Source: Candidatus Eiseniibacteriota bacterium (GTDB lineage Bacteria > Joyebacterota > Joyebacteria > Joyebacterales > Joyebacteraceae). From it: a stretch of 10,376 bases of DNA. Below are positions 1 to 10,376 of the stretch, in pieces (the stretch's first letter is position 1; every line of letters begins with the position of its first letter). The stretch spans positions 1-10,376 of the forward strand of contig JBDRFG010000093.1 of assembly GCA_043819135.1 (NCBI GenBank), read 5' to 3'. The notes beneath the pieces were generated by a model. It was given only the letters and a program-made list of their open reading frames with translations, searched no databases and was not told where the DNA came from. The position numbers and the translations under genes are program-made.

Positions 1-30
1 CCGGCGTCCTAACCGCTGGACGATGGCGCC
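1..30 (-). tRNA. tRNA, 5' part only (truncated by window edge), probably tRNA-Glu
   Basis: Reverse complement reads GGCGCCA-TC-GTCC-AGCGGTTA-GGAC-G-CCGG: acceptor strand, D-arm (GTCC/GGAC) and start of the anticodon stem, resembling bacterial tRNA-Glu. It lies 9 nt downstream of tRNA-Gln. The anticodon is outside the window, so the identity is inferred. Confidence 0.75.
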
Positions 31-39
31 ATCCATTCG

Positions 40-113
40 TGGTTGGGGAGGGAGGATTCGAACCCCCGCCGGCGGAGCCAGAGTCCGCTGTCCTACCACT
101 AGACGACTCCCCA
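40..113 (-). tRNA. tRNA-Gln (anticodon CTG)
   Basis: Reverse complement TGGGGAGTCGTCTAGTGGTAGGACAGCGGACTCTGGCTCCGCCGGCGGGGGTTCGAATCCTCCCTCCCCAACCA (74 nt). Acceptor stem TGGGGAG/CTCCCCA, anticodon arm GCGGA-CTCTGGC-TCCGC, T-loop TTCGAAT, encoded CCA. Confidence 0.96.
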
Positions 114-120
114 GATCGTT

Positions 121-1578
121 CTAGCCCGCCAGCTCGCCCGCTCGATCAATGCGTGCGAGGGAAGCATCTCGTCCGAGAAGCGACAGCGTCTCGAAGATCC
201 CGGGGCTTGCAGTGCTGCCCGTCAGGGCGACCCTCAGAGGTTGCACGACCTTGCCCAGCAAGAGTCCCGCCTCTTCCGCGAACTCCCTCATGGCCGCTTC
301 GAGCGTCTCCGGCCGAAAGTCCGGGCAACCCGAGAGAACCCTGTGAAGCCCGACGAGGATTTCGCCCGCGCCGGGCTTGGCCAGCACCTTACTCACCGCA
401 ATCTTATCATAGATCACGTCCGGCGCAAGAAAGAATCCCGCCAGCTCCGTGATGTCCGTCAGGACCTTGAGGCGGTCGTCGATGAGTTCCACGATCTGCT
501 CGAGGTGCGACCTCTCCTCGGGCGTCATCTTTTCGGGCACCAGCCCTTCATCCCGAAGGAACGGGATGACCCGGTCCGTCCGCTCCGGGACGTCCAGTCT
601 CTTGAGCCATTGCGTGTTCATCCAGTCAAGCTTGCCCGGGTCGAACGACGCCGGCTTTCTGCTGACGCGGCTCATGTCGAAGTTCTGGAGAAGATCGTCG
701 AGAGAGAAGAACTCCTGGTCGCCCTCGTAGGACCATCCCAGGAGCGCCATGTAGTTGACGACCGCTTCCTGGAGGTAGCCACGCCGTCTGTATTCACCCA
801 CGGCCACGGCTCCGCGTCGCTTCGACATGACCTGCTTGTCCGGCGCCAGCACCAGGGGCTGATGGCCGAACGTCGGGGGGGCGTGGCCGAGCGCCTCCCA
901 TATCACGATCTGCCTCGGCGTGTTGGAGATATGGTCGGCGCCTCGGATAACGTGCGTGATCGCCATCTCTATGTCGTCCACCACTACGGCGAAGTTGTAG
1001 GTCGGCGTGCCGTCTTGGCGGATTATGACGAGATCGTCAAGCTCCGCGTTGTCGAACTCGATCCTCCCGAGCACCATGTCTTCGAACGCGGTCTTGCCCT
1101 CGGGCACGCGGAAGCGGACCACCGACGGTTGCCCCTCGGCGAGCAGCGCGTCCCGCTCGCCCTCCGGCAGCCCGAGACACTTGCGGTCGTATATCCACCC
1201 ACCATCGGTCGCCTGCGCGCGGCTTCGCCTTTCCTCAAGCTCTTCCGGAGAACAGAAGCAGCGGTAGGCGTGCCCGGCCTCGAGGAGCTTCTCCACGTGC
1301 GGCGCGTAGCTGTCCGTGCGCTCCGACTGAAGGTACGGTCCGAAGTCGCCTCCACACTCGGGGCCCTCGTCCCAGTCCAGTCCCAGCCAGCGAAGGTCCT
1401 CGAGGATGGCGTTCAGGTACTCGGACGTGGAGCGTGCCATGTCGGTGTCCTCGATCCTCAGGACGAACGAGCCGCCCCCGTGGCGCGCGAACAGCCAGTT
1501 AAGAAGGGCCGTGCGGGATCCTCCCATATGGAGAAAGCCGGTCGGGCTCGGCGCAAAACGCACTCTGACAGTACTCAT
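121..1578 (-). CDS. gltX: glutamate--tRNA ligase (GluRS)
   Basis: 485 aa. VRVRFAPSPTGFLHMGG (HIGH motif), LRIEDTD, YRCFC...YDRKC Zn-binding region, ITHVIRGADH, VMSKR (KMSKS equivalent), PLRVALTG...SPGIFE anticodon-binding domain. Directly upstream of the two tRNAs. Confidence 0.98.
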   Translation of the reverse strand: MSTVRVRFAPSPTGFLHMGGSRTALLNWLFARHGGGSFVLRIEDTDMARSTSEYLNAILEDLRWLGLDWDEGPECGGDFGPYLQSERTDSYAPHVEKLLEAGHAYRCFCSPEELEERRSRAQATDGGWIYDRKCLGLPEGERDALLAEGQPSVVRFRVPEGKTAFEDMVLGRIEFDNAELDDLVIIRQDGTPTYNFAVVVDDIEMAITHVIRGADHISNTPRQIVIWEALGHAPPTFGHQPLVLAPDKQVMSKRRGAVAVGEYRRRGYLQEAVVNYMALLGWSYEGDQEFFSLDDLLQNFDMSRVSRKPASFDPGKLDWMNTQWLKRLDVPERTDRVIPFLRDEGLVPEKMTPEERSHLEQIVELIDDRLKVLTDITELAGFFLAPDVIYDKIAVSKVLAKPGAGEILVGLHRVLSGCPDFRPETLEAAMREFAEEAGLLLGKVVQPLRVALTGSTASPGIFETLSLLGRDASLARIDRAGELAG

Positions 1579-1630
1579 ATGTCACCCCTACGAAAAAGGC
1601 CTCTTCGCCGAGGCCGTATACACTCTGCTG

Positions 1631-1660
1631 ACTATACCAGCCTCCTTGCGGGACTGTCAA
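1631..1660 (-). promoter_or_regulatory. sigma70-type promoter for the gltX-tRNA unit
   Basis: Minus-strand TTGACA (1660-1655), 18-nt spacer ending in TGG (extended -10), TATAGT (1636-1631). Confidence 0.65.
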
Positions 1661-1682
1661 GAACGGCAGGTCGGCGGCGCAC

Positions 1683-1712
1683 TTGACAGTCGTCGGAGGG
1701 CCGCGCTAATGT
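1683..1712 (+). promoter_or_regulatory. sigma70-type promoter, divergent from the gltX promoter
   Basis: TTGACA (1683-1688), 18 nt, TAATGT (1707-1712). Confidence 0.5.
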
Positions 1713-1755
1713 CGTGAGGGTGGCGGGGAGCCTTCGCCCCACGGGATTCAGCGAG

Positions 1756-2277
1756 ATGACAGACCATTTCACACCAATGCTGCGGCTCAGGAAAGGCGCG
1801 CTGATCGCGCTCGCGTGGCTTGCGGCGTTCGCCGTCGCGATGGCGTACATGGAGGCAGCGGTCGTCGCTTACCTTCGGTTGCTCTACTACCCCGACGGGT
1901 TCGTCATCGAGAGCGCAGCCTCTCTCGAGCCTGTGCCTCCGGCCGTTCTTGCAATCGAGATAGGGCGCGAGGTTGCGACCATCGTCATGCTCGCAGCCGT
2001 TGCCCTTCTGAGTGCCGGGAAGAACTGGTGGGAGCGTCTGGCTCACTTCATGTGGGCGTTCGCGCTCTGGGATATCTTCTACTACGTCTGGCTCTACGTG
2101 TTGCTCAGGTGGCCTTCCGGCGCGACGACCATCGACGTGCTGTTCTTGATTCCCGTGCCCTGGATCGCACCCGTGTTCGTGCCCATTGTCGTTTCCCTCT
2201 TGATGATAGGGGCGGCTCTCGCCATTCTCAGGGGGATATGGGTGCGTGGCGCCACGGGCCATCGCATGTGCACTTGA
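1756..2277 (+). CDS. uncharacterised integral membrane protein (about 4 TM segments)
   Basis: Hydrophobic segments with motifs MAYMEAAVVAYLR, EIGREVATIVML, WDIFYYVWL, DVLFLIPVPW. The start is uncertain (GTG 1714, ATG 1756 or ATG 1777). 1714 is disfavoured because it is only 1 nt past the predicted -10 box. Confidence 0.8.
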   Translation: MTDHFTPMLRLRKGALIALAWLAAFAVAMAYMEAAVVAYLRLLYYPDGFVIESAASLEPVPPAVLAIEIGREVATIVMLAAVALLSAGKNWWERLAHFMWAFALWDIFYYVWLYVLLRWPSGATTIDVLFLIPVPWIAPVFVPIVVSLLMIGAALAILRGIWVRGATGHRMCT

Positions 2278-2303
2278 CACGGTACGCAGGACGGGACTAG
2301 GCT
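2274..2303 (+). promoter_or_regulatory. sigma70-type promoter for the DUF2914-like gene
   Basis: TTGACA (2274-2279, overlapping the upstream stop codon), 18 nt, TAGGCT (2298-2303). Confidence 0.45.
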
Positions 2304-2404
2304 GTGTTTGAGAGGGACGTAGAAGGTCAACAGGGGGCGCGCACAACCGCGCGCGGCTCGAGGGGCGAGGCCGGTTCTTCCGGCGCTCGCGTGAGAGGTG
2401 TTCG

Positions 2405-3052
2405 ATGACTCACCGCTTGCTGGCCGTGATCGTGGTCGCTTGCCTGCTGGGAGCCTGCTCCTGCGGCGACGGCGCCGCGGACGGCAGTCCACCCGAGCAG
2501 TCGCAGGCCACCGAATTGGGAGAATCGCCCGTTCCAGAGGACGGTGGTGTACCCGAGTCCTCAACGGACTCCGCGGACAGCCTGAGCGCAGCCGACGAAC
2601 TTGCTGGGGGGTCCGCTGCCGTCGACGAGCCGCAGCAGGATCCCGCCGACTCCAAGACGCGACCGAATGACGAATCCGCATCTGAGATCGAATCCCCGCC
2701 GCCTGTGTCTGCCGCATCCTCCAGCGGGCTTCGCGTGCTTCGCGCCTACGTCTGCAAGGGCATCGAGCAGGGGGAGCCGACCGAAGCGGGGAAGAGCTTC
2801 GTGCCGCAGGACGGAGTCCTGAGGCTCTGCTGCTTCAGTGAGATAGCAGGAGCGGCCGGGCCAGACTCGGTCTTCCACATCTGGCGGTGGGGCGACCGCG
2901 AGATGGCTCGCGTGCCCCTCGAGGTCAAGAGCTCGCGCTGGAGGACCTGGAGCACGAAGCGCATCCTCGACGAGTGGCGCGGCGAGTGGCACGTGGACGT
3001 CACGGACCGTGAGGGTGGCGTTCTCACCAGTCTGGAGTTCTCGGTCGAGTAG
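2405..3052 (+). CDS. DUF2914-like domain lipoprotein
   Basis: RBS GAGAGGTG, signal peptide with lipobox (LLGAC), long acidic Pro/Ser-rich linker, C-terminal beta domain with HIW...RWRTWSTKRI...GEWHVDV...G..L..LEF recognised as DUF2914-like. Confidence 0.8.
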   Translation: MTHRLLAVIVVACLLGACSCGDGAADGSPPEQSQATELGESPVPEDGGVPESSTDSADSLSAADELAGGSAAVDEPQQDPADSKTRPNDESASEIESPPPVSAASSSGLRVLRAYVCKGIEQGEPTEAGKSFVPQDGVLRLCCFSEIAGAAGPDSVFHIWRWGDREMARVPLEVKSSRWRTWSTKRILDEWRGEWHVDVTDREGGVLTSLEFSVE

Positions 3053-3099
3053 CAGTGGGCACGACGTCCGGATTCCACCACCCACACCTCAGAAATCGC

Positions 3100-3130
3100 T
3101 TGACACACCCCAACATTCGAACTATATAAT
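3100..3130 (+). promoter_or_regulatory. sigma70-type promoter of the arsR-trxA-tlpA operon
   Basis: TTGACA (3100-3105) with TATATAAT (3123-3130). Spacer is 17 nt to TATATA or 19 nt to TATAAT. AT-rich island in GC-rich DNA. Confidence 0.65.
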
Positions 3131-3148
3131 ATTATCAAGTTTGAATAT
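3126..3148 (+). promoter_or_regulatory. candidate ArsR-family operator
   Basis: Palindrome ATAATATTAT (3126-3135) and imperfect inverted repeat ATATTATCAA-GT-TTGAATAT overlapping the -10/start region, directly upstream of an ArsR gene. The family commonly autoregulates. Confidence 0.45.
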
Positions 3149-3180
3149 GCTCATGCACAGGGCCTCAGGGGGCCGTACGG

Positions 3181-3534
3181 ATGACCGATACGGGTCACGA
3201 CATACAGAGTGGCAGCGAAGATGGGGCTCCGCCCGAGGCGTTCGAGAAGGCGGCAGACCTGCTGCGCGCGCTGTCTCATCCCGTCCGGCTCAAGATGATC
3301 GAGCTTCTGGGCGGCGGAGAGCTGTGCGTCAAGAGCCTTGAGGAGATCCTCGGGATCTCGCAGTCCTCCGTGTCACAGCATCTGACGCGCCTGAGATACG
3401 CGGGACTGATCGAGTCCGAGCGCAGGGGGCATCTCGTCTGCTATCGTCTGGTCAAGGGCGGAGCTGCGAGGATACTCGAAGCGGCAATGGACGAGTCACA
3501 ACCGAAGGACCGAGAGGAGAGAGGACTGAGATGA
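3181..3534 (+). CDS. ArsR/SmtB family transcriptional regulator
   Basis: LLRALSHPVRLKMIELL, ELCV, SQSSVSQHLTRLRYAGLI, RRGHLVCYRL winged HTH. Stop overlaps the trxA start (ATGA). Confidence 0.93.
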   Translation: MTDTGHDIQSGSEDGAPPEAFEKAADLLRALSHPVRLKMIELLGGGELCVKSLEEILGISQSSVSQHLTRLRYAGLIESERRGHLVCYRLVKGGAARILEAAMDESQPKDREERGLR

Positions 3535-3854
3535 GCAAGACAGTGGCGGGAACCGACGCGAATTTCGAAGCTGAGGTCCTGAAGTCGAACGTGCTGGTGC
3601 TGGTGGATTTCTGGGCGCCGTGGTGCGGGCCTTGCCGTCTGGTGGGTCCGATCCTCGAAGAGCTTGCGGACGAGAACACCGGCAAGCTCAAGGTCGTGAA
3701 GGTGAACGTTGACGAGAACTCCGCGCTGTCACAGCGTTACGAGATCAAGGGCATTCCCACGATGATGTTTTTCAAGGGTGGCGAGCAGGTAGACATGACG
3801 GTTGGGGCCGCCATGAAGGATCGCATTCAGGAGAAGATAGACAATCTACTGTAG
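3531..3854 (+). CDS. trxA: thioredoxin
   Basis: 107 aa, VLVDFWAPWCGPC, KVNVDEN, GIPT cis-Pro loop, no signal peptide. RBS GAGAGGA. Confidence 0.97.
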   Translation: MSKTVAGTDANFEAEVLKSNVLVLVDFWAPWCGPCRLVGPILEELADENTGKLKVVKVNVDENSALSQRYEIKGIPTMMFFKGGEQVDMTVGAAMKDRIQEKIDNLL

Positions 3855-3875
3855 TCGGGCACGGAGGTAGCGAGC

Positions 3876-4487
3876 ATGATCAGGACTCTGAAGGTCGCGG
3901 CACTCCTGTCTTCGGTAGTGGTTCTCTCCGTCGCTTTCGCCGGGTGCGGTGCGGAGGAGGAGGTCGAGGAGCCGTCAGGTGGGGCCGAGGCGACCACCGA
4001 GGAGACCGGAACCATGCCTGCCCAGCAGGCTTCCAGCGTAGGCATCGAGCCCGGGCAGACACCGCCCGCGTTTGTGCTTCCCGATCTGGACGGGAACGAC
4101 GTTTCTCTCTCCGATTTCGAGGGCAAGGTAATCGTCCTCGACCTGTGGGCGACCTGGTGTCCGCCGTGCAGGAAGGAGATCCCGTTCCTGGTGTCGCTGT
4201 ACGAGGAGTACAAGGACCAGGGACTCGCCGTGGTCGGCGTGGGTCTGGACCAGGGCGGCGCGTCAGTTATCGCGCCGTTCGTCGAGGCCAACAGCGTGAC
4301 CTACACGATCCTTGTCGGGGACCAGGCTATCAGCCAGCAGTACAAGGTGAGCGGCATTCCCATGACTCTGATGATCGACAGAGACGGTCGCGTGGCCTCC
4401 AAGGACGTGGGCTTCGCGCCCACGATGGAGGCGGAAATGCGCGCCCGCGTCGAGGAGCTTCTGAGTCGCCAGGCGACCGAAGCGTAG
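3876..4487 (+). CDS. TlpA/ResA-like thiol-disulfide reductase, lipoprotein
   Basis: RBS GGAGG, lipobox FAGC, acidic linker, PAFVLPDLDG, DLWATWCPPCRKEIP, GIPMTLMIDRDG. Confidence 0.92.
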   Translation: MIRTLKVAALLSSVVVLSVAFAGCGAEEEVEEPSGGAEATTEETGTMPAQQASSVGIEPGQTPPAFVLPDLDGNDVSLSDFEGKVIVLDLWATWCPPCRKEIPFLVSLYEEYKDQGLAVVGVGLDQGGASVIAPFVEANSVTYTILVGDQAISQQYKVSGIPMTLMIDRDGRVASKDVGFAPTMEAEMRARVEELLSRQATEA

Positions 4488-4527
4488 GCGAGCCCGAGCG
4501 TTGGGGCGTCGCGGCGAGGTGACGAGA

Positions 4528-4695
4528 GTGAAGTGGAGCGAGCTGGCACTGCCCGTTGTCTTCGTAGGCCTGTGGCTTCTGCTGCAGCTGGTGGTGCTTC
4601 CCAGACTTGGAGTGTCGACGTGACTCAAGTCATCCTGCGGGCCCGCGGAGCGGGTCGAGGAATCGTCGGGTCACGACGACGATAGCGAGCAGTGA
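4528..4695 (+). CDS. putative small single-TM selenoprotein (55 aa, U32, U-x4-C); not in the ORF track
   Basis: RBS GAGGTGA (4516-4522) and GTG 4528. Translation MKWSELALPVVFVGLWLLLQLVVLPRLGVST-[TGA 4621]-LKSSCGPAERVEESSGHDDDSEQ*. A hairpin follows the TGA, and the read-through stop (4693-4695) overlaps the next ATG as TGATG. Without recoding it is a 31-aa TM peptide ending at 4623. Confidence 0.7.
4633..4661 (+). promoter_or_regulatory. candidate bacterial SECIS element for TGA 4621
   Basis: Upper stem GGCCCGC (4640-4646)/GCGGGUC (4650-4656) closing a GGA loop 23 nt after the UGA. Lower stem UCCU (4633-4636)/AGGA (4658-4661). Confidence 0.55.
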
Positions 4696-5087
4696 TGGAG
4701 CGCCCACTCATCGTTGTAAGGAAGTCGGAGTTCGTGCTCGAGCTCAGCACGTCCCACGGGACGCGTGTCTTCCCGGTGGGCATAGGCTCCAATCCGGACG
4801 GCGCAGACAAGGCGAGAGAGGGCGACTGCAGAACCCCCGAGGGTGAGTTCCGGGTGGTGTCCATCGAGAATTCGAGCGATTGGAAACACGAAGGGGAGCG
4901 GGTCTATGGCCCGCTCTTCCTGCGTCTGGACTGCCCGCCGTGGGAGGGGATCGGCATACATGGCACGAACGAGCCGGAGCTGGTCGGGACGAGATCCAGC
5001 CGCGGATGCATCCGCCTGAGGAACGACGATCTCCTGGCGGTGGCCGACGAGGTGACCGTCGGCACGCGGGTCAGTATCATTCCCTGA
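4695..5087 (+). CDS. L,D-transpeptidase catalytic domain protein (YkuD family)
   Basis: FPVGIG, DKAREGDCRTPEGEF, GIHGTNEPELVGTRSSRGCIRL (catalytic His and Cys), VGTRVSI. Start is ATG 4695 or GTG 4692. No signal peptide. Confidence 0.9.
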   Translation: MERPLIVVRKSEFVLELSTSHGTRVFPVGIGSNPDGADKAREGDCRTPEGEFRVVSIENSSDWKHEGERVYGPLFLRLDCPPWEGIGIHGTNEPELVGTRSSRGCIRLRNDDLLAVADEVTVGTRVSIIP

Positions 5088-5101
5088 GTGGTGGCGAAGA
5101 A

Positions 5102-5124
5102 CCTCGAAGTGGCTGTCTTCGAGG
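5102..5124 (+). terminator. hairpin after the L,D-transpeptidase, possible terminator
   Basis: CCTCGAAG-7 nt-CTTCGAGG perfect 8-bp stem 14 nt after the stop codon. No clear U-tract. Confidence 0.35.
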
Positions 5125-5136
5125 GCGGGAATCTTG

Positions 5137-5165
5137 TTGACACATCCGAGACTCGAGAGTAGGTT
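5137..5165 (+). promoter_or_regulatory. sigma70-type promoter of the deoxynucleoside kinase gene
   Basis: TTGACA (5137-5142), 17 nt, TAGGTT (5160-5165). Confidence 0.55.
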
Positions 5166-5228
5166 CGGCCTGCCTATGGCGGGCGTCTCTCCCGCCGGTA
5201 TCTCATCACAGATTCTCGGGAGCGTCCT

Positions 5229-5903
5229 ATGCGACCCGGAAAGTTCGTGGCCATCGCCGGAAACATCGGTGTGGGCAAGACCCATCTCACCACGCTCCTC
5301 GCGAACCACCTGGGGTGGCGCGCGTACTACGAGCCGGTCATCGACAACCCTTACATCGATGACTTCTACGGTGACATGGACCGCTGGTCGTTCCACCTGC
5401 AGGTCTTCTTTCTCTCGAAGCGTTTCGAGATCCACAGAGAGATGGTGAATTCAGAGGAACCGTGCATTCAGGACAGGACCATATACGAGGACAAGGAGAT
5501 ATTCGCTCACACTCTCCACAGCCAAGGGTTCATGTCGGACCGGGACTACGAGAACTACACGGACCTGTTCGACGCGATGACGAGCTTCCTGCGTACTCCG
5601 GATCTTGTGGTCTATCTGCGTGCAGGCGTGGACACGCTGCAGGAGCGCATCAGATGCCGTGGGCGCGACTGCGAGCGAGAGATATCGAGCGAGTACCTCC
5701 GGGCGCTGAACCGCGCTTACGAAGACTGGTGTGCGCGAGCGGCCCGCATGACGGAAGTGCTGACCATAGACACTGAGGGCCTCGATCTGGTACAGGACGA
5801 GGCGGCAGTGGAGCGCGTCCTCATGAAGGTGGTGGGGCGCCTCGGGCCGGCCGCCCGGGAAGAACAGCTGGTCGGAGTCGGCTTGGAGCTCGCGAGCATA
5901 TAG
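5229..5903 (+). CDS. deoxynucleoside kinase (dCK/dGK/dAK family)
   Basis: IAGNIGVGKT P-loop, YEPVIDNPY..DFY, LQVFFL..RF, QDRTIYED, PDLVVYL, RI..RGR..E lid. RBS GGGAG. Confidence 0.95.
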   Translation: MRPGKFVAIAGNIGVGKTHLTTLLANHLGWRAYYEPVIDNPYIDDFYGDMDRWSFHLQVFFLSKRFEIHREMVNSEEPCIQDRTIYEDKEIFAHTLHSQGFMSDRDYENYTDLFDAMTSFLRTPDLVVYLRAGVDTLQERIRCRGRDCEREISSEYLRALNRAYEDWCARAARMTEVLTIDTEGLDLVQDEAAVERVLMKVVGRLGPAAREEQLVGVGLELASI

Positions 5904-5985
5904 CGTCCATTGCGGGGCCGGCGTTCCCACGCAACACCCACCGGAGCTCTGTACACCCCCGATCGCACGTGAGCCGAATGAGTGC

Positions 5986-6055
5986 CGCGCCCGAGCGTCG
6001 AAGCTCGGGGCGACTGTATTCGTGTATCCGGAGCAGCCTTAAGTGCGCTCCGGGT
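5986..6055. other. two GC-rich intergenic hairpins
   Basis: CCCGAGC-GTCGAA-GCTCGGG (5990-6009, extendable) and CCGGAGC-N12-GCTCCGG (about 6028-6053). May act in termination or mRNA stability. No U-tract. Confidence 0.3.
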
Positions 6056-6061
6056 GAATTC

Positions 6062-6090
6062 TTGACCTATGGTCTATGTGATGGTATAAT
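6062..6090 (+). promoter_or_regulatory. strong sigma70-type promoter of the tlpA-barrel-Omp28 operon
   Basis: TTGACC (6062-6067), 17-nt spacer ending in TGG (extended -10), perfect TATAAT (6085-6090). RBS GGAGG before ATG 6117. Confidence 0.8.
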
Positions 6091-6116
6091 AAGGTAGCAA
6101 TGAGAATGGAGGGCCC

Positions 6117-6680
6117 ATGACTGACAGGAGACTGGCGGGGCTGGCAATTGCGCTGGCCGCGCTCTTCGTGTTAACGGGGACAGGCATGTCCGCGGGCGCC
6201 GACAAGAAGGCGCCCGAATTCACCCTTCCAAATCTCGATGGTGACGACGTCACGTTATCTGAGCTGCTCGAGGACGGACCGGTGATCGTGGATTTCTGGG
6301 CGACGTGGTGCAAGCCGTGCATCAAGGCGTTCCCGGACTTGCAGGAGATCTTTGACAACTACAAGAACTGCGGACTCAAGGTAGTGGCCATCTCGATCGA
6401 TGGGCCGAAGTCGATGTCGCGCGTCGGTTCCCTGATCAAGTCGAAGGGGAACACCTTCGAGGTGCTTCTCGACCCGAGCCAGAAGATTGCGAGGCAGTTC
6501 CACGTGACGTCGGTCCCCAGGACGGTCCTGGTGCGGACGGACGGGACCATCGCGTACGCGGTGACAGGTTACCGTCCGCAGAATCACGAGGAACTGGGAG
6601 CCGCCGTGGCCAGGCTTCTACCGGAGGGCTGTCCTGAGGACGAAGAGACCGAGAAGAGCGAGGAGAAGACCGGTGAGTAG
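6117..6680 (+). CDS. TlpA-family disulfide reductase / redoxin, exported
   Basis: Signal peptide, APEFTLPNLDG, VDFWATWCKPC, VVAISID, VPRTVLV, and two additional Cys. Its end overlaps the next gene's GTG start. Confidence 0.92.
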   Translation: MTDRRLAGLAIALAALFVLTGTGMSAGADKKAPEFTLPNLDGDDVTLSELLEDGPVIVDFWATWCKPCIKAFPDLQEIFDNYKNCGLKVVAISIDGPKSMSRVGSLIKSKGNTFEVLLDPSQKIARQFHVTSVPRTVLVRTDGTIAYAVTGYRPQNHEELGAAVARLLPEGCPEDEETEKSEEKTGE

Positions 6681-8214
6681 ATACGGATGGACGCTCGTGC
6701 TGCTTTCCGTCGCGCTACTGATTCTTGTGTCGACCTCGGTCGTGGCCGAGATCGATGTGTACGCGAGCGGCGTGGTGCAGGGGAAGTACCTCTACGACAC
6801 CGGCCTCGAGAGAGAGATAGCTGTTGATGAGACCACCACACGCTGGGTCGATTACGATGCTTCGGTAGCCGACGTCAGGGTCGACATCGACGTGGTGGTC
6901 GGTCCGGTGACTCTGGGAGCGGCCTACCGCGCGTATCTGCTCTCCGATGAGGACTATAATCCGGCCAAGGTGGTGGCCCCTCCTACGGAGGTGAAGCACC
7001 GCTACATAGCCTTCGAGCATGAGGACGTGAATCTGAGGGCGGGCCATTTCTTCGCCACGTTCGGCCACGGCCTGACGCTCAGGAGCTACGAGGAGATCGC
7101 CCTCGAGCACGACACTGCCCTCGACGGGGTTCTCGCGGAGTACGCGATGGGCGACGTATCGCTGACAGCTCTCTCAGGGGCGGCGACGGACAACGTCGAG
7201 GGATCTCGTTACTACGAGCATGTCGTCAGCGCCGCGCGCGTGTCAGCGCCTTTCACGGAGTACGCCGAGGTCGCCGGTAGCATCGTCGAGCGGTCCAGGA
7301 CCCAGAAAGACGACGAGATCGCCATCCAGAGCGAGGTGGCGAGGATGACGGACGTCCTCGTCGGCACCGAGCTGTCGGTCTGGGCAGGTCCTCTGTCCTT
7401 CGTAGCGGAGTACGTGAAACGTGACGGGGAGAATCCGATGACGCTCGATGACGAGATTCAGGGCCACGCCCTGTACGCGTCCGGAACGCTGGGCCTGGGC
7501 GGGCTCATGCTCTTCGGCGAGTTCAAGGACTACGAGGATTACCAGCACTATCTCGTCAGTCCGCCCACCGGTGTCCACGACCATCTGTGGACTCAGATGA
7601 ATCGCGTGACGTACCAACCCTACTTTGATGATGAGCGGGGATTCCTGGTGGAGGGCAGTGGGACGCTGGGTGACGCCCTGTTCCTGACGGGCGGCGCGTC
7701 GTCGTCGCGCAATCACGATTCTGACCTGCGCCACTGGGAGATGTTCGGGCAGCTGGACTGGACGATGGGGGAGACAATCAGTGGATCGGCGGCTGGCTCC
7801 TGGTCCAAGGAGTACCTGTTCGACGTGGAGGAGGCGACGGGGGAATTCGACGAGCACATGAGCGGTGCGCTGAGCGCCGAGTTCGGGATTGGCACGGGGA
7901 GCGCTCTGGAGGTCACGCTCGAGGGGCAGGCGACCGAGGATAGGTACGATGCCTCCTATGAGGACTACCTGGTGTCGCTGGCCTTCTACGCGGCGGGGGA
8001 TTGGACACTGATCGCAACCGCCGAGCGGACCACCTCCGAGACTGAGGCAAGAGAGGGCTGGTTCATGGCCGAGGCTCGCAAGCTGGTTACCGATGACCTC
8101 GAGGTCTCGGTGGCGGCGGGAACCGAACGCCGCGGGTTGAAGTGCGCCGGCGGCGTGTGTTTCGAAGAGCCGGAGTTCGAAGGTGTTCGTCTGCGCTTCA
8201 CCAGTTTCTTCTAG
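6673..8214 (+). CDS. DUF6029-like probable outer-membrane beta-barrel protein
   Basis: Signal peptide, many alternating amphipathic beta-strand patterns, AGHFFATFGHGLTLRSYE motif, C-terminal GLKCAGGVCFEEPEFEGVRLRFTSFF ending in Phe (BAM-type signal). Family name is from motif recall, not from a search. Confidence 0.75.
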   Translation: MSRYGWTLVLLSVALLILVSTSVVAEIDVYASGVVQGKYLYDTGLEREIAVDETTTRWVDYDASVADVRVDIDVVVGPVTLGAAYRAYLLSDEDYNPAKVVAPPTEVKHRYIAFEHEDVNLRAGHFFATFGHGLTLRSYEEIALEHDTALDGVLAEYAMGDVSLTALSGAATDNVEGSRYYEHVVSAARVSAPFTEYAEVAGSIVERSRTQKDDEIAIQSEVARMTDVLVGTELSVWAGPLSFVAEYVKRDGENPMTLDDEIQGHALYASGTLGLGGLMLFGEFKDYEDYQHYLVSPPTGVHDHLWTQMNRVTYQPYFDDERGFLVEGSGTLGDALFLTGGASSSRNHDSDLRHWEMFGQLDWTMGETISGSAAGSWSKEYLFDVEEATGEFDEHMSGALSAEFGIGTGSALEVTLEGQATEDRYDASYEDYLVSLAFYAAGDWTLIATAERTTSETEAREGWFMAEARKLVTDDLEVSVAAGTERRGLKCAGGVCFEEPEFEGVRLRFTSFF

Positions 8215-8223
8215 GAGGGAGTC

Positions 8224-9363
8224 GTGCCTACATCCGAACGAATCTCTCCTGCGAGATTCTGGCGTGGGATCGGCGTCACGGCGTTGGTGGCCATGGTGCT
8301 CGTCGGTGGATGCGATTGGTTTGACGCTCCCGTGGAGGCGAACTGGCTGCCCCATACTTCGATGGTGTCGTGCCCCGCGGACGGGGAGACAGCGGTAGGC
8401 GAGGATGTAGTTCTGCGGTGGAGTGGAGTCGACCTGGACGGGAGCGCGGACGTGAGCGTGGAAGGCAGCGTCGCGTACTACGAGTGGACTCTCGACGACA
8501 CCTTGTCCGGTCAGACGACCGAGACATCAATGACGGTAAAGGACGTCACGGGAGGCGTTCACACGTTCACCGTGGCAGCCGTCGACGTCGACGGTGAGGC
8601 CGACGCGACTCCCGCCGGGTGCACGTTCTCGGTCACACAGGGAGGCTTCCTGGTCGCCCGCGTGGTCCTTGCCGAGATGCTGACGACGAAGCTCTGTCCC
8701 AACTGCCCGACGGCGGAACAGGCCCTGGATCAGCTGATCGGGGACTACGGAGCAGACGAGTTCTGCGTCATCACCTACCACTTCATGAACGAGCAGTACT
8801 CGGACCCCGTTGCCACGGATGAATCGGTCGAGAGGATTCAGTGGTACTACAGCAACCACGAGGGCCCGAACCCCGACAGCAATGAGGATGACGTCGGGAA
8901 CTACGAGACGGTCTATCCGCTCGTTATCTTCGACGGCGGGCGGTTCGTGGTCGGAGCGACGACCGTCAATGCTGCCAAGGCGAACTACTGGACGGAGATC
9001 GAGCACCGGCGAGCGGTCATGTCGCCGATCTCCCTGAGCCTCGAGGGTGACATATCGGGCGGAGGAGGGAGCGTCTCCGTTACGGTGAGGGTCCACGACT
9101 CGTTAGGAGCGGGCCCCAACGTCCTGCGGATCGTGGTCATCGAAGACGGCATTGTCATGGGAAGCGACCACTTCGACTTCGTCGCGCGCGACATTCTGGA
9201 TAGAGAGGTACTCGCAGTTTCTGCAGCGGGAGAGTCGGTCGTGGTCGTGCGGGAATTCATCGTCGACCCCGGGTGGAACATAGAGAACATGGATGTGATC
9301 GCGTTCGTTCAGGACGACTCGACATTGGAGATCGTGCAGGCTGGAAGATTGCTGATTGAGTAA
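8224..9363 (+). CDS. Omp28-related lipoprotein with thioredoxin-like CPNC site
   Basis: RBS AGGAGG, lipobox VGGC, N-terminal Ig/FN3-like domain (GVHTFTVAAVD.DGEADATPA), RVVLAEMLTTKLCPNCP, ITYH, YPLVIFDG, and C-terminal Ig-like part (VVIED...FVARD...WNIENMDVIAFVQD...EIVQA). Confidence 0.85.
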   Translation: MPTSERISPARFWRGIGVTALVAMVLVGGCDWFDAPVEANWLPHTSMVSCPADGETAVGEDVVLRWSGVDLDGSADVSVEGSVAYYEWTLDDTLSGQTTETSMTVKDVTGGVHTFTVAAVDVDGEADATPAGCTFSVTQGGFLVARVVLAEMLTTKLCPNCPTAEQALDQLIGDYGADEFCVITYHFMNEQYSDPVATDESVERIQWYYSNHEGPNPDSNEDDVGNYETVYPLVIFDGGRFVVGATTVNAAKANYWTEIEHRRAVMSPISLSLEGDISGGGGSVSVTVRVHDSLGAGPNVLRIVVIEDGIVMGSDHFDFVARDILDREVLAVSAAGESVVVVREFIVDPGWNIENMDVIAFVQDDSTLEIVQAGRLLIE

Positions 9364-9451
9364 CGACATGGGTCGGAACACTGCTTCCACAACGGCAAGG
9401 CGGCAGGATCCTGCGACAAACCGAGCGGTGTGACCGCGGAGGGAGTGCAGC

Positions 9452-10376
9452 ATGCTGAAGCGTTCGGCGATCCTAGGGCTTGCCGTGCTGGTCCTGTGTA
9501 TCAGTGCTCTTCCGGCAGCGTCCGCGCAGCGGACGGTGCTGGCGGAGCTTTTCGGGGCGACGTGGTGAGGCTACTGCCCTAACGCCCGTGAGGCGTTGCA
9601 GCAGCTTCAGGCCGAGTTCGGCGATGACGAGCTCGTCTGTCTGTACTATCACGTGAGCGACACATACGAGACGCCTGAGACGTCGGCCCGCGCCAGCTAC
9701 TTTGCCGTCAGCGGCATTCCAGAGACGGACTTCGACGCTGTCAGTGAGGTAGTCGGAGCAGGTTCGACCGTCATCAATACGTTCAGGCCCATAGTGGTGA
9801 GCCGGTTGGCCGACAGCACGCCCATCACTATGAGCACGACCGGCATCATCCGCCCGTCGGCGGACCCGGATCCGAGCTGGGTGACGACGACCTTCCGGGT
9901 CGTCGACACCGTTCCGCCCGGATACGGAACGCTGAGGGCGCAGTTCGCGGTTTACGAGGACATCGGTGACAGCTACCCGTGGACGGTCCGGGACATGCTG
10001 CCCGTGGAGACCATCACCACGCTGTTGGCTCCTGGCGACTCGCTGGTCGTCACGAAGGAGTTCTATGTCGACGGCGACTGGAACTTGTCAGAGCTCCACG
10101 TGGCGATCTTCCTTGAGGACACCACACCGCCGCTCGTCATAAACTCGCAGCTGATGCCGGACCCGTTCGACAGCAAGTTCGTTCATACTGACCGCACTGC
10201 GACCGAGATCGCCTACCTGGGCGAGGCCGTCTACCACACGGTGCTCGAGAACACCGGTGTGATGACCGACACCCTAACGCTCGACATCGCCCACGAGATA
10301 CTCCCGGACGGTCTCGGTGCCTACGACTGGGTGGGTTTCTACTGCGACGACGAAGGCGCCTGCCACTTCGGCCCGT
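9452..10376 (+). CDS. Omp28-related secreted selenoprotein (U39, UGYC motif), 3'-truncated; not in the ORF track
   Basis: RBS GGAGGGAG (9438-9445), ATG 9452, signal peptide MLKRSAILGLAVLVLCISALPAASA, then QRTVLAELFGATW-[TGA 9566]-GYCPNAREALQQL... The frame stays open for 269 codons to the window end and is paralogous to 8224..9363. Confidence 0.92.
9570..9605 (+). promoter_or_regulatory. bacterial SECIS element for TGA 9566
   Basis: Upper stem AACGCC (9581-9586)/GGCGUU (9592-9597) with loop CGUGA 18 nt after the UGA. Lower stems CUGC/GCAG (9574-9577/9598-9601) and GCU/AGC (9570-9572/9603-9605), with a CCU bulge. Confidence 0.75.

Follow-up and report, generated by a model that had tools for sequence, protein, structure and literature searches.

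The window (the whole stretch of 10,376 nucleotides analysed here) carries a gene for a 55-residue single-pass membrane protein with an in-frame UGA codon, which is very likely read as selenocysteine (Sec), with decoding predicted to proceed by SelB through a hairpin downstream of the codon. The gene is a member of a previously predicted, uncharacterised family. With respect to its role, we lean, with some reserve, towards a thioredoxin-coupled redox function of the membrane selenopeptide. The gene order, arsR-trxA-tlpA-[selenopeptide gene]-ykuD-dNK, was kept in 29 of 30 loci from the family of the source genome (family loci; the 30th locus of this comparison ends at a contig edge), and tlpA was directly upstream of the peptide gene in all 30. 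The features of the region were as follows:

3100..3146, plus strand: likely promoter (TTGACA, 19 nt, TATAAT) with two tandem imperfect ATTC-N8-GAAT sites over it, from sequence
3181..3534, plus strand: ArsR/SmtB-family repressor (NF033788 above cut-off, BigR model below cut-off)
3531..3854, plus strand: cytoplasmic thioredoxin TrxA (WCGPC), the proposed reductant (TIGR01068 above cut-off)
3876..4487, plus strand: TlpA/ResA-like thiol-disulfide oxidoreductase (AhpC-TSA and Redoxin; ResA model below cut-off), exported as judged from its N-terminal sequence
4516-4522, plus strand: ribosome-binding site GAGGTGA, from sequence
4528..4695, plus strand: gene of the 55-residue single-pass membrane selenoprotein, with GTG start, predicted Sec32 and Cys37
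4543..4599, plus strand: predicted transmembrane helix (residues 6-24), in which W16 and Q20 are conserved and which ends at Pro25, from hydropathy
4621..4623, plus strand: in-frame TGA, predicted Sec codon, aligned with Cys codons (TGT/TGC) in two genomes
4636..4638, plus strand: Cys37 (Sec+5), likely the resolving cysteine, present in 30/30 family loci
4640..4656, plus strand: SECIS-like hairpin with a 7-bp stem and a GGA loop at 4647-4649, from covariation and RNAalifold
4695..5087, plus strand: YkuD L,D-transpeptidase-domain gene (PF03734), whose start overlaps the read-through stop

The UGA codon and its hairpin

The elements named in the preliminary description, from the ribosome-binding site and GTG start to the helix and the in-frame TGA, were all found again in the sequence. 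The hydrophobic stretch at residues 6-24 had a Kyte-Doolittle 19-mer mean of 2.61. Read-through of the TGA gave U-LKSS-C and a product of 55 residues, 23 of them after Sec (13-84 in homologs), with a stop codon at 4693-4695 that overlaps the ykuD ATG at 4695; when translation is ended at the TGA, a gap of 71 nt is left before ykuD. The peptide gene was present in 29 of 30 family relatives, and TGA followed Thr, with Cys at +5, in 30 of 30 family loci, with synonymous variation downstream of the TGA. The read-through stop overlapped the in-frame ykuD start in 29 of the 30 loci, at ten different tail lengths from 21 to 43 residues. In the one relative without the gene (G024) the first peptide codons were joined to ykuD; at this locus (L222, G024:C1:136655-140038) the peptide start runs into ykuD at a short repeated word, which is either a real deletion or a misassembly.

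The source genome contains the Sec machinery: selA, tRNA-Sec and selD, the last itself with an in-frame TGA, scored above their cut-offs, while selB was represented by its C-terminal half only, below cut-off, at a contig end (G000:C53:3158-4201). Beyond the family, TGA was retained in 11 of 11 distant loci and in 38 of 38 loci fetched from a domain-wide sample (its 44 carriers minus G431, G452, G499, G518, G530 and G576). The terminal stops of the same 38 loci were 15 TGA, 12 TAG and 10 TAA, with one cut off. A metagenome scan with the half preceding the TGA as the query returned 37 loci, of which 36 had TGA, one had TCA and none had TAA or TAG at the site; indeed, neither TAA nor TAG occurred there in any homolog whose DNA was read. 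The TCA (Ser) codon was seen in L113, after position 3051, next to an intact SECIS-like hairpin, and means either that Sec was lost recently or that the read is in error.

Conservation of the UGA is accompanied by its alignment with Cys in homologs. Among the best 150 library proteins, as called from protein records and not from DNA, 53 had Cys at the Sec position (45 of these with a second Cys at +5), 66 ended at Thr, 23 had Trp and three had Gly; the Trp and Gly forms are probably gene calls made under other genetic tables. With the 120 matches listed and the query taken together, 113 of 121 database copies ended at Thr. An alternative genetic code was considered for the source genome and rejected, since TGA terminates both arsR and ykuD and the genome has a tRNA-Trp(CCA). 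We also attempted to follow Sec-Cys switches on a tree of 87 peptides, but only two of its 17 changes were forced by supported branches, and with 36 columns the tree was too weak to count such switches.

The hairpin described earlier at 23 nt after the TGA was recovered at that distance, measured to the start of the GGA loop, with seven base pairs and −16.3 kcal/mol for the folded stretch. It satisfies every term of the consensus model of the bacterial SECIS, which comprises a loop of 3-9 nt with G in the first or second position, a stem of 4-16 bp, a distance of 16-37 nt from the UGA and an energy of at most −7.5 kcal/mol (PMC13188914). In 22 family sequences 95.5% of the cells could pair, as compared with 29-45% in slid controls, and changes on both sides of a pair were observed in nine cells, a value as high as which was reached in none of 500 shuffles; covariation, asked for in the preliminary description, is thus present. 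RNAalifold recovered six of the seven stem pairs. The four inner pairs were invariant and are therefore uninformative on covariation, and the pairs that are most conserved lie within conserved Pro-Ala-Glu-Arg codons, so that the conservation of the hairpin may be driven partly by the protein. A scripted SECIS rule was passed by 97 of 124 TGA loci versus 111 of 367 controls made by shifting and 130 of 372 made by shuffling, and by neither of the Cys-codon loci.

Other candidate thiol and selenium genes were noticed as well. A gene at 9452-10376 of the window (plus strand), cut by the window end, encodes an exported Omp28-related protein with TW-U-GY-C at a TGA (9566-9568) and would be a second likely selenoprotein; it scored 34.6 bits against NF045500 (Omp28-related selenoprotein), for which the cut-off is 200 bits. 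Between 6117 and 9363, genes for a DUF6029 protein and for a CxxC-bearing Omp28-like protein accompany a second TlpA-like gene; all three are syntenic in relatives and may form a further exported thiol-redox cluster. Elsewhere in the source genome, a TlpA-like frame whose active-site position reads G-U-GA-C (G000:C10, TGA near 873, plus strand) is a candidate selenoprotein, and an Omp28-like paralog (G000:C34:39329-39544, plus strand) has two in-frame stops near its CxxC motif.

Distribution of the peptide and its place in earlier catalogues

The occurrence of the peptide follows that of the Sec machinery. Eleven distant carriers (from Planctomycetota, Acidobacteriota, Chloroflexota and Nitrospirota, with one further carrier) all had TGA and selA. 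In a sample of 251 Planctomycetota genomes there were 27 matches, 19 with TGA and two with TGT/TGC, once six weak ones were excluded (L132, which lacks the motif, and L136-L140, with E of at least 8.6e-4). The background of selA in this sample was 187/251; it was found in 18 of the 19 TGA carriers, the remaining one having selB, and neither selA nor selB was above cut-off in the two Cys-codon carriers, one of which had a borderline tRNA-Sec score of 49.9 bits. In the domain-wide sample outside the family, 44 of 370 genomes matched and 43 of these 44 had selA, as compared with 160 of 370 overall (tallied by hand; Fisher p about 2e-16, which is overstated because kin are not independent). The sole carrier lacking selA was a weak match in a frame of 15 codons. 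No relatives of the peptide were found in the viral contigs or plasmids searched.

In a Nitrospirota-type subgroup (L071, L073, L074 and L087-L108) the peptide gene lies directly after rplQ, the hairpin is weak and the basic tail has 13-16 residues and mostly ends in Cys.

The preliminary description had called the gene unannotated, and this was true only in part. The window peptide gave no match in Pfam or NCBIfam, and 33 members compared with NCBIfam did not fall into any family there. However, a published supplement (PMC12013277) lists six sequences labelled 'lovleyi', and it is by this label and these sequences only that the family is known there. A hydrophobic helix bearing W, the motif LP[RK][LM]G[VI]xT-U-[LM]-x3-C and a charged tail are common to all six and to the window peptide by eye; the motif search matched four of the six entries, so that the likeness of all six comes from inspection and not from a computed alignment. 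The window peptide has the helix with W, followed by LP[RK]xGxxT-U-x4-C and a short charged tail, a description which we drew from the six sequences, as no formal definition was found. The label does not appear in the main text of PMC13188914, PMC12013277, PMC9312934, PMC2398784 and PMC5029168. The family was found neither by name nor by motif in Table S1 of PMC12013277, nor in the 119-family table of a 2026 review (PMC13188914), and it is not named in the consulted part of a 2022 review (PMC9312934). Our literature searches returned no paper on the family, and the papers searched gave nothing on its breadth, Sec/Cys split, fusions to thioredoxin, topology or neighbourhood; supplements other than that of PMC12013277 may hold the original prediction.

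Gene callers cut the members at the UGA into fragments of 29-32 residues, and the family is absent from the current catalogue and HMM libraries. Yet the peptide occurs in 43 of the 160 selA-positive genomes sampled outside the lineage (about 27%, probably an undercount, as only 18 candidates per genome were scored), which means that counts of the bacterial selenoproteome miss a common member.

The close relatives of the source genome that bear names are labelled Ca. Eisenbacteria or Ca. Effluviviaceae, which suggests its placement in Ca. Effluviviacota. The latter are described as strict anaerobes of seeps, and selenium is not mentioned in the consulted part of that account (PMC11323493).

Conserved residues, probable membrane topology and the proposed link to thioredoxin

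The U-x4-C pattern, given in the preliminary description, proved to be the commonest form of the family and not its defining feature. All 40 homologs from outside the family had W/Y at −16, L/F at −8, P at −7, G at −4 and T at −1; these homologs were not picked by a motif pattern search, and the script used to locate the site required P and G. The constant part is P-x2-G-x2-T-U. The expected Cys at +5 held throughout the family but in only 23 of the 38 TGA loci outside it; 59 of the 89 distinct homologs had their first Cys at this position, and a Nitrospirota group had a C-terminal Cys at +14. Five of the 89 lack any Cys beyond Sec, so that a resolving Cys can be dispensed with.

An excess of K/R on the C-terminal side of the helix was seen in 87 of the 89 distinct homologs and in 35 of the 40 outside ones. 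According to the positive-inside rule the K/R-rich side stays cytoplasmic, so this surplus points to an N-out, C-in orientation, and the Sec residue probably faces the cytoplasm, a placement in which we have good confidence. In the window peptide itself the tail is acidic past residue 42 and the N-terminus has one Lys, and its charge bias is therefore weaker than that of the family. The AlphaFold2 model of a homolog with Cys (P0275) had one confident helix, residues 3-26 (pLDDT about 95 over residues 1-20), which ran to the proline and was followed by coil. The thioredoxin domain fused to the same protein was modelled with low confidence (pTM 0.30, two rows covering the domain), and the model is uninformative on docking. 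No meaningful match to the peptide was found among solved structures (best E 2.3), and the ESM Atlas yielded a single cluster, without a name, at 0.85, which we treat as a lead only. Five members matched ATP synthase b' weakly (best E 0.019); we put this down to a common helix-proline pattern and not to homology.

The connection to thioredoxin, suspected at first from gene order, is supported by natural fusions. In three loci outside the family the frame continues beyond Sec and runs into a thioredoxin domain; all three come from a single order, in which the in-frame fusion with TGA was found in ten of ten genomes (L212-L221). Three of these ten fusions have no ATG, GTG or TTG in the stretch from the UGA to the domain, and consequently the thioredoxin would need read-through to be made. 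Gene callers would split this membrane-anchored Sec-peptide-thioredoxin fusion at the UGA. Fusions of the Cys type were found in the library proteins P0275 and P0277. The fusion partners are signal-less thioredoxins of the WCGPC type. The two fusion groups were not sisters in the best tree and a single origin was not rejected (p-AU 0.159), and the fusions may thus reflect one event or two. A thioredoxin gene lay within 2.5 kb in nine of the 38 outside loci (three of them the fusions) and in 0.4% of random places in the source genome; it was absent in the other 29.

Other neighbours within 2.5 kb of the 38 outside loci were the FmdB zinc ribbon (12), ArsR (9), YgaP-like proteins (8) and DUF302 (3). 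At least one of five recurrent neighbours was present in 25 of the 38 loci, as compared with 1.2% of random places in the source genome, and none in the other 13; the neighbour profiles were built from the same 38 loci and the background is that of one genome. A rhodanese/metallo-beta-lactamase with a pyridine nucleotide-disulphide oxidoreductase was found at two loci, and TauE, peroxiredoxin, OsmC, CMD and rubrerythrin were seen too, as were housekeeping genes such as rplQ and secG.

With respect to regulation, the −10 box that precedes arsR is overlapped by two tandem sites, each with one mismatch to ATTC-N8-GAAT, which are the probable operator of the ArsR-family repressor. The promoter itself had been missed by our promoter scan, which allows spacers of 16-18 nt only, as its spacer is 19 nt. 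At least one such site was present in 11 of 16 relatives and both in six, counts taken without a shuffle control, and boxes of this kind may also serve further ArsR subfamilies. For SqrR and YgaV this motif has been described (PMC9774250), and the polysulfide links of SqrR are reduced by a thioredoxin (PMC10044876). The window ArsR scored 63.2 bits against the BigR model (cut-off 155), the C-terminal Cys of SqrR/BigR was absent by eye, and none of eight neighbouring ArsR proteins reached the BigR cut-off; judged by score and Cys pattern, the window ArsR is thus not a BigR-type repressor with a sensing Cys pair.

Proposed mechanism, alternative readings and known systems

The thioredoxin-coupled redox mechanism that we lean towards may be put in five steps. 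First, SelB would use the hairpin to have Sec inserted at the UGA, for which the comparative data argue strongly. Second, the helix would insert N-out/C-in and break at P-[RK]-x-G, with Sec seven residues past the proline on a flexible tail, as suggested by the charge bias, the thioredoxin fusions and a model. Third, a substrate, most likely a persulfide/polysulfide or a peroxide, would oxidise Sec, which could then form a selenosulfide with Cys(+5), or with a more distal Cys where present, in keeping with known selenoprotein chemistry. Fourth, a WCGPC thioredoxin would reduce Sec, as the fusions and the neighbourhood suggest. Finally, an ArsR-family sensor would lift repression of the operon under thiol or sulfur stress, which is likely but the weakest step of the scheme. 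A small membrane-anchored selenoprotein with its own SECIS, as first proposed, is supported.

It is possible, although we think it unlikely, that the peptide acts at the membrane in the binding or transfer of a soft metal or metalloid (As, Hg, Cu or Zn) via U-x4-C and is kept reduced by thioredoxin. The ArsR/SmtB neighbours at 9 of 38 loci would fit this reading, as would the RND, cation-efflux, ZnuA and low-molecular-weight phosphatase (arsenate-reductase-like) genes next to some loci and the Cys-rich tails of some Cys-type homologs; however, the second Cys shifts or is missing, no metal-specific gene (merA, arsB or copA, for example) was among the neighbour ORFs scanned (a selection), and sulfur and peroxide genes are at least equally common nearby. 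We give somewhat less credence to a redox-switch subunit of a larger membrane protein (such as YgaP/DUF2892 or an efflux pump), in which a W16-Q20-L24 face would dock the partner and Sec would regulate or reduce it. This would explain why the residues constant in the 40 outside homologs exceed the needs of a plain anchor, and YgaP-like neighbours (8/38) and RND genes (8/95 loci) are in agreement with it, but most loci do not share any one membrane partner and the source genome has no YgaP-like match.

A peptide with an outward tail that serves the exported TlpA as substrate or partner, or one that, as the minimal electron shuttle named in the preliminary description, carries electrons from TrxA to TlpA and stands in for DsbD/CcdA, appears improbable. 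The position of tlpA directly upstream in every family locus speaks for this reading. Nevertheless, the source genome has its own DsbD_TM/CcdA gene above the Pfam cut-off (C8:78760-79323), no ccdA or ykuD was found near the 38 outside loci, where the only tlpA matches are the thioredoxin genes themselves, and the fused thioredoxins carry no signal. A single helix with Sec and Cys both on one side gives no route across the membrane. A regulatory role, in which selenium-dependent read-through would tune translation of the coupled downstream gene, is slightly more improbable still: the stop-start overlap of 29 of the 30 family loci and a thioredoxin output dependent on read-through in the fusions would be accounted for, but the downstream genes vary by lineage, the whole peptide is kept in Cys-codon versions, and stop-start overlaps are common in operons. 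Termination at the TGA as a normal stop would yield a membrane peptide of 31 residues, such as an arrest peptide, as the database copies ending at Thr would have it. This reading is very improbable in view of the missing TAA/TAG, the Cys homologs, the co-occurrence with selA, the coding pattern kept after the TGA and the fusions lacking an internal start. Homologs ending in TAA or TAG, an unconserved sequence after the TGA and a genome devoid of Sec machinery, which the preliminary description had set against its own proposal, were not encountered.

The natural thioredoxin fusions and Sec/Cys pairs offer a direct test of the contribution of selenium in a minimal membrane redox peptide of synthesisable length. 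More tentatively, and as a speculation that we would hold less firmly than the redox mechanism itself, the family may be one of the most widespread bacterial selenoproteins, carried by about a quarter of the Sec-using genomes sampled and by many unrelated families, and among the smallest selenoenzymes: a single-helix, fold-less bacterial counterpart of SelS/SelK which would use thioredoxin to strip persulfides/polysulfides (or peroxides) on the inner side of the membrane in ArsR-controlled sulfur-stress operons. Selenoprotein K is grouped with SelS as the same kind of membrane selenoprotein. SelS (SELENOS/VIMP) is a single-pass protein with a short outer N-terminus and a disordered cytoplasmic tail, in which a Sec-Cys selenosulfide is proposed to act as a reductase (PMC3628699). 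SelS is 189 residues long, and its penultimate Sec follows the Cys by 14 positions, whereas in the window peptide Sec comes seven residues after the helix, is neither at nor next to the C-terminus, and precedes the Cys. The peptide would at most work like SelS, and we do not claim homology. As with CcdA/DsbD (PF02683), it is a membrane protein encoded with TrxA and TlpA, but it has one helix instead of several and no match to PF02683, that is, no multi-helix DsbD_TM domain. The homologous loci resemble the ygaVP-type operons of SqrR/BigR/YgaV in their YgaP, rhodanese, TauE and thioredoxin neighbours, and the window resembles SqrR/BigR operons in its ArsR-family repressor and possibly in the ATTC-N8-GAAT-like sites over the promoter.

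Follow-up and report, generated by a model that had tools for sequence, protein, structure and literature searches.

A candidate thiol-disulfide relay across the outer membrane encoded by a TlpA, DUF6029 barrel, Omp28-like lipoprotein and selenoprotein operon

The window analysed here, a stretch of 10,376 nucleotides from a Candidatus Eiseniibacteriota bacterium, ends in an operon (6117..10376, forward strand) comprising tlpA, a DUF6029 barrel gene, a gene for an Omp28-like CxxC lipoprotein and a gene for a UxxC selenoprotein, in that order. The features are as follows:

6062..6090, + strand: sigma-70-type promoter-like site TTGACC-17-TATAAT, 26 nt upstream of tlpA (consensus match only)
6117..6680, + strand: TlpA/ResA-type thioredoxin, 187 aa (AhpC-TSA, E 6e-26)
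6673..8214, + strand: predicted DUF6029 outer-membrane beta-barrel, 513 aa (PF19494, E 3e-25, 89.3 bits against a gathering cut-off of 27)
8143..8160, + strand: C491-x4-C496 beta-hairpin (CAGGVC) in the final outer loop (between strands 23 and 24), folded into the lumen in the model
8224..9363, + strand: Omp28-like lipoprotein, 379 aa (PF11551, E 2e-7, below cut-off)
9452->10376, + strand: HBP35-like selenoprotein, 308 aa read through TGA, 3' end missing (best PDB match HBP35, 5y1a, E 7e-4)
9566..9610, + strand: TGA codon for Sec (9566-9568), followed by a bacterial SECIS-like hairpin (z -3.2)
10343..10363, + strand: C298-x5-C304 pair of an unnamed Ig-like domain (own-genome match to the domain profile, E 1e-12)

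The tlpA and barrel genes overlap by 8 nt, and gaps of 9 nt and 88 nt separate the barrel from the lipoprotein gene and the lipoprotein from the selenoprotein gene. These frames and spacings, and the motifs WCKPC, CAGGVC, CPNC and UGYC, match an earlier note on this DNA, and the gene order is conserved in 16/16 loci of the same family. That note had placed the four genes behind a single promoter; the sequence is consistent with this, with one promoter-like site at 6062..6090 and no terminator-like site in the intergenic parts of the four-gene set. The site scores 11/12 and has TG ahead of the -10 element (extended -10). Shuffled sequence yields on average 0.8 sites scoring at least 9/12, so that the site stands out for its quality and position alone. 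The export signals of all four proteins were read from sequence only.

The AlphaFold2 model of the 513-residue DUF6029 protein contains 24 long strands (pLDDT 87, pTM 0.80). Its even count of amphipathic strands, its short turns on the periplasmic side and its C-terminal aromatic residue (Phe) give the model the characters of an outer-membrane beta-barrel, in agreement with the barrel proposed in the earlier note. A structure search with this model returned beta-barrels as the sole matches; they are generic, and no solved homologue was found by fold. The top match is the translocation domain of FimD (Z 18.8, rmsd 4.2, 365 residues aligned). DUF6029 spans 1773 clusters at 50% identity. C491 and C496 are the only cysteines in the protein. 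In the model, turns of 2-3 residues follow the even strands and long loops the odd ones, which places the two cysteines in the last outer loop. Among 141 sequences with a mean column identity of 17%, they are the only invariant residues other than glycine, and the pair is kept in 140 of 145 barrel representatives; it is thus conserved, as the earlier proposal presupposed. An invariant hairpin disulfide such as C491-C496 could nonetheless be structural.

The product of the first gene has a cleavable signal peptide (by inspection), an AhpC-TSA/Redoxin fold, a WCxxC motif (C65-K-P-C68, codons at 6309 and 6318) and a cis-Pro, as expected of a TlpA/ResA-like protein; it scores below the cut-off of all named NCBIfam families. 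The window also holds a gene for a paralogous TlpA (3876-4487). TlpA is either fused to the barrel or encoded immediately 5' of it in 20/20, 27/30, 11/18, 51/53 and 3/4 loci of five groups. In 40 of the 53 Krumholzibacteriota-type loci the two are a single protein, with linkers of about 6-31 residues (median 14, measured in 32 of the 40 fusions) and no second signal peptide. A single origin of the fusion is rejected (p-AU 0.0005, 24 of 106 rows); on these sequences, fusion or splitting happened more than once. An Omp28-like CxxC gene is present at 47 of the same 53 loci. The earlier note had suggested that TlpA, DUF6029 and Omp28 genes co-occur, and our neighbourhood survey finds the gene set in several phyla.

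Complex prediction places TlpA within the barrel lumen, its active site touching the C491/C496 loop. The TlpA-barrel score is 0.75 (runs of 0.68, 0.86 and 0.75), against 0.01 for the best of three controls. The score mark was attained by 116/157 solved complexes and 2/215 mismatched pairs in a calibration whose set-up differed from the TlpA-barrel job, which used three chains (the lipoprotein being the third) and custom alignments. TlpA and the barrel are also the two halves of a gene that occurs as a fusion elsewhere, which tends to let a pair pass this test. The runs share at least 82% of contacts, with a partner pLDDT of at least 84. On the barrel side, the predicted contacts involve alternate residues of strands around the whole barrel and loops 127-142, 296-310 and 489-497, the interface including hairpin residues 489, 491 and 493-497. 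On the TlpA side they include residues 63-67 and 131-134, so that W64-P67 and the cis-Pro loop would lie near the hairpin. C491 itself is in the interface list; none of the 25 best-placed TlpA-barrel pairs contains a cysteine. No TlpA-lipoprotein contacts are listed in the three-chain prediction. Mutual information over 105 TlpA-barrel pairs gave p 0.12 for the 25 predicted pairs, H129-F512 ranking tenth, and the interface residues are no more conserved than the remainder (p 0.37 and 0.42).

The lipoprotein comprises a lipobox (Cys30), a PKD-like spacer, a thioredoxin-like C158-P-N-C161 motif (codons at 8695 and 8704) and an Omp28 Ig domain. C158 and C161 are invariant in 17 lipoprotein sequences. 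The protein scores below the Omp28 family cut-offs (31.7 vs 34.9 bits for PF11551, 39.8 vs 150 for NF033782); by this comparison it is related to these families and not a member, and hence we call it 'Omp28-like'. In the part of the literature available to us, the name Omp28 mostly denotes an unrelated Brucella protein.

The fourth gene encodes a signal peptide, a thioredoxin-like domain with U39-G-Y-C42, an Omp28 Ig domain and the start of an Ig domain with a cysteine pair, where the contig ends; the rest of the gene was searched for in the assembly and not found. An orthologue is 74.5% identical over 308 aa. Orthologues run to 670-690 aa, with a type IX sorting domain at the C terminus (TIGR04183, 23.3 and 26.8 bits in two of them, cut-off 23), which identifies this gene, by sequence, as encoding type IX secretion cargo in relatives. 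The sorting domain and the Ig Cys-pair domain were absent from the earlier note and are added here. Among 18 copies (the window and 16 relatives), the Sec position is TGA in 11 and Cys in 7. The SECIS hairpin core occurs in 10/11 TGA copies and 1/7 Cys copies, and the genome encodes tRNA-Sec and SelA. An in-frame TGA aligned to Cys, a co-varying SECIS hairpin and Sec machinery together mark the protein, from its sequence, as a bacterial selenoprotein, bearing out the earlier assignment. Sec in an Omp28-type protein has a precedent in the curated family NF045500 (Omp28-related selenoprotein), to which our selenoprotein is related below the cut-off (34.6 bits, 38.9 for a full-length orthologue, cut-off 200). 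Both cysteines of the Ig domain are invariant across 45 aligned domains, and the domain is intact at 63/73 loci. At all three loci with a Sec protein that has lost the Ig-domain cysteines, a separate neighbouring gene retains the pair. A search of the Atlas with the domain gave NPCBM-associated-like Ig clusters.

Known precedents are disulfide relays that cross the inner membrane and haem wires that cross the outer one. On balance, the operon probably specifies a thiol-disulfide relay that crosses the outer membrane, with DsbD-like alternation of thioredoxin and hairpin. TlpA would occupy the periplasmic half of the predicted 24-strand barrel as a plug and would reduce the C491-C496 hairpin. 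Since the inner face would be occupied by TlpA, the hairpin would hand its electrons over on the outer face, to the CxxC of the Omp28-like lipoprotein; from there they would pass to the Ig C-x4/5-C domain of the type IX cargo and then to a UxxC or CxxC domain. Thioredoxin folds would thus alternate with non-thioredoxin hairpin dithiols, in the fashion of DsbD. The two thioredoxin-like proteins, lipoprotein and selenoprotein, are likely destined for the cell surface. The source genome has type IX machinery (SprA/Sov and PorV; TIGR04189, 375 bits against a cut-off of 200) and 57 frames with CTD-like ends, and 23/23 barrel-bearing genomes examined have SprA. The trans-outer-membrane relay of the earlier note holds up in part: the fusions, and a plug model whose interface includes C491, favour the TlpA-to-barrel step; in 7 of 31 genomes from the phylum, however, searches did not turn up the inner-membrane donor that it leads one to expect.

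The proposed logic is that of the DsbD/CcdA conduit (tmDsbD, cDsbD and nDsbD to CcmG and DsbC), in which thioredoxin folds take turns with two cysteine pairs, one in the membrane and one in an Ig fold. In nDsbD the Ig-fold pair is C103-C109, as given in the available text (PMC3137068). The operon's conduit differs in lying in the outer membrane, in being a beta-barrel and in having a plug thioredoxin. The barrel has a profile match to DUF6029 only and does not belong to the DsbD/CcdA family, so the likeness is a claim about how it would work. Sequence searches of PDB, Pfam and NCBIfam with the Ig Cys-pair domain gave no match to nDsbD or PorA. In the MtrAB(C) porin-cytochrome conduit, a redox protein lies inside a barrel of very large size and has a partner at the surface. 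The MtrB chain (6r2q_B) matches the DUF6029 model (Z 16.4, rmsd 4.9, 393 residues aligned) as a generic structural match. Here, thiols would take the place of haems and the barrel itself would bear a redox centre; a profile search found no cytochrome family match among the four gene products, and the predicted insert is a thioredoxin, which sets the operon apart from the porin-cytochromes.

HBP35 of Porphyromonas gingivalis (PG0616, PDB 5Y1A) is located at the cell surface, and its thioredoxin activity has been measured; the available text states no reductant for it (PMC2907840). It shares with the selenoprotein and its orthologues an N-terminal thioredoxin-like motif, an Omp28-type Ig domain and a type IX sorting domain; the selenoprotein differs in having Sec for the first Cys and two further domains, and its match to HBP35 is confined to residues 14-60. 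In the same organism, PG2175 (thioredoxin domain), PG2174 (uncharacterised), Omp28 (PG2173) and PorA (PG2172) carry consecutive numbers, in the sources as available (PMC13744359, PMC4335976). The names and the consecutive numbers fit the operon's gene set. PG2174 is presumably a DUF6029 protein. PorA is described, in the accessible part of its report, as a 10-strand type IX cargo with four cysteines (PMC12152298). Its cysteines are dispensable for PorXY signalling. The main text of the PorA papers does not mention the neighbouring genes.

We asked whether the barrel could serve another function. It might be a channel or export pore under redox control, passing the lipoprotein, type IX cargo or a small thiol or disulfide; the TlpA plug would then open or close it by way of the hairpin disulfide, with no need for electrons to reach surface proteins. 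A 24-strand barrel is usher-sized and FimD is its top match, the predicted plug and the short tether suit a gate, and 7/31 genomes gave no inner-membrane donor. In the genomes examined, the barrel also occurs only alongside SprA. However, SprA is also present in 12/23 genomes without a full barrel match, so the barrel is no core secretion part. A gate would leave unexplained the conserved dithiol in every partner, the Sec swap and the Ig Cys pair retained on a separate gene. We regard it as unlikely, though the most serious of the alternatives.

The same wiring might run in reverse or as a closed loop, oxidising or isomerising disulfides of secreted proteins, or drawing reducing power inward from outside thiols. 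Two points count against the outward relay. On its short linker, a fused TlpA would be held at a distance from the inner membrane, which calls for a diffusible donor. The DsbD/CcdA membrane domain was found in only 24/31 genomes of the phylum and the barrel in 30/31, and in five genomes that are 94-100% complete three queries, one of them lacking a positive control, detected no DsbD/CcdA. That several near-complete genomes appear to have no donor would fit a reversed flow. The source genome, by contrast, does have a CcdA-type gene; DsbB and VKOR were found in 0/5 genomes searched; and the CxPC TlpA/ResA-type motif, typical of reductases, is present in 85/85 tallied TlpA-barrel pairs. On the other side, HBP35 complemented an E. 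coli dsbA mutant, as cited in the available text of PMC2907840. Weighing these points, we judge a reverse or closed loop somewhat less plausible still.

Alternatively, all the redox partners could act in the periplasm on cargo before its secretion, the barrel being an anchor with a structural disulfide. The surface location of the lipoprotein is putative, structural disulfides are common in outer loops, and the coevolution signal falls short of significance (p 0.12). This reading sits poorly with the complex model, in which the TlpA active-site face meets the hairpin, and with a Gly-rich hairpin that is invariant in so divergent a family; we find it improbable. A role for DUF6029 in polysaccharide export, suggested by its HHpred likeness to Wzi in the available text of PMC9603273 and by Wzi at Z 14.4 (rank 18) in our structure search, is very improbable: the genome's three OPX genes lie on other contigs, the barrel's neighbours are thioredoxins and type IX cargo, and the Wzi hit, among many generic barrel hits, spans residues 30-405 only.

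Returning to the relay, we lean, by a little, towards describing it as a 'porin-thioredoxin' conduit: a 24-strand barrel plugged by a thioredoxin, whose loop disulfide would carry electron pairs outward to alternating surface thioredoxins and type IX-secreted Ig hairpin dithiols. This would create a powered extracellular thiol-redox compartment in many FCB-related phyla, ending here in Sec. The open-access main texts searched contained no report of a thiol wire across the outer membrane. The complex model pinpoints residues for mutation, and the natural single-chain TlpA-barrel fusion is suited to structural work. The relay likely serves to recharge surface thioredoxins, HBP35-like proteins for example, that keep secreted proteins reduced or repaired. 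If correct, the relay would answer how such surface thioredoxins are recharged, give a function to DUF6029 and Omp28, and tie type IX secretion to redox control of surface proteins.

The earlier note described the four frames, their motifs, the 8-nt overlap and the 9-nt and 88-nt gaps correctly, and its near-consensus promoter corresponds to a single promoter-like site (11/12 match) 26 nt 5' of tlpA. The source genome is 2.69 Mb and 92% complete. The window is the entire contig C93; gene 4 is cut at the contig end and its 3' remainder is absent from the assembly. Close barrel homologues with a name come from records labelled Candidatus Eisenbacteria. The barrel was found in 30 of the 31 genomes of the window's phylum, in 15/15, 54/61 (two only weak) and 19/21 genomes of three other phyla, and in none of 14 control genomes. 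Twenty regions were retrieved, out of 29 genomes with a match. The order tlpA, barrel, lipoprotein, U/CxxC gene is retained in 16/16 loci from relatives in the window's family (same-family loci), and TlpA adjoins the barrel upstream or is fused to it in 20/20, 27/30, 11/18, 51/53 and 3/4 loci of five sets, the second and third comprising top-scoring loci with 1.5-kb flanks. As for the co-occurrence stated in the earlier note, the gene set recurs across several phyla, with TlpA adjacent or fused in most loci. In the available text on P. gingivalis, PG2175, PG2174, Omp28 and PorA resemble the same gene set. PG2174 is presumably DUF6029. The surroundings of the module contain the following features.

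Window 40-113: tRNA-Gln(CTG), adjoining a glutamyl-tRNA synthetase-like gene (121-1578, minus strand; gene name by inspection)
Window 3181-5903, upstream: arsR, trxA, a lipoprotein TlpA (CPPC), ykuD and a deoxynucleoside kinase, in the same order in 16/16 same-family loci; this second TlpA may serve as a periplasmic carrier
L034:10385-12703: M14 zinc carboxypeptidase with a sorting domain, 3' of gene 4, as in many same-family loci

The second gene, a DUF6029 family match, is predicted to be a beta-barrel, as proposed: the AlphaFold2 model (input, 55 of 79 homologues; pLDDT 87) has 24 long strands, and fold searches returned generic large barrels only, with FimD at the top. In the model, turns of 2-3 residues follow the even strands and long loops the odd ones. 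Strands 23 and 24 are joined by a short hairpin that carries C491 and C496 and, because of this pattern, is assigned to an outer loop. The pair is found in 75/79 close homologues and in 140 of 145 new representatives, the other five ending before that region. Once fragments and three fusions are excluded, the only invariant residues across 141 full-length sequences are G152, G483, C491, C496 and G504.

The barrel, the lipoprotein domain and TlpA were predicted as a complex, with TlpA as the scored partner. The score was 0.75, compared with 0.01 for the best control; 0.75 was attained by 116/157 solved complexes and 2/215 mismatched pairs, and a pair that occurs elsewhere as one fused gene is prone to pass. 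Contact agreement between runs was at least 82% and partner pLDDT at least 84. In the model, TlpA, through residues that include W64-P67 and T131-P134, touches alternate residues at the periplasmic ends of the strands all round, loops 127-142 and 296-310, and the Cys hairpin. We read this as TlpA plugging the barrel lumen so that its active site sits at the hairpin; the model supports binding, without showing it. Of the predictions called for earlier, that for TlpA does reach the hairpin region in the model. Across 105 TlpA-barrel pairs, inter-chain coevolution at 25 predicted residue pairs gave p 0.12, and interface positions showed no greater conservation than the remaining ones (p 0.37 and 0.42). 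TlpA also has C85 (6369-6371) and C172 (6630-6632), kept in the family and absent from three distant homologues, which probably form a structural disulfide.

A TlpA-DUF6029 cluster was found in the Atlas, and three such fusion proteins occur among the homologues. Scanning genomes with an alignment built on these three yielded 53 loci, most of which carry the labels Krumholzibacteriota, Eisenbacteria and Fibrobacteraceae. Both domains share a single frame in 40 of the 53, a figure for the clade at which the scan was aimed and not a general rate, and an Omp28-like gene is nearby in 47. The linkers are short and have no second signal peptide. A single origin of the fused state was rejected (p-AU 0.0005; 24 of 106 rows, with long outgroup branches).

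The third domain of gene 4 looks Ig-like and carries a further dithiol, C298-x5-C304. In the profile of this domain (45 domains) both cysteines are invariant, spaced by x4 in 35 and x5 in 10. Profile search found an intact copy in 63/73 loci; 6 of the 10 misses have fewer than 300 bases upstream. The domain is either fused to Omp28-type cargo or alone with a sorting domain, and at three loci (of related genomes) where the Sec protein lacks the Ig cysteines, a neighbouring gene keeps the pair. In its spacing and central glycine the motif is similar to the barrel hairpin; no homology of the domain to nDsbD or PorA was detected.

Gene 4 was rightly called a UxxC selenoprotein. Among 18 copies (window and 16 same-family loci; kin, not independent), the position is TGA in 11 and Cys in 7. 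Immediately after the TGA comes a hairpin (z -3.2), its core present in 10/11 TGA copies versus 1/7 Cys copies, and tRNA-Sec and SelA are encoded in the genome. Selenocysteine has already been recognised in Omp28-type proteins (NF045500). Its use in this module extends beyond the window's family, since a UxxC Omp28-type cargo gene lies immediately 3' of a TlpA-barrel fusion (L090:9321-11360). Other TGA-containing genes (G000, the window's genome) are as follows.

G000:C34:39266-40165 (L002): second Omp28-like gene with a sorting domain, TGA-Ser-Ser-Cys and an in-frame TAA three codons on; probably either an assembly error or a selenoprotein gene that has been disrupted
L173: a relative, TGA-Ser-Thr-Cys, frame open
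G000:C10:9-1196: TPR-like protein whose C-terminal TlpA domain contains a read-through TGA (U-G-A-C); selenoprotein candidate
G000:C152:1466 and 6752: two C-x-x-U frames, presumably HdrA-like
L036:7818-13531: gene 4 in two tandem Sec copies, neither with the Ig cysteines, then a separate Ig Cys-pair cargo gene

Gene 4 orthologues, 670-690 aa long, have a type A sorting domain at the C-terminus; the window's genome encodes SprA and two PorV, and 57 of its frames have CTD-like ends. Among 46 hand-picked genomes, SprA is present in 23/23 with a full barrel and 12/23 without one. In the PDB, gene 4 matches HBP35 best, described in the accessible part of its report as a surface protein whose thioredoxin activity has been measured and whose physiological role is stated as unknown (PMC2907840).

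In DsbD, according to the portion of the source available, a Cys pair in the membrane and another in an Ig fold take turns with thioredoxin folds (PMC3137068). The module has a like alternation, and a relay would run from TlpA to the barrel hairpin, the lipoprotein CxxC, the Ig hairpin and UxxC. TlpA occupying the inner half of the lumen would leave the free side of the hairpin facing outward, which is why we tentatively place the lipoprotein on the surface. In MtrAB, a redox protein is inserted in a very large barrel and has a surface partner. An outward reductive relay is the reading we favour, as reasonably probable.

A tethered TlpA plug would need a diffusible donor. The window's genome has a CcdA-type gene, in a cluster with ArsR, a thioredoxin lipoprotein and a permease (G000:C8:76462-80357) that holds the only DsbD-type membrane domain found there. 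Such a gene was found in only 24/31 genomes of the phylum. Three queries detected no DsbD/CcdA in five near-complete genomes with the whole module (G001, G005, G006, G015 and G024); DsbB and VKOR were found in 0/5 genomes, among them four of the near-complete ones just named, in all of which reductant may enter the periplasm by some other route. With CcdA in only part of the genomes and DsbB/VKOR in none of five, neither source nor sink is established, which counts against the relay. Beside that gap and the modelled plug, a redox-gated pore is unlikely but deserves some weight. The reverse direction or a closed circuit is somewhat less likely again; the CxPC motif indicates reductase character. 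A periplasmic system with a structural barrel disulfide is improbable. Polysaccharide export, suggested for DUF6029 in the accessible part of one paper (PMC9603273), is very improbable. The literature searched (subscription papers and supplements outside) contained nothing further on DUF6029 function and no outer-membrane thiol relay. The module is real, widely conserved and undescribed.
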